DNA from: an uncultured Acidobacteriota bacterium
Lineage (GTDB): Bacteria; Acidobacteriota; JAQAZP01
Length of the DNA: 64,000 nucleotides
Assembly: GCA_963836075.1 (NCBI GenBank)
Contig: CAWIIB010000001.1
Location: forward strand, 704,001 to 768,000
Reading direction: 5' to 3'
A program made the translations under genes and the position numbers. Positions 1 to 64,000 of the stretch are shown in pieces. The notes beneath the pieces were generated by a model. That model searched no databases. It saw only the letters and a program-made list of their open reading frames with translations, and was not told the DNA's origin. Position 1 is the first letter of the stretch. Each line of letters starts with the position of its first letter.

Positions 1-1810
1 TGGTACCGCCCATCGCGTTGTTGTAGACGGTGACGTTGTCGATCATCCAGCCGGAGTAGCTGGCAACCGAACTGTCGGAACCGAAGGCGAAGCGGATCTT
101 GACGTCAGTGTTCAGCCACATCGGATCGGTGAAGTCCCAGCAGTCGGTGACCCAGCCGCCGGAGTTGCCGGTGAAGCCGGCGCGGCCGGCAACCCAGGTG
201 CATCCTGCGGTGGCGGTGATCGTACCATCGGTGCCATCGAGAGGCTCGAAGTTGTAATACCAGAAGTCGTCGGTGGTGAACCAGACCACACCGCCGTCCC
301 AGCCGGTCTCGATGTCGTAGCACTGGTCGAAGCAGACGAATCCGCCCTTGTCGTCCATGGCGATGCCGGGGGTGTCGAGCAGCCAGCAGGCGTTGTTGAC
401 GTAGTCGCCGTTGAGGCCGGTGGCCCAGACGTTGCCGTCAGCCGTGTCGAAGCAGGGACCGTAAGTGGGGGCGCCCCACTCCCAGCCGCCGGTGCCGTCG
501 ACGATGAAGCCGCCGTCGTCGCCCTCGAAGTCCCAGATCACTTCGATGTTGGTGTAGCCCTGGATCATGCAGCACTCGTTGCTGCAGGACGAATCGGTAC
601 CCACAACGCCACAGACGTAGTAGCAGTGGTAGCCCTTCTCAACGGGGTCCACGACGATGGTGGTGGCCGTACCGCCGAGGGTGGCGACCAGGGTATCGTC
701 CTGGTAAACGAGGACGTTGTCGTAGGTGTCGTTGTTGACCCAGTTGAGCACCGCAGTGGTGCCAACGGATTCGCAGAGCAGGTCGGAGGGACCGGCGATG
801 CAGCTGATGTCCACGTCCAGCTGGAAGTCGCCGGAACCGCCGCCGGTGCGGCCGTCAACGATGATGTAGTAGGTCTCGGTCGTAGTGTCGCTGAAGCAGA
901 AGGTCTCGTCCATGCCGCCGGCCAGCCAGCCGCTGGCGCCGGCCACGCAGGTGCCATTGACATCGGCACAGTCGGTGACCATGTAAACGCCGCCGTTCCA
1001 GGTCATCGCGCTCTGATTCAGGGTGACACAGACTTCGCAGTTGGCCGGCAGGGTGACGGTGTAGGTAACGTCCTTGTCGGCATGGGCCAAACCGCCCACG
1101 CAGGCCGCGCTGCAGTCGTAGTCATTGGTGGCCAGGGAGGTGCTGCCGGTATACATGGTGGCGCCGGGGGTGCCCGGAATCACGATGGCGCCGGCACAGG
1201 TGTCGTTGGCCGGAGGCGGATCATCGGTGACCACCAGGTACGGCACGTTGGCGTCGAGGTGACCGTCGATCTCCAGGTAGTAGGTAGCAACGGTGTCACG
1301 GCTGGCAGCGCCAATGGTGAACCAGTCCTGGGTCAGGGCGGCCATCAGGTCGGCGTTGGCCGTGCCGCCGAGCACCAGCGCCTTCCAGCCGGGGGCATAG
1401 GTGCTGGCCTCGTTCTGGTAATTGTAGTAGCCGACCGATTTCTCAGCCTGGGCATCGTCCCACAGCGCCGCGGCGGTGGAGGGCAGGGGCACCGGGTTGA
1501 GGGCCACCGGAGTGACACTCCAGTAGGGATAGTAGGTCAGGTTGACGTAGAAGTTGAACTCAATGGCGGTGACCGCAGTTGCGTCGGGGATGCTGCTCAC
1601 GTCAAACTTGAAGTAACCGGTCTCCATCCTGGGGGTGCCGGTGGCGAGACCGCCATAGACCAGCGCTTCGTTATTGTTCTTGGAAGCGTAGTCGGTGTAA
1701 CCGGTGGTGTTGGTCTCCGTGGTGGGGTAGACCGTGTAGCTCGCGGCCATGGCGCCCGTGGCACCCAGCCCCAGAACCAGCAAAACAGCGATAAGATGTC
1801 TGATCCTCAT
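1..1810 (-). CDS. Large secreted Cys-rich modular protein (signal peptide; YFKFDVSSIP DNRLRE/CBM96-like domain; ANDTC/PPC-like module; immune-inhibitor-A/MAM-like jelly-roll domain); 3' end lies outside the window
   Basis: Hand translation from ATG 1810 (preceded by AGGAG): MRIRHLIAVLLVLGLGATGAMA-ASYTVYP... The frame stays open to the window edge with motifs GYFKFDVSSIPD, PPANDTCAGA, WEWGAPT, WATGLNGDY, IETGWDGG, RFAFGSDSSV, GWMIDNV. It is absent from the ORF track because there is no stop in the window. Confidence 0.85.
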   Translation of the reverse strand, partial: MRIRHLIAVLLVLGLGATGAMAASYTVYPTTETNTTGYTDYASKNNNEALVYGGLATGTPRMETGYFKFDVSSIPDATAVTAIEFNFYVNLTYYPYWSVTPVALNPVPLPSTAAALWDDAQAEKSVGYYNYQNEASTYAPGWKALVLGGTANADLMAALTQDWFTIGAASRDTVATYYLEIDGHLDANVPYLVVTDDPPPANDTCAGAIVIPGTPGATMYTGSTSLATNDYDCSAACVGGLAHADKDVTYTVTLPANCEVCVTLNQSAMTWNGGVYMVTDCADVNGTCVAGASGWLAGGMDETFCFSDTTTETYYIIVDGRTGGGSGDFQLDVDISCIAGPSDLLCESVGTTAVLNWVNNDTYDNVLVYQDDTLVATLGGTATTIVVDPVEKGYHCYYVCGVVGTDSSCSNECCMIQGYTNIEVIWDFEGDDGGFIVDGTGGWEWGAPTYGPCFDTADGNVWATGLNGDYVNNACWLLDTPGIAMDDKGGFVCFDQCYDIETGWDGGVVWFTTDDFWYYNFEPLDGTDGTITATAGCTWVAGRAGFTGNSGGWVTDCWDFTDPMWLNTDVKIRFAFGSDSSVASYSGWMIDNVTVYNNAMGGT

Positions 1811-2345
1811 TGCTTCTCCTGTGGAGTAGTTGCGACCCGGCGTTTCTCTGTGTGCCGGTGACGCATTACAGGGTTTGGGAACTTGCAACGAATCGGACGA
1901 AACGGTATCTCTAGGAACAACAGCCGCCTGTGCGTGTTCACCTCCTTTGTTTTCGTTCGTCATGCGACTGTTGGCGAGAAATAATTGATAAAACGGCTGA
2001 ACACAGCCGAAGAACAGGGATTTCCCTGCTCATGCTTCCCGCATGTAAAGGAATAAAAAGATGTCTTGTGCCGGGGGACTTGTGTCCGAGCACGGGAGAA
2101 ACAGCTTTCACTACAAAACCACACAGCTTTGTGAAATACGATTCCACCGGAGCGGGCGAGATGGACTGTTCCAGACGCAACTCCGGAAATACCGAGTAGG
2201 CTGACTATAGAACATTCCATGCAAAAATGCAAGCATTGTTCATCTTGGCCGGTTCGGCGTAATCCCCGGCACCCGCAGGCGATACCCGGCTTGGGGAACC
2301 TCAAGCGGCAGCCGTGCGTTATGTGTAGTAGCGGGAAGAGGGCCG

Positions 2346-2374
2346 TTGACAGCAAAGCGGCCCCGTGTTATATT
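2346..2374 (+). promoter_or_regulatory. sigma70-type promoter for the TonB-family gene
   Basis: TTGACA (2346-2351), 17 nt spacer, TATATT (2369-2374) with an extended -10 TG. Confidence 0.6.
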
Positions 2375-2461
2375 CTGTTTTGAGCATAACTCTAATCAGA
2401 TCAATGAATTCAAAGCGTTTCTCCTCCCCTGCGGGCGGAGATCGCCATCCGGAGATGCGTC

Positions 2462-3781
2462 ATGGCCCACGACCATCGAACAGACGACCAGGAGAGCCTC
2501 TTCCCCTCCGATGACGGCAAAGAACAGGAAGAACAGCGGGATGACCGCTCTGACCTCTCCTCCCAGGAGGAGCGGCTGCGCAATGGTGATATCTCGTTCC
2601 GACCGGTTTCGCTTCCCGGCTCGCCGCAGGAACCGGCGGCGAGCCGGGGCGGCAGCGGCGGCACCGCGCTGATGATCGTTGCCGCCATCATCGTGGTATT
2701 CCTGCTGACCTATGTCATCTACACCTTCTACTCCCCTTCCCACTCCGGGCAGGAGGAGGCCGCCACCGAACCGGCCGGGGTGCCCGCCGTGGAGGAAGAG
2801 GCTTCCACCTCCGACCGGGAGCGTGAGCGGTTGCCGGAGGAGCCGACGGCCATGTTCCAGGCCCACTCCGAGCTCCAGGAAAAATTCCGCCTGTCCGAAG
2901 TACGGATCGCCGAACTGGAGGCCGAGATCAGGACGCTGAGCGAAGCCAGCCCGGCCCCGGTCCCGGCGGGCGGGTCGGCAGCGGTGGACCAGAACCGTCT
3001 GGACCGGCTGGAGGAGGAGAACCGGACTCTGAAAGCCGGACTGGAACAGCAGCGCCGGGAGAGCGAATCGGCGGTGTCCAAAGCCGAACGGCTGGTGGAG
3101 CGGGCCGAAGCCCAGGTCACCGAGGAACGGGGCAAAACCCGTACCGCCCGGCAGGACGCCGAGACCCTGGCCGGGGAGAAGGCTGCCCTGACCGGGGAGC
3201 TGGACACCCTGAAAGAGCAGGTGGCCGAGCTGGAAGCAGAGCTGGCCCGGCGCAACGAGGAATACGAAATGTTGACCGCCAACGCCACCACCCGGCTGGA
3301 AGGAGAATCGGAGGCAGTGCGGCAACTGATCAGCCGGCACGCCACAGAACTGGAGCGGGAGCGGCAGGCAACCCGGGAGAAGGAGGCGGAGATCCGGCGC
3401 CTCAACGGGTTGATCGCCCGTCTATCGGTGGAGGAGACCGGCTCGGGGCGTCAGGCCAGCAGTAGCCCCCCGGCCGGCTCGTCTTCCACCGGTTCCGCCG
3501 GCGCCACCGACGCTCTCACCCCGCCCAGGATCCTCACCCGCAGCGCTCCGGAGTACCCCATGAACGCCCGTCGGCTGAAGGTGGAGGGAACCGTGCTGCT
3601 CAACGTGCTGGTGGGAACCAACGGCCTGGTGCGGGAAGTGAAGGTGCTGGAGGCAGACGGCGGCAAGCTGCTCTCCCCTGCCGCGGTGGAGGCCGTGCGG
3701 AAGTGGACCTTCACCCCGGCCACCCGCGGCGGACGGCCGGTGGAGTGCTGGCACAAGGTGCCGATCAGGTTTGCCCTCTGA
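2462..3781 (+). CDS. TonB family protein (single TM, long coiled coil, TonB C-terminal domain)
   Basis: TM segment ALMIVAAIIVVFLLTYVIY; E/R-rich heptads; C-terminal PEYPMNARRLKVEGTVLLNVLV...WTFTPA...VPIRF. Confidence 0.9.
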   Translation: MAHDHRTDDQESLFPSDDGKEQEEQRDDRSDLSSQEERLRNGDISFRPVSLPGSPQEPAASRGGSGGTALMIVAAIIVVFLLTYVIYTFYSPSHSGQEEAATEPAGVPAVEEEASTSDRERERLPEEPTAMFQAHSELQEKFRLSEVRIAELEAEIRTLSEASPAPVPAGGSAAVDQNRLDRLEEENRTLKAGLEQQRRESESAVSKAERLVERAEAQVTEERGKTRTARQDAETLAGEKAALTGELDTLKEQVAELEAELARRNEEYEMLTANATTRLEGESEAVRQLISRHATELERERQATREKEAEIRRLNGLIARLSVEETGSGRQASSSPPAGSSSTGSAGATDALTPPRILTRSAPEYPMNARRLKVEGTVLLNVLVGTNGLVREVKVLEADGGKLLSPAAVEAVRKWTFTPATRGGRPVECWHKVPIRFAL

Positions 3782-4259
3782 CCTCGGCGCTCAGGCGGTT
3801 GAAGGTCCCTTCCAGCGTTTCGGGCAACACCTTGGTCTCCCCGATCACCGCCATGGCGCTGGTGTCCCCGGTCCATCGCGGCACCAGGTGCATGTGCAGA
3901 TGGCCCACCACACCGGCACCGGCACAGGCTCCGATATTCAGGCCGATGTTCATCCCTTCCGGGCGATAGGACGCGAACAGGGCCTTTTCGGCCCGGGCAG
4001 TGGCTTCCATCAGCCCGGCCCGTTCCTCCACGGTGAGGTCCTCCAGCCGGGCCGCATGACGGTGCGGCGCCGCCATCAGGTGCCCGGAGTTGTAAGGGTA
4101 GCGGTTGAGCATGATCAGCATCCCGCCGCCGCGCCAGAGCACCAGGTTCTCGCGATCCATGTCCGCCTCCTCCCAGACCCGGCAGAAGAGGCAGCCCTTC
4201 TCCTTCTCCCCCTCGATATAGTTCATCCGCCAGGGTGTGTACATCTGATCGAAACCCAT
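3765..4259 (-). CDS. HIT family hydrolase (Ap4A phosphorylase/Fhit-like)
   Basis: YTPWRMNYI, CLFC, NRYPYNSGHLM, GAGVVGHLHMHLVPRW (HxHxH triad); start taken at MGFDQ. Confidence 0.93.
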   Translation of the reverse strand: MGFDQMYTPWRMNYIEGEKEKGCLFCRVWEEADMDRENLVLWRGGGMLIMLNRYPYNSGHLMAAPHRHAARLEDLTVEERAGLMEATARAEKALFASYRPEGMNIGLNIGACAGAGVVGHLHMHLVPRWTGDTSAMAVIGETKVLPETLEGTFNRLSAEVRGQT

Positions 4260-4261
4260 CT

Positions 4262-5401
4262 TCACACCCCCTTTCCGACCGCCGGTCCCCGGTCCCCCAG
4301 GAACGGCTCCAGCCGGGCCAGCAGCCTGGTGAACGCGGGCAGGTCCAGCTGCTGGCCGCTGTCGGAGAGGGCCTCCCGCGGCCGGTGGTGAACTTCCACC
4401 ATCAGGCCGTCGGCCCCGGCGGCCAGGGCCGCGCGGGAGACCGGCACAACGATATCCTTGCGGCCGGTGGAGTGGCTGACGTCCACCAGCACCGGCAGGT
4501 GGCTCTCCGTCTTGAGGATCGGCACCGCCGAGATGTCGAGGGTGTTGCGGGTCCAGCGCTCGAAGGTCCGGATGCCACGCTCGCAGAGGATGATCCGCTC
4601 GTTGCCCCGGTGGTAGACATACTCGGCGGCCTGCAGGAACTCCTCCAGGGTGGCCATGAACCCCCGCTTGATCAGCAGCGGCTTGCTGCAGCGGCCCAGC
4701 TCCTTGAGCAGTTCGTAGTTGAACATGTTGCGGGTTCCCACCTGCAGGATGTCGGCGTGATCGGCCACCAGTCCCACGTCTCGCGGGTCGAGGACCTCGG
4801 TCACGGTGAGCAGCCCGTGCTTGGCGGCCACCAGTTGCAGGATCTCCAGGCCGCGCTCCTTGAGCCCCTGGAAGCTGTAGGGCGAGGTCCGCGGCTTGAA
4901 CGCCCCGCCCCGCAGTACCCGGATCCCCAGCTTTTTCATCCGTCGGGCCACCCGGTCCAGTTGCTCGAAGCTCTCCACGGCGCAAGGGCCGGCCATGATC
5001 ACCGGCGGGCTGCTGCCGCCGATGGCCAGGTCGTCCACGCGCACCACCGTGTCCCGCTTGCGGTAACTGCGGCTGGTCTTGGCCACCACCCGGGCCAGCT
5101 CGTCGATGTGCCGGGCCGAGGCCTTGAAGATCTCCTTAAACAGCGCCGTGATCACCGCATCGGGGAAGGGCCCGCGGTTCTTCTTCAGGATCAGTTCCAG
5201 CATCATCGACTCGCGCAGCGGATCGTAGGTGACCAGCCCCTGTTCCTTCTTGATCTCGCCGATGCGCTGCACGGTGTCCGCCCGCCGGTTCAACAGATCC
5301 AGCAGCTCGAAGTTCAGACCGTTCACCTCCCGGCGCAGGGACTCGAGCTTGCCCGGGACCCGGGACACCCCGGATTTTTTCTTTCGCTTCTCCGCTGACA
5401 T
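4262..5401 (-). CDS. aroF: Bifunctional chorismate mutase / DAHP synthase (type I-beta)
   Basis: N-terminal AroQ-like LESLRREVNGLNFELLDLLNRR; AGPCAVES, GGAFKPRTSPYSFQG, LCERGIRTFE, DVSHSTG. Confidence 0.93.
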   Translation of the reverse strand: MSAEKRKKKSGVSRVPGKLESLRREVNGLNFELLDLLNRRADTVQRIGEIKKEQGLVTYDPLRESMMLELILKKNRGPFPDAVITALFKEIFKASARHIDELARVVAKTSRSYRKRDTVVRVDDLAIGGSSPPVIMAGPCAVESFEQLDRVARRMKKLGIRVLRGGAFKPRTSPYSFQGLKERGLEILQLVAAKHGLLTVTEVLDPRDVGLVADHADILQVGTRNMFNYELLKELGRCSKPLLIKRGFMATLEEFLQAAEYVYHRGNERIILCERGIRTFERWTRNTLDISAVPILKTESHLPVLVDVSHSTGRKDIVVPVSRAALAAGADGLMVEVHHRPREALSDSGQQLDLPAFTRLLARLEPFLGDRGPAVGKGV

Positions 5402-5406
5402 GAGCT

Positions 5407-6705
5407 CTACCCCTTTCCGTGGATCTCATTCCCCCTGCCGGCGCCGGCGCCCGGCTCCGGGTGGAGCATGAAGGGCAGATCCTTGCGAAACCCCAGCCTC
5501 GCCCGGATCCGGTCCAGCAGTCCCGGCGGGTCTCCGACCACCAGCCGTTCCACCTGGCCGCCGCCGGAGGCGAGACGCACCCGGCTGAACGGCCTGCCTG
5601 CCGCCTCGAACAGCGGCAGGTGCTCGGTCCGGCCCAGCAAGGGCCGGCCGCCGCACAGCAGCAGGTAAATGTCCGTCGCGCCGGCGTCAACCAGGGCGGC
5701 ATACGGATCGCCCACCGGCCCTTCCGGCGCCAAACAAAGAATGTCCGCCTGAAAACCCTCGGCCAGACGGCCCACCAGGCGCTCCATCCGCAGGGCGCGG
5801 GCCGCGTTGACCGTCACCATGCGGAAGAGTTCCCGGGCCGGCAACGCCTCCCCGTAGCGCTCATTGTAGCAGGTGCGGGCCACCCGCATCTCCTGCAGCA
5901 GTCCGGATGTTCCGGTGAACAGGGAGTCGGTGCCCAGGCAGACGTTCACCCCGGTCCGCCGCAACTGCCTGATGTCGGTGGTCTTGCCGAACATGAACAG
6001 GTTGGAACCGGGACACCAGGCAAGGCTGGCCCCCCGCCGGGCGGTCAGGGCTGCGTCCCGGGCGGTGAAGGCCACCCCGTGGATCAGCAGGGTGTGCGGC
6101 CCCAGGGCCCCGAGGGTGTCCAGTGTCTCCAACTCGGCCCGGGTCTCCGGATCGTGCCCCTCGCCAGCGTGAACCATGAACGGCTGGTCCCGGTCACCGG
6201 CCCGGGCATACTCCACCGCGGGCCCGTCCCCCCAGCGCAGCCGGAACGAGGCCACCGAGTGGGCCAGGCAGTATGGCGCCGCCACCCGCACCGGCATGGC
6301 ATGGAGATGGGGGGCTGAGATGTGCGGCGGAATGTGATCGGCCACGGTGGTGACCCCGGAGAGGATCGATTTCAGTCCGGCCAGCTGGTACACCGTGCCC
6401 GCGTCGATCATGTTCCGCTGCCGGAACACCGCTGACCGCTTGAGGTCGTTGTCCCAGTGCAGCCAGTTGAGATACGGGCCGAACCCCACCCGCGGCTGAA
6501 AGGTGCCGATGAGGTGGTCGTGGGCGTTGACCAGACCTGGATAGAGCAGCGCCGTGGGCGGCAGGGAGAGCGGGTACACGCCGTCCCCGGAATCAGCCGG
6601 GCCGTCCAGGGCCTCGATCAGCCCCAAAGCGCCGGCGCGAATCCGGCCGTTGGCCTGCGTCCCCTCCGCCGTGACACGAAGACCGTTGATCAGTTCCAGG
6701 ATCAC
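5407..6705 (-). CDS. Amidohydrolase family protein (MtaD/SsnA-like deaminase fold)
   Basis: PGLVNAHDH, VHAGEG, LIHG, LGTDS motifs; the start at GTG 6705 is an estimate. Confidence 0.85.
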   Translation of the reverse strand: MILELINGLRVTAEGTQANGRIRAGALGLIEALDGPADSGDGVYPLSLPPTALLYPGLVNAHDHLIGTFQPRVGFGPYLNWLHWDNDLKRSAVFRQRNMIDAGTVYQLAGLKSILSGVTTVADHIPPHISAPHLHAMPVRVAAPYCLAHSVASFRLRWGDGPAVEYARAGDRDQPFMVHAGEGHDPETRAELETLDTLGALGPHTLLIHGVAFTARDAALTARRGASLAWCPGSNLFMFGKTTDIRQLRRTGVNVCLGTDSLFTGTSGLLQEMRVARTCYNERYGEALPARELFRMVTVNAARALRMERLVGRLAEGFQADILCLAPEGPVGDPYAALVDAGATDIYLLLCGGRPLLGRTEHLPLFEAAGRPFSRVRLASGGGQVERLVVGDPPGLLDRIRARLGFRKDLPFMLHPEPGAGAGRGNEIHGKG

Positions 6706-6954
6706 GTCAGATAACCCCGCTCGATATACTGCCCACGTTCCCAAAAAGTATATTGGCGCACTCCGGGCCCCGTCAATTGACCGGCGGCGGGACCGCTTCC
6801 CATATTTTCCATCTGGATCGCTAATGAAAAGTCTTCCATCGGGCGATACGTTAGAGTGAGGTTGTTCGACCGGCCCGCCGGGAAGCCGGTTCAAAGCCGG
6901 CGAGCCCGGGGGTCAACGGCGGTATTTCTTCCGCCTGTTCTGTAGAGGGGCAGC

Positions 6955-7347
6955 ATGAAGGACACAGCGTCAACGGTTATCGATACCGGCCACAAGGACA
7001 TCACGGCCAGTGTCCGGAAAAGCCGCAGAAACAAGGCGCGGATGGAACTCAATGTGAAGGTCGAATACCGTACCCTCGACGCCGTGTTGTGGAACTTCTC
7101 CACCAACATCAACGAGGGCGGGATCTTCATCCGGTCCAACCGGCCCCAGCCGCCGGGAACCGTGGTTCACCTCCGCTTCTTTCTCCCCGACGTGCTCAAG
7201 GCGATCCATGTGGAGGGAGAGGTGGTCTGGTGCAACGACGACCCCCAGGCCGGGGAGTGCGGGATGGGTATCGAGTTCCATGAACTGCGCGGCGGGGACA
7301 AGCGGCTGATCGACCAGCTGATCACCGGTAAACGCATGGAGGACTGA
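6955..7347 (+). CDS. PilZ domain protein (TIGR02266-like; probable c-di-GMP receptor)
   Basis: RRNKAR (RxxxR), NINEGGIFI (D/NxSxxG-like), GEVVW, GMGIEF. Confidence 0.88.
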   Translation: MKDTASTVIDTGHKDITASVRKSRRNKARMELNVKVEYRTLDAVLWNFSTNINEGGIFIRSNRPQPPGTVVHLRFFLPDVLKAIHVEGEVVWCNDDPQAGECGMGIEFHELRGGDKRLIDQLITGKRMED

Positions 7348-7362
7348 GACCCGCCCGGGCGC

Positions 7363-8959
7363 TCACTCCTCTTCCCCCACCAGCAGCCGTGCCATGCCGC
7401 GGCAGCGCAGCCGCTCCTCCAGGACCCCGGTGGATCCGGCCGGCCGGCCGGCAAAGGGCCGCCCCAGATCATTCCAGGACCACGGTCTGTCCGCCCCCAG
7501 CAGCGTCTCCATCTCCTGCCCCAGCTGCGGCAGCACCGGTGTGAGCAGAATGGCCAGGTCGCGGCAGACGGACAGCACGGGGCTCGAGCCGTCCTGCGCC
7601 GCTCGAACCAGTTCCCGCACTCCGGCCAGCGCCCGCTGGCAATCGATCCGCGCGTAGGCCTCGCCGATGCCGGCATAGAGCTGGAGCAGCGCCTCGGGCA
7701 CCGGCGCCGTGGCGGACAACCTGCCGCTGCCACCCCCCGTCTCAAGGGATTCGCCGATGAACCGCAGGATCTGTCCCCCCAGTTCCTCGTTCACTCTGGC
7801 CGCTAACCGGCCCGGGCTGATGTCGATCTCCTCCAGCCCGGGGCCCATCCGGCTGGCCAGTGCATAGCGCAGGCACTCGGGGTCGGCGCCGGCCGCCAGG
7901 TTCCGGGCGATGATCCGCGGCCCGTGCCGGCCGGCCACCCGCCGGCCGTCCAGGTTGAGAAACCCCTGGGCCACGATCCTGTCGGGCAGGCTGAAATCGG
8001 CCCCCATCAGCATCGCCGGCCAGAACAGGGTGTGGAAGGCGATGATGTCCCGGCGGACGAACTGCACGATCTCGCTCTCCCCGTCGTGCCAGGTACGGTT
8101 CCCGTCCCGGCCCGGACCGGGGGCCGTGGCCCGCCGTGCCCGACAGGTAGCCCAGCGGGGCATCGAGCCAGACACAGAAGAATTTTTTTAGTTCCCCGGG
8201 AACCGGGAACCCGAAGTAGGGCCCGTCCCGGCTGATGCACCAGTCGTCCAGCCCCTCCCGCAGCCGGCCGGCCACCCACTGCTCCACTTCCGGCTGCAGC
8301 CCGCCGCCGGAGCGGACCCAGGAAGTCAGCCGGCCGGAGAACTCGCTGAGCCGGAAAAAGTAGTGGCGCGAGAGACGCTGCTCCGGTTCGGCCCCACAGG
8401 TCGGGCAGCGGGTCGACTGTGTGTGGGATGGGTGGTCGGTGCCGCTGCAGACCGGGCAGAGCATACCGTTGCGCACCGCGGCTCCGCACCCGGGACAGCG
8501 ACCGCGGTCAAAACGGTCGGGGAGGAAGCGGCGGCAGCAGCCGCAGTAGTCGAGGAGGACCTCCTTCTCGTAGATATACCCTTTTTCCTTCAGCCGGTTG
8601 AACACCAGCACACTCAGTTCCCGGTTGTTCTCGCCATGGGTGGAGCAGAAGGTGTCGAACTCGATGTGCAGCGAGCCAAAATCGTGCAGGTGCTCTTCGT
8701 GGTAGTGGTCGGCCAGCTGTTTCGGCGGCACCCCTTCGGCAGCGGCGCTCATCCGCACCTCGGTGCCGTGGCTGTCCGCGCCGCCGATGAAGATCGCCTC
8801 CCGTCCCGCCAGCCGCAGGAATCGGGCGTAGATGTCGGCCTGCAGGGCATCCACCAGCTGGCCCAGCATCAGGGGGCTGCTGGCGTAGGGGAAAGAGCTG
8901 GTCAGCAGGACCCTCCGCGACATCTCGGCGGAACTGTACGGCCGGGGGACGGCGGTCAT
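7363..8959 (-). CDS. Methionyl-tRNA synthetase paralog with degenerate catalytic motifs, split by a frameshift near 8095-8135
   Basis: Colinear with MetG (PYA, ADSHGT, FLPDRF, CxxC knuckles, ISRDGPYFGF, VWLDAPLGY, FHTLFWPAML, LRY, LTPVLP) across two overlapping ORFs; HIGH reads MLGQ and KMSKS reads RVAGR. Confidence 0.85.
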
Positions 8960-9073
8960 GGTACTTGATTCTCCGGTTCGGGTTTCTTCCTCGAGCGACG
9001 TATGGTATTACAACAGCTTGCCGCGGGTAAACCCGGGCCGGCCAGCGGCCCGCTGCTGCGGATTCGAGGCCCG

Positions 9074-9586
9074 ATGACCACACATGAAGATGATACCACC
9101 TGCCGCCTGCGGCCGTTCCGGCCCGACGACCTGCCGCAGCTGGTGCGGCTGGACCGCCGCTGTTTCTCCCCCGACATCGCCTACGACCACTCCGAGATGG
9201 TCTACCACCTCACCGCCCCCCGCCACACCTGTCTGCTGGCCGTCCCCCGGGACGACTCCACTCCCGCACTGCTCGGTTTCGTCATCGTTGCCGTGGGGAA
9301 AGCGAGCCGGGAGGGGCAGATCGTCACCATCGACGTGGACCCCGATGCCCGCCGCCGGGGCATCGGCCGGCGGCTGCTGCTGGCCGCGGAAAAGCTGCTG
9401 GCCGGCCGCCGCAACCGGTCGGTGCGGCTGCAGGTGGCCGAGGACAACGCCGGCGCCCAAAGGTTTTACGAGGAGATGGGCTACCAGCAGGCGGGGCGCC
9501 ACCCCGGCTATTACGCCGACGGGACCAACGCCATCGAGATGGTCAAGAAACTCAGCGCACCGGGAAACAGACGTAGCGCAGAATGA
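9074..9586 (+). CDS. GNAT N-acetyltransferase, RimI-like
   Basis: IVTIDVDPDARRRGIGRRLL (motif A), LQVAEDNAGAQRFYEEMGY, YYADGTNAIEM. Confidence 0.88.
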   Translation: MTTHEDDTTCRLRPFRPDDLPQLVRLDRRCFSPDIAYDHSEMVYHLTAPRHTCLLAVPRDDSTPALLGFVIVAVGKASREGQIVTIDVDPDARRRGIGRRLLLAAEKLLAGRRNRSVRLQVAEDNAGAQRFYEEMGYQQAGRHPGYYADGTNAIEMVKKLSAPGNRRSAE

Positions 9587-10880
9587 AGAGCAGGGCCACC
9601 AGGTAGAGCAGCCAGCTCACCTTGCGCCCCCGGCCGGAGAGCAGCATGATCAGCGGGTAGGCGATGAAGCCCAGGGCCAGCCCGTCGGAGATGCTGAAGC
9701 AGAAGGGAATGCCGGCCAGGATGAGGAAGGCCGAGATCCCCTCGGCCGGTTCCTTCCAGTCGATCCCGCTGACCCCGCGGATCATCATCGCCCCCACCAC
9801 CACCAGCGCCGGGGCGGTGATCGGCGGGTAGGTGCCCACCATGGCGGCCAGTGGGGTGAAGAAGAGCGCCAGCAGGAAAAGCAGCCCGGTGACCACGCTG
9901 GTCAACCCGGTGCGTCCCCCCTGCTCCACCCCCACCGCACTCTCGGCGTAGGTGGTCACCGTGCTGGTGCCCATGCAGGCGCCGGCCACGGTGCCCACCG
10001 CGTCGGCCATCAGCGCCCGGTTGGCCCGGGGCAGCTTGTTGTCCTTCATGAACCCGCCCTGCTGCCCCACCCCCACCAGGGTGCCCACGGTGTCGAACAT
10101 GTCCATGAAGAGAAAGATGATGATGAAGGGCAGGAAACGAAGGTCAAAAGCAGCCAGCAGATCGAAACCGAAGAACGCGTGATCCCGCGGCAGCCCGAAG
10201 AAACCGTCGAACCGGACCTTGCCCAGAAAGAGCGAGACCAGCGTGGCCGCCAGCAGTGCCCAGAGCACCGCCCCCCTGACCCGCAGCGCCATCAGAACCC
10301 CGGTGAGCAGCAGGCCAATCAAAAAAACCAGCAGGTCCACCGACAGCAGGTCGGGGTTCATGGTCAACCCGGTGGCCGGTGACCGCACCACCAGCCCGGC
10401 GTTCTGCATACCGATGAGGGCGATGAACAGACCGATGCCGGCGGCGATCCCCGACTTGAGGCCCGGGGGGATGGCGGTGATCACCGCTTCCCTGATCTTC
10501 AGCAGGTTGAGCAGAAAAAAGAGCACGCCGGAGATCAGCACGATGCCCATGGCCACCCGCCACGCATCGGCCACCCCCATGGCCACCAGCGACATGATCA
10601 CGGTGACGAAGAAGTAGTTCTCCCCCATCCCCGGCGCCAGGGCAAAAGGGTAGTTGGCCCAGAGGCCCATGATCATGGTGGCCAGGAAGGCGGAGAGACA
10701 GGTGGCCAGCATCACCGCGTCGGCGGACAGCCCGGTGGGGTTGCCGGCAAAGTCGGTGGAGAGCACCGCCGGCTGGAGAAAGATGATGTAGGACATGGTG
10801 ATGAAGGTCACCACCCCGGCGCCCACTTCCGTGCGCACCGTGGTGCCCGCATCACGCAATCCGAACAACCGTTCCAGCAT
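9552..10880 (-). CDS. NCS2/AzgA family purine (guanine/hypoxanthine) permease
   Basis: TTVRTEVGAGVVTFITMSYI, ALAPGMGENYFF, DMFDTVGTL, ESAVGVEQGGRTGLT; many TM segments. Confidence 0.93.
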   Translation of the reverse strand: MLERLFGLRDAGTTVRTEVGAGVVTFITMSYIIFLQPAVLSTDFAGNPTGLSADAVMLATCLSAFLATMIMGLWANYPFALAPGMGENYFFVTVIMSLVAMGVADAWRVAMGIVLISGVLFFLLNLLKIREAVITAIPPGLKSGIAAGIGLFIALIGMQNAGLVVRSPATGLTMNPDLLSVDLLVFLIGLLLTGVLMALRVRGAVLWALLAATLVSLFLGKVRFDGFFGLPRDHAFFGFDLLAAFDLRFLPFIIIFLFMDMFDTVGTLVGVGQQGGFMKDNKLPRANRALMADAVGTVAGACMGTSTVTTYAESAVGVEQGGRTGLTSVVTGLLFLLALFFTPLAAMVGTYPPITAPALVVVGAMMIRGVSGIDWKEPAEGISAFLILAGIPFCFSISDGLALGFIAYPLIMLLSGRGRKVSWLLYLVALLFILRYVCFPVR

Positions 10881-11054
10881 CGGCTCCCCCTCGCTTGTTC
10901 AGGCCAGTATCTTCGCCGCCCTGGAAAGCTGTCAAGCAGCTGATCCAATTGATTCCCCCACACCTCCATGCTATTTTTGATCACGGGGTTATCAATCAAC
11001 CGGCGACCCGGCCAGTGCTCGAGACCGGTCCGCCGGCCCGGGCCGGAGGGAACC

Positions 11055-14000
11055 ATGGCGCGAAAAGAGGGAACCCGTGCGGGCGGCCTTCCCGGTTCGC
11101 CGGCGGCCTGGTTGTTGTCCCTGTCCTTCGCCCTGCTGCTCCCCGACCTGGCCCTGGGGTTCACCCTGCCCCTGCTGCTGGCCGTCGTGCTGCCCGGGAT
11201 CCTCGTCGCCGTTGCCCTTTCCTTTCTTCGAGGCTCCGTTCTTCGCCGTTCATCCATGGCCGTGCTGGCGGCACTGGTGATTCTGCTGCTGCTGATCTCG
11301 ATCAGTGCCCGGGTCATTCCCGTCCCCCTGGCCGGTAAACCGGCCTCGGAGCCGGACCGGGCCGAACTGGCGGAAGCGGCCCAGGCCGACTTCAACCGGC
11401 TGCTGAGCCGGCTCTCCTCCATCGCCGCGGTGCTGGCCCGGGACGAGACGGTGCACCGTGTGCTGACACGGCAGGGGAACCACGTGGAAGACCACATGGC
11501 GCTCTTCGAGGCCGCCCGGGCGGCCCTGGGAGACCAGGACGGCGGCAGCCTGGCCGGCATCACCCTCTACGACCGCAACGGCGTACCGCTGGCCTGGGCC
11601 GGGCAGGCGTCGAGCCTCGAAGCGCAACTGCTGGCCAACGCCCCGCTGAGCCCGGTGGAGGGGCAGGCGCGGCACTACACACCGCAGTTCAGTATCCGCC
11701 GCTACAACCGGCTGGCCTCCCGGCTCTACTGCATCCAGCCCTTTGTGCTCACCCCTCCCGGCAAGGAGGCGGGCAGCGCAGAGAGCGCGTACCTGGAACA
11801 GGTGGAGACGCTGTTCGCGGTGAGCGAGCGGCTGCTGGATACCGGGCGGGGCCGCTTCCGCCGCACCCTGATCGGCGGTTTTTTCCCGCCATCGCTGGAG
11901 GCCGCCACCCTGGCGGAGGGCGTGACCCTGCAGTACCAGCTGCTGCCGGTGGAGTTTTCCGGGACGGAGGACGGGTTCCGGGAAGAGGACAGGGCGGCCC
12001 GCTTCCCCATCATTTTCCCCGACGGCACAATGCTGGGGGAGCTGGCCATCTCGCAGCAGGCTGGCGGCGGTCCCCCGTCCCTCTCTCCGGCCCGGGTGCG
12101 GCTGGCCCTGCTGGGGGGCCTGCTGGTGGCCCTGGCCATCCTGGTGGCCGGGCTGGTGGCGGCCCGGCGGTCATTCATGGCGGACAGTACCCCCGCGGCC
12201 GCCGGGGCCCATGCGGTTCTGGCCACGGGCGCAGCCCTGCTGCTGCGCTCGGTCCCCAACTGGCCTTCCATCCGGCCGGCGCTGCCCGAGTGGCAACTGC
12301 TGGAACCGGTCTACCTCTCCCTGGAGACACCGCTCCAGTTGCTGGGGTCGCCGTTCGATTTTCTGGCCAGCAGCCTGGTCTTTTTCACCATTGCCGGCTA
12401 TGCCGCCCTGCTGGCCTGGCACCACCGGCGAGGGCAGCATTCCCCGCCGGCCACCGGAGGCTGGCTGCAGATCGTTCCGGCATCACTGCTCCACGGCAGC
12501 CTGGTGCTGGCCCTGCACCTGCTGGTGGCCTCGGTGGTCATCCGCGCCCCGGCGGAGATCACCAACTTCGGCAGCCTGCTGGGCTTCGACCCGGTGAGTG
12601 CCGTGCGCAACGGTCTAATCCTCTTCGCCCTGGGTGTGGCCCTGGCCGGCACTGCCCTGGCCCTGCGGGCCGCCGCCCTGCGCACCCGGGCGGCGCTGCT
12701 CGCCTGGATGATCCCCGGACCGCTCCTGCTGGTGGTGGCAGCCTGGCTGGGACCTCGGGCGTTGATTCCGGCTGACGGCAGCGAAGGCACCGTCTTCGGG
12801 CTCACCGCCGCCCTGGACGCCTCCTGTCTCACCGCCCTGGTGCTCTTCCATCTGCTGCCCCTGCTGGTGGCCGCCGGAGCCCTGCAGCCGCCCCGAAGCA
12901 CCGGGTCTCGCATCCCCCACGCCGCCGTCCCGGCCCTCTTCTCGCTGCTGCTGCTTCCGGCGCTGCTCTTCCAGTTCGTGGTCACCCACCACCTGGAACT
13001 GGCCCGGGAGCGCTATATCGGCCAGGAGCTGATGGAGGAAGTGGCCCGGATGGGAGAGCACCGGGCTTCCCTGCTGGACCAGGCCTTCGAGCAGGCAGAG
13101 ACCCGTATCCAGCCGCTGGCCGCCCGGCTGGTGGCCGGGCAGCCCTCGGACATCCCGGGTCTGGCCTACAGTTTCTGGTCCGAAACGCTGATCTCCGAGC
13201 TGGGCTACGGCTCTTCGGTGGAGGTTTTCGGCGATGAGGGGAACCTGGTCAGCGGCTTCACCTACGAGCTGCCGAAGAAGGGGGTCGAAGCGGTGCAACT
13301 GACCGGGCTGGCCACCCCGGAAACGGCGGAAGGGATCATGCAACTGGGCAACCGCAGCCTGGTGGTGCTCTCCCGCAGCGAGGAGCTGCGCTGGCAGGAG
13401 CGCTCGGTGGGCACCCTGGTGCTCACCGTCACCGTGGACTACGCCGACCTCAGTTTTCTTGCCCGGCCCAACCCCTACCGGGAGATGCTTTCTCCGCTCC
13501 CCTCCGCCGGGCGCCTGAAAATGGAATCGCTGGGTGACAACCCGTTCCTCACCGTCTTCGGCGACGACGGCCGGATCATCTACTCCTCACGAGGCGACAG
13601 CCCCGCAGTAACGTCGCGGATCATCTCCGAACTGGAGCTGGTGCCCCACTCCCTGCTCTGGCGAGAGACCACCTTCCGGGACGGCCTGCACCGCGTGGCC
13701 TGGTTCGCCGACGACCAGGGCCGGATCTTCGCCCTGGGCTACCCGGTGCGCTCCTTTCGCGACCAGGTGGTACAGTGGCTGAGGCTGCTGCTGGCCTGCC
13801 TGCTGCTGCCCCTGCCGCCGGTACTGCTGTTGCTGCTGCTGCGGCTCAGCGCCGGCGGCCGGTTCTCCCCGCGCTCACTGCTGGCCTCCGCCACGCCCAG
13901 CTACTACCGCAAGATCCTCGCCGCCCTGCTGGCGGTGGTGATTCTGCCCCTGGGCCTGCTCTCCTTCCTGGTCACCCGGACCATGGGCAACTCGCTGGAG

Positions 14001-15752
14001 GACCAGTTGCGGGGGCAGGGCCGGCAGTCGCTCAACTCCGCCCGCCGGCTGGTGGAGGACTTCCTCAGCTCCCTCGACGAGGGTGAGACCCTGGACGATG
14101 TGCTGACCGACGACTTCCTGATCTGGGTCAGCCGGCTGGTGGACCAGGACCTCAACGTCTACCTCGGCTCCACCCTGGCCGCCACCAGCCGCCGCGAGCT
14201 GTTCTCCATCGGGCTGCTCCCCGACCGGCTGGAGGGCCCGGTCTACCTCGACCTCGACGTGCGGGGCCGCACCTTCCACGAGTCGCGTCGCAGCCTGGGC
14301 AGCGGCCGCTACCTGGTGCTCTCCACCCCGGTGCAGCTGCCCGGGTCTTCGCTGATGCCGGCGGTACTTTCCACGCCGCTGATGGCCCAGCAGCAGCAGA
14401 CCAACCGCACCCTGGCCCAGCTCAACGGCTCGGTACTGCTGGTCTTCTTCCTGCTGCTGCTGATCGCCCTGCTGGTGACCTGGCCGCTGGCCCAGCGGAT
14501 CACCGCCCCCATCAGAACCCTGGTGCGGGGCACGTCACAGATTGCCGAGGGCCGTCTGGACACCCGGATCGAGACGCGGTCGAGGGACGAGATCAAGACG
14601 CTGGTGGACGCCTTCAACACCATGGCGGAGAAACTGCAGAACCAGCGTGAAGCGCTGGAGCGTCGGCGGGACTATATCGAGAAGATCCTGGCCAACGCCG
14701 CCACCGGGGTCATCTCGCTCAACGAGCAGGGGCGGGTCACCACCATCAATCCCGCGGGCTTGCGGCTGCTGGGCCTCGACCAGTCCTACGGCCCGCTGGG
14801 CCGGCGGATCTCCGACCTGCTCTCCCGGCGGCCGGAGCTGGGCAGCCTGCTGGACACCGTGGAGCGTTACCTCAGCCAGCCGGCGGACGAGGAGCGGCGG
14901 CCCAACCAGCCGGTGCGCGAGGAGGAGGTGCGCATCCCCTCCCCCGGAGAGGCCGGGGCTGAGGAGGAACGGCTGCTGCACCTGGTCTTCGCCCCCCTGG
15001 GCAGCGACGAGGACCAGGGGCCCCGGGGCACGATCATGGTTTTCGAGGACATCTCCGGGCTGCTGCGGGCCAACCGGCTGAAAGCCTGGACCGAGATGTC
15101 ACGGCGCATCGCCCACGAGATCAAGAACCCGCTGACCCCGATCCAGCTGCACATGGAGCACCTGCTGCGGGTTCACCGGGACGGCGACCCGGAGTTCGGC
15201 AAGACGCTGCAGTTGAGCATCGACACGGTGCTGAAAAAAGTGGCGGAACTGCGGCAGATCGCCATCGAGTTCTCGGACTTCTCCCGGCACCTGGAGCTTG
15301 AACCGGAAGCCGGGGTGGACCCGGCGGCGCTGGTGGAGGAGGTGCTGGCCCCGTACGAGAGCAGCCTTCCGGATGAGCTGACCCTGGAACTGGCGGCCGG
15401 CCGGCCGCTGCCCACGGTGGCCGTGGACACCAGGCTGGTCAAGCGGGCCCTGGTGAACATCATCGAGAACGCCATCCAGTCGATGGAGGAGAGCCGGGGG
15501 ACGGTTCTGGTGGAAGTGGCCCGGGTGGAGCCGGAGGGTGTCTCCATCGCCGTCACCGACAGCGGTTCGGGAATGGACCGCGAGACCCTGGACAAGCTGT
15601 TCGAGCCCTACTTCTCCACCAAGAACACCGGCACCGGCCTGGGGTTGGCCATTGCCCGGCGGACCATCGTCGACCACGGCGGCCGTATCGGGGCGGTGAG
15701 CGAGCCGGGGAAGGGCACCACGGTCACCATCGTCCTGCCCGCGGAGAAGTAG
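11055..15752 (+). CDS. Very large multi-TM sensor histidine kinase (HAMP-PAS-HisKA-HATPase; NtrY-like C-terminus)
   Basis: WTEMSRRIAHEIKNPLTPIQL H-box, NIIENA, DSGSG, FEPYFSTKNTGTGLGL; HAMP (ITAPIRTLVRGTSQIAEG); about 1000 aa N-terminal membrane/periplasmic region. Confidence 0.93.
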   Translation: MARKEGTRAGGLPGSPAAWLLSLSFALLLPDLALGFTLPLLLAVVLPGILVAVALSFLRGSVLRRSSMAVLAALVILLLLISISARVIPVPLAGKPASEPDRAELAEAAQADFNRLLSRLSSIAAVLARDETVHRVLTRQGNHVEDHMALFEAARAALGDQDGGSLAGITLYDRNGVPLAWAGQASSLEAQLLANAPLSPVEGQARHYTPQFSIRRYNRLASRLYCIQPFVLTPPGKEAGSAESAYLEQVETLFAVSERLLDTGRGRFRRTLIGGFFPPSLEAATLAEGVTLQYQLLPVEFSGTEDGFREEDRAARFPIIFPDGTMLGELAISQQAGGGPPSLSPARVRLALLGGLLVALAILVAGLVAARRSFMADSTPAAAGAHAVLATGAALLLRSVPNWPSIRPALPEWQLLEPVYLSLETPLQLLGSPFDFLASSLVFFTIAGYAALLAWHHRRGQHSPPATGGWLQIVPASLLHGSLVLALHLLVASVVIRAPAEITNFGSLLGFDPVSAVRNGLILFALGVALAGTALALRAAALRTRAALLAWMIPGPLLLVVAAWLGPRALIPADGSEGTVFGLTAALDASCLTALVLFHLLPLLVAAGALQPPRSTGSRIPHAAVPALFSLLLLPALLFQFVVTHHLELARERYIGQELMEEVARMGEHRASLLDQAFEQAETRIQPLAARLVAGQPSDIPGLAYSFWSETLISELGYGSSVEVFGDEGNLVSGFTYELPKKGVEAVQLTGLATPETAEGIMQLGNRSLVVLSRSEELRWQERSVGTLVLTVTVDYADLSFLARPNPYREMLSPLPSAGRLKMESLGDNPFLTVFGDDGRIIYSSRGDSPAVTSRIISELELVPHSLLWRETTFRDGLHRVAWFADDQGRIFALGYPVRSFRDQVVQWLRLLLACLLLPLPPVLLLLLLRLSAGGRFSPRSLLASATPSYYRKILAALLAVVILPLGLLSFLVTRTMGNSLEDQLRGQGRQSLNSARRLVEDFLSSLDEGETLDDVLTDDFLIWVSRLVDQDLNVYLGSTLAATSRRELFSIGLLPDRLEGPVYLDLDVRGRTFHESRRSLGSGRYLVLSTPVQLPGSSLMPAVLSTPLMAQQQQTNRTLAQLNGSVLLVFFLLLLIALLVTWPLAQRITAPIRTLVRGTSQIAEGRLDTRIETRSRDEIKTLVDAFNTMAEKLQNQREALERRRDYIEKILANAATGVISLNEQGRVTTINPAGLRLLGLDQSYGPLGRRISDLLSRRPELGSLLDTVERYLSQPADEERRPNQPVREEEVRIPSPGEAGAEEERLLHLVFAPLGSDEDQGPRGTIMVFEDISGLLRANRLKAWTEMSRRIAHEIKNPLTPIQLHMEHLLRVHRDGDPEFGKTLQLSIDTVLKKVAELRQIAIEFSDFSRHLELEPEAGVDPAALVEEVLAPYESSLPDELTLELAAGRPLPTVAVDTRLVKRALVNIIENAIQSMEESRGTVLVEVARVEPEGVSIAVTDSGSGMDRETLDKLFEPYFSTKNTGTGLGLAIARRTIVDHGGRIGAVSEPGKGTTVTIVLPAEK

Positions 15753-15767
15753 TACGGAAAGTGGGAC

Positions 15768-16550
15768 CTAGTACCAGTCGTAGTCCCCGCCCAGCGCTTC
15801 ATTCTTCAGGTGCCCCACCCAGTCGCCGCTGATCACGCCGCCGGAGGAGAGCTCGAACATCTGCCAGGTGCCGTTGAGGGTTTCGGTGTTGAAGGCGAAG
15901 GAGGCTTCGAGCACCGAATGGTTCCCCACCCGGGTGTCGCGGCGGATCAGCCGCAGCTTGCCGTCGGCAAAGGTGCCCTCGAGGGTGCCCCGGTCGCTGG
16001 TGCCCAGCAGATACTCCCCCACCACCTGGGGGCCGTCCTGGGAGAGGACAAAGATACCTGTTTCACCCAGCGGCATGATGTTTACTTCCCAGATGCCGTT
16101 GAGCGGCCCCTCGTTCTCCGACTGGTTCTCCTCGATCCGCCCGATGCTCGACTCCACGGCATTGATCAGCCGCACCCGCTCGGTGATGCGGTCCCGGATC
16201 CGCTGGCTCTCGTAGAGGACCGAGTTGAAGCGGGAGACCAGGTCCTGCAGTTCCCGCTCCGCCCGAGCCATCTCCATGGGTTCGATGGACTCCGGGTCGG
16301 CCAGCACCATCCGGTCGATGACCGCGCGCTTGCTGGTGATGCCGTAAAGGGTCTCCTGCCAGATCTTCTGCAGTTCCTCGTAGGCTTTGACATCCTCGTC
16401 CAAATGACTCCGGGCAATCCGCCGCTCGATCTCCAGGCTGTACACGGTTGAGCGGTAGTTGGCGGTGGGAAAGTCCTGGGCCACGGCAAGGCCGGCGAAG
16501 AGGTGCATGGCGATCAGGACGGCGAACAGGACCCGGATACTCCTCATCAT
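15768..16550 (-). CDS. Hypothetical exported protein (signal peptide, coiled coil, beta-rich C-terminal domain)
   Basis: Signal peptide ending AVA-QD; 4-nt overlap with pssA; C-terminal LNGIWEV...LNGTWQ. Confidence 0.75.
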   Translation of the reverse strand: MMRSIRVLFAVLIAMHLFAGLAVAQDFPTANYRSTVYSLEIERRIARSHLDEDVKAYEELQKIWQETLYGITSKRAVIDRMVLADPESIEPMEMARAERELQDLVSRFNSVLYESQRIRDRITERVRLINAVESSIGRIEENQSENEGPLNGIWEVNIMPLGETGIFVLSQDGPQVVGEYLLGTSDRGTLEGTFADGKLRLIRRDTRVGNHSVLEASFAFNTETLNGTWQMFELSSGGVISGDWVGHLKNEALGGDYDWY

Positions 16551-17467
16551 TCACTTCCCTTTCCCGATGTCTTGGTATTGCTCAACGCACCGTTTTCGCT
16601 GTCTTCGGCTGCAGCTTCCGGAGACTTTCGACGCCAGGGCAGAGACCAGAGGCGGCGCACAATCCCGGAAAAGAGGTAGATCACCGAGAGGCCCAGCAGA
16701 ACCGCCTGGGGCGCGGCGGCCACCGCCACCAGCACCAGGCCCACCAGCACCACGAAGATGTAGGGCCGCCGGCTCTTCAATTTCAGTTTCTTGAAGCTGG
16801 AGTATTTGAAATTGCTGACCATCAGGTAGGAGATGGCCACGCTCACCACCATCACCGCAATGGCCACACGCCGGTCGGTCACCGGCTGCGGCAGGGCGAA
16901 GACCACTGAGGCGAAGAAACAGGCCGCCGCCGGAGTGGGCATGCCCATGAAAAACCGCGGATCGGCGGAACCGGAATCGACACGGATGTTGAAGCGGGCC
17001 AGCCGGGCGGAGCAGCAGACGAGGATGATGAAAGCGGTGAGCCAGCCCACCCGGCCCAGGGACTGCAGGCCCCAGACATAGATCAGCAGCGAGGGGGCCA
17101 TGCCGAAGGAGACGATGTCGGCCAGGGAGTCGAACTCCACTCCGAACTGGCTGGTGGCGTTGGCCAGCCGGGCCACCCGGCCGTCCAGCGCGTCCAGCAG
17201 GGCGGCGATGCCGATGAACACCGCCGAGAGGGAGAGGCTCCACGGTCCCGGAGCGTCACCGCCGGGCCAGGCGAGACAGTGCATGGTGGAGATGATGGAC
17301 ATGAAGCCCATGAAGAGATTGGAGACGGTGAAGAAACCGGGGAGGAGATAGATCCCCTGTTTGAAGCGTCGATCGGTCCGCCCGGAATCGCGGCGCGGCC
17401 GGCGTTTTCTCTTGCGCGCCGGCCTCCGGCCCGTGCTGCCCTCAGACTGTTCCGCAGCCATGGACAC
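16547..17467 (-). CDS. pssA: CDP-diacylglycerol--serine O-phosphatidyltransferase
   Basis: CDP-alcohol phosphotransferase motif DALDGRVARLANATSQFGVEFDSLADIVSFG; ARLARFN; adjacent to psd. Confidence 0.95.
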   Translation of the reverse strand: MSMAAEQSEGSTGRRPARKRKRRPRRDSGRTDRRFKQGIYLLPGFFTVSNLFMGFMSIISTMHCLAWPGGDAPGPWSLSLSAVFIGIAALLDALDGRVARLANATSQFGVEFDSLADIVSFGMAPSLLIYVWGLQSLGRVGWLTAFIILVCCSARLARFNIRVDSGSADPRFFMGMPTPAAACFFASVVFALPQPVTDRRVAIAVMVVSVAISYLMVSNFKYSSFKKLKLKSRRPYIFVVLVGLVLVAVAAAPQAVLLGLSVIYLFSGIVRRLWSLPWRRKSPEAAAEDSENGALSNTKTSGKGSE

Positions 17468-17494
17468 TCTCCCTGGACCACCGGGGGCCCGGTC

Positions 17495-18169
17495 TCAGTC
17501 CGCCGCCGGCCGGCGTCGGGCGACAATGCTCGACCCGCCGTGCACCTTGTCACCGGGGGACACCGTGATGTCGTATCCCGGCGGGATCAGGATCTCGGTG
17601 CGCGAACCGAAGCGGATCAGGCCAACCCGCTCCCCACGCAGCACCGTGTCTCCCGGCTTCTTGTAGCAGGCGATCCGTCTGGCGATCAGCCCCGCAATCT
17701 GGGTCAAGGGGATCAGGTCCCCGTGCTGGTCCTCGCCGGACAGCAGGCCGATGCGGTTCCGCTCGTTCTCGGTGGAGGCCTGCGGTTTGAACGCCGAGAG
17801 AAACCGTCCGGCGGTGTAGTCCACACTCTGCACCGTCCCGGCCACCGGTGCCCGGTTGACGTGGACATTGAATACCGAGAGAAAGACCGCCACCCTGGTG
17901 TACCCGGCGCAGGGCAGGCCTGGTTCCTCGATATCCGGCGCCACCTCCACCACCCGGCCGTCCGCCGGGGAGACCACCAGCCCCTGCTCCGCGGGTATCC
18001 GGCGTGCCGGGTCGCGGAAGAACCAGAGGACGAACAGCGCCAGCAGGGCGCAAACGGCCGCCGCCCAGAGCGGGACGAAATATACGGCCAGCAGCGTCAG
18101 CACCACACCGCCGATGACAAAAGGCAGGCCCTCCGGGGCCAGCCGTCCCTTTTCCGACAACGTCTTCAC
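17495..18169 (-). CDS. psd: Phosphatidylserine decarboxylase proenzyme
   Basis: FFRDPAR, SPADGRV, FLSVFNVHVNRAP, QIAGLIARRI, IRFGSRTE (GS autocleavage site). Confidence 0.95.
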   Translation of the reverse strand: MKTLSEKGRLAPEGLPFVIGGVVLTLLAVYFVPLWAAAVCALLALFVLWFFRDPARRIPAEQGLVVSPADGRVVEVAPDIEEPGLPCAGYTRVAVFLSVFNVHVNRAPVAGTVQSVDYTAGRFLSAFKPQASTENERNRIGLLSGEDQHGDLIPLTQIAGLIARRIACYKKPGDTVLRGERVGLIRFGSRTEILIPPGYDITVSPGDKVHGGSSIVARRRPAAD

Positions 18170-18204
18170 CCTTTCCGCGCCCGAGGGTCGTCCCGGGCCG
18201 GTTC

Positions 18205-18432
18205 CTACTGGCTCTGGCTGTACTCCGCCAGCCGCGCACCAATCAGATCCTTGAGGTGCAGCTTTTTCTTTTTCAGCGTCACCGTCTCCATCTTCTGCTC
18301 GGTGGTGAGGAGGATCTGCTGGTCCAGATCTTCGATCTGCTTGTCCAGCAGGCGGTGTTTCTCCACCATGTGCCGGAACTCGGCGTCCTCCTCCATCAGT
18401 CTCGTTTTCATGTCGGCAACACTCGCAACCAT
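18205..18432 (-). CDS. DUF465/YdcH family small coiled-coil protein
   Basis: EFRHMVEKHRLLDKQI...LKKKKLHLKDLI; SD GGAGG upstream of ATG 18432. Confidence 0.85.
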   Translation of the reverse strand: MVASVADMKTRLMEEDAEFRHMVEKHRLLDKQIEDLDQQILLTTEQKMETVTLKKKKLHLKDLIGARLAEYSQSQ

Positions 18433-18548
18433 CGCGTTCCTCCCCAAGTGGATTGCGGTTAAATACCTCTTGAAATATAGCCTGTACCGGGCAGCGATGC
18501 AATTCCCGCGCCCTGCTCTATTCTATACGAAGCCCGGCGGTCCGCAGT

Positions 18549-19283
18549 TTACGCCGGATTGACTCCCGGTTCCGCCGTACCCCTTCCCGCCGTGACTTCG
18601 GCGTCGGACGGGCGGACATAGACAGCGGTGAGATCCGCCGGGTCCCCGGTCCCCTCTTCCGACCGGAGCGTCTCCAGCCCGATGCGGGCCACCTGGGGGG
18701 CGATGAAACGGTCGGCCCCGGAGGTGCGGCCGGCAATCCCGGCCTGGGCCTCCCGCCCCCCCGGGAGACTGTCCGGCGGATCACCGCTCCACCAGACCTC
18801 CCGGTCTCCGGCCCCCTCGGCCACTTGGGCCAGCAGGGCCGCCGGGAGCTGCACCACCGGTTCCACCAGGGTCCGGGAGACAAATCCCTGCCCACCGGTT
18901 TCGTAGAGCGCGCCGTAAAACTCGCCGCGTCCAGCCTCCAGCAGCGGACAGACCAGGCCGTCCGGCACCCCGGCCCGCAGGGCCGAGGCCTCCAGCGTGG
19001 GGACGCCCACCGCGGGAAGCCCGGCGGCCAGGGCGATCCCCTGGACCATGGAGATACCGATGCGCACCCCGGTGAACGAACCGGGCCCGCAGGCCACGGC
19101 CAGCCCCTGGAGCTGTTCGGGCCGCAGCGACAGCTGCTCCAGCAACCAGTGGATCGCGGGAAGCAGCCGCCGGGAATACGATTCCGGCGACAGCAGGCTC
19201 ACCGAAGCCACCAGGCCGCGGTCAGCGTCGTACAGCGCGATGCTGCCATGGTAGGTTGTGGTGTCCACTCCGAGCACCATCAT
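18549..19283 (-). CDS. tsaB: tRNA threonylcarbamoyladenosine biosynthesis protein TsaB
   Basis: VLGVDTTT, GPGSFTGVRIG, GVPTLEA, AVYVRPSDAE. Confidence 0.93.
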   Translation of the reverse strand: MMVLGVDTTTYHGSIALYDADRGLVASVSLLSPESYSRRLLPAIHWLLEQLSLRPEQLQGLAVACGPGSFTGVRIGISMVQGIALAAGLPAVGVPTLEASALRAGVPDGLVCPLLEAGRGEFYGALYETGGQGFVSRTLVEPVVQLPAALLAQVAEGAGDREVWWSGDPPDSLPGGREAQAGIAGRTSGADRFIAPQVARIGLETLRSEEGTGDPADLTAVYVRPSDAEVTAGRGTAEPGVNPA

Positions 19284-19422
19284 TCCCCGGCACCCCTTCC
19301 CCGCCCGGACGGTCGGAAACTCCGGCCCGGCCGGCTGGTCGTCATTTTTCAGCCAGAATGAATATGATACACTCCACCACGTTTCCATTGCTACTTTCGC
19401 ACACGCCCGGATCGGCGGCCAG

Positions 19423-22098
19423 ATGACCAAAAGCGACAAAACAACCCCGGTAATGCGGCAGTTCCTGGAGATCAAGGCGCAGCACAAGGACGCCATCCTC
19501 TTCTTCCGCATGGGTGACTTTTACGAGATGTTCTACGAGGACGCGGTGGTGGCCTCGCGGGACATGGAGATAGCCCTGACCTCCCGCGACCGCAATAGCG
19601 ACAACCCGGTGCCGATGTGCGGCGTTCCCTTCCACGCCGCCGAGGGCTACATCGCCCGGCTGATCCGCAAGGGGCACCGGGTGGCCATCTGCGACCAGGT
19701 GGAGGACCCCCGGGCGGCCAAGGGGCTGGTGCGCCGGGCGGTCACCCGGGTGGTGACCCCGGGGACGGTGACCGACGCCGGCCTGCTGGAGGCCCGGGAG
19801 AACAACTTCATCTGCGGCGTGGCGCTGACGTCCGGCGGCGGGGCGGGGGCGGCGTTCCTCGACGTCTCCACCGGCCGCTTCCTGCTGGCCGAGTCGGAGG
19901 AGGAGGAGCCGCTGGAGTTCCTGCGCCGCGAGCTGGCCCGCTACCGGCCGCGGGAGCTGGTGCACGCGGCCCCCGCGGAACCGCCCTCCCCGGCGGACCA
20001 GGAACTGAAGCAGATGCTGGACAACGCCGTGCCGGAAAACGGTGAGGACCAGCCGCTGTTCAGCCCGTGGCCGCCCTGGTCCTTTGGCGAGGAATCGGCC
20101 CGGCGCGCGCTCACCGACCAGCTGGGGGTGGCCACCCTGGACGGCTACGGCTGCCAGGACCGCACGCTGGCGGTGCGGGCCGCCGGCGGGTTGCTGCACT
20201 ACCTCCAGGAGACCCAGGGGGCGGCGCTAAACCACATCGACTCGCTCACCTGGTGCGCCACCGGCCGCTACATGACCCTCGACCCGGCCACGGTGAAAAA
20301 CCTCGAACTGGTGAACAGCATGGAGGGCGGCCGGGAGGGATCGCTGATCTCGGCGCTGGACCTGACCTTCACCGGCATGGGCGGCCGCAAGCTGCGCGAC
20401 TGGTTTCTCCGCCCGCTGCTGGACGCCGACGAGATCCGCCGCCGCCAGGAGGGGGTGGAGGAACTGCTGTCCGATGTCACCGCCCGCAGCCGGCTCAGCG
20501 ACCGGCTGAAACAGATCTTCGACCTGGAGCGCCTGCTGGGCCGGGTGGTGCTGGCCACCGCCGGGCCGCGGGACATGGTGGCGCTGAAGAGCTCCATCGC
20601 CCTGCTCCCCGGCCTGCGCGAGGAGCTGGGCCGCCTCTCCACCCCGGTGATGGACGGGCTGCACCAGGGACTGGACCTGCTGGATGATGTGCACGACCTG
20701 CTGGAACGGGCGATCAACCCCGAACCACCGGCCACCATCCGCGACCCCGGACTGATCCGCGACGGGTACAGCCCCGAACTGGACCAGTTGCGCACGGTGG
20801 CCCGGGAGGGCAAGCAGACCATCGCCGGCATCGAGGCCCGGGAGCGGACACGCACCGGCATCGCCACACTCAAGGTGAAGTACAACCGGGTCTTCGGCTA
20901 TTTCATCGAGATCTCCAAGGCCAACCTGGCCGGCGGGGTGCCCGAGGACTACGAACGGAAACAGACCATGGTGGGCGCGGAACGCTTCATCACCCCGGAG
21001 CTGAAAGAATACGAAGAGCGGGTGGTGGGCGCCGAGGAGCGGATCAGCGACCTGGAGCAGCAGCTGTTTGCCGAGGTGCGGCAGCTGACCGCCGACCAGG
21101 CGGGGCGGATCAAGGGCTCCGCCGACCGGGTGGCCACCCTCGACGTGCTGCTCTGCCTGGCCGAAGCCGCCGCCAGCCACCGCTACTGCCGGCCGCAGAT
21201 CACCGCCGGGAAGCGGCTGAGCATCTCCGCCGGCCGCCACCCGGTGATCGAACAGCTCTCCCCCACCGGCGAACGCTTCGTCCCCAACGACGTGCTGCTG
21301 GACGATGCCGAGAACCAGATCCTGATCATCACCGGGCCGAACATGGGCGGCAAGTCGACCTACCTGCGGCAGGTGGCCCTGATCACCCTGATGGCCCACA
21401 CCGGCTCCTTTGTGCCGGCGGCGGCGGCGGAAATTCCCCTGGTGGACCGCATCTTCACCCGGGTGGGGGCCAGCGACTCCCTGGTCCGCGGCCACTCCAC
21501 CTTCATGGTGGAGATGATCGAGACGGCCAACATCCTCAACAACGCCACCCCGCGCAGCCTGGTGATCCTCGATGAGGTGGGCCGGGGCACCAGCACCTTC
21601 GACGGGGTGAGCATCGCCTGGGCGGTGGTGGAGCACCTGCACAACTCGGAACGGGTGGCCGCCAAATCCCTCTTCGCCACCCACTTCTACGAGCTGACCG
21701 AGCTGGCCGTCACCCTGCCCCGGGTGCGCAACTTCAACATCTCGGTCAAGGAGTGGAACGACGAGATCATTTTTCTCCGCGAGGTGGTGGAGGGCGCGGC
21801 GGACCGCAGCTACGGTGTCCAGGTGGCCCGTCTGGCCGGGCTGCCGCCCCGGGTGCTGAAGCGGGCCCGGGAGATCCTGGCCAACCTGGAAGCCAGCGCC
21901 TTTGATCGCCGGGGGATGCCCCGGCTGGCCGGCGAGGGGGGGGACGGGGAACCTGCGGCCGCGGATACCGATCAGATGCGCCTCTTCACCCCCGGAGAGG
22001 ACCCCCTGCTGGACGAGATCCGCCTGCTGGAGCTGGAACAGATGACGCCCATGGAGGCGCTGAACTACCTCGCCGATCTGCAGAGAAAACTGAAATAG
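19423..22098 (+). CDS. mutS: DNA mismatch repair protein MutS
   Basis: TPVMRQF, FFRMGDFYEMF, TGPNMGGKSTYLRQ, STFMVEM, DEVGRGTST, ATHFYEL, SYGVQVA. Confidence 0.98.
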   Translation: MTKSDKTTPVMRQFLEIKAQHKDAILFFRMGDFYEMFYEDAVVASRDMEIALTSRDRNSDNPVPMCGVPFHAAEGYIARLIRKGHRVAICDQVEDPRAAKGLVRRAVTRVVTPGTVTDAGLLEARENNFICGVALTSGGGAGAAFLDVSTGRFLLAESEEEEPLEFLRRELARYRPRELVHAAPAEPPSPADQELKQMLDNAVPENGEDQPLFSPWPPWSFGEESARRALTDQLGVATLDGYGCQDRTLAVRAAGGLLHYLQETQGAALNHIDSLTWCATGRYMTLDPATVKNLELVNSMEGGREGSLISALDLTFTGMGGRKLRDWFLRPLLDADEIRRRQEGVEELLSDVTARSRLSDRLKQIFDLERLLGRVVLATAGPRDMVALKSSIALLPGLREELGRLSTPVMDGLHQGLDLLDDVHDLLERAINPEPPATIRDPGLIRDGYSPELDQLRTVAREGKQTIAGIEARERTRTGIATLKVKYNRVFGYFIEISKANLAGGVPEDYERKQTMVGAERFITPELKEYEERVVGAEERISDLEQQLFAEVRQLTADQAGRIKGSADRVATLDVLLCLAEAAASHRYCRPQITAGKRLSISAGRHPVIEQLSPTGERFVPNDVLLDDAENQILIITGPNMGGKSTYLRQVALITLMAHTGSFVPAAAAEIPLVDRIFTRVGASDSLVRGHSTFMVEMIETANILNNATPRSLVILDEVGRGTSTFDGVSIAWAVVEHLHNSERVAAKSLFATHFYELTELAVTLPRVRNFNISVKEWNDEIIFLREVVEGAADRSYGVQVARLAGLPPRVLKRAREILANLEASAFDRRGMPRLAGEGGDGEPAAADTDQMRLFTPGEDPLLDEIRLLELEQMTPMEALNYLADLQRKLK

Positions 22099-22115
22099 AT
22101 CCAAAAAAAAATAAC

Positions 22116-22144
22116 TTGACAGAATTGTAATGCCGCCCTATGGT
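22116..22144 (+). promoter_or_regulatory. sigma70-type promoter for the TPR / secreted protein / peptide cassette
   Basis: TTGACA (22116-22121), 17 nt spacer, TATGGT (22139-22144), preceded by an A-tract (UP-element-like). Confidence 0.55.
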
Positions 22145-22205
22145 TAGGACAGAAACCGGGTCCGCGCAACGGGCGGACTCCTGCTCTTGTCTCTCGAGTC
22201 CAGCA

Positions 22206-23096
22206 ATGACACTGGAAGAACTGCAGCAGCTACGGCAGCAAGGCATTGATTGCGGACGGCAAGGTCTGTACGAAGACGCCCTGCTCAACCTCTACCGGGC
22301 CTTCAACGGGTCCGAGGACCATCCCGATTTCCAGGTCAAGGCGGCTCTCGATCTCGGCGTGCTCTACCGCATGCTGGAGAAATACACCGCGGCCGCCGAG
22401 ATGCTGGAGATCGTCGAGCAGAACAGCTCGTCACAGAGCGTCCCGCGGTTCACCGCCTACCTCGAGCGGGCCATCATCGGCTACCGCAAGAAGGATCTGG
22501 GCGGCGCCGACCAGGCCCTGGCCATGGCCGAAGAGGTGCTGGAGCAGAACGAGATGGGCCGGCTGATCGTCTATTTCCTGGTCACCCGGGCCCTGGTGGA
22601 GATGGAACGGAAGGAATATCAGCGGGGGTTGGAAATCCTCCAGCAGTCGCTGACCTTCGTGGAACTGTTCAAGAGCCGGGACCTGCGCTGCACCGTGCTC
22701 TCCAACCTCGGCCACTGCCACCTGCATCTGGGCCAGACCGCCGAAGCGCGGGAGCAGTTGCTGGAGAGCCTCTCCATCTCCCGGGAGACGGGCAACGAGC
22801 GGCGCACAGCAGAAGTCTGCAGCTGCCTGGCCCTCACCGCGCTGAAGGACGACGACCTGCCGTCGGCCAAGGAGTATGCCGCCGAGTCGTTCCGCATCTC
22901 CTACGAGCAGAAATACCGCGATATCATCCGTGACCTCTGTTACCAGATCGGCCGCTACTACCGCAATCACGGCGAGGAATCCATCGCCGAGGTCTTTTTC
23001 GAAAAAGCGGTCAATGCCGACGGCCGGCTGACCACCGACTACCTGAAACTGCTCGATACGGACCGCATGGCCTCCGGCGAGGGTATGCACGACTGA
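22206..23096 (+). CDS. Cytoplasmic tetratricopeptide-repeat protein (TPR-only, RRNPP/MalT-TPR-like architecture)
   Basis: Repeated helical TPR units, e.g. DLGVLYRMLEKYTAAAEMLE and SNLGHCHLHLGQTAEAREQLLESL; no signal peptide and no obvious HTH. Confidence 0.8.
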   Translation: MTLEELQQLRQQGIDCGRQGLYEDALLNLYRAFNGSEDHPDFQVKAALDLGVLYRMLEKYTAAAEMLEIVEQNSSSQSVPRFTAYLERAIIGYRKKDLGGADQALAMAEEVLEQNEMGRLIVYFLVTRALVEMERKEYQRGLEILQQSLTFVELFKSRDLRCTVLSNLGHCHLHLGQTAEAREQLLESLSISRETGNERRTAEVCSCLALTALKDDDLPSAKEYAAESFRISYEQKYRDIIRDLCYQIGRYYRNHGEESIAEVFFEKAVNADGRLTTDYLKLLDTDRMASGEGMHD

Positions 23097-23119
23097 AGAC
23101 GACAACAAAGGAAAAGATC

Positions 23120-23899
23120 ATGAACATCTCACTCTTCAAACGGTTGGCGGTTCCGCTGCTCCTGCTGCCGTTGATGGCCCTCTGGGTCCCTGGTGCCGGG
23201 GCCAACGTCATCGAGGACGGTGACGGCAGGATGTGGCAGGCGACCTACGCCCGCAACGGGGCCCACTTCCAGGTGCGCGTCGAAGTGACCCAGGGGGCCG
23301 AACCGGCCTTCGCCTTCTGGGCCACCAGCGGCGCCACCAACAGCATCGATCCTTTCCTGTTCACCGACGGGAGCCAGGTCTGGGTGGTCTGGAGCCAGGA
23401 GCGGCTGTCCATCGGCGGCACCTACGACATCTTCCTCCGCCAGATCTATCTCGACGGCACCGTGGACGAGCCGGCAAGCCAGGTGACCAAGGCCAACGAT
23501 GCCGCCATCAGCGACCGGACCCCCTGCGGCGCGGTCTGTCCCCTGGGGTTCCACGTGGCCTTCAAGCGTGAGACCAGCACGCCGGCGAGACTGGCCAAGA
23601 GCATCTGCTACCTGAACAACATCCCGGGGGATGGTTCCAGCACCGGGCTCTGGATCGACGCCGAGATGGAGTGCATCCCGATCATCGAGGACCACGACGG
23701 CACCGAGCCGACGCTGCTGCTGGGCAACGGGGACGACGGTTCGCCCACCATGGTGGTCTTCAAGGACTGGATCACCGTACACGTCCTGGGCGAAGGCAGC
23801 AAAAAGAAGTCGAGCTGCGCCATCTGGGAGCGGGTGCTCAACTCCAGCGACCCCAACCCCTGGGAGAAGGTGCTGGTGCACCTGCCGTTGAACCCCTAG
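23120..23899 (+). CDS. Hypothetical secreted protein with a C-terminal SSDPNPWEK motif
   Basis: Signal peptide MNISLFKRLAVPLLLLPLMALWVPGAGA-N; beta-rich body (VWVVWS, YDIFL); 23 nt after the TPR gene. Confidence 0.8.
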   Translation: MNISLFKRLAVPLLLLPLMALWVPGAGANVIEDGDGRMWQATYARNGAHFQVRVEVTQGAEPAFAFWATSGATNSIDPFLFTDGSQVWVVWSQERLSIGGTYDIFLRQIYLDGTVDEPASQVTKANDAAISDRTPCGAVCPLGFHVAFKRETSTPARLAKSICYLNNIPGDGSSTGLWIDAEMECIPIIEDHDGTEPTLLLGNGDDGSPTMVVFKDWITVHVLGEGSKKKSSCAIWERVLNSSDPNPWEKVLVHLPLNP

Positions 23900-23901
23900 G
23901 G

Positions 23902-23958
23902 TGGCCGCCGGTCCCGGGGGGCGCTGCCCCCCACCGGCCATGGAGGGTCATTTTTTTT
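23902..23958 (+). terminator. Strong GC hairpin after the secreted-protein stop (possible terminator, RNA-processing or readthrough element)
   Basis: GGGGGGC-GCT-GCCCCCC (23916-23932), extendable by CCGGT/ACCGG; T8 tract at 23951-23958, farther from the stem than in a canonical terminator. Confidence 0.35.
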
Positions 23959-24079
23959 GACTGTGATGTTTACTTATATGTACGTTAACACGGAACAGGA
24001 AAGACCTCCCGGCCGACCCCTGCGCAGCACCAGCGACCCGAACCCCTGGGAAGAGGCCTCGATCACCTTCAGCCGATGA
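23957..24079 (+). CDS. Small unannotated peptide ORF carrying an SDPNPWE motif
   Basis: (L)TVMFTYMYVNTEQERPPGRPLRSTSDPNPWEEASITFSR*; GGAGG at 23942-23946; possible starts TTG 23957, ATG 23966 or ATG 23978; motif shared with the upstream protein with only synonymous codon differences. Confidence 0.6.
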   Translation: MTVMFTYMYVNTEQERPPGRPLRSTSDPNPWEEASITFSR

Positions 24080-26264
24080 TCTGCAGATCAGGTGAAAATT
24101 CCGCCAGCAGCTCCTTTTCCTCTCCCGAATCGAAGCGGATCCGGATCCGGCCCCCGGCAGTGTCCAGCACCCGGCCCGGGCCCAGGCGGGGGTGCGAGAC
24201 CAGGTCCCCGGCCACCGGCGCCCGGCTGCCGGGCTCCTTGTGGTCCGGCGGGCGCCCGTCACCGTCGAGGAAGGACCCCACAGTCCTGCCGGCCTCGGGC
24301 AACGGCCCGCTGCTCTCGATCAGCTCCCGGGGCAGGCGGTCGATGAAACGGCTGGGCCAGGGGGCAGCCCCGCGGCGGGCAACGGTGAGCATGTGGGTCA
24401 TCAGCAGGTGCCGCCGGGCCCTGGTCATGGCGACGAAGAGCAATCGCCGCTCCTCCTCGAACTCCGGCGTGCCCTCGTCCTTGTTGGCCAGCGGCAGCAG
24501 CCCCTCGTTGAGGCCGATGATGAACACCGCGTCGAACTCCAGGCCCTTGGCCGCGTGGATGGTCATCAGGTTCAGCGCTCGCCCCGGGGGCCCCAGGTCG
24601 TCCCTGCCGGTTCCCATGCTCAACGAGACCTCGGACAGAAAGGCCGACCAGGCGTCCCAGGGCTCCAGCCCCTCCTGGTCGGCGGCCCGGCCGCGGATCT
24701 CCAGGATCCGCTGCCACAGTTCCTCCCCCGCCGCGGTGTGCACCCCGATCTCCTGCTCCCGGAAACCGCTGCGCTCCACCGCCAGGTCGAATATTTCCGC
24801 CGGTGAGCGGACCATCAGTTCGGCGCCCAGCTCCTCCAGGGCGGCGGCAAAGAGCGAGGCCCGCTCCCGGGTCCGCCGGGGCAGGTCGTCCAGGTCGTCC
24901 AGCGAGAGCAGCAGCTGGCCCAGGGTCAGGCCGTGACCTTCCGCCGCCTGCCGCAGACTGCCCAGCATCAGCGGGGTCAGCTTCCATGCCGGCAGGGTCG
25001 CGGCCGCGCAGAGGCTCAGCTGGTCGTCCGGGTTGGTCAGGGCCTTGAACAGCGCCATCAGCTTGCGCACCGGGGGCAGGTGGAGGAGGTTCTTCGGGGC
25101 CACCACCCGCAGCGGCACGCCGTCCCGGCGCAGCGCCGCCTCCACCCGGGGGGCCTGGGCGTTGACCCGGTAGAGTACGGCCATGGAACCGAAGGGGATC
25201 GATTCCTCACTGTTCAGCCGCCGGGCTTCCCGGGACACCAGGTCGGCCTGGTCCCGCTCGTCGTCACAGGCGATGAGCCGCAGCGGCGGCCCGGCATCGT
25301 TCTCGGTCCAGGGGGGCCGGGGCGCTGCCTGGGCCAGTTCCTCCGGGTCGGCCAGTACCGCGGCCGCCTGCAGGATGGTGGAGCTGGAGCGGTAGTGCTG
25401 CACCAGGGAGCAGGTCCGCGACCCGGGGTATTCCTGGTGGAAGCGGCGGAAGATCTCCGGACAGGCGCCGCGCCAGGTGTAGATGCTCTGGTTGGGGTCC
25501 CCCACCACGTAGAGGTTTTTCTGCGGCCCCAGCAGACCCTTGAGCAGCAGATACTGCAGGCGGTCGGTGTCCTGGAACTCGTCCACCAGGATGTGGTCGA
25601 ACCGCTGCCCCAGCCGCTGCCGCACCTCGGCATGGTCGATGAGCATGCGCAGCGGCAAAAGGATCAGGTCGTCAAAGTCGAGGGCGTTGGCCGAGGCCAG
25701 CCGCTGCTGGTAGAGCCGGTGCAGTTCCCGCTCCAGTGAGCCTGCCTCTGTTTCGGGCGCCCCCACACAGCCGCTCTGCTTCAGTTGCACGATGTTGCGC
25801 AGCAGCTCCGCCGGCCGCGGACGCCCGCCGTCCTGATCCAGCGCGGCGGCCAGCTCGCCGATCAGGGCCTGCCGCTCGGACTCGTCGTAGATGGTGAACC
25901 CCCGGCGGTAGCCGTACTGCTCCAGCGGCAGCTCCTCGTTGAGCAGCCGGCGGCAGACCGAGTGGAAGGTGCCGAAAAAGCGGATCGAGCCGGCCACTCC
26001 GGGCCCCAGCAACTGGAGGACCCGCTCTCTCATCTCCCTGGCCGCACGGTTGGTGAAGGTCAGTACCAGCAGACGGTCCGGACGGGCACGGCCGGTTTCC
26101 AGCAGCCAGGCCAGCCGCCGGGTGAGCACCCGGGTCTTGCCGCTGCCCACCGCCGCCTCCACCAGCACCGGTCCCTCACCGGCCAGCACCGCCTCCCGCT
26201 GCAGCGGGTTGAGACCTTCCAGCGCCTGCGGTTCGTTCTGCTCTTCTGTTCCCTGCTCGTTCAT
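24069..26264 (-). CDS. UvrD/PcrA family ATP-dependent DNA helicase
   Basis: AVGSGKT, LTFTNRAAREM, LVDEFQDT, VGDPNQSIYTWRGA, MTIHAAKGLEF, EERRLLFVAMTRA; C-terminal Tudor-like GDLVSHPRLGPG. Confidence 0.95.
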   Translation of the reverse strand: MNEQGTEEQNEPQALEGLNPLQREAVLAGEGPVLVEAAVGSGKTRVLTRRLAWLLETGRARPDRLLVLTFTNRAAREMRERVLQLLGPGVAGSIRFFGTFHSVCRRLLNEELPLEQYGYRRGFTIYDESERQALIGELAAALDQDGGRPRPAELLRNIVQLKQSGCVGAPETEAGSLERELHRLYQQRLASANALDFDDLILLPLRMLIDHAEVRQRLGQRFDHILVDEFQDTDRLQYLLLKGLLGPQKNLYVVGDPNQSIYTWRGACPEIFRRFHQEYPGSRTCSLVQHYRSSSTILQAAAVLADPEELAQAAPRPPWTENDAGPPLRLIACDDERDQADLVSREARRLNSEESIPFGSMAVLYRVNAQAPRVEAALRRDGVPLRVVAPKNLLHLPPVRKLMALFKALTNPDDQLSLCAAATLPAWKLTPLMLGSLRQAAEGHGLTLGQLLLSLDDLDDLPRRTRERASLFAAALEELGAELMVRSPAEIFDLAVERSGFREQEIGVHTAAGEELWQRILEIRGRAADQEGLEPWDAWSAFLSEVSLSMGTGRDDLGPPGRALNLMTIHAAKGLEFDAVFIIGLNEGLLPLANKDEGTPEFEEERRLLFVAMTRARRHLLMTHMLTVARRGAAPWPSRFIDRLPRELIESSGPLPEAGRTVGSFLDGDGRPPDHKEPGSRAPVAGDLVSHPRLGPGRVLDTAGGRIRIRFDSGEEKELLAEFSPDLQIIG

Positions 26265-26377
26265 GGCGGCAGATTGTACACCATTTTACTTTGCACCCGG
26301 CGCCTCCTATAGTGGCCCAGTTGTCATTGCGAGGAGCCCGCGCAACGGGCGACGCACCAATCTCTCTCGAGGCCCAG

Positions 26378-27640
26378 ATGCAAAACAAGCGCACCGTGAT
26401 CGTGGTGGGCGGCGGCGCCGCCGGTCTGATGGCCGCCGGTATGGCAGCGGAAGCCGGGGCCCGGGTGCTGGTGCTGGAAAAAAAAAGCCGCACGGCCCTC
26501 AAGCTGGGGATCACCGGCAAGGGCCGCTGCAACCTGACCAACACCGCCCAGCTGACCGACTTCATCGCCCGCTTCGGACGGAACGGACGGTTCCTGCGCA
26601 CCGCTTTTTCCGGCTTCTTCTCCCGGCAGCTGATCAGCTTCTTCGAGGAGCGCGGGGTGCAGACGAAAAGCGAACGGGGCGGCCGGGTCTTCCCCGCCGG
26701 CAACGAGGCCCGCCTGGTGGTGCGCGCCCTCAAGGACTGGGCCGCGGAGTGCGGCGCCCGCACCAGGTGCAAGGCAAAGGTCACGGAACTGGTGATCGTG
26801 GAGGGCCGGGTGACCGGCGTACGCGTGGAAAACAAAAGCGGGACGGATCTGCTGGAGGCCGATGCCGTGATCCTGGCCGCCGGCGGCGCCTCGTACCCGG
26901 TCACCGGTTCCGACGGCAGCGGCGCAACCCTGGCCGCAGCCGCCGGTCACCGGATCGTCCCGCTCCGTCCGGCACTGGTGCCGCTGGAGACCGCGGGGAA
27001 TACGGCCCGGCGGATGCAGGGCCTGAGCCTGCGCAACGTGGGCCTGGAGGTCTACATCGAGGGGCGCAAACGGGACAGCCACTTCGGTGAACTGCTCTTC
27101 ACCCACTTCGGCGTCTCCGGCCCCATCGTGCTCTCGGCCAGCCGGAGCATCGTCCCCGCACTGGAAGAAAACCGCAAGGTGACCCTGGCCCTCGACCTCA
27201 AACCGGCCCTGGAGCACCGCAAGCTGGACGCCCGGCTGCTCCGCGACATCGACGCCCACGGCAAACAGCAGGCCCGTAACCTGCTCAAGGGCCTGCTGCC
27301 GCGACTGCTGATCCCGGTCTGCATCGACGAAACCGGCATCTCCCCGGAAGCGCCGGCCCACCAGATCGGTGCCGCGCAGCGCAAGCGGCTGCGAACCTGG
27401 CTCAAGGATTTCCGTCTGGAGGTCACCGGCCACCGGGGCTTTGCCGAGGCCATCGTCACCGCCGGAGGCGTGGACCTTCGTGAGGTGAACCCGGAAACCA
27501 TGGAGTCGCGGAAGGTCAAGGGCCTCCACATCGCCGGTGAAGTGCTGGACCTGGACGGCGACACCGGCGGCTACAACCTCCAGGCCGCCTTCTCCACGGG
27601 GAGGCTGGCCGGGATTTCGGCGGCGATGCCGCCCATTTAG
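26378..27640 (+). CDS. HI0933/YhiN (BaiN-like) NAD(P)/FAD-dependent oxidoreductase
   Basis: GGGAAGLMAA, ITGKGRCNLTN, GELLFTHFGVSGP, TAGGV, GEVLDLDGDTGGYNLQAAFSTG. Confidence 0.95.
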   Translation: MQNKRTVIVVGGGAAGLMAAGMAAEAGARVLVLEKKSRTALKLGITGKGRCNLTNTAQLTDFIARFGRNGRFLRTAFSGFFSRQLISFFEERGVQTKSERGGRVFPAGNEARLVVRALKDWAAECGARTRCKAKVTELVIVEGRVTGVRVENKSGTDLLEADAVILAAGGASYPVTGSDGSGATLAAAAGHRIVPLRPALVPLETAGNTARRMQGLSLRNVGLEVYIEGRKRDSHFGELLFTHFGVSGPIVLSASRSIVPALEENRKVTLALDLKPALEHRKLDARLLRDIDAHGKQQARNLLKGLLPRLLIPVCIDETGISPEAPAHQIGAAQRKRLRTWLKDFRLEVTGHRGFAEAIVTAGGVDLREVNPETMESRKVKGLHIAGEVLDLDGDTGGYNLQAAFSTGRLAGISAAMPPI

Positions 27641-29925
27641 CCCCCCACCAGTTCCCGCAGCAGCGCCTGCACGCCTTCACGGTATCCGGCTTCACTACCC
27701 ACACAGGCCGGGCAGCCGTCGCGGCAGCCGCAGCGCTCCACCACGTCCCGGGCCGCGGCCAGCCAGACCTCCAGCTGGTCGTACCCGTGCTTCGCAAAAC
27801 CGATGCCGCCGGGGTGCAGGTCGTAAATGACCACCACCGTGTGTATCCCGGGCAGGCTGATCCCCTCCTCGCCCAGCTTCCCCGGCAGGGCCAGGGTCAC
27901 CACGCCGGAACAGATATCCCTGGCGTCGCAGAGGGCGAAGAGCGGCAGGGTCCGCTCCATCAGGTAGGCCAGGCCTCCGGCCGCCCGAGCCATGGACCGG
28001 CCGCCGGATGCCGCGGCGGTGCGGGGCAGGGCCAGCCAGACCCCCACGGTCTCCAGGGTGGTCTCCGGCAGGTCCAGTTCCTCAACTGCCAGGCCGGCCG
28101 GGGTTCGCGGGCCGAACTTGCGGAAGCCGCTGACCCGGCTGGTCACCGCCACCTCGGCCACGCCGGCCGGGGAACCGGATCCGGCAAGGGGCCGCGAGCT
28201 GATCTCGCTCCCCACGGCCAGCCGGATGTCGGTGACCGGCCGGGTGAGGTAGCCCGGGTCGTGCCTGGTCACCGCGGCGGTTCCGGTATCCAGATCCAGC
28301 GTGCTCACCAGCCAGGGTTCACCCAGATGGAGATAGACGGCACCGGGGTGCACCAGCAGGCCGGCGGCGCTCTGCTCCACCGTGCCCACCTCCTCTCCGG
28401 TCTCCTGGTCGCGGATGATCACGGTGTTCTGGGATGCGCTGCGCAGGCTCACCGCGCCGGCGGGGTGCTCCTCGCCCTTCCAACCCAGGCCACGGGCGGC
28501 CGGTCCCAGGTCACCCTGGTCCAGCAGTTGGGGCAGCAACTCGTCGAGCAGGGGGAAGAAACTGGTGTCGTCGGGGGTCAACGGGATCTCGGCGGCTGCG
28601 GCGGCCAGGTGCGCCCGGAGCACCAGCGGGTTCTCGGGGTTGATCACCGCCCGCTCCACCGGCGAGCCGAAAAAGAACTCCGGGTGGTTGGCGACATACT
28701 GATCGGTGGGGCTGTTCTCCGCCACCAGCAGGGTCAGTGAGGGCCCGTCGCGGCGGCCGGCGCGGCCGGCCCGCTGCCAGGTGGCGGCCACCGAGCCGGG
28801 GTAGCCGCAGAGCAGGCAGAGGTCCAGGCCGCCCACGTCGATGCCCAGCTCCAGGGCGGTGGTGGAGACCACCGCCTGCAGGGCGCCCGAGGACAGGTCC
28901 CGCTCCAGCCGGCGCCGTTCCTGTGGCAGGTAGCCCGAGCGGTAGGCGCTCACCGGGGCGGTCCCCCCGGCGACACCGGCTGTGGCCCCGGCCTGGCGGG
29001 CCAGGCGTTCAGCGGTCATCCGCGAGGGGACGAAGGCGATGGTGCGCACCTGGTGGGCCAGCGCCTCGCGGAGCATCCGCCCCCCTTCCTCCACCGCCCC
29101 CGGTTTGCGGCCATCCGTGGGGTTGGCCGGCGGGTTCCAGAAAATGAAGGTGCGCTCGCTGCGCGGGGCGCCGTCAGCGGATACGGCCAGCTGGGGAAGA
29201 CCGGTGAGCCGCTCAGCCAGTTCCGCCGGGTTGCCGATGGTGGCCGAGCAGCAGACAAAGACCGGGTCACGCCCGGAATAGAGACGGCAGACCCGGCGCA
29301 GGCGGCGGATCACGTTGGCCACGTGGGAACCGAAGACGCCGCGGTAGCCGTGTATCTCGTCGAGTACCACCAGCCGCAGGTTCTGGAAAAAGAACTGCCA
29401 GTGCCGCAGACCGTGGTTGGGCAGGATACCGGTGTGCAGCATGTCGGGATTGCTAAGGATGAAGTTTGCCTCACGGCGCAGCGGCCCCCGGGCGGCGGTG
29501 GGCGTGTCGCCGTCGTAGACCCCGGCGCGGAGGGTGAAGGAGGGGTCGCCGCCGGCCAGGGCCTGAAGCCCCCGCAGCTGGTCCTGGGCCAGGGCCTTGG
29601 TGGGAAAAAGCAGCAGCGAGCGGCTGGCCGGGTCGCTGAGCACCTGTTCCATCGCCGGCACCGTGTAGCAGAGTGATTTGCCGCTGGCCGTTCCGGTGGT
29701 CAGCACCACGTGGCTCCCGTTGCGCACCGCCGAGACGGCCTGGGCCTGGTGGCTGTAGAGCCTGCCGATGCCGGCGGCCTCGAGCATCCTCTCCACTGCC
29801 GGCGCCACGGCGAAGTCTTTCCCGGCATGGTCCGCCGGCTCGGCCGGCAACGTCCGGTGCTCGGCAATGCACTGCCGCCGCTCCCCCTCGCCGATGATCT
29901 GCTGCAGAATACTGTCCAACGACAT
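27637..29925 (-). CDS. DEAD/DEAH-box helicase with DUF1998 Zn domain (MrfA/SftH/Hrq1 family)
   Basis: LYSHQ, TGTASGKS, PTKALAQDQ, DEIH, SAT, ALELGIDVG, QRAGRAGR; C-terminal CDARD...CGCRDGCPAC. Confidence 0.93.
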   Translation of the reverse strand: MSLDSILQQIIGEGERRQCIAEHRTLPAEPADHAGKDFAVAPAVERMLEAAGIGRLYSHQAQAVSAVRNGSHVVLTTGTASGKSLCYTVPAMEQVLSDPASRSLLLFPTKALAQDQLRGLQALAGGDPSFTLRAGVYDGDTPTAARGPLRREANFILSNPDMLHTGILPNHGLRHWQFFFQNLRLVVLDEIHGYRGVFGSHVANVIRRLRRVCRLYSGRDPVFVCCSATIGNPAELAERLTGLPQLAVSADGAPRSERTFIFWNPPANPTDGRKPGAVEEGGRMLREALAHQVRTIAFVPSRMTAERLARQAGATAGVAGGTAPVSAYRSGYLPQERRRLERDLSSGALQAVVSTTALELGIDVGGLDLCLLCGYPGSVAATWQRAGRAGRRDGPSLTLLVAENSPTDQYVANHPEFFFGSPVERAVINPENPLVLRAHLAAAAAEIPLTPDDTSFFPLLDELLPQLLDQGDLGPAARGLGWKGEEHPAGAVSLRSASQNTVIIRDQETGEEVGTVEQSAAGLLVHPGAVYLHLGEPWLVSTLDLDTGTAAVTRHDPGYLTRPVTDIRLAVGSEISSRPLAGSGSPAGVAEVAVTSRVSGFRKFGPRTPAGLAVEELDLPETTLETVGVWLALPRTAAASGGRSMARAAGGLAYLMERTLPLFALCDARDICSGVVTLALPGKLGEEGISLPGIHTVVVIYDLHPGGIGFAKHGYDQLEVWLAAARDVVERCGCRDGCPACVGSEAGYREGVQALLRELVGG

Positions 29926-30051
29926 GGGGTTCTCCTGTGCGGCTTTACTCGTCCCCGGCCGAAATGATAGCGTCAGGGGGCCGCCGGGGGAACCCCGCGG
30001 CTCCCGGCGCCAATACAGATCACCCGAAATATCCTGCTGCGGAGTTCACCG

Positions 30052-31461
30052 ATGAGGCTCACTGCAACCGGCTGCATCGTCCTGCTGCTGCTCTTTTGCT
30101 GCTGTGCGGCATGGGCCGCCAGTAGCGACGGACCGGTGACTGAAATCGTCCTCGACTGCTCCCGGGCCATGAAAGCCACCGGCCCGGAACACGATTCCTC
30201 GATCCAGATGGCCTGGCAAGCCCTGGCCCACCACTACCTCGGCCTGGCCGCGGAGACGACCGGCACCCGCCGCCTGCCCGCCCTGCGCCTGGCTGGCGGT
30301 TCAGCCGGGGGGGACAACCAGTGGCGGCCCGATCAGCTGGTGCACGACGGCCGTTCCGGTCATTCGCCCTTTCGCCCCGGCTGTCCGCTGCCGCCGGCAC
30401 CCGCTGCCGGTGGGCTCCTGCCCCTTTCCCAGGCGCTCAGCGCCGCCGCCGGTGACCTGGCCCGCAACAGGAACCGCAGCCAGGGGTACATCCTGCTCAT
30501 CGCCGCCGGCTGGGAGGGCGGCACCGGCAATCCTCACGACCTGGCCAACGGATCACAGAGTGGAAACGGGGCCCCGGTGATCCACGTCATCGGTCTGGCT
30601 CCCCTGCCGGCCGAGGCGCGTCAGTTGCGGCAGCTGGCGGCAAAGAGCGGAGGGATCTACCGCGAGGTGGCCGGGCCGGCCGGTCTGGAGCAGGCGCTGC
30701 AGATCCTCGCCGGGTCCGGCGGCATCCTCTTCTCGGCTTCCACCGCGGACGGGGAGCCGCCGCCGCCCGGCTCGCGTCTGAGCATCGCCGACCGCCGCGG
30801 GTGGTATCGCCGGGACTTCGATTACCAGGCCTGGGCCCACCGCGGGGGGCAGACCTGGGTTCCGGCCGGGCCCTACGACCTGGAGCTGCACTGCTCCGGA
30901 CGGTCGTCGCCGTTTCCGGCGCCGCCGGTGTCGGTGGAACGGGGCCGGCTGTCCCGCTGCACGCTGGAGGTGCCCCACCGGGGTCAGCTCACCGTCCAGG
31001 TGACCTCCCCCGAGAAAACAGCCCGCCGGCCGGAATCCACCATCTCCATCTTTGACGGTGACGGCCAGCCGGTGTACCGGCTGAACTACCGTGACCAGTC
31101 CTCCATCCCGCTCTATCCCGGGGAATACCTGATGCGTGTCCGCCCCTACCCCGACCTGAACAGTTTCGGCGAGGAAACCAGATGGTTCCGGATCAAGGAA
31201 GGCGAGCCCACGGCGATCTACATCCACCTGCCCGCCGAGGGGCTGCTGGTCTTCGAACAGAGCGGCCCGGCGCCGCAGGTCCGGATCGAAGACCGTCAGG
31301 GCGCAGTGGTCTGGAACGGCATGGCGGACGGCACCCTGTCCCTGCCCGCAGGGCGCTACCGGATGCGTCTGCTGAACGAAGACCGGGAGCTGGTGAAATC
31401 GAAGCGCTTTCGCATCAGGGGCGGGGAGACGCGGCGGTTGGGGCCGTTCCAGACCGACTGA
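30052..31461 (+). CDS. Secreted protein with a degenerate VWA domain and C-terminal beta-sandwich repeats
   Basis: Signal peptide; IVLDCSRAM (MIDAS DxSxS-like), ILLIAAG, IHVIGL, LAAKSGGIY; repeated PAGPY/PGEY/PAGRY motifs. Confidence 0.7.
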   Translation: MRLTATGCIVLLLLFCCCAAWAASSDGPVTEIVLDCSRAMKATGPEHDSSIQMAWQALAHHYLGLAAETTGTRRLPALRLAGGSAGGDNQWRPDQLVHDGRSGHSPFRPGCPLPPAPAAGGLLPLSQALSAAAGDLARNRNRSQGYILLIAAGWEGGTGNPHDLANGSQSGNGAPVIHVIGLAPLPAEARQLRQLAAKSGGIYREVAGPAGLEQALQILAGSGGILFSASTADGEPPPPGSRLSIADRRGWYRRDFDYQAWAHRGGQTWVPAGPYDLELHCSGRSSPFPAPPVSVERGRLSRCTLEVPHRGQLTVQVTSPEKTARRPESTISIFDGDGQPVYRLNYRDQSSIPLYPGEYLMRVRPYPDLNSFGEETRWFRIKEGEPTAIYIHLPAEGLLVFEQSGPAPQVRIEDRQGAVVWNGMADGTLSLPAGRYRMRLLNEDRELVKSKRFRIRGGETRRLGPFQTD

Positions 31462-32784
31462 TCATTTCTTCAGGCCGGCCAGCCGCAGCAGCCGCTGGGC
31501 CAGTTCCTGCTGCTCGTCCTTGTAACGGTTGAATAGCTGGAGCGCCTGCGACTGCCGTCCCATCTTGTAAAAGACGAACGCCAGGCAGAGGTTCACTTCC
31601 GGCAGGTCCGGGGCCACCTGGCGCACCATTTCCAGGTGGTCGTGGGCCTCCTCCAGCCGTCCCACCATGGAGAGGGCCAGGCCGAGGTGGAAGCGCGCCT
31701 CCAGGTCGCCTTCGTCGAGGTCCAGAGCCCTGCTCAGCGACCGTGCGGCGCCGGCGGCGTCTCCCTGCTCCAGCAGCAGGACGCCCACCTTGTAGTGCCC
31801 GTCGGGGTCCCGGGGGTTGAGGTCGGCGGCCCGTCGAAAAGCGGTGAGCGCCTGTTCCCGGCGGCCGGCCCGCCAGCGGACTTCGCCGAGGTAGTAGTGG
31901 CCGTCGGCATTGCGGTCCTGCAGTTCGATCACCTGCCGGAACTCCGATTCGGCCTCGCCCAGTGCGCCACGTTCCAGCAGCACCGCACCGAGGCAGAGCC
32001 GCCCCTCGGCCGAGTCGGGGGCCACGGCCAGCAGCTGGCGGACCACCTTCTCCGCCAGGTAGTAGAGCCCCTGATTGTTGTAGGCCACCGCCTTGTTCAG
32101 CATGGCGCAGATATTTTTGGGGTCCATCTCCAGGGCCATGCTGAACTGGTTCACCGCCCCCTCCACCTCACCCTGCCCATAGAGGGAGATGCCCAGGCCA
32201 ACATAGGCCTCGGCCCAGCCCGGGTGTTCGTCCATCAGTCGCCGGAACTGGTCGGCGGCCTCGCTGTGCCGGCCCATGCGCTCCAGCACATAGCCCTTGT
32301 GCAGCCGGGCGGTCTGGCTGGAGGCGTCGATGCGCAGGGCCTCGTTGAGCTCCTCGAGGGCTCTTTCGTAGAGGCCTACGCTGTGCAGCATCGATCCCAT
32401 CACCATGTGGGTGAAGCTGGAGTCGGGCCCCGATGATTCGGCCAGCCGGATCAGCGGGGCGATGGAGTCGGCCGAGTGGTGGGCCGGCAGGTGCAGGCGG
32501 TGGGCCGCCCCGGGGTGGTTGTAGGCCCGGCGGCTGCGGCCGGTGAAGGGGATGACCCGTCCCGGTTCCTGGTCGGCCATGGCGGCCTCCAACGGACCGG
32601 TCTCCGATTCCCCGTTCTTTGGTGCCGCCGTACCGCGGGAGAGCTGGAGGTAACAGATCTCGGAACAGACGATGTTCCGCCAGAGCGGCTCGACTTTTTC
32701 CACGGGGTCCGACCCGAACGCACCCGTGCCGCCCTTGATATCACCGCCGCAGATCGGACAGCTGTCGGTCATTTTGACCATCAC
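31462..32784 (-). CDS. TPR protein with an N-terminal Zn-finger-like CxxC...CxxxC
   Basis: CPICGG...CSEIC; about 9 canonical TPRs (AEAYVGLGISLYGQG, DGHYYLGEV, EARFHLGLAL). Confidence 0.85.
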   Translation of the reverse strand: MMVKMTDSCPICGGDIKGGTGAFGSDPVEKVEPLWRNIVCSEICYLQLSRGTAAPKNGESETGPLEAAMADQEPGRVIPFTGRSRRAYNHPGAAHRLHLPAHHSADSIAPLIRLAESSGPDSSFTHMVMGSMLHSVGLYERALEELNEALRIDASSQTARLHKGYVLERMGRHSEAADQFRRLMDEHPGWAEAYVGLGISLYGQGEVEGAVNQFSMALEMDPKNICAMLNKAVAYNNQGLYYLAEKVVRQLLAVAPDSAEGRLCLGAVLLERGALGEAESEFRQVIELQDRNADGHYYLGEVRWRAGRREQALTAFRRAADLNPRDPDGHYKVGVLLLEQGDAAGAARSLSRALDLDEGDLEARFHLGLALSMVGRLEEAHDHLEMVRQVAPDLPEVNLCLAFVFYKMGRQSQALQLFNRYKDEQQELAQRLLRLAGLKK

Positions 32785-32911
32785 CCGGAATCCTCACCTC
32801 GCAGGAGCCCCACTCCACGGTTACCATGAAACCGGCTCTCCCGTCTCTTTCATCGACTTCATATATAGTTCCCTGCAGTAAAATGTCAAACAGGGTTGTC
32901 ACGGCACGAGG

Positions 32912-35502
32912 TCAATAGAGACGTCCGCCGGCCACGGCCCCGCCATGGGTCAGCCCCAGGCCGCCATAAGCATCGGCATCGAAGAGGTCCATCAGGGACA
33001 GGGACGGGCCGTCCGCGTTCCAGGCCCGCAGGTGCGGCCCCTGGCCGGGATCGGGCCCGGGCATGGTGAGGATTTCGTCGACCCCGTCACCGTCCAGGTC
33101 GGTGCAGGCCACCCTGGCGCCGTAAGCCGCACCGTCGTAGGCGAAGAAGTTCACCCCGGGCAGCGGGGCCACCGTGGAACCATCCCAGGCCCAGCCCCGG
33201 ACGTGCGCCCCGAAAATGCTTCCCGGCCCGGCCCCGGTGATGATCTCGTCGATGCCGTCACCGTCCAGGTCCCCGCAGGCCACGTTGACCCCGTATTTCA
33301 GCGTGCCGTAGGCAAAGAAACTGATGGCGGGGATGGATGCGGCCGGCCCGCCATCCACGTTCCAGCCCCGGACGTGGGGCCCGTACACCGCACCGGGCCC
33401 GGCGCCGGTGACGATCTCGTCATACCCGTCCCCGTCCAGGTCGCCACAGCAGACGTTGACACCCCACTTGGGCGTGCCGTAGGCAAAGAAGCTGACCCCG
33501 GGCAGCGGCGTGGCCGGGCCGCCGTCCACATTCCAGCCGCGCACGTGGGGTCCGAAAACCGCGCCGGGCCCGGCGCCGGTGACGATCTCGTCATACCCGT
33601 CCCCGTCCAGGTCGCCGCCGGCCACGTTGACCCCGTATTTCAGCGTGCCGTACGCAAAGAAGCTCACGCCGGCAACCGGCTCTCCCCGGGAGCTGAAAGC
33701 CCGCACGTGGGGGCCCAGCACGTCTCCCGGACCGGGACCGGTGAGCACTTCGTCCCGCCCGTCGCCGTCCAGGTCGCCGCAGGCCACGTTGACCCCGTAC
33801 CCGTCACGCCGTAAGCCTCCCAGCGGGTCAGCGGCCCGCCGGAGGCCAGGGAGCTCCAGGGGCGCACCGCCGGCGGGTTGACCTGGGCCGGCCCGGGTCC
33901 GGTGACCGCCAGCAGGCCGCTGACCGCCTCGCCGGTGCCCTGCCGCAGGCCGCGGTAGCAGTCCCCAGGGCCAACGAAGTGGAAGCGCTCCACACCGCCA
34001 TAGGGCCAGGTCACCAGGGCGCCCACCGCATCGTTCCTGGCCCCCATGCCGAAGTGCAGCGGCCGCATGTTCATCGTCCCGTCGCCGGTGGCCGACTCCA
34101 CCTGCCGGGCGCCGGAGAGCGTGCCGTCTTCGAAGACCAGCCGGGCCGACGCGCCAACGGCGTCGATGCCGCAGTGTTGCGGGTCCCCCTGCAGTATCAG
34201 CACCAGCCAGTGGTCACCTGTCCCGTCCGGGTCGAGGTCATTCCCCAGCAGGTGCTTGCCCGCCAGGTCGTCCAGGCCGCCGTTGAAGTAGAGGTCCACG
34301 TCGCCGTCCCGGTCGTAGTCGGCAACGGCCAGGCAGGAGATCTGGCGGAAGAATTTCTGCTGATCCAGGCCCATGGCCTGGGTGACGTCCTGGAACTGGC
34401 CGATCTGTTCCGGCCCCAGGTTCTCGAACAGATGGCCGTAGTGCTCGTACCACTGGCAGGCGATCAGGTCGAGGTCGCCGTCGTTGTCATGGTCCAGCCA
34501 GATGGCGCTGTGCCACTCGTTCTGCATCAGGGGCAGACCGTTGTCGTCGCTGGTGTTGAAAAAGGTGCCGTCGCCCTGGTTGCGGAAGATGGCCGCACGG
34601 CCGTGGATGTTGGCCACCACCAGGTCGAAGTCGCCGTCGTTGTCGTAGTCGCCCCAGGACGCCCCACTGGCCAGCCCGATGCCGTAGCGGCCGTGGGGCT
34701 CGATGTGCACCCCGGCCTCCTCCGCCGCATCCACAAAGTATCCGGCGCCGTCATTGCGCCAGAGCAGGTTCTCCCAGGAGGGGTCGGAAGGGGAGACGCC
34801 GTAGACCGGCACGAAGATGTCGAGGTCCAGGTCGCTGTCGTAGTCGCAGACCGCCACCCCCCGGGACTGCCGCTCGAAGTTGGTGTTGCCCAGCTGGGGG
34901 ATCCGCAGTTCGGTGACATCGGCCCAGGCGCCGGGGGAAGCGGCCTCGAACAGACGATCGGGCCCCCGGGTGTAGTTGGGCTCCCAGTTGCCGAAGATTG
35001 TCTGGTAGATCTCGCAGGCCCCGTCACCGTCGGCCTCGAAGAAGACCGGGGTTTCCGAGCGGAGGTTGGTGGGGTTCTGGTAAATGGTGCTGCGGCTGAA
35101 CGAGAATCCGGGAGGCCCGCCGTTGTCGTAGTAGTAGACCGCGGTGACCCTCCCCGCGGTGGTCACCAGGTCGCAGGACTGGACGCAGTCCTGGTCGCCG
35201 TCGTTGTCGGCGTCGGCCCAGCTCACCCGGTAGTCATGGCCCCATTCGGTATCCAGGCCCAGGCCCGTGGCCAGGGTGAACGTGCCGTCCCAATTGTTGA
35301 TGTAGAGAACGTCCCCGCCCAGGTGCAGGTCGGGGTAGCCGTCGCCGTCGGCATCGGGCCAAGCGGCGAAGGAGCCGCCGTCGATCTGCCCCGGTTCGGC
35401 CCCCAGCGCCGGCAGGGTCAGCTCCACGAACCCGGCAGCGGCCGGGGCCGTGATCAGGACCGGCAGCAGGACCAGGCAACAAACTTTCAGCACCCTCGAC
35501 AT
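32912..35502 (-). CDS. Secreted CRTAC1/ASPIC-UnbV FG-GAP protein with a C-terminal tandem FG-GAP module; frameshift near 33800
   Basis: DxDxDGxxD repeats, HWLVLILQG, PLHFGMG (UnbV); adding one G in GGG at about 33800 gives AYGVTGYGVNVACGDLDGDG and joins ORFs 33664..35502 and 32912..33787. Confidence 0.85.
33100..33800 (-). repeat. Intragenic tandem repeat, about 171 bp (57 aa) unit, about 4 copies
   Basis: Unit FFAYGTLKYGVNVACGDLDGDGYDEIVTGAGPGAVFGPHVRGWNVDGGPATPLPGVS; near-identical DNA at 33279-33318 and 33621-33660 (342 = 2x171 apart). Confidence 0.85.
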
Positions 35503-35628
35503 CGCTCACCCTCCGCGGCAGCCGATGGTAAAAGAGGTCAATCCGGCGGATAATGGGGTCTGACGAATTGCCCGCTCCCCGATGGATCATTATACATCCA
35601 CCGGTGGCGGAGTGCCCGGAGTGATCTG

Positions 35629-36486
35629 ATGAACAAAACCTATGCCGGCCGATACCGCTGCTTCACGCTGGAGACGGGGACGCTGACCCTCGACGGGTCG
35701 AGTATGTTCCAGTCGGCGCCGCCCGAGGCCTGGAGACTCCATTTTCAGGTGGAGGACGACGGCAGCATGCTCTTTGCCGTGCGCAGCCTGCTGCTGCAGA
35801 GCCGGGCCTCCACGGTGCTGGTGGACACCGGCTGCGGCGACACCCTGCCCCAGGCACTGGTGGAGGAGTACGGTGTCCACTGCCCGGTCAACTCCCTCAC
35901 CGGGTCGCTGGCTGCGCGGGGCATCCCGCCCGACTCGGTGACCCACGTGGTGTTGACCCACCTGCACCTCGACCACCTCGGCGGGGCCACCACCCGCCGC
36001 GGCGGCGAACTGCGCCTCGCCTTCCCCCGGGCGGTGCACCTCGTGCAGCGGACCCAGCTGGAGTCTGCCCTCCGGCCGCGGCCCGCGGAGCGGGACTCTT
36101 ACATCGCCGAGGACGTGGCGCTCCTCGCCGGGTCGGAAGGCCTGCAGGTGCTGGACGGGCCCGGCGAGATCCTGCCCGGCCTGGAAGTGGGGGTGGCCGA
36201 CGGCCATACCGCCGGCCAGCAATACGTGGTGGTGCGGGATGACCGGCAGCCGCTGCTCTTTGCCGCCGATGTGATCCCCACCGCGGCCCACGTGCCCTTC
36301 CCCTGGTTCACCGCCTACGACCTGGACGGCCGCCTGGCGGTGCGGGAGAAGAAGCTGCTGCTGAAACGGGCCGCCCTGGAAAACCAGCTGGTGGTCTTCG
36401 ACCACGAGCCGCGCTTTGCCGCCTGCACCGTTGCCCGCGAGGGCCGGAGTTTCAGGATCGTGGAGCGCACAGCAACGCTCGGTTAG
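35629..36486 (+). CDS. MBL-fold metallo-hydrolase (YtnP-like)
   Basis: LVDTGCG, THLHLDHLGG (HxHxDH), GHTAGQ, AADV, FDHEP. Confidence 0.9.
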   Translation: MNKTYAGRYRCFTLETGTLTLDGSSMFQSAPPEAWRLHFQVEDDGSMLFAVRSLLLQSRASTVLVDTGCGDTLPQALVEEYGVHCPVNSLTGSLAARGIPPDSVTHVVLTHLHLDHLGGATTRRGGELRLAFPRAVHLVQRTQLESALRPRPAERDSYIAEDVALLAGSEGLQVLDGPGEILPGLEVGVADGHTAGQQYVVVRDDRQPLLFAADVIPTAAHVPFPWFTAYDLDGRLAVREKKLLLKRAALENQLVVFDHEPRFAACTVAREGRSFRIVERTATLG

Positions 36487-36510
36487 AGCGTGAGAGGTGA
36501 CTGTCCCCAT

Positions 36511-37968
36511 CTAAAACGGCAGCACGCCCCAGCCGTAGAAACCGAAGAAGAAGCTGAGGATGGCCAGGTCTTCGCCGTCCACCACACCGTTGCCGTCAAG
36601 GTCCGCGGGCGGCAGCCACTGTTCGCCGTCCGACCCTGATCCAAAAGCATATGAAAAATGGCCCAGGTCAATGCCGTCCACCCGGCCGCTGAGGTTCACG
36701 TCGCCGCCCAGGGGCAGCCCGGCCATGGTCTGCTGGATGAGCCAGAGGGCGGCGGGCAGGTTTTCCTCGAAGGTGGGCTGGATGTCCGAGGGCGGGTTGA
36801 CGAAGCCGTCCAGCCCGTTGTCCGGTCCGGGGCGCAGTTCGACGGTGAAGGCCGGGATGCGAAACGTGCCGTAGGCCCAGTCGACGGTATCGCCGTTGAC
36901 CAGGTACAGCAGATCGTTTCCGCCCCCCTCGTATGGCACGCCGTGCACCGCGGTGATCATGTTGGCCATGGAGCGGGAGAGCCAGAGGAAGTACGACTCG
37001 TCCGCCGTGGGCTCGCTGGTGTAGCCCCAGGCCTTGAGCACCAGCTGGGAGAAGTTGTGGTAGCTGATCAGGGCGGAGAAAGGCCGCCCGGTGCTCATCA
37101 GGTCGCGGATGGCCGAGCTCTCCGGCTCGGAGAAAGGTGCCGGTCCGCGGTAGGTGCCGGAATTCGGGTTGCCGCTGGAACCTTCATTGTCATACCCCCA
37201 GCGGTAGCCGTAGTTGCGGTTGAGGTCCACCCCCCAGCTGCCGTTGCCGTTGTCCCGCCGGTTCTTGCGCCACAGCCGGTCATGTTCCACCGTGTAGACA
37301 TGGCCGTCCGGGTTGAGCATCGGCACCACCCAGGTCTCGGCCCCGCTGACACAGGCGGCAGCCTGGCCGCCGGCGCCGCTCTGCTCCAGCAGGTGGCGGC
37401 CGATGAGCAGCGTGGTCTCCACCGAGATCCATTCCCGGGCGTGGTGGCAGCCCACCAGCAGGATCCGCGGCTCATCCGCCTCGTCCAGGTCCACGTTGTC
37501 GCTGATCTTCAGCGCCCAGATGGGCCGCCCCTCAACACTCTGGCCGATCTGGTGCAGACTGGCGATGCCAGGGAAGGAGTCGGCCAGGTCGGCCAGTTCG
37601 CCGGACAGCTCGCCGTAGGTGTGGAAAGCCGATTCCTCCACCTGCCGGGAATTCCCCGTGCGGTAGATGGAGAGGTCCTCCCGCAGCACCAGGAAGCCCC
37701 CCCCGCCGGGGACCAGCGTGCCCAGCAGTTCCGGCGTGGCGATCACCACCGCCCCGTCATGCCCCACGGAGAGGATATCCACCTGGCTGGCGGCCAGGGA
37801 CCGCAGCAGCGCCGATCCGGGAACGGCGCCGGGCACCCGGGCCATCAGTTCGTCGGCCTCCGCCCTGGAGACGGCCGAAGGAGGAAGAATGAAGAAGAGG
37901 GCCGCCAGGGCCAGGCACGCCAGGAGGCGGGTGGTCGGAGCAGGATGCTGTGTCATCGTGGTCACCAT
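36511..37968 (-). CDS. Secreted M14 zinc carboxypeptidase (carboxypeptidase T-like) with a C-terminal dockerin-like domain
   Basis: HHAREW, NPDG, WRKNRR, GVDLNRNY, FSEPES, ISYHNFS, ELRP; C-terminal GDVNLSGRVDGIDL...ADLDGNGVVDGEDL. Confidence 0.92.
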   Translation of the reverse strand: MVTTMTQHPAPTTRLLACLALAALFFILPPSAVSRAEADELMARVPGAVPGSALLRSLAASQVDILSVGHDGAVVIATPELLGTLVPGGGGFLVLREDLSIYRTGNSRQVEESAFHTYGELSGELADLADSFPGIASLHQIGQSVEGRPIWALKISDNVDLDEADEPRILLVGCHHAREWISVETTLLIGRHLLEQSGAGGQAAACVSGAETWVVPMLNPDGHVYTVEHDRLWRKNRRDNGNGSWGVDLNRNYGYRWGYDNEGSSGNPNSGTYRGPAPFSEPESSAIRDLMSTGRPFSALISYHNFSQLVLKAWGYTSEPTADESYFLWLSRSMANMITAVHGVPYEGGGNDLLYLVNGDTVDWAYGTFRIPAFTVELRPGPDNGLDGFVNPPSDIQPTFEENLPAALWLIQQTMAGLPLGGDVNLSGRVDGIDLGHFSYAFGSGSDGEQWLPPADLDGNGVVDGEDLAILSFFFGFYGWGVLPF

Positions 37969-38081
37969 TGATGGGTGCGGGCCGGAACATCCCGGGCCCG
38001 CGGTTCGCCGCCACTATGATAGTATAACTGATCGTCGGCCCGGTGGCCGCGATTGCCATGCTTTTCAGCGAGGATCACCCG

Positions 38082-39197
38082 ATGATGGACCAGCGATACA
38101 GTGCCCTGGCCGCCACTTTGGTGGGCCATTCCACAAAACTGCAGGCCGGGGAAAAGGTTCTGGTGGAGGCCATCGACGTTGACCAGAACCTGGTGGTGGC
38201 CCTGATCAGGGAGATCCACCGGGTGGGCGGCATACCGCTGGTCAGCACCAAGCAGAACCGTGTGCTGGGCGAGCTCTACCGCGGTGCCACCCGGGAGAGC
38301 ATGTCCGCGGCGGCGGCCTCCGAGGCCAGCCGGATGCGCGGGGTGGACGCCTACATCGGCATCCGCGGCAGTCTCAACATCTGCGAGTACAGCGACATCG
38401 ATCCCCAGCGGCTGGAGTGCCAGCGCAAATACTGGTACCAGCCGGTGCACGCCGACATCCGGGTGCCCCGCACGCGCTGGGTGATCCTCCACTTCCCCAC
38501 CCCTTCCATGGCCCAGCTGGCCGAGATGAGCACCGAGGCCTTCGAGGAATTCTTCTTCCGCGTCTGCACCGCCGACTACGCCCGGATGTCAGAGGCCATG
38601 GACCCGCTGAAGCGGGTGATGGAAGCCACCGACCGGGTGCGGATCACCGGACCGGGCACCGACCTGCACTTTTCCATCAAGGGGATGCCGGCGGTGAAGT
38701 GCGACGGCGACCGCAACATCCCGGACGGTGAACTGTTCACCGCCCCCCGTCTGGACACGGTTGAGGGGGAGATCCTGTTCAATACCCGGACCATCTACCA
38801 GGGGACCACCTTCGACCAGGTCCGTCTCCGCTTCCGGGGCGGGCGGGTGACCCATGCCGAGGCGGACAAGAACGGCCGGCTGCAGCGGATCCTCGACACC
38901 GATGACGGGGCACGTCGGGTGGGCGAGTTCTCGCTCAGCTTCAACCCCCACATCACCCGGCCGATGCTCGACATCCTCTTTGATGAAAAAATCGCCGGAG
39001 CCCTGCACCTGGCCCTCGGCTCGGCCTATGACGACGCCGACAACGGGAACCGCTCCGGCATCCACTGGGACCTGATCCAGATCCAGACCCCCGCGGCCGG
39101 TGGCGGCCAGGTCTGGTTCGACGATAGACTGGTGCGGGAGGATGGCCGCTTCGTCCTACCCGAACTGGAAGGACTGAACCCGGAAAACCTGGCTTAG
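38082..39197 (+). CDS. Aminopeptidase, M29 (AmpS/PepS) family
   Basis: NIPDGELFTAP, GARRVGEFSL, ILFDEKIAGALHLALG, NRSGIHWDLI. Confidence 0.93.
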   Translation: MMDQRYSALAATLVGHSTKLQAGEKVLVEAIDVDQNLVVALIREIHRVGGIPLVSTKQNRVLGELYRGATRESMSAAAASEASRMRGVDAYIGIRGSLNICEYSDIDPQRLECQRKYWYQPVHADIRVPRTRWVILHFPTPSMAQLAEMSTEAFEEFFFRVCTADYARMSEAMDPLKRVMEATDRVRITGPGTDLHFSIKGMPAVKCDGDRNIPDGELFTAPRLDTVEGEILFNTRTIYQGTTFDQVRLRFRGGRVTHAEADKNGRLQRILDTDDGARRVGEFSLSFNPHITRPMLDILFDEKIAGALHLALGSAYDDADNGNRSGIHWDLIQIQTPAAGGGQVWFDDRLVREDGRFVLPELEGLNPENLA

Positions 39198-39217
39198 GCT
39201 CTGAAGGGAATGTATCG

Positions 39218-39436
39218 ATGAAGATCAGTATCGAATATTGCGGTGAATGAAACTACCTGCCGAAAGCCGACGGTCTGTCGGTGGAAATCAGCAAAGAGGT
39301 GGACGCGGAGATCACCCTGGTCCGCTCCTCGGGCGGGGTGTTCGAGGTGTACCGGGACGGCGAGCTGATCTTTTCCAAGAAACGGCTGGGCCGTTTCCCC
39401 GAACCGGGGGAGATCGTCGACCTGCTGCTGGACTGA
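39218..39436 (+). CDS. SelW/SelT/SelH (Rdx family) selenoprotein, UGA = Sec at codon 11
   Basis: MKISIEYCGE-U-NYLPKA...SSGGVFEVYRDGELIFSKKRLGRFPEPGEI; CxxU motif with in-frame TGA at 39248-39250. Confidence 0.92.
39251..39283 (+). promoter_or_regulatory. Bacterial SECIS element
   Basis: Stem GCCGAC/GTCGGT (39266-39282) with a GGTCT loop 21 nt after the UGA; same loop sequence as the E. coli fdhF SECIS. Confidence 0.8.
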
Positions 39437-39452
39437 TGGCGGCCGTCCCGGT

Positions 39453-39872
39453 TCAGCGGGGCGGCCGGATCTCGAATGACGTCTCGATGGAGGTGTGGTC
39501 CCGCAGCATGGCCGCCACCGCGCAGTATTTCTCATCGGAGAGTTCGATGGCCCGGGCCACGTCTTTCTCCTTTACGTCATCCCCGTAAAAAATGAACTTG
39601 ACCCGGATATTTTGAAAGGTTTTCGGGTGCTCTTCGGCCCGGTCGGCCTCCAGTTCCACCTCGAAGTCGTCCAGTTTGACCCGCTTCTTGGCCAGGATGC
39701 TCAGCACGTCCATGCTGGTGCAGCCGCCCAGCCCGATGAGCACCAGTTCCAGCGGGCCGGTGGCCCCCGCGTGACCGCCCACCTTGGGCGAAGTGTCCAT
39801 GGTCACCCAGTGGCCGGAGTCGGCCTTGCCCAGCAGCCCCATGGTCCCGAATCGCTTCAGAGTCGCTTTCAT
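39453..39872 (-). CDS. OsmC family protein (YhfA-like)
   Basis: GPLELVLIGLGGCTSMDV, RAIELSDEKYCAV. Confidence 0.92.
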   Translation of the reverse strand: MKATLKRFGTMGLLGKADSGHWVTMDTSPKVGGHAGATGPLELVLIGLGGCTSMDVLSILAKKRVKLDDFEVELEADRAEEHPKTFQNIRVKFIFYGDDVKEKDVARAIELSDEKYCAVAAMLRDHTSIETSFEIRPPR

Positions 39873-39967
39873 TCTTCTCCCCTGTCCATTTCAGTTGCCC
39901 TTGTCTCCCGGTCGCCGTCACAGGGCCGGTCCGGGGATGAGGTGCCATTGTAACAGGAAACTGGGGA

Positions 39968-42061
39968 TTACTGGACCGCCATCAATTTCGCGGTGGCCGC
40001 CTCGGCGTGTATCCCGTCCGGGGCCAGTTCGAGGTAGCGGCGCCAGTGGCCCGCCGCTTCGCTGTTGCGGCCCGAGGCGTGAAGGCAGGCGGCCAGCCCG
40101 TAGTGCGCGCCAGCGTAGTCGGGATCCAGCTCCAGTGCCCGGCGGTAGGACGCCTCGGCCCGGGCCGGGTCGCCCTTGCGGCTGTAAGCCATGCCGAGGT
40201 TGAAATGCGCCCGCTCCATGGCCGGGTCCAGCTCGGCGGCATGGCGGAACACGGAGATCGACTTGTCCACCAGCCCCGAGCGGAAGAGCGCCTCGCCGTA
40301 GTCCAGCTGGAAGAGCGCGTTGGTCGGGGCGAGACTCACCGCCCGGGAGAGACGCTGCACAGCCTCGGGGTAGCGTTCCAGACGCAGTGCGATAACCCCC
40401 AGGTTGTAGTGCGTCTCCTCGGCCTCCGGGTTGTAGCGCAACGCCTCCAGGTAGTGCTCCACGGCCTCCTGGTCACGGCCCAGCAACTGCAGGAGGAAGC
40501 CGGTCTTGAAGCGGACATTATGCCCGCCGGGGGATACGGCCAGGATCTCGAGGTAGACATCCAGCGCCTCCTCGTAGCGCTCCAGCTGGGTCAGGGTGGC
40601 GCCGAGGAACATTTTCGGTTCCAGGTGCACCATCTCCTTGGGATCGGGGGCCGGGCCGAAGAGGTCCGCGTTCCCTGCCGCGCCATCGCCGGTGACGTAG
40701 CCCAGGGCCAGCAGCTTCTCCCGCGTTTCGTCGTCAGTCCCGCCGGTCCCGGCCGCCGGCGCACCGCCTTCGGCTGTCAGGTCGTGCACCAGCTGTTCCA
40801 GGCGGCCGGCCAGTTCCCGCCCCCGGCCGTTCCAGCGGCCGTCCGGGTGGAGCAGCAGGTTGTCCAGTTCGGCGGGGTCGGCATCCAGATCGTAGAGTTC
40901 GGGAATCGGCGCCTCGATGTATTTCTGTCCCTCGCTGATCAGCGCCGCCAGCTCGCTCCAGCCGTAGTTGTAGCGCGGGTGCCAGGTCTCCATGTAGAGC
41001 AGCGATGAGCCGGCGCTGTCCGCCCCGTCGCGGACCGCCGCCGCAAAACTGCGGCCCTGAACCTGTTCTCGCAAGGCGCCGGCGTGCAGGCCCAGCAGAT
41101 CCAGCAGGGTGGGCGCCAGGTCGGCCAGGGCCGTCTGTTCGCCACACAGCGCCCCCTGGGGCACGGTCCCCGGCAGGCGGAGCACCAGCGGCACCCGGGT
41201 GGCGCTCTCGTAGATGAACAGGCCGTGGGTGTCCTCGCCGTGTTCGCCGAGGCACTGCCCGTGGTCGGCGGTGACCGCTACCAGCGTGTTCCGGTCCAGG
41301 CCCAGCCGCCGCAGCTGGGCCAGCACCCGTCCCAGCTGGCGGTCGCTGAAGGCGATCTCGCCATCGTAGAGATCATCGCGGAAGTGGCTGAAGAACGGTT
41401 CCGGCGGCACGTAGTCCTGGTGCGGGTCGAAGAGGTGCAGCCAGGCAAAGAAGGGCCTCCCCCCCTCCAGCCACTGGATCAGCCGGCCGCAGGTCTCGTC
41501 GGCCCGCCGTTCGGCCATGAACCCGAAGCGGGCCATGGAATCACGCTCCGGCATCTGGTCGTCATAGGTCTGGAAGCCCTGGTCCAGGCCGAAACGGTGG
41601 TCGAGGACAAAGGCCGAGACAAAGGCCCCGGTGCGGTAGCCGGCGGCGGACAGCATCTCGGCCAGGGTGTGGCGGTCCGGGGCCAGGGTGAAGACCCCGT
41701 TGGAACGCACCCCGTGGCCCGGCGGGTAGCTGCCGGTGAGGATGGTGGCGTGGGAGGGCAGGGTCACCGGCGTGGGCGCCGAAACCCAGGGCAGCACCGT
41801 GCCCTGCCGGGCCAGCCGGTCGATCACCGGGGTCATGGCCCGGGACCGGCCGTAGCAGCCCAGGCGGTCGGCGCGCACGGTGTCCAGGGTCACCAGCAGC
41901 AGGTTGGGGCCGTCGTGGACCGCTGCGGCACCGGTGCCGGAGACCGCGGCATCCTCCCCGCCCGGTCCGCCGCACGAAGTGGCGGCCAGGACGAGGAGTG
42001 CCGGCAGGAGAAAACGAATGGTGGACCGTTTCTTCAGGGCATGGTTCCCGTAATGGTGCAA
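39968..42061 (-). CDS. Sulfatase-like hydrolase with C-terminal TPRs (probable lipoprotein)
   Basis: Lipobox-like AATSC; NLLLVTLDTVRADRL, PVTLPSHATILTG, HLFDPH, TADHG, TPR tail; exact start uncertain. Confidence 0.9.
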   Translation of the reverse strand: MHHYGNHALKKRSTIRFLLPALLVLAATSCGGPGGEDAAVSGTGAAAVHDGPNLLLVTLDTVRADRLGCYGRSRAMTPVIDRLARQGTVLPWVSAPTPVTLPSHATILTGSYPPGHGVRSNGVFTLAPDRHTLAEMLSAAGYRTGAFVSAFVLDHRFGLDQGFQTYDDQMPERDSMARFGFMAERRADETCGRLIQWLEGGRPFFAWLHLFDPHQDYVPPEPFFSHFRDDLYDGEIAFSDRQLGRVLAQLRRLGLDRNTLVAVTADHGQCLGEHGEDTHGLFIYESATRVPLVLRLPGTVPQGALCGEQTALADLAPTLLDLLGLHAGALREQVQGRSFAAAVRDGADSAGSSLLYMETWHPRYNYGWSELAALISEGQKYIEAPIPELYDLDADPAELDNLLLHPDGRWNGRGRELAGRLEQLVHDLTAEGGAPAAGTGGTDDETREKLLALGYVTGDGAAGNADLFGPAPDPKEMVHLEPKMFLGATLTQLERYEEALDVYLEILAVSPGGHNVRFKTGFLLQLLGRDQEAVEHYLEALRYNPEAEETHYNLGVIALRLERYPEAVQRLSRAVSLAPTNALFQLDYGEALFRSGLVDKSISVFRHAAELDPAMERAHFNLGMAYSRKGDPARAEASYRRALELDPDYAGAHYGLAACLHASGRNSEAAGHWRRYLELAPDGIHAEAATAKLMAVQ

Positions 42062-44688
42062 CCGTCAGTGGCCGTGTCACCCGATGGCGCGAAAGGCGGC
42101 TGGTTGTAAGGCGCCGGTGTCACGTCGGCACCGAGGATGGAGAACAGGCTCTGCCCCACCAGCGAGCCCAGGCCCGGGAAGTTCTGGTTCCAGCAGGTGC
42201 TGTAGGTCTCCGAGGGGCTGAGGTTGGTCCAACCGGCACGCCAGTTGGGATAGGTGGTGGCGTTGGGCAGCTGGAAGGTGATCGAAGCCGCCATCCGCCG
42301 GTTCTCGTCGGTGAGGTTGGTCAGCCCCGCACAAAACTGGGAGGCGAAGGGCAGCGTGCCGTTGTCCGGCAGGCAGCTCAAGCTCACCGCCAGGGTGTCG
42401 GTGGGCGGCGGGGTGTCCGATTCGCCGGTGACCCGCACGTCGTCAACATACCAGCCGCCGGCGCTCACCGAACTGTCACAGGCCAGCCGGAAGCGGATGC
42501 TGGTGCTGGCGCCGCTGAAGGAACTGAGGTCCGCCACCACCTGGGTCATGGTTCCGCCGCTGTTGCCCGACCAGGCACTCCGGCCGCCGATGGGGCTGCT
42601 GTAACCGGTGGAGATGGTGTCGTTGTAGCCGCCCTGGGTGATCTGGGGACCGAGGTCGGTCCAGTTGGATCCGCCGTCGGTGGAGATCTCGATCACGCAG
42701 CCGTCGTAGCCGCCCTCCATGTCGTAGCGGTGCCAGAAGGTCAGCTCGCCGTTCAGCTCGAGGTTCACCGGGTCGGTGACCAGGTAGTCGTCCTTCAGCG
42801 CGTCGTCATCGGAAGAAAACCAGCAGTGGGTCGGGCTGTGGGCGCTGCCCTCGGTGATGATGGCCCAGTCGTCGACGCCCTGGCCCGCGCTGTGCGTCCA
42901 GAGGCTGTCGCCGCTTTCCATCTCGTCCCAGAACAGGTCGCCGCTGATGGTCAGGCTGAAGGTGTCGGTGTCGGAGAGCCCGCCGTCACCGCTGATGTTC
43001 AAGGTGAAGGTCACCCCGTGCAGCTCCGGTGTGGAGGCCGAGATGTCGATGGTGTAGTCACTGCTCGACGCCCCGGTGCCCGACTGTGGAATATCAGGGT
43101 AGCTGGAACTGTTCTGGGTCACGGTGATGTAGCTGTCGCTCTCGCTGAGCGTGGCCGACACGCCGGTGGCGGTGCCGATGCCGATGTTCTCCAGGATCAC
43201 GGTGAGGTCGACGGTTTCGCCCGGCTCGGGAATGCCGTTGCCGTTGCCGCCGGCGCTGTCGTCGAGGGCCACACTGTGGAAGTCGAGGTTCGGCTCGGCG
43301 GCCATGGCCACCAGCTGCACGTTGCGCACGGTCTCCTGTTCCCAGGTCACCGGCACGTTGTCCAGGGTCTGGTCATGGTAGCCCGGGGACGAGTAGGTCA
43401 CGTCGTAGCTGCCGGTGTGGAGCGGACGGACATAGTTGCCGTGGTCCGGGTCGCTGTGCACCGGTCTGTTCATGGTGATCCCGGCCACGTTGATGTCGGC
43501 AGCCAGGGGTGCGCCGGTGACCGAGTCGGTGACCGTGCCGGATATCCCCTTGCCCGCCAGGTCGATGTGGTAGAGCATGGAGTCCCGGTTGTCGTCCCAG
43601 TAGTCGGCGATTTGCGAGGCCGGCGGCGCCGAGGGGTCGGACAGCTCGATGATCACATCGAAATCGGCATACCACCAGTAGTTCCAGTCCTGCATATTGC
43701 CGTGGGTCATGTACCACTCGACGCCGCGGGTCACGCCGTCGGTGAAGGAGGTGCTGTTGTACATCGGCAGGTTGCGCGAGGAGTAGCCGATGGCCATGTT
43801 GTAGAAGAAGGTGTCGTCGGGGCAGTAGTCCCAGGTGCAGTCGTAGGGGTAGTTCACCACCGTTGCCCCGGTGTGGAAGTTGGCCGAGAGCACGAAGGTG
43901 TGGTCCGGCTGCCAGAGAATCATCAGCCCGGTCTCGGTGGCGCGTCCGGCAGGCGTATTGACCGGATCGTCGATGAAGTCGGGGAAATCACGGTTCAGGT
44001 CGGTGCCCTGGGCGTTGTAGCGGGATCCGGAGACATACCCGTCGGGATTCATCAGCGGCATGATGAAGATCTCGCGGCCGTTGACCATGGCGGTAATGTC
44101 CGGGTCCGACCCGTAATTCATCAGCAGGTGCTCGATGAGGTTGAGCAGCAGCGGAACGCAGAGGGTCTCGTTGCCGTGCATGGCGCCGACATACTTGAAT
44201 TCGGGCTCGGCCTCTTCCACGCTCACATTGTCGCTGATCTTGGCCACCCAGAGGTCGCGGCCATTGGTGGACTGGCCGATGCTGAAGACCTCGCAGAGGT
44301 CGGGATAGGCGGTCTCCATGCTCGCCATCCAGGTTTCCATCTCGCTGAATGTGGGATAGCTGGTCCACTCGCGTCCGGGGGCGGGGATGAAGCCCTGCTG
44401 ACCGATGGTCTGCAGGTAGTCCCGGCTGGTGTCCACGATGGGGTAGACGGTGAACCCTTCGGACAACAGTTCCAGCCGCTCCTTGGCCACCAGGTAAGCG
44501 TCGGCATATTCGCCTGGACGGACCGTGACGATGTCCAGGTTCATCTTCACCAGCCGGTCCACCGAGGAGGACTCGGTGATGTCGATGCGCATCAGCACCG
44601 GTTCCTCGGCCGCCGCCACGGCGGAAAAAGAAAACCCGGCCAGGACCAGCAAGACTGTCAGCAGCGTGGAAAAACGTGAGCAGTGCAT
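42034..44688 (-). CDS. Secreted M14 carboxypeptidase (CPD-like) with carboxypeptidase-regulatory, CARDB-like, MAM-like and unassigned C-terminal domains
   Basis: SD AAGGAG; signal peptide; GAMHGNE, NPDG, DLNRDFPD, SANFHTGATVVNYPYD, GNMQDW, IELS; C-terminus ...DVTPAPYNQPPFAPSGDTATDGCTITG. Confidence 0.92.
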   Translation of the reverse strand: MHCSRFSTLLTVLLVLAGFSFSAVAAAEEPVLMRIDITESSSVDRLVKMNLDIVTVRPGEYADAYLVAKERLELLSEGFTVYPIVDTSRDYLQTIGQQGFIPAPGREWTSYPTFSEMETWMASMETAYPDLCEVFSIGQSTNGRDLWVAKISDNVSVEEAEPEFKYVGAMHGNETLCVPLLLNLIEHLLMNYGSDPDITAMVNGREIFIMPLMNPDGYVSGSRYNAQGTDLNRDFPDFIDDPVNTPAGRATETGLMILWQPDHTFVLSANFHTGATVVNYPYDCTWDYCPDDTFFYNMAIGYSSRNLPMYNSTSFTDGVTRGVEWYMTHGNMQDWNYWWYADFDVIIELSDPSAPPASQIADYWDDNRDSMLYHIDLAGKGISGTVTDSVTGAPLAADINVAGITMNRPVHSDPDHGNYVRPLHTGSYDVTYSSPGYHDQTLDNVPVTWEQETVRNVQLVAMAAEPNLDFHSVALDDSAGGNGNGIPEPGETVDLTVILENIGIGTATGVSATLSESDSYITVTQNSSSYPDIPQSGTGASSSDYTIDISASTPELHGVTFTLNISGDGGLSDTDTFSLTISGDLFWDEMESGDSLWTHSAGQGVDDWAIITEGSAHSPTHCWFSSDDDALKDDYLVTDPVNLELNGELTFWHRYDMEGGYDGCVIEISTDGGSNWTDLGPQITQGGYNDTISTGYSSPIGGRSAWSGNSGGTMTQVVADLSSFSGASTSIRFRLACDSSVSAGGWYVDDVRVTGESDTPPPTDTLAVSLSCLPDNGTLPFASQFCAGLTNLTDENRRMAASITFQLPNATTYPNWRAGWTNLSPSETYSTCWNQNFPGLGSLVGQSLFSILGADVTPAPYNQPPFAPSGDTATDGCTITGTMP

Positions 44689-44923
44689 AAAAGAACTCCT
44701 TGTTGCAAGACGGATGACATTCACCAACCCATCCCTTGATATTCACATTTTGTACCAGAACGTGTCGGTAATGACAAGGTTTTAGGGATACTCGGAAGAT
44801 CCATCAAAACTGGAGGTCAACAGACTGTTGCCACAGCCACGTCCCCCCGTCACGACCTTGACCATTCCCCCGAGGGCGCCACGCTGGGCATTTTTTTACC
44901 CAATTTCGACAATGAAATTCATA

Positions 44924-44952
44924 TTGACGCCGGACCTGCCAGTGATTATCAT
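44924..44952 (+). promoter_or_regulatory. sigma70-type promoter for the HEAT protein / 5'-nucleotidase genes
   Basis: TTGACG, 17 nt spacer, TATCAT. Confidence 0.5.
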
Positions 44953-45018
44953 CATGGAAAATAATGGTTTGCCGGCCCTGTGGTGCCCCGGCGGCCGGAC
45001 CACACCAAGGAGAATTCG

Positions 45019-45693
45019 ATGAAACTGACCAGATCGATGGGAGGGATTCTTGTCCTGTGCATCGGCCTGAGCCTGTCGCTCACGGCCGCGGCCGACCAGA
45101 TCGCCAAGGGCGACAAGGCACTGCGGGCCGGAGACACGGCCAAGGCCGTTGCCGCCTACCAGAAAGCGCTGAACAGCAAGAACGCCGACGTGCGCGAGGA
45201 CGCCATCGACCGCCTGGCCCGTCTGGGTGGCCCCGAAGCCACCGCCGCCCTCTCCCGGGCGCTGAAAGACCCGGAGCCGGACGTGGTGGAAGCGGCGGCC
45301 GAGGCCCTGATGATGGTCCGCGACCCGGCGGCGGTCCAGGCGCTCACCGACGCGCTGAACTTCCCGCTCACCGATGAGAAAGCCAAGCGCAAGATCGTCC
45401 GCGCCCTGGGACAGACCGGCGGTGCGGGAGCCGCATCCGCCGTGGCGCCCCTGCTCACCAGCCCGGACAGGAAGCTGCGCCGGGAGGCGGCCCAGGCCCT
45501 CTCCCTGGTGGGCACCCAGGCCGACCTGCCGGCCCTTGAAGCGGCGGCCAACGACATGGACATGGAAGTGCGGATGGCTGTTCAGCAGGCCATCACCCAG
45601 GCAAAAACCCGTCCCGCTCCCCAGCCAGCGGCACCGGCAGCCACCGCAGGTGAAGTGCCGGCAACCGACGCGCCGGCGGAGGATGGACAATAG
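45019..45693 (+). CDS. Exported HEAT-repeat protein
   Basis: Signal peptide; repeats DVREDAIDRLARLG, DVVEAAAEAL, LRREAAQAL; SD AAGGAG. Confidence 0.85.
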   Translation: MKLTRSMGGILVLCIGLSLSLTAAADQIAKGDKALRAGDTAKAVAAYQKALNSKNADVREDAIDRLARLGGPEATAALSRALKDPEPDVVEAAAEALMMVRDPAAVQALTDALNFPLTDEKAKRKIVRALGQTGGAGAASAVAPLLTSPDRKLRREAAQALSLVGTQADLPALEAAANDMDMEVRMAVQQAITQAKTRPAPQPAAPAATAGEVPATDAPAEDGQ

Positions 45694-45713
45694 CCTCAAC
45701 CGAACAGGGCCCG

Positions 45714-47318
45714 ATGCGCACAACACTCCAGCGCCGCGGTGGACCGTTGCTTTCCGTCGCGGCACTGCTGCTCATCCTCCTGCTGCCCTGTGCCGCCGGG
45801 GGCTGCGGCTTCTTCTCCCACCCCGGGGGCGAACACCGACTGACCGTGCTCTACTTCGGCGACCTTCACGGCCACCTGCTGCCCCCCGAGGGCGAACCGG
45901 AGGCACCATCCCCCCCCCACCAGCCGGCGGCGGATAACCTGACCCCGGCCGCTTCGGCGGGGTTTGCGCGGCTGGCCGGCCTGGTGGAACGGATCCGCCA
46001 GGAAAACCGCGAGGCCGGCATCCCCACCCTCCTGCTGGTCTCCGGCGACTGTCTCCAGGGAACCCCGGTGTCCACCCTCTTTCGAGGGGAGGCCGAGTTC
46101 CGGGCCCTGAACCTGCTCCGGCCGGATGCCATGGTGCTGGGCAACCACGAGTTCGACTACGGACTGACCCGCCTGCGGGAACTGATCGCCATGGCGGATT
46201 TCCCGGTGCTGGCGGCCAACATCTCCGAGGCCAACGGCCAGCCGCTGGTCCCGGCCTTCACCACCCACTACTTCGACCACTTTTTCGTGGCCACCATTGG
46301 CACCACGGCCGAGGATACGCCGACCCTCTCCCTGCCGGCCAACGTGGAAGGGTTGACCTTCCGGCCGTCTCTGGCCGCCACCTGGGAGACCTTCAGCACC
46401 GTCCGTTTCACCGCCGACTTCTGTATCGCCCTGACCCACCAGGGCCTGGCCCGGGACCGCCACCTGGCCCAGTCCCTGGCCGGTATCAGCCTGGTGGTGG
46501 GGGGGCACGACCACCTGGCCCTGGAGCAGCCGGTGTTCGCCAGGAAGCACTGCCCGGTGGTGCATGCCGGGTGCGACGGTCTCTTCCTCGGCCGGCTGGA
46601 CCTGGTGTTCCTCAAGGAGTCCGCCCGCGGGATGCCAAAGATCACCGCGCACGAGAATGTCCTGATCCCCATCGACCACTCCCTGCCCCGGGACCCCCGG
46701 ATGAGCGCCCTGCTGGAGGAGTACGGCCGCCTGGCCCGGCAGGCCTACGGCGAACCCCTGGGCCGGCTGGACCAGCCCCTGGAGGGCAGCAGGTCGCTGG
46801 TGCGCAGCGGAGAAACCGCTCTGGGCCGGCTGGTCACCGACCTGATGCGCGATGCAGCCGGCGCCGACGCCGCCCTGATCAACGCCGGGGCCATCCGCGC
46901 CTCGATCAAGGCCGGCGAGGTTTCATTGGCCGACGTGGTCACCGCCCTGCCCTTCAACAACCGGGTGGTGCTGATCACCGTCAGCGGGGCGCAGTTGGAG
47001 TCCTCCCTGCGCCACGGCCTCGCCTCGTCGGCCGCCGCCGGTCCCGGCGCGGGGCACGGCGGCGCCTTCCTCCAGGTCTCGGGAATCAGCTTCACGGTGC
47101 AGGGGGGTGAACCCGCGGACATCCGGGTGGGCGGAGCAGCCCTCGATCCCGAGGCGGAATACCTGGTGGCGGTGAACGATTTCCTCGCCGACGGCGGTGA
47201 CGGGTTCGGGCCCTGGCTGGGCCGGGACCCCGGGGAACGCTACGAGACATACTTCCTGGTCCACGACCTGGTGGCCGAGCAGATCAGGCGTCAGAGCGGA
47301 GGGGCGGACGCCCCATAG
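45714..47318 (+). CDS. 5'-nucleotidase / UDP-sugar hydrolase (UshA-like)
   Basis: GDLHGH, SGDCLQG, LGNHEFDYG, GGHDH, NAGAIRA, LPFNN, LQVSGI, FLADGGDGF. Confidence 0.93.
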   Translation: MRTTLQRRGGPLLSVAALLLILLLPCAAGGCGFFSHPGGEHRLTVLYFGDLHGHLLPPEGEPEAPSPPHQPAADNLTPAASAGFARLAGLVERIRQENREAGIPTLLLVSGDCLQGTPVSTLFRGEAEFRALNLLRPDAMVLGNHEFDYGLTRLRELIAMADFPVLAANISEANGQPLVPAFTTHYFDHFFVATIGTTAEDTPTLSLPANVEGLTFRPSLAATWETFSTVRFTADFCIALTHQGLARDRHLAQSLAGISLVVGGHDHLALEQPVFARKHCPVVHAGCDGLFLGRLDLVFLKESARGMPKITAHENVLIPIDHSLPRDPRMSALLEEYGRLARQAYGEPLGRLDQPLEGSRSLVRSGETALGRLVTDLMRDAAGADAALINAGAIRASIKAGEVSLADVVTALPFNNRVVLITVSGAQLESSLRHGLASSAAAGPGAGHGGAFLQVSGISFTVQGGEPADIRVGGAALDPEAEYLVAVNDFLADGGDGFGPWLGRDPGERYETYFLVHDLVAEQIRRQSGGADAP

Positions 47319-47438
47319 GTCGGCGATTTCCACTTTGTGAGCCGCTCTCCCTGAAGCACCAACGACAGCAGCCCATACCTGGAAGGAGGAGTGCGCCCAC
47401 GGCCCCGAATGGTGTGAACCATCCCCAAGGGGCAACTG

Positions 47439-47467
47439 TTGAATGACAGCACAGTAGTCGTTATAGT
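47439..47467 (+). promoter_or_regulatory. sigma70-type promoter for ftcD
   Basis: TTGAAT, 17 nt spacer, TATAGT. Confidence 0.45.
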
Positions 47468-47550
47468 TAGGCTCCCGGGCGGCGCGGGGCCGGCAATTCG
47501 CAGACATCCCCCCCCGGTGGGGACAGCAAGAGGAGCTTCGAGGTCGACAG

Positions 47551-49224
47551 ATGAGAAAACTCGTTGAGTGCGTTCCAAACTTCAGTGAAGGCCGTGACCA
47601 GGCGATCATCGATTCGATTACCGGCGAGATCAGCCAGGTGGACGGGGTGACCCTCCTCGACGTGGACCCCGGCGCGGACACCAACCGCACCGTGGTCACC
47701 ATGGTGGGCGATCCTGACGCGGTGGTGGAAGCGGCTTTTCAGGCCATACGCAAGGCCGGCGAACTGATCGACATGCGAGGCCACAGCGGCGCCCACCCGC
47801 GGATGGGGGCCACCGATGTCTGCCCCTTTGTCCCGGTGAGCGGGCTGACCATGGACGACTGCGCCGAACTGGCCCGGCGTCTGGGCCAGCGGGTGGGCGA
47901 CGAGCTGGGCATCCCGGTCTACCTCTACGAGCTCGCCGCCTCACGGCCCGAACGGCAGAACCTGGCCGACGTGCGCAAGGGTGAATACGAGGGCCTGGCC
48001 GAACGGGAGGGGAACGACTACTGGGATCCGGACTTTGGACCGAACACCTTCAACGCCCGTTCCGGGGCCACGGCCATCGGCGCCCGGGAGTTCCTCATCG
48101 CCTACAACATCAACTTCAACACCCGGGACAAGAAGCGGGTCAACGATATCGCCCTGGAGATTCGCGAAGCCGGGCGGAACAAACGGGGCCCGGACCGCAA
48201 ATTCATCCGTGACGAGAACGGCGTGCCGATCAAGCAGCCGGGCCTCTTGAAGGCGGTCAAGGCCATCGGCTGGTATATCGAGGACTACAACGTAGCCCAG
48301 CTTTCGGTGAACCTCACCAGCTACACCACTACCCCCCTGCACCTGCTGTTCGAGACCGTGCGCGAGGAAGCGCGCAAGCGCGGCCTGCGGGCCACCGGCA
48401 GCGAGCTGGTGGGGCTGATCCCCCTCGACGCCCTCCTGGAAACCGGCCGCCACTACCTCGACCTGCAGGGCGGGTCCAGGGGCATCCCCGAGCGGGACAT
48501 CGTGCACATCGCGGTGAAGTCGTTGGGACTGGACGAGCTCTACCCCTTCGACCCGGAGAAAAAGATCATCGAATATGCGGTGCGCGAAAAAGGCGAACTG
48601 GCCTCGCTCACCGTGGAGGGCTTCTGTGACCTGCTCTCTTCCGATGCCCCGGCTCCCGGCGGGGGCAGCGTGGCCGCACTCTGCGGAGCGCTCTGCGCTG
48701 CGCTCACCGCCATGGTGGGCAACCTGACCACCGGCAAGGGGATCGACGCCGAGCGGAGGCAGGCGGCCTGGGCCCTCTCCGAGCGGGGTCAGAAACTGAA
48801 GGAGGCCTTTGTGCTGGCCATCGACGAGGATACCCGGGCCTTCAACCGGGTGATGGACTGCTTCCGCCTGCCCAGGAATACCGACGAACAGCAGGAAGCC
48901 CGGCAGGCGGCCATCGAGGAGGCCAACAAGGGGGCCACCATGGTGCCGCTGGAAGTGCTGCGCCGTTCGGTGGAGGCCCTGGAGCTGGCCGAGCAGATGG
49001 TGCCCATCGGCAACCCCAACTGCGCGTCGGATGCCGGGGTGGCCGGGCTCACCGGCCGCACCGCCGCCCACGGGGCGTACTACAACGCCCTGATCAACCT
49101 CGCCGGCATCGAGGACGAGGACTTCTGCTCCAAGGTGCGGGAGGAGGCGGGAAAGCTCAAGGACGAGGCCGACGAGATCGCCGGCCGGATCGCCGCGGCC
49201 ACCGAGGAGAAGCTGACCGGCTGA
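47551..49224 (+). CDS. ftcD: Glutamate formimidoyltransferase / formiminotetrahydrofolate cyclodeaminase fusion
   Basis: LVECVPNFSEGRD, HPRMGATDVCPFVP, GAREFLIAYN; C-terminal SDAPAPGGGSVAAL cyclodeaminase domain. Confidence 0.95.
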   Translation: MRKLVECVPNFSEGRDQAIIDSITGEISQVDGVTLLDVDPGADTNRTVVTMVGDPDAVVEAAFQAIRKAGELIDMRGHSGAHPRMGATDVCPFVPVSGLTMDDCAELARRLGQRVGDELGIPVYLYELAASRPERQNLADVRKGEYEGLAEREGNDYWDPDFGPNTFNARSGATAIGAREFLIAYNINFNTRDKKRVNDIALEIREAGRNKRGPDRKFIRDENGVPIKQPGLLKAVKAIGWYIEDYNVAQLSVNLTSYTTTPLHLLFETVREEARKRGLRATGSELVGLIPLDALLETGRHYLDLQGGSRGIPERDIVHIAVKSLGLDELYPFDPEKKIIEYAVREKGELASLTVEGFCDLLSSDAPAPGGGSVAALCGALCAALTAMVGNLTTGKGIDAERRQAAWALSERGQKLKEAFVLAIDEDTRAFNRVMDCFRLPRNTDEQQEARQAAIEEANKGATMVPLEVLRRSVEALELAEQMVPIGNPNCASDAGVAGLTGRTAAHGAYYNALINLAGIEDEDFCSKVREEAGKLKDEADEIAGRIAAATEEKLTG

Positions 49225-49328
49225 TCCGGATGCGCTCCTTGAAGAACGTGCAGGCGGTCCGGTTGTTCCCCCGCGCTTTGCGACCGGAGCGAGGAGCAAC
49301 AGGGCAAAAACCGGCCCTGATCGTCGTT

Positions 49329-51496
49329 CTACTGCATATACCCCAGTGCCCTGAGGTGTGCCCGGGTGGCTTCGTCCAGTTCGGCGGTGCCGTCCGATTT
49401 CTCCAGCGTGTCATAGAGCGACCGCTGGCGGGAGAGGTGGTCCATCAGCACGCTCTTCATCGCCAGCCGCCGTTCCGGGTCGAGGTCTGCGATGTTGATC
49501 TGTTCCTGCGGGTCGCTGGCCAGATCATAGAGCTGGTCCTCGCCGGTGTCCTCGTCCAGCACATACTTGAACTGCCCGTCGCAATAGCCTTTGAGGTCGC
49601 GGTAGTAGATCATCGACTCGTAGAACGCCGGGCGGTCCAGGGGCTCCTCCTCGCCGCGGATCAGCGGAAGCAGGCTCTGTCCTTCGGCCAGCTCGAGAGG
49701 CGGCAGGCCGAGGAAGTCGAGTATGGTGGGGGCCACGTCCACCAGGCGGACCTGGCTGTCGATCTGCCGGTTGGCCACCGCGTAGCCGTCGGGCAAACGG
49801 ATGACCAGCGGCACCCTCACCACCTCGGTGAAGAAGGTGTGGCCGTGGGAGACGTCGTGGTGCTCCCAGAACTCCTCGCCGTGGTCGGAGGTGAAGATGA
49901 TCATCGTGTTTTCCAGCAGTCCCAGCTCGCGCACCCGGTCGAGAAGACGGCCGATCTGCCGGTCGGTGTACTCCACCTCACGGTTGTAGAGATCCTCCAC
50001 GTGCAACCGGTCCACTTCCTCCAGCATGAGCCCCTTGCGGTAGCCCACCACCATCCCGGAATTGAGCGGCGGGATTTTGGTGCTGCGATATTTCTTGCCC
50101 GCCTCCTCGGTCCACTGGCCCCGGGCGATATACGGTTCGTGGGGATCGATCACGTGGAGCCAGAAGAAGAAGTTGCTCTCCCGGTTGGCCTCCAGGAAAT
50201 CGAGGGCGTAGTCGACGTGCATTCTGGAATTGCTGGTGTCCTGGCGGGCGGTGGTGTCGGGAAAAATGGTGCGCAGGAACCGGAACCAGAGGTTGGCCGA
50301 CCAGGTACCTGGGTCCGCAGCCGGTGCTTCATGTGGTCGTAGAACCTGAACCCCTGGTGCGCCCCGAAGGCCTCCAGCAGCCAGCCGTTGGACACCACCG
50401 CGCCGGTCATCATCCCCGCGTCTTCCAGCGTCTCGGCCAGGGTCACCCGCAGGTCGTCGAGACGGTCCTGCATCGAGGTCACTCCGTGGGCGGTGGGATA
50501 CATGGAGGTGTGAATGGTGCAAAGGGAGGGCAGGGTCCAGGGGGAATTGGCCTGCATGCTGGTGAAGACCACGCCGTCACGGGCCAGCTGGTCGAGGTTC
50601 GGCGTCTGCGGCCCCAGGGGGTCGGAGACCGACAACCGGTCGCCGCGCAGGGTATCCACCGAAATCAGGATCACGTTGAGGTTCTGCCGGGCGGTGGTTT
50701 CCACGGTGGCCATGCTGAACTGGGCTTTTTTGGCGGCCAGGGGCAGGAAGGTGCAGCAGGCCAGCAACAGCAGAACCAGGGTCAGCTGGTGCCGGGTGAA
50801 AAAGCTGCGCCGCCACCCGGCCTGGTAGCGGGGGGCGAGGAAACGCCAGGTGGCCCAGGTGAGCAGCAGCAGCCCGCCGAGAAACCCGGCCAGGATGAGA
50901 AAGAACTTCGCGTTGAATTCATACTTGAGGTAGACCCGGTTGACCCAGAGCAGCGGCGGCGTGAGCAAAATGGCCCACAACCCGAACGCCACCATCAGGG
51001 CTTTCAGCTTCGGTGCCCCGGGGTAGCGCCGCATGCGACCGGCCAGCATGCCCACGGCCAGACCGATGAACAGCCCGGCAAAGATCAGCCGCAGGTTGAA
51101 GAAGATCTTCGAAGGGTTGACCATCAGGTGCAGCTTGACACTCGGGTTGAACATCATGAAGATAAAGATCGTTACCACCACCGCCGTGGCCAGGCCGGAA
51201 AAGAAGGGCACGAACCGGTCCTCGTCCCGGAACAGCGGGTAGCGCCGGCCGAAGATCAGGTAGAGCAGCAGCGCCAGCAGCCCGAGAACCAGTCCCCAGC
51301 CCACCGCCTCGGCAAAGATCGGGGTGAAAAACACCTGGATCAGCTTGGGGATGGAGGTGAGCGGAACACCGGTGGACGCTCCTGATGTCACGGTGGTGGA
51401 GAGAAACCCTTCCTGGAATCCCAGCAGGGCCCCGAGGACCACGCCGGTGCGCCAGCCGAATCCAAGTACGTCTTTCCAGTTCATTCTATCTGTCAT
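49329..51496 (-). CDS. Membrane-anchored sulfatase-family protein (multi-TM N-terminus); frameshift near 50305-50315
   Basis: ORF 50150..51601 gives the TMs plus NVILISVDTLRGDRL and SPWTLPS; ORF 49329..50522 continues with HVIDPHEPY, TSDHGEEF, LRALGY. Confidence 0.85.
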
Positions 51497-51674
51497 ATTC
51501 CTGGTATCGGATTGCCTCGCCGCCCACCGGTTTCCAAGGCGGGGTACCCTGTGATGTGACCGGGGCACACCGGAAGGCCTGGGCCGAGGTATGTTGAACA
51601 ACCCCTGAAATGGGAAAAACGAGTATAAACCCCTGCCCGGGCCGAATCAAGAAAAGCTGAAGAGGGCCAAAGAC

Positions 51675-52700
51675 CTACCCGGCCCGGTCCTGCGGGGCCC
51701 CCGGGTCGAGAAGGCGCGGGGGGATGATGGCCGAGGCCCGGCCGAACAGCGTCTCCGGCAACCCCATGGCCCGCATGATGCGCACCGCCCGGTCCAGGGG
51801 ATTGGTTTCCCTGTCGATCTCCCGGGCCATGCCCCAGGGCACCAGGCCGGGCAGCCACCTGGCGTGGACCGGCATCGGCCAGTCACTGCCGTGGAGCAGG
51901 CGGGGGATGACCTCCTCGTCCTGCACCACCCGCCGCACCAGGCCGGGCCGCCGGGGCAGGCTGAAGGCCGACACATCCCCCCAGGCGTTGGGGAACAAGC
52001 GGAGAATCTGCAAAAAGCCCTCCAGGCAGTGTGACTCCCAGGGCAATACGTTCAGAGCGCAATGCGCGGCCACCGCGTTCACCCCGCGCTCCAGGGCAGG
52101 TCTGAGCATCCGGGGGTCCTGGAGATCCGGGCGCAGCACGGTGAAGGCCTGCTCCGGCCCGGTGTGGCAGATCAGGGGGATGCCGTGGTCCACCAACCGG
52201 TCGAAGAAGGGGCGGCAGCGGGGGTCGGCGGGATCGATGTTCTGGCTGGTGGGCAGCCACTTCACCGCAGCCGCCCCCAGCTCGGCGCAGCGGTCCAGCT
52301 CATCCAGTGCGTCGGGGCGGTAGGGGTGGATGGAAACCCCGGCCAGCACTCGCGGTTCGCCGGCGGCGATGCCCAGCACGTAGTCGTTGGGGATGTAGAG
52401 TTCCAGCCGCCCGTCGTCCGGGGTGCCGGCATCGCCATACACCCGGTCGTAGGCCAGCAGCAGCCCGTAGTCGATCTCCCGCGCACCGTTCAGGTGGCCC
52501 AGCAGCGCCGCCTTGAACGCCCGGTCGCCGCCCGTGCCCAGCTGGCGCCAGGGCAGTCCCATGGAACGGGAAAGATACCAGGTCAACGGGCTCCGTCTCA
52601 TCCGCCGGCTCATCAGACAACCACTGTCTGCCGACCCGTCGCCGGCCAGGTGGATGTGGAAATCGATTCGCGCTCCGCCGGGGCGCTCCGTCCCGTCCAT
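51675..52700 (-). CDS. Amidohydrolase_2 family metal-dependent hydrolase
   Basis: IDFHIH, SIHPYRPDA, LICHTGPE, AAHCA, LLHGSDWP. Confidence 0.88.
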   Translation of the reverse strand: MDGTERPGGARIDFHIHLAGDGSADSGCLMSRRMRRSPLTWYLSRSMGLPWRQLGTGGDRAFKAALLGHLNGAREIDYGLLLAYDRVYGDAGTPDDGRLELYIPNDYVLGIAAGEPRVLAGVSIHPYRPDALDELDRCAELGAAAVKWLPTSQNIDPADPRCRPFFDRLVDHGIPLICHTGPEQAFTVLRPDLQDPRMLRPALERGVNAVAAHCALNVLPWESHCLEGFLQILRLFPNAWGDVSAFSLPRRPGLVRRVVQDEEVIPRLLHGSDWPMPVHARWLPGLVPWGMAREIDRETNPLDRAVRIMRAMGLPETLFGRASAIIPPRLLDPGAPQDRAG

Positions 52701-52874
52701 CAACCTGATCTCTCCAGATCCTCCGCCCCCCCGTGCCCGGGCGGCGGCGTGTTTCTTGACAGCCACTGCCCTCACTGGCAGTATTGCAGTTGATAATAGT
52801 AACACCTATCTCCATTCAAGGGTGCCACCGCCCCGCGGTTGCGGGCTGTGGACTGACCGGAGGTCTGACAAGGA

Positions 52875-53969
52875 ATGGGCAAGCTCTCCAGAATCGGCAT
52901 TCTCACCGGCGGCGGTGACTGTCCCGGCCTCAACGCGGTGATCCGCGCGGTGGCCAAAATGGCCCTGACCCACCTCGACGTGGAGGTGGTCGGTTTTCTC
53001 GACGGGTTCGAGGGGCTGGTGGACAACCGCACCGTCCGGTTGGACCGGGACGCGGTTTCCGGCATCCTGACCCGCGGCGGAACGATCCTCGGCACGTCCA
53101 ACCGCTCCGATCCCTTCAACTACCCCATGCTGGAGAACAACGAGCAGGTCTACCGCGACCGCTCCGACCAGGCCGCGCACAACTTCCGCCAGCACGGCCT
53201 CGACGCCCTGGTGAGCATCGGCGGTGACGGGACCATGGCCGTGACCCAGAAGATGGCCGAGACGTGGGACATCCCGGTGGTGGGGGTACCCAAGACCATC
53301 GACAACGACCTGATGCTCACAGATCAGACCTTCGGCTTCGATTCGGCCATGACCACCGCCACCGAGGCCATCGACAAGATCCACACCACCGCCCAGTCGC
53401 ACCACCGGGTGATGGTGGTGGAGGTGATGGGGCGCTACGCCGGCTGGCTGGCCCTCTGCTCGGGCCTGGCCGGCGGCGGCGACATCATCCTGATCCCGGA
53501 GATCCCCTACCGCATCGACGCGGTCTGCGAGGCGGTGAAGCAGCGCACCTACGAGGGCAAGAGCTTCAGCATCGTGGTGGTTGGCGAAGGCGCCAAGCCT
53601 GAAGGCGGCGAGATGGTGGTCAAGAAAGTGGTGGAGGGCAGCCCGGAGAAGATACGTCTCGGCGGCATCGGGCACGTGGTGGCCGATGACATCGAGGAAT
53701 TGGCCGGAATCGAAACCCGGGTCACCGTCCTGGGCCACCTCCTCCGCGGGGGGATTCCGACACCCGCTGACCGGCTGCTGGCCACCCGCTTCGGTGTGGA
53801 GGCGATGCGTCTCCTGATCAACGGCGAGTTTGGCCAGATGGTGGCCCTGGGCGGCCACCGGATTACGTCAGTGCCGCTGTCCGAGGTGGTGGGCCAGCCT
53901 CGCACGGTACCCTCCGGTTCGGAGCTGCTGGACGCGGCCCGGGCGGTGGGGACCTGCATGGGCATCTGA
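52875..53969 (+). CDS. pfkA: 6-phosphofructokinase (probably ATP-dependent)
   Basis: GGGDCPGLNAVIR, GGTILGTS, IGGDGT, PKTIDND, EVMGRYAG, LGHLLRGG. Confidence 0.95.
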   Translation: MGKLSRIGILTGGGDCPGLNAVIRAVAKMALTHLDVEVVGFLDGFEGLVDNRTVRLDRDAVSGILTRGGTILGTSNRSDPFNYPMLENNEQVYRDRSDQAAHNFRQHGLDALVSIGGDGTMAVTQKMAETWDIPVVGVPKTIDNDLMLTDQTFGFDSAMTTATEAIDKIHTTAQSHHRVMVVEVMGRYAGWLALCSGLAGGGDIILIPEIPYRIDAVCEAVKQRTYEGKSFSIVVVGEGAKPEGGEMVVKKVVEGSPEKIRLGGIGHVVADDIEELAGIETRVTVLGHLLRGGIPTPADRLLATRFGVEAMRLLINGEFGQMVALGGHRITSVPLSEVVGQPRTVPSGSELLDAARAVGTCMGI

Positions 53970-53999
53970 AGCGGAGCGGAAGGGTGCGAGGAATAGACC

Positions 54000-54758
54000 A
54001 TGCTTAACAGTCCGGCCGGCTCATTCAGGCATGCGGCGGTGACCCTGGTCCTGCTGGCGGTGCTTTGCGCGCTGCCACTGGCCGCGTCGGACCTGCCGCC
54101 GGGGGCCGGAGAAGCCGAGGTAACCCGCAGCGGACCAGCCCTGGAGGTGCAGATCAGCGGACGTGATGCCGAGATGGCCGGCCAGGTGCTGCGCCTGCTC
54201 TCCATGGACCTGGGGATTTTCGGGTACAGCGTGGCCGCCCCCTCCCGGAACGAGGAGGCACTGGGAACCATCAGGATCAAGGTCTCCTCCTCCATGGAAA
54301 AGACCAGTTGGCGGGGCGGCAGTGACAGCAAGACCCGTCTGGAGACCAGGCGCCTGGTGCTCAAGGGATCGTTCAAATCCCCCGAGGCCCGGGCGCGACT
54401 GCTGGAAGAGGACGTGGCCGGATGCTTCCTCACTGAACGGGACTCCATGGAGGGCGGTCTGTTCCAACGCACCAGGCTGGCCGCGGACGGGGTCTGGGTG
54501 GAGACCGACAATTCGCTGATCATGCGGATGATCCGGCGCCTGGAGATCGAGATTTTCGGCGCCATGGCCACTGAACAATCGATCCGGGCACTGCTGGCCC
54601 TCTACTGGGAATTCCCCGACCTGCTGGGCCCGCGGATTCTGGACACCGTGCGCAAGAACAGAAAAACGATCATTCCGGTACTGGAATCGCTCTACTCCTC
54701 GGCCACAGGCTCGGAACGAGCCGCAGCGGCCGCGATTCTGGCCCGCTACGCTGACTGA
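54000..54758 (+). CDS. Hypothetical exported protein
   Basis: Signal-like N-terminus; sits in operon between pfkA and the flippase-like gene. Confidence 0.65.
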   Translation: MLNSPAGSFRHAAVTLVLLAVLCALPLAASDLPPGAGEAEVTRSGPALEVQISGRDAEMAGQVLRLLSMDLGIFGYSVAAPSRNEEALGTIRIKVSSSMEKTSWRGGSDSKTRLETRRLVLKGSFKSPEARARLLEEDVAGCFLTERDSMEGGLFQRTRLAADGVWVETDNSLIMRMIRRLEIEIFGAMATEQSIRALLALYWEFPDLLGPRILDTVRKNRKTIIPVLESLYSSATGSERAAAAAILARYAD

Positions 54759-54762
54759 CCCC

Positions 54763-55980
54763 ATGGACCGTGAATCACTCCAGGACCTGAACGAGGACGG
54801 TCTTCACACCGGATCCGCCCCGCCCCGACGCTGGCGAGCGGTGCGCCTGGCCGCGGCGATGCTGATCCTGCTGCTGGCCATTCTCTTTCTGCAGCGCCTG
54901 CTGGAGGAGATCGGCCCGTCCAGGGTGCTGCGGGCCCTGCTGAACGCCGATCCCCTGCTGCTGGGGCTCACCTTCAGCGCCGTGGCCGCCCGCTACTGGC
55001 TCTGGTCACGGAAGTGGCGGTCCATCGCCCGCCGGGAACAGCTGGCGGTGCACAACCGGGCGTTCTTCCCCGCCCTGCTCTGCGGGTCGTTCACCGACCT
55101 GGTGGCGCCCACCGCCAAAACCGCCGGCGGATTCCTCCGCACCTACCTGGTGGCCACCCGCAGCCAGACGCCGGCGTTCAAGATCTACGGCACCACGCTG
55201 CAGGACCAGGTGACCAACATGCTGGGCGTCTTCCTGGTCTCCTTCATCGCCATGGCCGCCATCCCCCTCTGGAACAACCCGGTCCATGCCACGGCATCGT
55301 CACTGACCCAGACCAACCGCCTGGTGATCTGCGGCCTGGGCGTGGCGGGCCTGCTGGGCCTCGTCGCCCTGCTGGTCTTCCGCCGGCCCCTGGGCCGCTT
55401 TCTGGCCCGGAGGGACTACCGGGGGCTGCTCACCTCGCTCTACCGCCCACTGCGGCTGCTTCCGCCGGTGCGCAGCAGATTCGGCAGCGCCGACGCGTTC
55501 GCCGAGGCCATTGCCGGCCGGAGCATGGATATCTTTGGCCCGCTGCGCCGGCTGCTGGAGTCGAAACGGGGCACCGTGATGGATGTCTCCCGGGGGGCAT
55601 TTCTCTGGCTCTGCTACTGCGCCGGAAACTACTTTGCCTTCCAGGCCTGCGGCGCACGCGAGGGGGAAGCACCACTGCTGATGGTGGCCGCCATTCTCTC
55701 CCTGGGCAACCTGCTGGGGATCCTCTCCACGGTTCCCGGCGGCATCGGGGTGACCGAAGCCTCGCTGATCGGGCTGCACATCTTCTTCGGTGTGCGGCCG
55801 GAACTGGCCGCGGCGGCCAACCTGCTCTTCCGCCTCAACTACTACATCTTCATCCTCCTTTCGGGAGCCGTCTCCTTTGCCTGGGCCTCCCGGATCAAGC
55901 GGCGGCAGGCCCGCCGGGAAGCCGACCTGGAGGACGCCCTGAAAGCCGCCCTGGAATCCGTCCCGAAGTCGGAACAGTGA
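54763..55980 (+). CDS. Flippase-like membrane protein (lysylphosphatidylglycerol synthase TM / UPF0104 family)
   Basis: Multi-TM; VPGGIGVTEASL, AAANLLFRL. Confidence 0.85.
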   Translation: MDRESLQDLNEDGLHTGSAPPRRWRAVRLAAAMLILLLAILFLQRLLEEIGPSRVLRALLNADPLLLGLTFSAVAARYWLWSRKWRSIARREQLAVHNRAFFPALLCGSFTDLVAPTAKTAGGFLRTYLVATRSQTPAFKIYGTTLQDQVTNMLGVFLVSFIAMAAIPLWNNPVHATASSLTQTNRLVICGLGVAGLLGLVALLVFRRPLGRFLARRDYRGLLTSLYRPLRLLPPVRSRFGSADAFAEAIAGRSMDIFGPLRRLLESKRGTVMDVSRGAFLWLCYCAGNYFAFQACGAREGEAPLLMVAAILSLGNLLGILSTVPGGIGVTEASLIGLHIFFGVRPELAAAANLLFRLNYYIFILLSGAVSFAWASRIKRRQARREADLEDALKAALESVPKSEQ

Positions 55981-56005
55981 CGTGCGGCGCGGCGAAAGGA
56001 CGCCC

Positions 56006-56290
56006 ATGAGTTCGAGACATCAAAAACCGGGATCCGGCAACACCCGCCGGGTCCTGCTCACCGTCGCGATCATTGTCGGCGCCCTGGTCCTCATGGTGCT
56101 GCCCTGGGTCTTCCTCTTCCACTCCCCGGAGCAGTTCGCCGGCTGGGCCGCATCCGGCGTGGTCCTTGCCGTTGCCCTGCACCTCTTCCTCAGCAGCCGG
56201 AAGCGGCGGCAGGCCCTGCGGGACATGCTGGAGGAAGAGGAGGGCGACGATCCCGCCGATCCCCTTGAGGGCCCCGGGGAAAACGTGTAG
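56006..56290 (+). CDS. Small 2-TM hypothetical protein
   Basis: Two hydrophobic segments followed by a basic then acidic tail. Confidence 0.6.
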   Translation: MSSRHQKPGSGNTRRVLLTVAIIVGALVLMVLPWVFLFHSPEQFAGWAASGVVLAVALHLFLSSRKRRQALRDMLEEEEGDDPADPLEGPGENV

Positions 56291-56302
56291 AGTGTTCCCG
56301 TG

Positions 56303-56402
56303 TTCTCCGACCGCCCGGAGCTACGGGGTATGACAACCTATGGCCGCGGCGGCGACAGGGTTTCGCGGGAAACGGCGGAGCCTCCCCTTTTGGAAAGGAG
56401 AT
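56303..56402 (+). ncRNA. Moco RNA motif riboswitch, apparently the P3-less (Tuco-like) variant
   Basis: TCTCC...GGAGA P1 overlapping the SD; CAGGG...GGAAAC...GCCTCCC-TTTTGGAAAGGAG matches the 3' part of the E. coli moaA leader; directly upstream of moaA. Confidence 0.85.
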
Positions 56403-56405
56403 CCT

Positions 56406-57410
56406 GTGCCCACCCCGAGGCCCGGCCCAGATCAATCCCCCATGCAACCGCCACAGATTTCCCGGGGCTGTTATTTGCGGATTTCGGTCACTGACCGCTG
56501 CAACAACCGCTGTCGCTACTGCATGCCCCCCGGGGGGGCGATGCTCGCCCCGCCGGCACAGATCCTGCGCTACGAGGAAATCATCCGGGCGGCGGAACTG
56601 ATCCACCGGGTCCGGCCGCTGCGCAAGATCAGGGTCACCGGCGGCGAACCGCTGCTGCGCCGCGACCTCGCCTCCTTTGTCGGGCAGCTGCGCCGGCATT
56701 TCCCGGCCGCTGAACTGACCATGACCACCAACGGCACGGCCCTGGCCGGTGCGGCTGCCGCCCTCAAGCGCGCCGGGCTGTCCCGGATCAACGTCAGCCT
56801 CGACTCCATCGACCCCGAACTGTTCCATCGCAGCACCGGCTCCACCGATCCCGGCAAGGTGATCCGGGGTATCGACACCGCCCTGGAGGCCGGTCTGCGA
56901 CCATTGAAGCTGAACAGCGTGCTCCAGCGTTCCATAAATGCCGGCCAGATCCCCGACCTGGTGGCTTTCGCCGCCAGCCGGCAGTGCGAACTGCGATTCA
57001 TCGAACTGATGCGCATCGGTCCCGCTCGGCAGTTGGACGACGACGAGTATGTCCCGATGGCTGAGGCGCTGGAAATCCTCCGCCGCCGCTGGCCCGACAT
57101 CAGGCCGCTGGAACGCGGCGAAAACAGCCGGCGCTATCTCGTCCCCACCGGGGAAGGGCTGGCCCGGGTCGGCTTCATCGCCCCGGTGAGCCACCCCTTC
57201 TGCGGCCGTTGCGACCGCCTGCGTCTCGATTCACGGGGCCGTCTCCACGCCTGCCTGCGGCAGGGTGATCGGATCGACCTGCGGGCGATGATCCGCAACG
57301 GCGCCGATGACCAGTGGAGCCTGAGGCAGATCAGGCAGTTGCTGGAGGGCAAGGGTTCGCCGGGAACAGCCTGGGGTGGTGACACCCGGATGTTCTCCAT
57401 GGGCGGCTAG
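56406..57410 (+). CDS. moaA: GTP 3',8-cyclase MoaA (radical SAM)
   Basis: LRISVTDRCNNRCRYC, TGGEPLLR, RINVSLDS, FIELM, FCGRCDRLRL...C, C-terminal GG; GTG start after AAGGAG. Confidence 0.95.
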   Translation: MPTPRPGPDQSPMQPPQISRGCYLRISVTDRCNNRCRYCMPPGGAMLAPPAQILRYEEIIRAAELIHRVRPLRKIRVTGGEPLLRRDLASFVGQLRRHFPAAELTMTTNGTALAGAAAALKRAGLSRINVSLDSIDPELFHRSTGSTDPGKVIRGIDTALEAGLRPLKLNSVLQRSINAGQIPDLVAFAASRQCELRFIELMRIGPARQLDDDEYVPMAEALEILRRRWPDIRPLERGENSRRYLVPTGEGLARVGFIAPVSHPFCGRCDRLRLDSRGRLHACLRQGDRIDLRAMIRNGADDQWSLRQIRQLLEGKGSPGTAWGGDTRMFSMGG

Positions 57411-57438
57411 CGCCGCCGGGCCAGGGAAAGGAACAGTG

Positions 57439-58667
57439 ATGCCCAAACCGATACCCGCCGCCGATGCCCTCTCCCTGGTGCTCGGCCTGGCCCGCCCGGC
57501 CGCGGCCCGCCGGCTGCCGCTGTCCGAGGCGACGGGCTGCGTGCTGGACGAGGAGATCAGGGCCGACCGGGACGGCCCGCCGTTTGACCGGGCGATGATG
57601 GACGGGTTTGCCGTGCGGCTGTCCGACGCCGGTCAAACGGTCCCGGTGACCGGCGAGGTGGCCGCCGGTGCCGCGCCGGGGGAGCCGCTGTCGCCCGGCC
57701 GGGCAGTGCGGATCATGACCGGCGCCCCCTGCCCCGAAGGCACCGAGACGGTGGTGCCGGTGGAGGAGGTGACCTGGAGTCGGAGGGCCGGGTCACGCTG
57801 CCGGCGCACCTCAATGCTGAGAAGCACATTGCCCGCCGGGGCAGCGACCGCAAAGCCGGCGATCTGCTGCTGGCCCCGGGGCAGGCGGTGAACCCGCTCA
57901 CCGTGGCGGTGCTGGCCTCGTCCGGCTACGGGGAGGTGCTGGTCATCCCACGGCCCACGGTGACCGTGGTCTCCACCGGAAACGAGCTGGCGCCGGTGGG
58001 CAGCGATCCCGGCCCGTACGGGATCCGCGACAGCAACCGCCCGATGATGGAAGCCCTGGTCCGCGGGGCCGGGTTGACGCTGCATGAATCGCTGCATGCC
58101 GGCGACACCAGCTCCCAGCTGGAGGCCGCCCTGGGCCGGGCCATGGAAGCCGACGTGGTGATGGTGTCGGGCGGAGTGTCCGCCGGCAAATACGACCTGG
58201 TGCCCGGGACCGCTGAAAAACTGGGAGTCACCCGGAAGTTCCACAAGGTCTGGCAGAAACCGGGCAAGCCGCTCTTCTTTGGCAGCACCAGCCGCGAACC
58301 GGCCGGGCTGTTCTTCGGCCTGCCCGGGAACCCGCTGGCGGTACACTTCTGTTTTCACCACTACGTGCTGCCGGCGGCCCGGCTGCTGGCCGGACGGCCG
58401 CTGCCCGGCCGGGAGGGGCATGCCGTACTGGCCGAGCCATGCCGCCCCCGTGGCGGGCGGCCCTCCTGGCTGCCGGCCCGGGTGGAAGAGGAAACGGCCA
58501 GCGGCGCGCCGCTGGCCCGCCTGCTGACCGTCTCCGGCTCCGCCGACATCTATGGCGCGGCGGCGGCCAACGCCCTGGTGTTCCTCGACCCGCAGCGGGG
58601 CCCCCTGAAGAAGGGAGACGAGGTGGTCTTCTTCTGGCTCGGCCCCACCGAGGAGGTGTCCGGATGA
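57439..58667 (+). CDS. moeA: Molybdopterin molybdotransferase MoeA; frameshift near 57770
   Basis: PPFDRAMMDGFA, RIMTGA, then STGNEL, SGGVSAGKYD, QKPGKP, GLPGNP in a second frame; one G missing in GAGGT(G)GACCTG. Confidence 0.9.
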
Positions 58668-59173
58668 ACAACAAAGGGCTGACCCACCTGGATGGCAAAG
58701 GCGAGGCGGCCATGGTGGACGTCAGCGGTAAACCGGTGTCGGATCGGTTCGCCCGGGCCTCCGCCCTGCTGCACACCACGCCCGAGGTGACCCTGGCCAT
58801 CACCGAGAACCAGGTGGCCAAGGGCAGCGTCACCGCCGCCGCCAGGCTGGCCGGCATCATGGCGGCCAAGAGAACGGCCGAACTGATCCCCCTCTGCCAC
58901 CCGCTGCCCCTGGACGTGGTGGAGGTGGACGTTTCCGCCGGACAGGGGCTGGTGAGCATCGAATCGAGGGTCCGGTGCAGCGGACGCACCGGTGCTGAAA
59001 TGGAGGCGCTCACCGCCGCCGCCGTAGCCGCGCTCACCGTCTACGACATGTGCAAGGCCCTGGACCGCACCATGGTGATCGGGCCGCTGCGGCTGGAGGA
59101 GAAGAGTGGTGGCGCATCCGGGCACTATTGCCGGGGCGGGCCGTCGCCGGATCTGCCGGCGCAGGAGGTGTGA
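58664..59173 (+). CDS. moaC: Cyclic pyranopterin monophosphate synthase MoaC
   Basis: LTHLD...MVDVSGK, LIPLCHPL, TGAEMEAL, YDMCKA, EKSGG. Confidence 0.96.
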   Translation: MNNKGLTHLDGKGEAAMVDVSGKPVSDRFARASALLHTTPEVTLAITENQVAKGSVTAAARLAGIMAAKRTAELIPLCHPLPLDVVEVDVSAGQGLVSIESRVRCSGRTGAEMEALTAAAVAALTVYDMCKALDRTMVIGPLRLEEKSGGASGHYCRGGPSPDLPAQEV

Positions 59174-59176
59174 CCG

Positions 59177-60118
59177 ATGACCTCCCTGGGTAGAATCAAG
59201 GCCGTCTGCACCAGCAGTTCCAAGGGCGGGGCCAAGCAGAGTGTCCCCCAGGCGCGGTTGCTGCGGGGGTTCGGCATCGAGGGCGACGGCCACGGCGGCA
59301 ACTGGCATCGCCAGCTCAGCCTGCTGGCCAGTGGCGGCATCGCCGAGATGGAGGCTGCCGGTCTTTCACTCTCACCGGGCGCCTTCGGCGAGAACCTGGT
59401 GATCGAGGCTCCGGACCTGGAGGGGCTGCAGGTGGGTCGCCGGCTGCGTCTGGGCCCCGAAGCGGTGATCCAGGTCACCCAGAAGGGTAAGGAGTGTCAC
59501 ACCCCCTGTGAAATCTTCCACACCGTGGGTGACTGCATCATGCCCCGGGAGGGTTTCTTTGCCGTGGTGCTGCGCTCGGGACCGCTTCACCCGGGTGATG
59601 AACTGCTGACCGATCCCGAGCTGGAGCAGCTTCGCTGGGCGGTGATCACGCTGAGCGACCGTGCCGCCGGGGGCAGCCGCGAAGACGGCTCCGGCCCGGT
59701 GGTGAAACGCCTGCTGGCCAGGGGCATCGGCGGTTTGGAGCTGCCGGGGAGTGTCCTGCCCGATGACCGGGAGCTGCTGGCGGATACGATCAGGGAGCTG
59801 GCTGACCACGCGGTGGCCGACCTGGTGGTGACCACCGGGGGCACCGGGATGTCGCCGCGGGACGTGACCCCGGAGGCGACGCGGGATGTCATCCACCGCG
59901 AGGTGCCGGGTCTGGCCGAAGAGATGAGGCGGGCCGGCCGGGAGGCCACGCCCCGGGCGGTGCTGTCCCGGGGCATCTGCGGCCTGCGGGGGTCGACCCT
60001 GGTGATCAACCTCTCCGGCAGTCCCAGGGCGGCCGCGGAACAGCTGGAAGCCATCCTGCCGGTGCTGCCCCATGCCCTGGAAGTGGCCACGGGCATCCCC
60101 CTGGACTGCGGGCGCTGA
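59177..60118 (+). CDS. mogA: MOSC domain / molybdopterin adenylyltransferase (MogA) fusion
   Basis: N-terminal MOSC (GIEGDGH, GAFGENL, GKECH...C...C); C-terminal TTGGTGMSPRDVTPEAT, SRGICG. Confidence 0.9.
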   Translation: MTSLGRIKAVCTSSSKGGAKQSVPQARLLRGFGIEGDGHGGNWHRQLSLLASGGIAEMEAAGLSLSPGAFGENLVIEAPDLEGLQVGRRLRLGPEAVIQVTQKGKECHTPCEIFHTVGDCIMPREGFFAVVLRSGPLHPGDELLTDPELEQLRWAVITLSDRAAGGSREDGSGPVVKRLLARGIGGLELPGSVLPDDRELLADTIRELADHAVADLVVTTGGTGMSPRDVTPEATRDVIHREVPGLAEEMRRAGREATPRAVLSRGICGLRGSTLVINLSGSPRAAAEQLEAILPVLPHALEVATGIPLDCGR

Positions 60119-60142
60119 CACTCCCTGTGATCGGTATTCACA

Positions 60143-61882
60143 CTATTCGTCAATGCCGTGCTGTTTCATCCGGCGCCAGAGGGTGGTGCGGCTGATCCCC
60201 AGCAACCGGGCCACTTCGCTGCGATTGCCGCGGTGGTTTCTGAGCAGCTCGATGATCCGCCGGCGTTCATCCGGGTATACCCCACCCATGGGGTCCATCT
60301 CCGCGGCGCCGGAGGCCGCGATCCCGGTGACCGGTCCCCGGATTTCAGCCGGCAGGTGCTCCCGCCTGATGCGGGTTTCCCCGCAACAGACAAAGGCGTA
60401 TTCGATCATGTTCTGCAGTTCCCGCACATTGCCCGGCCAGGAGTGCCTGGTGAGCAGGTGCAGGGCCTGCTGGGAAATCTCTTCGATGGGACGGCGATAC
60501 TTCTGGCGGAAGATCTCCATGAAGTGGTGGACCAGCAGGGGAATATCCTCGCGACGCTCACGCAGCGGTTCGAGGTGGATCGGGATAACGCAGAGGCGGT
60601 AGTAGATATCCTCGCGGAACCGCCCGGCAGCGATCTCCTGTTTCAGTTCCTTGTTGGTGGCCGCCAGTACCCGCACATCCACCTTGATCGTGCGGTGGCC
60701 GCCCACCCGCTGGAACTCTCTTTCCTGGAGCAGGCGGAGCAGTTTTGCCTGCAGGCCCAGCGACATGTCCCCCACCTCGTCGAGGAACACCGTTCCATGG
60801 TCGGCCGACTCGAAGATGCCCCGCTTCTCATGGACCGCCCCGGTGAAGGCGCCTTTTTCATGGCCGAACAGCTCGCTCTCCAGCAGGGTTTCGGTGAGCG
60901 CCGAACAGTTGATCTTGACGAAGGGACCCGATTTCCGCAGGCTGTTCTCCTGGATCGCCGAAGCGATGAGTTCCTTGCCGGTGCCGCTCTCGCCGGTGAT
61001 CAGCACCGTGGTGTCGGAAGCGCTGATGGTGTCCACCAGCCGGAACACCTCCTGCATCCTCGGGCTGCGGCTGACCATGCCGAAAAACTCGTAGCGCTTC
61101 GAGGCAGCCCGCTTCAGTTCGTAGTACTCGCTCACGTCGCGCAACACCCCCACCACCCGGGCATCGGGAGCGGCCTGGTCGCTGACCAGGAAGACGCTGT
61201 TCAACACATCGATGGCCCGGTCACCGGCGCCGAGGATCCGTTCGCGGTGGTCGATCACGTTGGTGCGGTTTTCCAGGGCCCAGCGGATGGGACAATCGGT
61301 GCTGCAGCTGGAGGAGCGGAGCACGGTGCAGCAATCACGGCCCAGCACATCCTCCCGGCGGCGGCCGAGCATCTCCAGGCACTTGTCGTTGACCGCAGTG
61401 AAACGCCGCTCATCGTCAACGGTAAAGACGCCGTCGGCGATCCCGGCGAGAATCGTGTCCTGGGTCTGCCGCTCCTGCTCCACCTGGCGATGGGCCGCCT
61501 CGGTGGCCTCGATATACTCGCCGAGGATGGCCATGTCCTTGTGTATTTCCACCGCCCCCACCGTCGCGCCATTTTCGTCGCGCAGCAGGCTGCAGCTGAT
61601 GCAGAGCGGGCCGACCTCCTGTTTTCGACAGTAGACGTTGTGTACCGAAAGTTCCTCTTCGCCGACATTCTCCAGGCCGGCCCGGAAGAGACAGGTCCCG
61701 TCGGTGCACACGTCTCCGTCCACCACCCGGCGGCACGGCTGTCCCAGGGCGTCCTCGGAGCTGATGCCGTAGAGCCGGCAGAAGGCGGGATTGACATAGG
61801 TGATCCGGCACTCCCTGTCGATCACCATCACACCGTCGGAAACAGCGTCGAGAACGCGGCTTTCTGGTTTTGGCGGGTTCAT
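60143..61882 (-). CDS. sigma54-dependent enhancer-binding protein (PAS-PAS-AAA+-Fis HTH)
   Basis: GESGTGKE, ESELFGHEKGAFTGA, FLDEVG, FREDIYYRL, WPGNVREL, LGISRTTLWRRM. Confidence 0.95.
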   Translation of the reverse strand: MNPPKPESRVLDAVSDGVMVIDRECRITYVNPAFCRLYGISSEDALGQPCRRVVDGDVCTDGTCLFRAGLENVGEEELSVHNVYCRKQEVGPLCISCSLLRDENGATVGAVEIHKDMAILGEYIEATEAAHRQVEQERQTQDTILAGIADGVFTVDDERRFTAVNDKCLEMLGRRREDVLGRDCCTVLRSSSCSTDCPIRWALENRTNVIDHRERILGAGDRAIDVLNSVFLVSDQAAPDARVVGVLRDVSEYYELKRAASKRYEFFGMVSRSPRMQEVFRLVDTISASDTTVLITGESGTGKELIASAIQENSLRKSGPFVKINCSALTETLLESELFGHEKGAFTGAVHEKRGIFESADHGTVFLDEVGDMSLGLQAKLLRLLQEREFQRVGGHRTIKVDVRVLAATNKELKQEIAAGRFREDIYYRLCVIPIHLEPLRERREDIPLLVHHFMEIFRQKYRRPIEEISQQALHLLTRHSWPGNVRELQNMIEYAFVCCGETRIRREHLPAEIRGPVTGIAASGAAEMDPMGGVYPDERRRIIELLRNHRGNRSEVARLLGISRTTLWRRMKQHGIDE

Positions 61883-61969
61883 CAGGTAACAGTTCACCCG
61901 GACCGGTTGCGGGCCGAAACCGGCGGGGAACCGGACGGCCGTGCCGCCCGCCCCCCGCCGTGCGGGTTG

Positions 61970-63454
61970 CTAGAAACGCACCTCGAGGGCGGCATAGATG
62001 TTGTCCACCTCATCGGGGAAGGCGTAAAAGAGCGTCGGGTTCTGAGACAGGTCAAAGTACTGCAGCGGTCCGGGGGCAATGTGCCAGCCGCTGAAGGCGG
62101 TATTGTAGTCGAAGTGCTGGTAACCCACCTTGAGCCAGATCCGCTTGTCGAACTGCCAGTTGAGATAGATGTCCCAGACATCACCCCGGGTGGCCAGTTT
62201 GTTCGACGGGTCGTCGGCCGCCGGGGTGTAGCTGAACCAGTTCTCGCTGCCGTGGTTGTATTCGACTCCCGCGCTCAGCTTTCTCGGAATGAAGCTGTAC
62301 TTCAGACCGAGGTAGTAGGCGTTGCCGCTCTCGCTCTCGCTGGGGTTGCCCAACAGACCGCCAAAGCCGTACTGCGACTGGTTGCCGTTGGGGTCGGACT
62401 TGTTCCAGGCAAACATGGCGAAATAGGTCAGATTGCCGGCGTCACCGGTGACGCCCGCACCAAAGAGATCCATGTCACCCAGGTTGGCAGTGGCGGTGAC
62501 ATTCTGCGGGTTGTTGTCGAAGGGGTTGGGGAAATTGGAGAGCGTGCTGTACGGAATGTCGGTGAGATTGGCAAGGTTCATGTAGTTGAGATAGAGCATT
62601 CCCTCGTCGCCCATGAAGGGCAGCGGGGTCTCGAAACAGCCGCCGAGCACGGTGGAATCGTCGAGGCTGCTCACCACGCCGTTGCCGAAGGGGGTGACCA
62701 CGTAACTCTGGGGCACGTTGCCGCCGCCGCCGAATCCGGACTCGTAACCCACGCCGTAACAGAGACGGAAGGTGGAGCCTTCGGGGAGGTGCATGAAGTC
62801 CAGTTTCGAACCGAGCATGAAGCCCTCGATCTCGGCGTCGATGATCAGCGCCGACGGTGTTCCCTGCCGGACCATCTCCTCCTTGATGTGCCGCGGCGGC
62901 CCGTCGGTGGCGGCCTGACGGCCGAGGGTCATGAAGATCGGGCTGTTCTTCCACTTGTAGGTGAAATAGGCCCGCTCCACCCGCAGGGCGTTGTCGGTGG
63001 GGATGCGGGTGGAGTTGAAGGAGTTGTGCAGGGAACTGGGCTGACCGTTGAAAATCGGGATCTCTGCTCCGCCGTACGCGCGATACATGTTCAGCCGGCC
63101 GTAAAAATGCAGGTTATCCGAGATGTCGGCGCCCATCTTCAGCCGCAGCCGCGAGGTGTAGATGGCGCTGTTTTTCCAGTTCTGGGCCTCGATCTGCTGT
63201 ACGCCCGGAGGCTGGGTGGTGGGGTCCACCACCTGCTGGTAGCGCGGGATGTTCCACTCAACGCTGTCCCAGCGGACACGGAAATCACCGCCGAAATAGA
63301 GCTTGTGCTTGGCCAGTTTGAGCTCGATGACATCAAGCCGTTCCTCGATGTCCTCGATGTCCTCCTCCTCCACTTCGGCGAACACCGCCGGGGCGGCCAG
63401 CAGGAAGAGCATCACGGCAGTAATTATAAGAGCGAATGGAAACAGTTTCCTCAT
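61970..63454 (-). CDS. DUF3373-like outer-membrane beta-barrel (porin)
   Basis: Signal peptide, short coiled coil, FGGDFRVR, RLRLKM, VERAYF, EYNHGSENWFSYT, KLATRG, terminal Phe (LEVRF). Confidence 0.8.
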   Translation of the reverse strand: MRKLFPFALIITAVMLFLLAAPAVFAEVEEEDIEDIEERLDVIELKLAKHKLYFGGDFRVRWDSVEWNIPRYQQVVDPTTQPPGVQQIEAQNWKNSAIYTSRLRLKMGADISDNLHFYGRLNMYRAYGGAEIPIFNGQPSSLHNSFNSTRIPTDNALRVERAYFTYKWKNSPIFMTLGRQAATDGPPRHIKEEMVRQGTPSALIIDAEIEGFMLGSKLDFMHLPEGSTFRLCYGVGYESGFGGGGNVPQSYVVTPFGNGVVSSLDDSTVLGGCFETPLPFMGDEGMLYLNYMNLANLTDIPYSTLSNFPNPFDNNPQNVTATANLGDMDLFGAGVTGDAGNLTYFAMFAWNKSDPNGNQSQYGFGGLLGNPSESESGNAYYLGLKYSFIPRKLSAGVEYNHGSENWFSYTPAADDPSNKLATRGDVWDIYLNWQFDKRIWLKVGYQHFDYNTAFSGWHIAPGPLQYFDLSQNPTLFYAFPDEVDNIYAALEVRF

Positions 63455-63480
63455 TCTTCTTCCCCCCTTGAAGAAAGGAA

Positions 63481-63816
63481 TTAGCCACAGGTCTCGGGCT
63501 GATCGGAATCGGCGGCATGGTTGACCAGGAAGGTCAGGATGTGGATCAGCTGATCCGCGGGCACCAGGTCCTCGAGCTTCTCGGTCTTGTTGTTATGGGT
63601 GCCCTTCTTGAAATACCGCTCCCACTGGGACATGGTTTTGGTGAGCGGGCTCACCTCTCCGCCCTCACCGTCCTTTACATGACAACTCTTGCATGACTCC
63701 TTGAACAGGGCCTTACCCTTCTTGTCATCCCCCTGGGCCTCGGCCATGATCAGGCTGGTTGACAGAAAGGCAGCGCAACAGAGCAAAGCCATGAACATCC
63801 AAACCGTTCTCCTCAT
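63481..63816 (-). CDS. Periplasmic monoheme cytochrome c
   Basis: Signal peptide; KGKALFKESCKSCH (CxxCH); C-terminal HAADSDQPETCG; SD AAGGAG. Confidence 0.9.
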   Translation of the reverse strand: MRRTVWMFMALLCCAAFLSTSLIMAEAQGDDKKGKALFKESCKSCHVKDGEGGEVSPLTKTMSQWERYFKKGTHNNKTEKLEDLVPADQLIHILTFLVNHAADSDQPETCG

Positions 63817-63896
63817 CGTGCTCTCCTTTTTGAATGATCAGATGAAACCGTTCGAGTCATCCAGTAACAAACATCCGTAAATTCGACAAACCAGTA

Positions 63897-63995
63897 TCCA
63901 AGAACTGTTCCACATTTGGTTCATTCGGTTAACTTCTTTTTTTTCAGTCAATAACAAATATTACATGAAACCTGACGTTTCATATGATTTGAAAC
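63897..63995 (-). promoter_or_regulatory. Candidate sigma54 promoter plus upstream palindromic activator sites
   Basis: TGGAACAGTTCTTGGA (63912-63897) resembles TGGCAC-N5-TTGC; palindromes ATGAAAC-N5-GTTTCAT (63965-63983) and GTTTCA-N7-TGAAAC (63977-63995). Confidence 0.5.
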
Positions 63996-64000
63996 AATAG

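Follow-up and report, generated by a model that had tools for sequence, protein, structure and literature searches.

A methionyl-tRNA synthetase paralog that has lost its adenylation and anticodon-reading residues is kept under purifying selection in uncultured Acidobacteriota

HisZ, GluQ-RS, MshC, the cyclodipeptide synthases and the hydrazine synthetases are all synthetase-derived proteins that have taken on new jobs, and they are classic cases of functional innovation. The closest known relative of the protein reported here is the canonical double-zinc-ribbon methionyl-tRNA synthetase (MetRS), with structures from E. coli (1QQT, 1F4L and 1PG0) and P. abyssi (1RQG). Our paralog shares with it the common fold, the PF09334 domain, four CxxC pairs and nine residues of the methionine pocket. 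It differs in that HIGH, GKD, His323 and KMSKS are replaced and A12S and L13F exchanges have occurred, and in that Asn391, the Trp461 segment, around 20 residues and the tRNA_bind domain are missing. Class I enzymes are described as needing the histidines of HIGH and the lysines of KMSKS to form the adenylate (PMC10535265), and we follow the same source for the roles of the pocket and anticodon residues.

Three repurposed systems come close. HisZ, according to PMC9734150 and PMC10795190, is a non-aminoacylating synthetase paralog found beside the working enzyme, and it keeps amino acid recognition for regulation. It is, however, a widespread class II protein with HisG as its partner, whereas the MetRS paralog belongs to class I, is confined to one lineage and has only a putative partner. 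The cupin-associated MetRS, which corresponds to the MetRS-like domain of the hydrazine synthetases, is likewise an extra double-zinc-ribbon bacterial copy separate from protein synthesis (PMC2922099, PMC12376268). This type has, as PMC2922099 presents it, kept its adenylation residues. It works with a cupin and an N-hydroxylase, neither of which neighbors the Acidobacteriota paralog. The cyclodipeptide synthases are described in the same article as class-I-derived Rossmann domains that lack HIGH and KMSKS and keep the aminoacyl pocket. These are small, highly diverged TyrRS/TrpRS-like proteins with defined catalytic residues, whereas the paralog has a full-length MetRS body and any activity is putative. 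In a full-text literature search, the only extra MetRS paralogs found in print were the cupin-associated, catalytically intact ones, and a term search found MetRS unmentioned in the main text of a 2022 review of synthetase duplications (PMC9437257). A MetRS body in which the adenylation residues have all been swapped for a new conserved set while the pocket is kept would be a candidate sensor of the methionine/homocysteine type or a candidate binder of aminoacyl esters.

The window, that is, the whole 64,000-nucleotide stretch of DNA that was analyzed, encodes this MetRS homolog on its minus strand at positions 7363-8959, and the features of the gene given below all lie on that strand. The homology proposed in the preliminary description held, with PF09334 detected in two frames by Pfam: the frame starting at 8959 covers positions 1-259 of the 391 in the model (E = 3.6e-76), and the frame ending at 7363 covers positions 274-386 (E = 6.9e-23). 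The match of the protein to a PDB chain had an E-value of 2.3e-101 (phmmer). The apparent +1 frameshift in the assembly could be traced to one base, an extra C in the CC dinucleotide at 8092-8093 (TAC-C-TGG). With this base discounted, the gene comprises 531 codons plus a stop, from the ATG at 8959-8957 to the TGA at 7365-7363, and the reading frame stays open for 1596 nt with zero internal stops. The extra C is the sole indel of a length other than a multiple of 3 relative to both orthologs, which are intact proteins of 531 and 528 aa in two congeneric genomes (G001 and G002). It is also absent from three of three independent bridging contigs from other sequencing runs (X1, X3 and X4), the X1 contig showing 0 other differences from the window over 574 nt. 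As the extra base is missing from all of the bridging contigs and the congeneric orthologs are intact, the gene is intact and the frame break reflects either a mistake in the assembly or a minor variant. A programmed +1 frameshift was ruled out, because both orthologs read through in a single frame and the X1 contig, with no other difference, does not have the extra base.

Residue positions were mapped on E. coli MetRS via the phmmer alignment to PDB chains, and the motifs were tabulated for 11-12 clade sequences against 107 canonical relatives. The three motif losses named in the preliminary description were all located at the codon level. HIGH has become MLGQ (residues 31-34, positions 8858-8869); His21 is present in 0/11 clade sequences and in 107/107 canonical relatives, and the second histidine, His24, is Gln in 11/11 clade sequences but is retained by 102/107 of the canonical ones. 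HFIGKDI, the former nucleotide-site strand, has become QFVRRDI (8044-8064), the start of a QFVRRDI...FHTLFWPA stretch (8014-8064) that carries G294R and K295R and keeps D296, F300, H301 and W305. The replacement residues Gln299, Arg302 and Arg303 are invariant in 12/12 clade sequences, and so are their canonical counterparts H, G and K in the 107 relatives. The KMSKS loop has become RVAGR (residues 340-344, positions 7927-7941), with K332 and K335 in 0/12 clade sequences versus 106/107 and 107/107 canonical ones; one clade member (P0010) has a deletion at this loop. Taken together, H21, H24, E27, H291, G294, K295, H323, K332 and K335 were found in 0 clade sequences versus 102-107 of the 107 canonical relatives, and the residues that replace HIGH, GKD, His323 and KMSKS are mostly new clade-invariant ones (Gln34, Asp37, Gln299, Arg302, Arg303 and Gln331). 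Since the same substitutions occur in all 11-12 clade sequences and in 0/107 canonical relatives, this is far more than chance, and the invariance of the replacements themselves points to a remodeled site, not a degraded one.

The amino acid pocket shows the opposite pattern. Its wall, VWLDAPLGY (8147-8173; W253, A256, P257 and Y260 in E. coli), is invariant in 12/12 clade sequences and 107/107 canonical relatives, and nine pocket residues are kept clade-wide (Y15, D52, W253, A256, P257, Y260, F300, H301 and W305). The claim of a retained methionine pocket was therefore correct for the PY, D, W/A/P/Y, H and W residues but has to be qualified at two positions, as A12 is exchanged for S (position 22, Ser/Thr) and L13 for F throughout the clade. 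The connective-peptide insert (8396-8545) is of the double-zinc-ribbon type, and its four CxxC pairs are present as reported (C139/142, C155/158, C168/171 and C185/188). All eight cysteines are invariant in the clade, and the inner four align with C145, C148, C158 and C161 of E. coli.

The helical domain that formerly bound the anticodon (7366-7815) is shortened. The preliminary description had noted the absence of the anticodon segment and of a C-terminal Trbp domain, and our analysis agreed on both and added a further loss, a deletion of about 20 residues after the N..Y.Q..PW position in 12/12 clade sequences. The equivalent of Asn391 was retained in 0/12 clade sequences, Arg395 in 9/12 (it is Glu in the window) and Trp461 in at most 3/12 (it is absent from the window), and no C-terminal tRNA_bind domain (PF01588) was found in the MetRS-like protein by Pfam. 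The AlphaFold2 model of the G002 ortholog had a pLDDT of 80.9, with helices predicted at a pLDDT of 83-96 over residues 421-500, and Foldseek gave a TM of 0.82-0.85 to E. coli MetRS structures at 30-31% identity. The closest canonical database proteins are 39-40% identical to the MetRS-like protein. Its score against the NF001100 equivalog was 415.3 bits versus a cut-off of 587, and that against the TIGR00398 metG domain model was 338.6 versus 336.35.

A canonical metG was found elsewhere in the genome (G000:C1:1042-1044 kb). It encodes 640 aa, contains HIGH, KMSKS and NRYFDHQAPW, and scores 813 bits with NF008900 (cut-off 598); G001 and G002 have it as well. The MetRS-family gene in the window, the second in this genome, is of the double-zinc-ribbon (archaeal/E. 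coli-like) type, and the housekeeping enzyme belongs to the other bacterial type. The dN/dS of the paralog was 0.25-0.28 within the genus and 0.27-0.29 relative to the more distant locus L027, compared with 0.13-0.45 for neighboring genes and 0.13-0.17 for the canonical metG. The C-terminal part was looser, at 0.35-0.49. The nonsynonymous/synonymous ratio was 0.68 on the window branch and 0.67 and 0.73 on the branches of the intact orthologs, with no sign of relaxation. The preliminary description had argued that the losses did not reflect random decay, and the orthologs that share them, intact in two congeneric genomes, the dN/dS of 0.25-0.29, the unrelaxed branch, the frameshift-free contigs and the invariant replacements all agree with it. 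A point against the reading favored below is that the dN/dS of the paralog is roughly twice that of the canonical metG, with the C-terminal half the looser one.

The clade is monophyletic (SH-aLRT 100), with a stem of 2.1 substitutions per site and short internal branches (0.06-0.43), and at 50% identity it makes up a single cluster among the 1.84 billion representatives. Its hosts are a small set of uncultured Acidobacteriota from sediment and soil. The paralog was found in 3/401 Acidobacteriota genomes, a search of genome contigs with the single paralog protein matched only two congeneric MAGs, and further intact orthologs with the same motif losses occur in metagenomes. Among the other top representatives of an exhaustive search, 0/147 carried the clade signature, a few short ones resembling fragments; 147/147 keep His21, and nearly all have a K.SKS-type loop. 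L032, which is 45% identical over its N-terminal part, was considered as a distant member and rejected, since its HIGH is intact and it is canonical. The family is thus very narrow and its role could be marginal.

The gene is monocistronic and lies between a convergent and a divergent neighbor, which Pfam confirmed to be those named in the preliminary description. The convergent gene (6955-7347, plus strand) encodes a PilZ-domain protein (PF07238, E = 8e-16; TIGR02266, 76.4 bits, above the 68.7 cut-off), and the arrangement recurs in L027. The divergent gene (9074-9586, start approximate, plus strand) encodes a RimI-like GNAT acetyltransferase (PF00583) that is the best RimI-like match of the genome but, with 71.2-71.3 bits, stays below the TIGR01575 rimI cut-off of 86.4; this arrangement recurs in G001, G002 and L027. 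The neighbors altogether include PilZ, GNAT, an NCS2 permease, an amidohydrolase, a DAHP synthase/chorismate mutase and a HIT protein. As the neighborhood is conserved among close relatives only, this context gives no functional link.

We favor, with moderate confidence, a model where the protein is a selectively kept, non-aminoacylating binding or regulatory MetRS paralog that resembles HisZ in its logic. Because both HIGH histidines, the Gly-Lys of GKD, His323 and both KMSKS lysines are replaced, methionyl-adenylate should not be formed, and without Asn391 and the Trp461 segment the CAU anticodon should not be read. The protein has kept its overall fold and zinc knuckles, Asp52 as the alpha-amino anchor and most of the methionine pocket, and its former nucleotide site has been rebuilt with Gln34, Asp37, Gln299, Arg302, Arg303 and Gln331. 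This combination makes non-catalytic binding most likely, and judging from the residues kept and lost the paralog probably has a binding role and no tRNA-charging activity. The old pocket would hold methionine or a similar compound, for example homocysteine, and the rebuilt site possibly an anionic or adenosine-containing group; since A12S and L13F are found throughout the clade, the actual ligand could be an analogue of methionine or another molecule altogether. The protein could then serve as a sensor or as a regulatory/adaptor subunit for a putative partner, as HisZ does for HisG. HisZ is the best analogy for such a putative action, and these features of that kind are found here: a complete housekeeping synthetase alongside, catalytic residues lost with the amino acid site kept, and purifying selection. 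Ligand binding, the sensor or regulatory role and the identity of the ligand are what we infer from this pattern, and the new Ser22 and Arg302/Arg303 could equally be the marks of a new catalytic site.

A repurposed catalyst is the unlikely but best surviving alternative. Such an enzyme would carry out ATP-independent chemistry, for instance on a methionyl or other aminoacyl moiety taken from Met-tRNA or another activated ester, like the cyclodipeptide synthases. The zinc knuckles of the MetRS connective peptide face the acceptor arm of the tRNA. They are fully kept in the paralog, and a protein that binds the acceptor end would not be hindered by the loss of anticodon reading. The replacements are invariant rather than scrambled and have placed a Ser/Thr at position 22 beside the pocket and new arginines at 302 and 303, and the cyclodipeptide synthases, as described in PMC2922099, are themselves derived class I synthetase domains without HIGH and KMSKS. 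However, no biosynthetic or tailoring genes adjoin the paralog, no catalytic residue set can be named and the distribution is very narrow.

The fold might also have been kept as a pure scaffold or adaptor, for protein-protein or RNA contacts and without a small-molecule ligand. Scaffold or adaptor action is common among pseudoenzymes, many of which behave in this way, and the helical domain and zinc knuckles are indeed retained. We nevertheless give this explanation a fairly low probability, as nine pocket residues including Asp52 are clade-invariant, which is difficult to account for if nothing binds there.

A more specific proposal, which we put forward as improbable, is that of a MetRS-derived factor that recognizes Met-tRNA by its 3'-terminal methionyl ester and does not use free methionine and ATP. 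The methionyl group would sit in the retained pocket, the phosphates of the CCA end on Arg302, Arg303 and other arginines, and the acceptor arm would be held by the zinc-knuckle domain. Met-tRNA might then be sequestered or handed to another enzyme, for which the divergent RimI-like GNAT is a candidate; GNAT-fold enzymes that acetylate aminoacyl-tRNA, or transfer from it, are known. Alternatively, the methionyl group could be transferred via the new Ser22, which would make the protein a full-length analogue of the cyclodipeptide synthases.

The remaining explanations fare far worse. An ordinary decaying pseudogene with a real frameshift would account for the +1 frame break in the window as assembled and for the missing catalytic motifs, but it is largely refuted and very improbable, as the break is absent in 3/3 bridging contigs, one of them without any other difference, the orthologs are intact with a dN/dS of 0.25-0.29, the window branch has no nonsynonymous excess, and the frame without the extra base contains no internal stop. 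An auxiliary MetRS that still works despite unusual motifs, such as a second copy for stress or antibiotic resistance, appears just as hard to defend. The TIGR00398 score narrowly above its cut-off (338.6 versus 336.35 bits) and the name 'methionyl-tRNA synthetase' given by JGI to clade members would agree with it. Nevertheless, both KMSKS lysines and both HIGH histidines are missing from every member, the anticodon residues are lost, the NF001100 equivalog stays below its cut-off (415 versus 587 bits), and all 147 of the other top representatives keep the His21, nearly all with the K.SKS-type loop, that the clade lacks. Least plausible of all is membership in the cupin-associated MetRS paralogs, since, although both are double-zinc-ribbon bacterial paralogs beside a conventional MetRS (PMC2922099, PMC12376268), the adenylation residues that PMC2922099 reports as kept in the cupin family are lost here, neither a cupin nor a lysine N6-monooxygenase is among the neighbors examined, and the clade forms a 50% cluster of its own. 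Because databases name the clade proteins 'methionyl-tRNA synthetase' and the TIGR00398 cut-off is exceeded by 2 bits, these proteins will enter metabolic reconstructions as a second MetRS.

Neither the gene neighborhood nor a regulon search with the conserved sequence upstream of the paralog pointed to a partner or a regulatory link. No RNA run was among those listed as carrying the region, which speaks neither for nor against expression. The conserved upstream sequence, a non-coding element (8999-9033, minus strand), precedes the start codon by about 40-75 nt. Scanning 6800-9300 for a sigma-70 consensus gave 0 matches, and Rfam over 8800-9300 (E up to 1) gave no family match and no riboswitch or T-box clue. 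Even with up to 2 mismatches allowed, the genome contains no second copy of the 15-nt core of the element, and the regulon search returned its own site and one 3-mismatch match only. The core is invariant in 4/4 loci, including the relative with 69% identity (L027), and the element is a possible promoter or operator.

The MetRS-like gene (7363-8959, reverse strand) appears as two overlapping open frames that jointly cover its span. The frame from 8959 matched positions 1-259 of the 391 of PF09334 (Pfam, E 3.6e-76) and the frame ending at 7363 matched positions 274-386 (E 6.9e-23). A DNA alignment with the orthologs of two congeneric genomes, G001 and G002, uncovered a single indel whose length is not divisible by three, namely one C too many in TAC-C-TGG at 8092/8093, the remaining gaps being just 9 bases absent from one ortholog. 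When the extra base is discounted, an open frame of 1596 nt is obtained (531 codons and a stop). We compared the window with contigs from four public sequencing runs, X1 to X4. The letter at 8092 was left out of the bridging contigs in all three runs that cover the site (X1, X3 and X4); in X2 no contig spans 8092/8093. The X1 contig (574 nt, 7955-8529) was otherwise identical to the window, and those of X3 and X4 were relatives at 90-99% identity. X1 is possibly the source sample of the window and hence not independent evidence of occurrence, yet it provides a second, independent assembly of this sequence. We take the frame break to be spurious or, at the least, unfixed. As with the insertion at 8092-8093, further frameshifts that show up in the 10 contigs of this genome may be assembly errors.

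Selection agrees with this reading, since the window branch resembles the intact ones. We counted the changes that set one of the genus's three members apart at sites where the other two agree; the window branch carried 23.5 nonsynonymous and 34.5 synonymous changes, a ratio of 0.68, the G002 and G001 branches giving 0.67 and 0.73. By the Nei-Gojobori method, dN/dS within the genus was 0.25-0.28 (0.15-0.22 for the N-terminal part and 0.35-0.49 for the C-terminal part), and 0.27-0.29 at a dS of 0.86-0.93 against L027, a metagenome contig carrying a relative at 69% identity. Values for other genes were 0.13-0.17 (canonical metG), 0.13-0.20 (PilZ), 0.15-0.21 (permease) and 0.21-0.45 (GNAT). The preliminary description had argued that the gene is not decaying, and the intact frame, the selection on it and the ordinary ratio of the window branch all support this.

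To place the residues, E. coli numbering was mapped through a phmmer alignment with PDB chains, and residue roles were those listed in PMC10535265. The alignment held 11 proteins of the MetRS-like clade (one a C-terminal fragment, leaving 10 at N-terminal positions), the two unchanged halves of the window gene, and 107 canonical relatives (the 109 of P0012-P0120 minus two shorter than 500 aa). At His21, invariant in the canonical set (107/107), the clade has Arg, Gln, Gly or Met and never His (0/11). His24 (102/107) is Gln and Glu27 (107/107) is Asp in 11/11 clade sequences. His291, Gly294, Lys295 and His323, each found in 107/107 canonical proteins, are respectively Gln, Arg, Arg and Gln in 12/12. 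Lys was found in none of the 12 at position 332 (Arg or Pro; canonical Lys 106/107) or at position 335 (Gly, Ser or a gap; canonical Lys 107/107). All clade sequences keep Tyr15, Asp52, Trp253, Ala256, Pro257, Tyr260, Asp296, Phe300, His301 and Trp305, as well as the eight zinc-knuckle cysteines; the clade-wide pocket changes are Ala12 to Ser (Thr in one sequence) and Leu13 to Phe. Twenty positions switch from a canonical residue conserved in at least 90% to a different residue conserved in at least 90% of the clade, and most of them cluster around the active site.

The helical domain is altered as well. The N..Y.Q..PW segment is absent from the clade and the roughly 20 residues that follow it are deleted in every sequence. 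No clade sequence keeps the equivalent of Asn391 (Gly, Arg or His instead), and nine of the 12 retain Arg395, the window having Glu. A Trp aligned with Trp461 occurs in three of the 12 (P0002, P0004 and P0009), the window not among them, and is a possible remnant of the lost anticodon segment. As read from these alignments, the protein has lost all the residues on which adenylate formation by class I synthetases depends, together with the Met anticodon readers, and its amino-acid pocket is almost wholly kept. The PF09334 matches and the residue tables against the 107 canonical relatives thereby bear out the initial view of a MetRS homolog whose ATP and anticodon motifs are lost. The G002 ortholog, modeled with AlphaFold2 from an alignment of 18 sequences, had a mean pLDDT of 80.9 and a pTM of 0.86, with low confidence confined to the loops of the zinc knuckles and to a few linkers; the helical domain, though shortened, was confident (pLDDT 83-96, residues 421-500). 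Foldseek against the PDB matched MetRS structures alone, the E. coli entries at TM 0.82-0.85.

The gene is confined to one lineage. Among 41 genomes (the source genome and 40 relatives), close matches to the 275 N-terminal residues were found in the two congeneric genomes only (82% and 79% identity); the others, the unpublished G025 included, reached at most 44%, the level of their own MetRS. Both orthologs are uninterrupted (531 and 528 aa), share the motif losses and lie in the same arrangement of PilZ, MetRS-like, GNAT and permease genes. Only 3 of 401 sampled Acidobacteriota genomes, from 1 of 227 genera, hold the gene. A collection of 5.8 billion proteins contained 11 clusters (P0001-P0011) that are 59-99% identical to the query, after which the next match falls to 39%; they are 492-534 aa long apart from one 344-aa fragment, and carry PF09334 without the anticodon-domain and tRNA_bind Pfam families. 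When 1.84 billion representatives were searched exhaustively with a profile, one, P0008, scored 938 bits and the next 469 bits, so that the whole family is one 50%-identity cluster. None of the 147 other top representatives in that search has the clade signature: His21 is present in all of them and a K.SKS-type loop in nearly all. The public runs listed as containing the stretch are metagenomes of freshwater sediment, soil, salt marsh and marine sediment, its presence being verified in four of the runs.

A PF09334 search of the whole source genome (6.23 Mb, 10 contigs, 94.7% complete) detected a second MetRS, the canonical metG that the preliminary description had proposed to look for, at 1042-1044 kb of contig C1 (652-2574 of locus L002, reverse strand). 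This 640-aa protein has HIGH, KMSKS and NRYFDHQAPW, carries a tRNA-binding domain at its C-terminus, and scored 813 bits against the NF008900 (NCBIfam) cut-off of 598. It is of the other bacterial MetRS type and, as outgroup, is separated from the clade and its relatives by a path of 2.6 + 2.6 substitutions per site, so the MetRS-like gene did not arise from it by recent duplication. The paralog thus comes from a different MetRS lineage, which points to transfer rather than local duplication as its origin. The quick maximum-likelihood tree had 50 rows: 10 of the clade, two MetRSs of the double-zinc-ribbon type from Acidobacteriota, a sample of 37 canonical hits and the resident metG. It omitted the split window protein, the fragment P0011, and P0001 and P0003, which nearly duplicate G002 and G001. 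Many rows, the clade included, are compositionally atypical and the search was quick, so we use the tree solely for the monophyly of the clade (SH-aLRT 100) and its long stem (2.1 substitutions per site); its sister group was not resolved. Branches within the clade measure 0.06-0.43, and a long stem with short inner branches is the pattern left when a single burst of change gives way to conservation.

In fold and ancestry the protein belongs to the MetRS family. HIGH, KMSKS and the anticodon readers are missing, which would set it outside the functional MetRSs. Of the NCBIfam models, it did not reach the NF001100 cut-off and passed the TIGR00398 domain model by 2 bits. The cupin-associated MetRS paralogs described by Aravind and colleagues (2010, PMC2922099) are now recognized as the MetRS-like domain of hydrazine synthetases; their adenylation residues are intact and a cupin always accompanies them. 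The MetRS-like gene has lost those residues and has no cupin among the neighbors examined, which sets it apart from them. The cupin-associated ones were the only extra MetRS paralogs found in the main texts and abstracts searched, supplements such as Additional file 1 of PMC2922099 apart, and within the same scope no MetRS-derived protein without catalytic motifs surfaced. Neither "MetRS" nor "methionyl" occurs in the main text of the review PMC9437257, by term search. Judged by its residues, the clade is probably a family of MetRS-derived pseudoenzymes.

The retained pocket suggests that the protein would bind methionine or a near analogue. MetRS pockets have a known affinity for homocysteine, and together with the changes at Ala12 and Leu13 this makes homocysteine a candidate ligand. 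By analogy with HisZ, the protein may act as a sensor or regulatory subunit. The invariant Gln, Asp and Arg replacements point to a new site under constraint in place of the former ATP site. Asp37 (for Glu27), Asp304 (Asp296) and Gln331 (for His323) are conservative changes, and the phosphate-handling His and Lys are gone. In MetRS, Asp296 and His323 make contacts with the ribose and adenine. For Glu27 a ribose contact is given in PMC10535265, from which the list of pocket residues also comes. Such a site would suit a ligand that bears adenosine or is anionic, with no phosphoryl chemistry involved. One candidate of this kind would be the 3' end of an aminoacyl-tRNA, which underlies a less probable reading of the protein as a binder of the methionyl ester of Met-tRNA. 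The case is clean and testable, yet the distribution is narrow and the clues to function are those of the residues themselves.

The MetRS-like gene stands alone, with a convergent PilZ gene on one side and a divergent GNAT gene on the other; none of its neighbors (GNAT, PilZ, amidohydrolase, permease) was scored as co-directional with it. The L027 locus has the order NCS2 permease, divergent GNAT, MetRS-like, convergent PilZ, amidohydrolase, DAHP synthase/chorismate mutase and HIT. As gene order is conserved among close relatives only, we draw no functional link from it. The GNAT is the best RimI-like match of the genome, below the model cut-off (71.3 bits vs 86.4). The flanking amidohydrolase (5407-6894, reverse strand) belongs to the guanine-deaminase/TRZ-ATZ group and falls far under every NCBIfam cut-off (best 92.6 bits vs 540); with the permease (9552-10880, reverse strand), NCS2-like of the nucleobase type by NCBIfam, it could form a putative purine-salvage pair. 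Between the MetRS-like and GNAT genes lies a conserved non-coding element of about 35 nt (8999-9033, reverse strand), whose 15-nt core is invariant in 4/4 loci and which, at two of these loci, overlaps no GNAT reading frame. It has no second copy in the source genome, no Rfam family match and no sigma-70 consensus; we interpret it as a probable promoter or operator. Elsewhere in the window, a molybdenum-cofactor (Moco) riboswitch aptamer (Rfam RF01055) was detected at 56293-56416 on the forward strand (54.3 bits vs a gathering score of 36), and a very long open frame of 1594 aa (10968-15752, forward strand) has, by eye from its translation, a histidine-kinase-like end.
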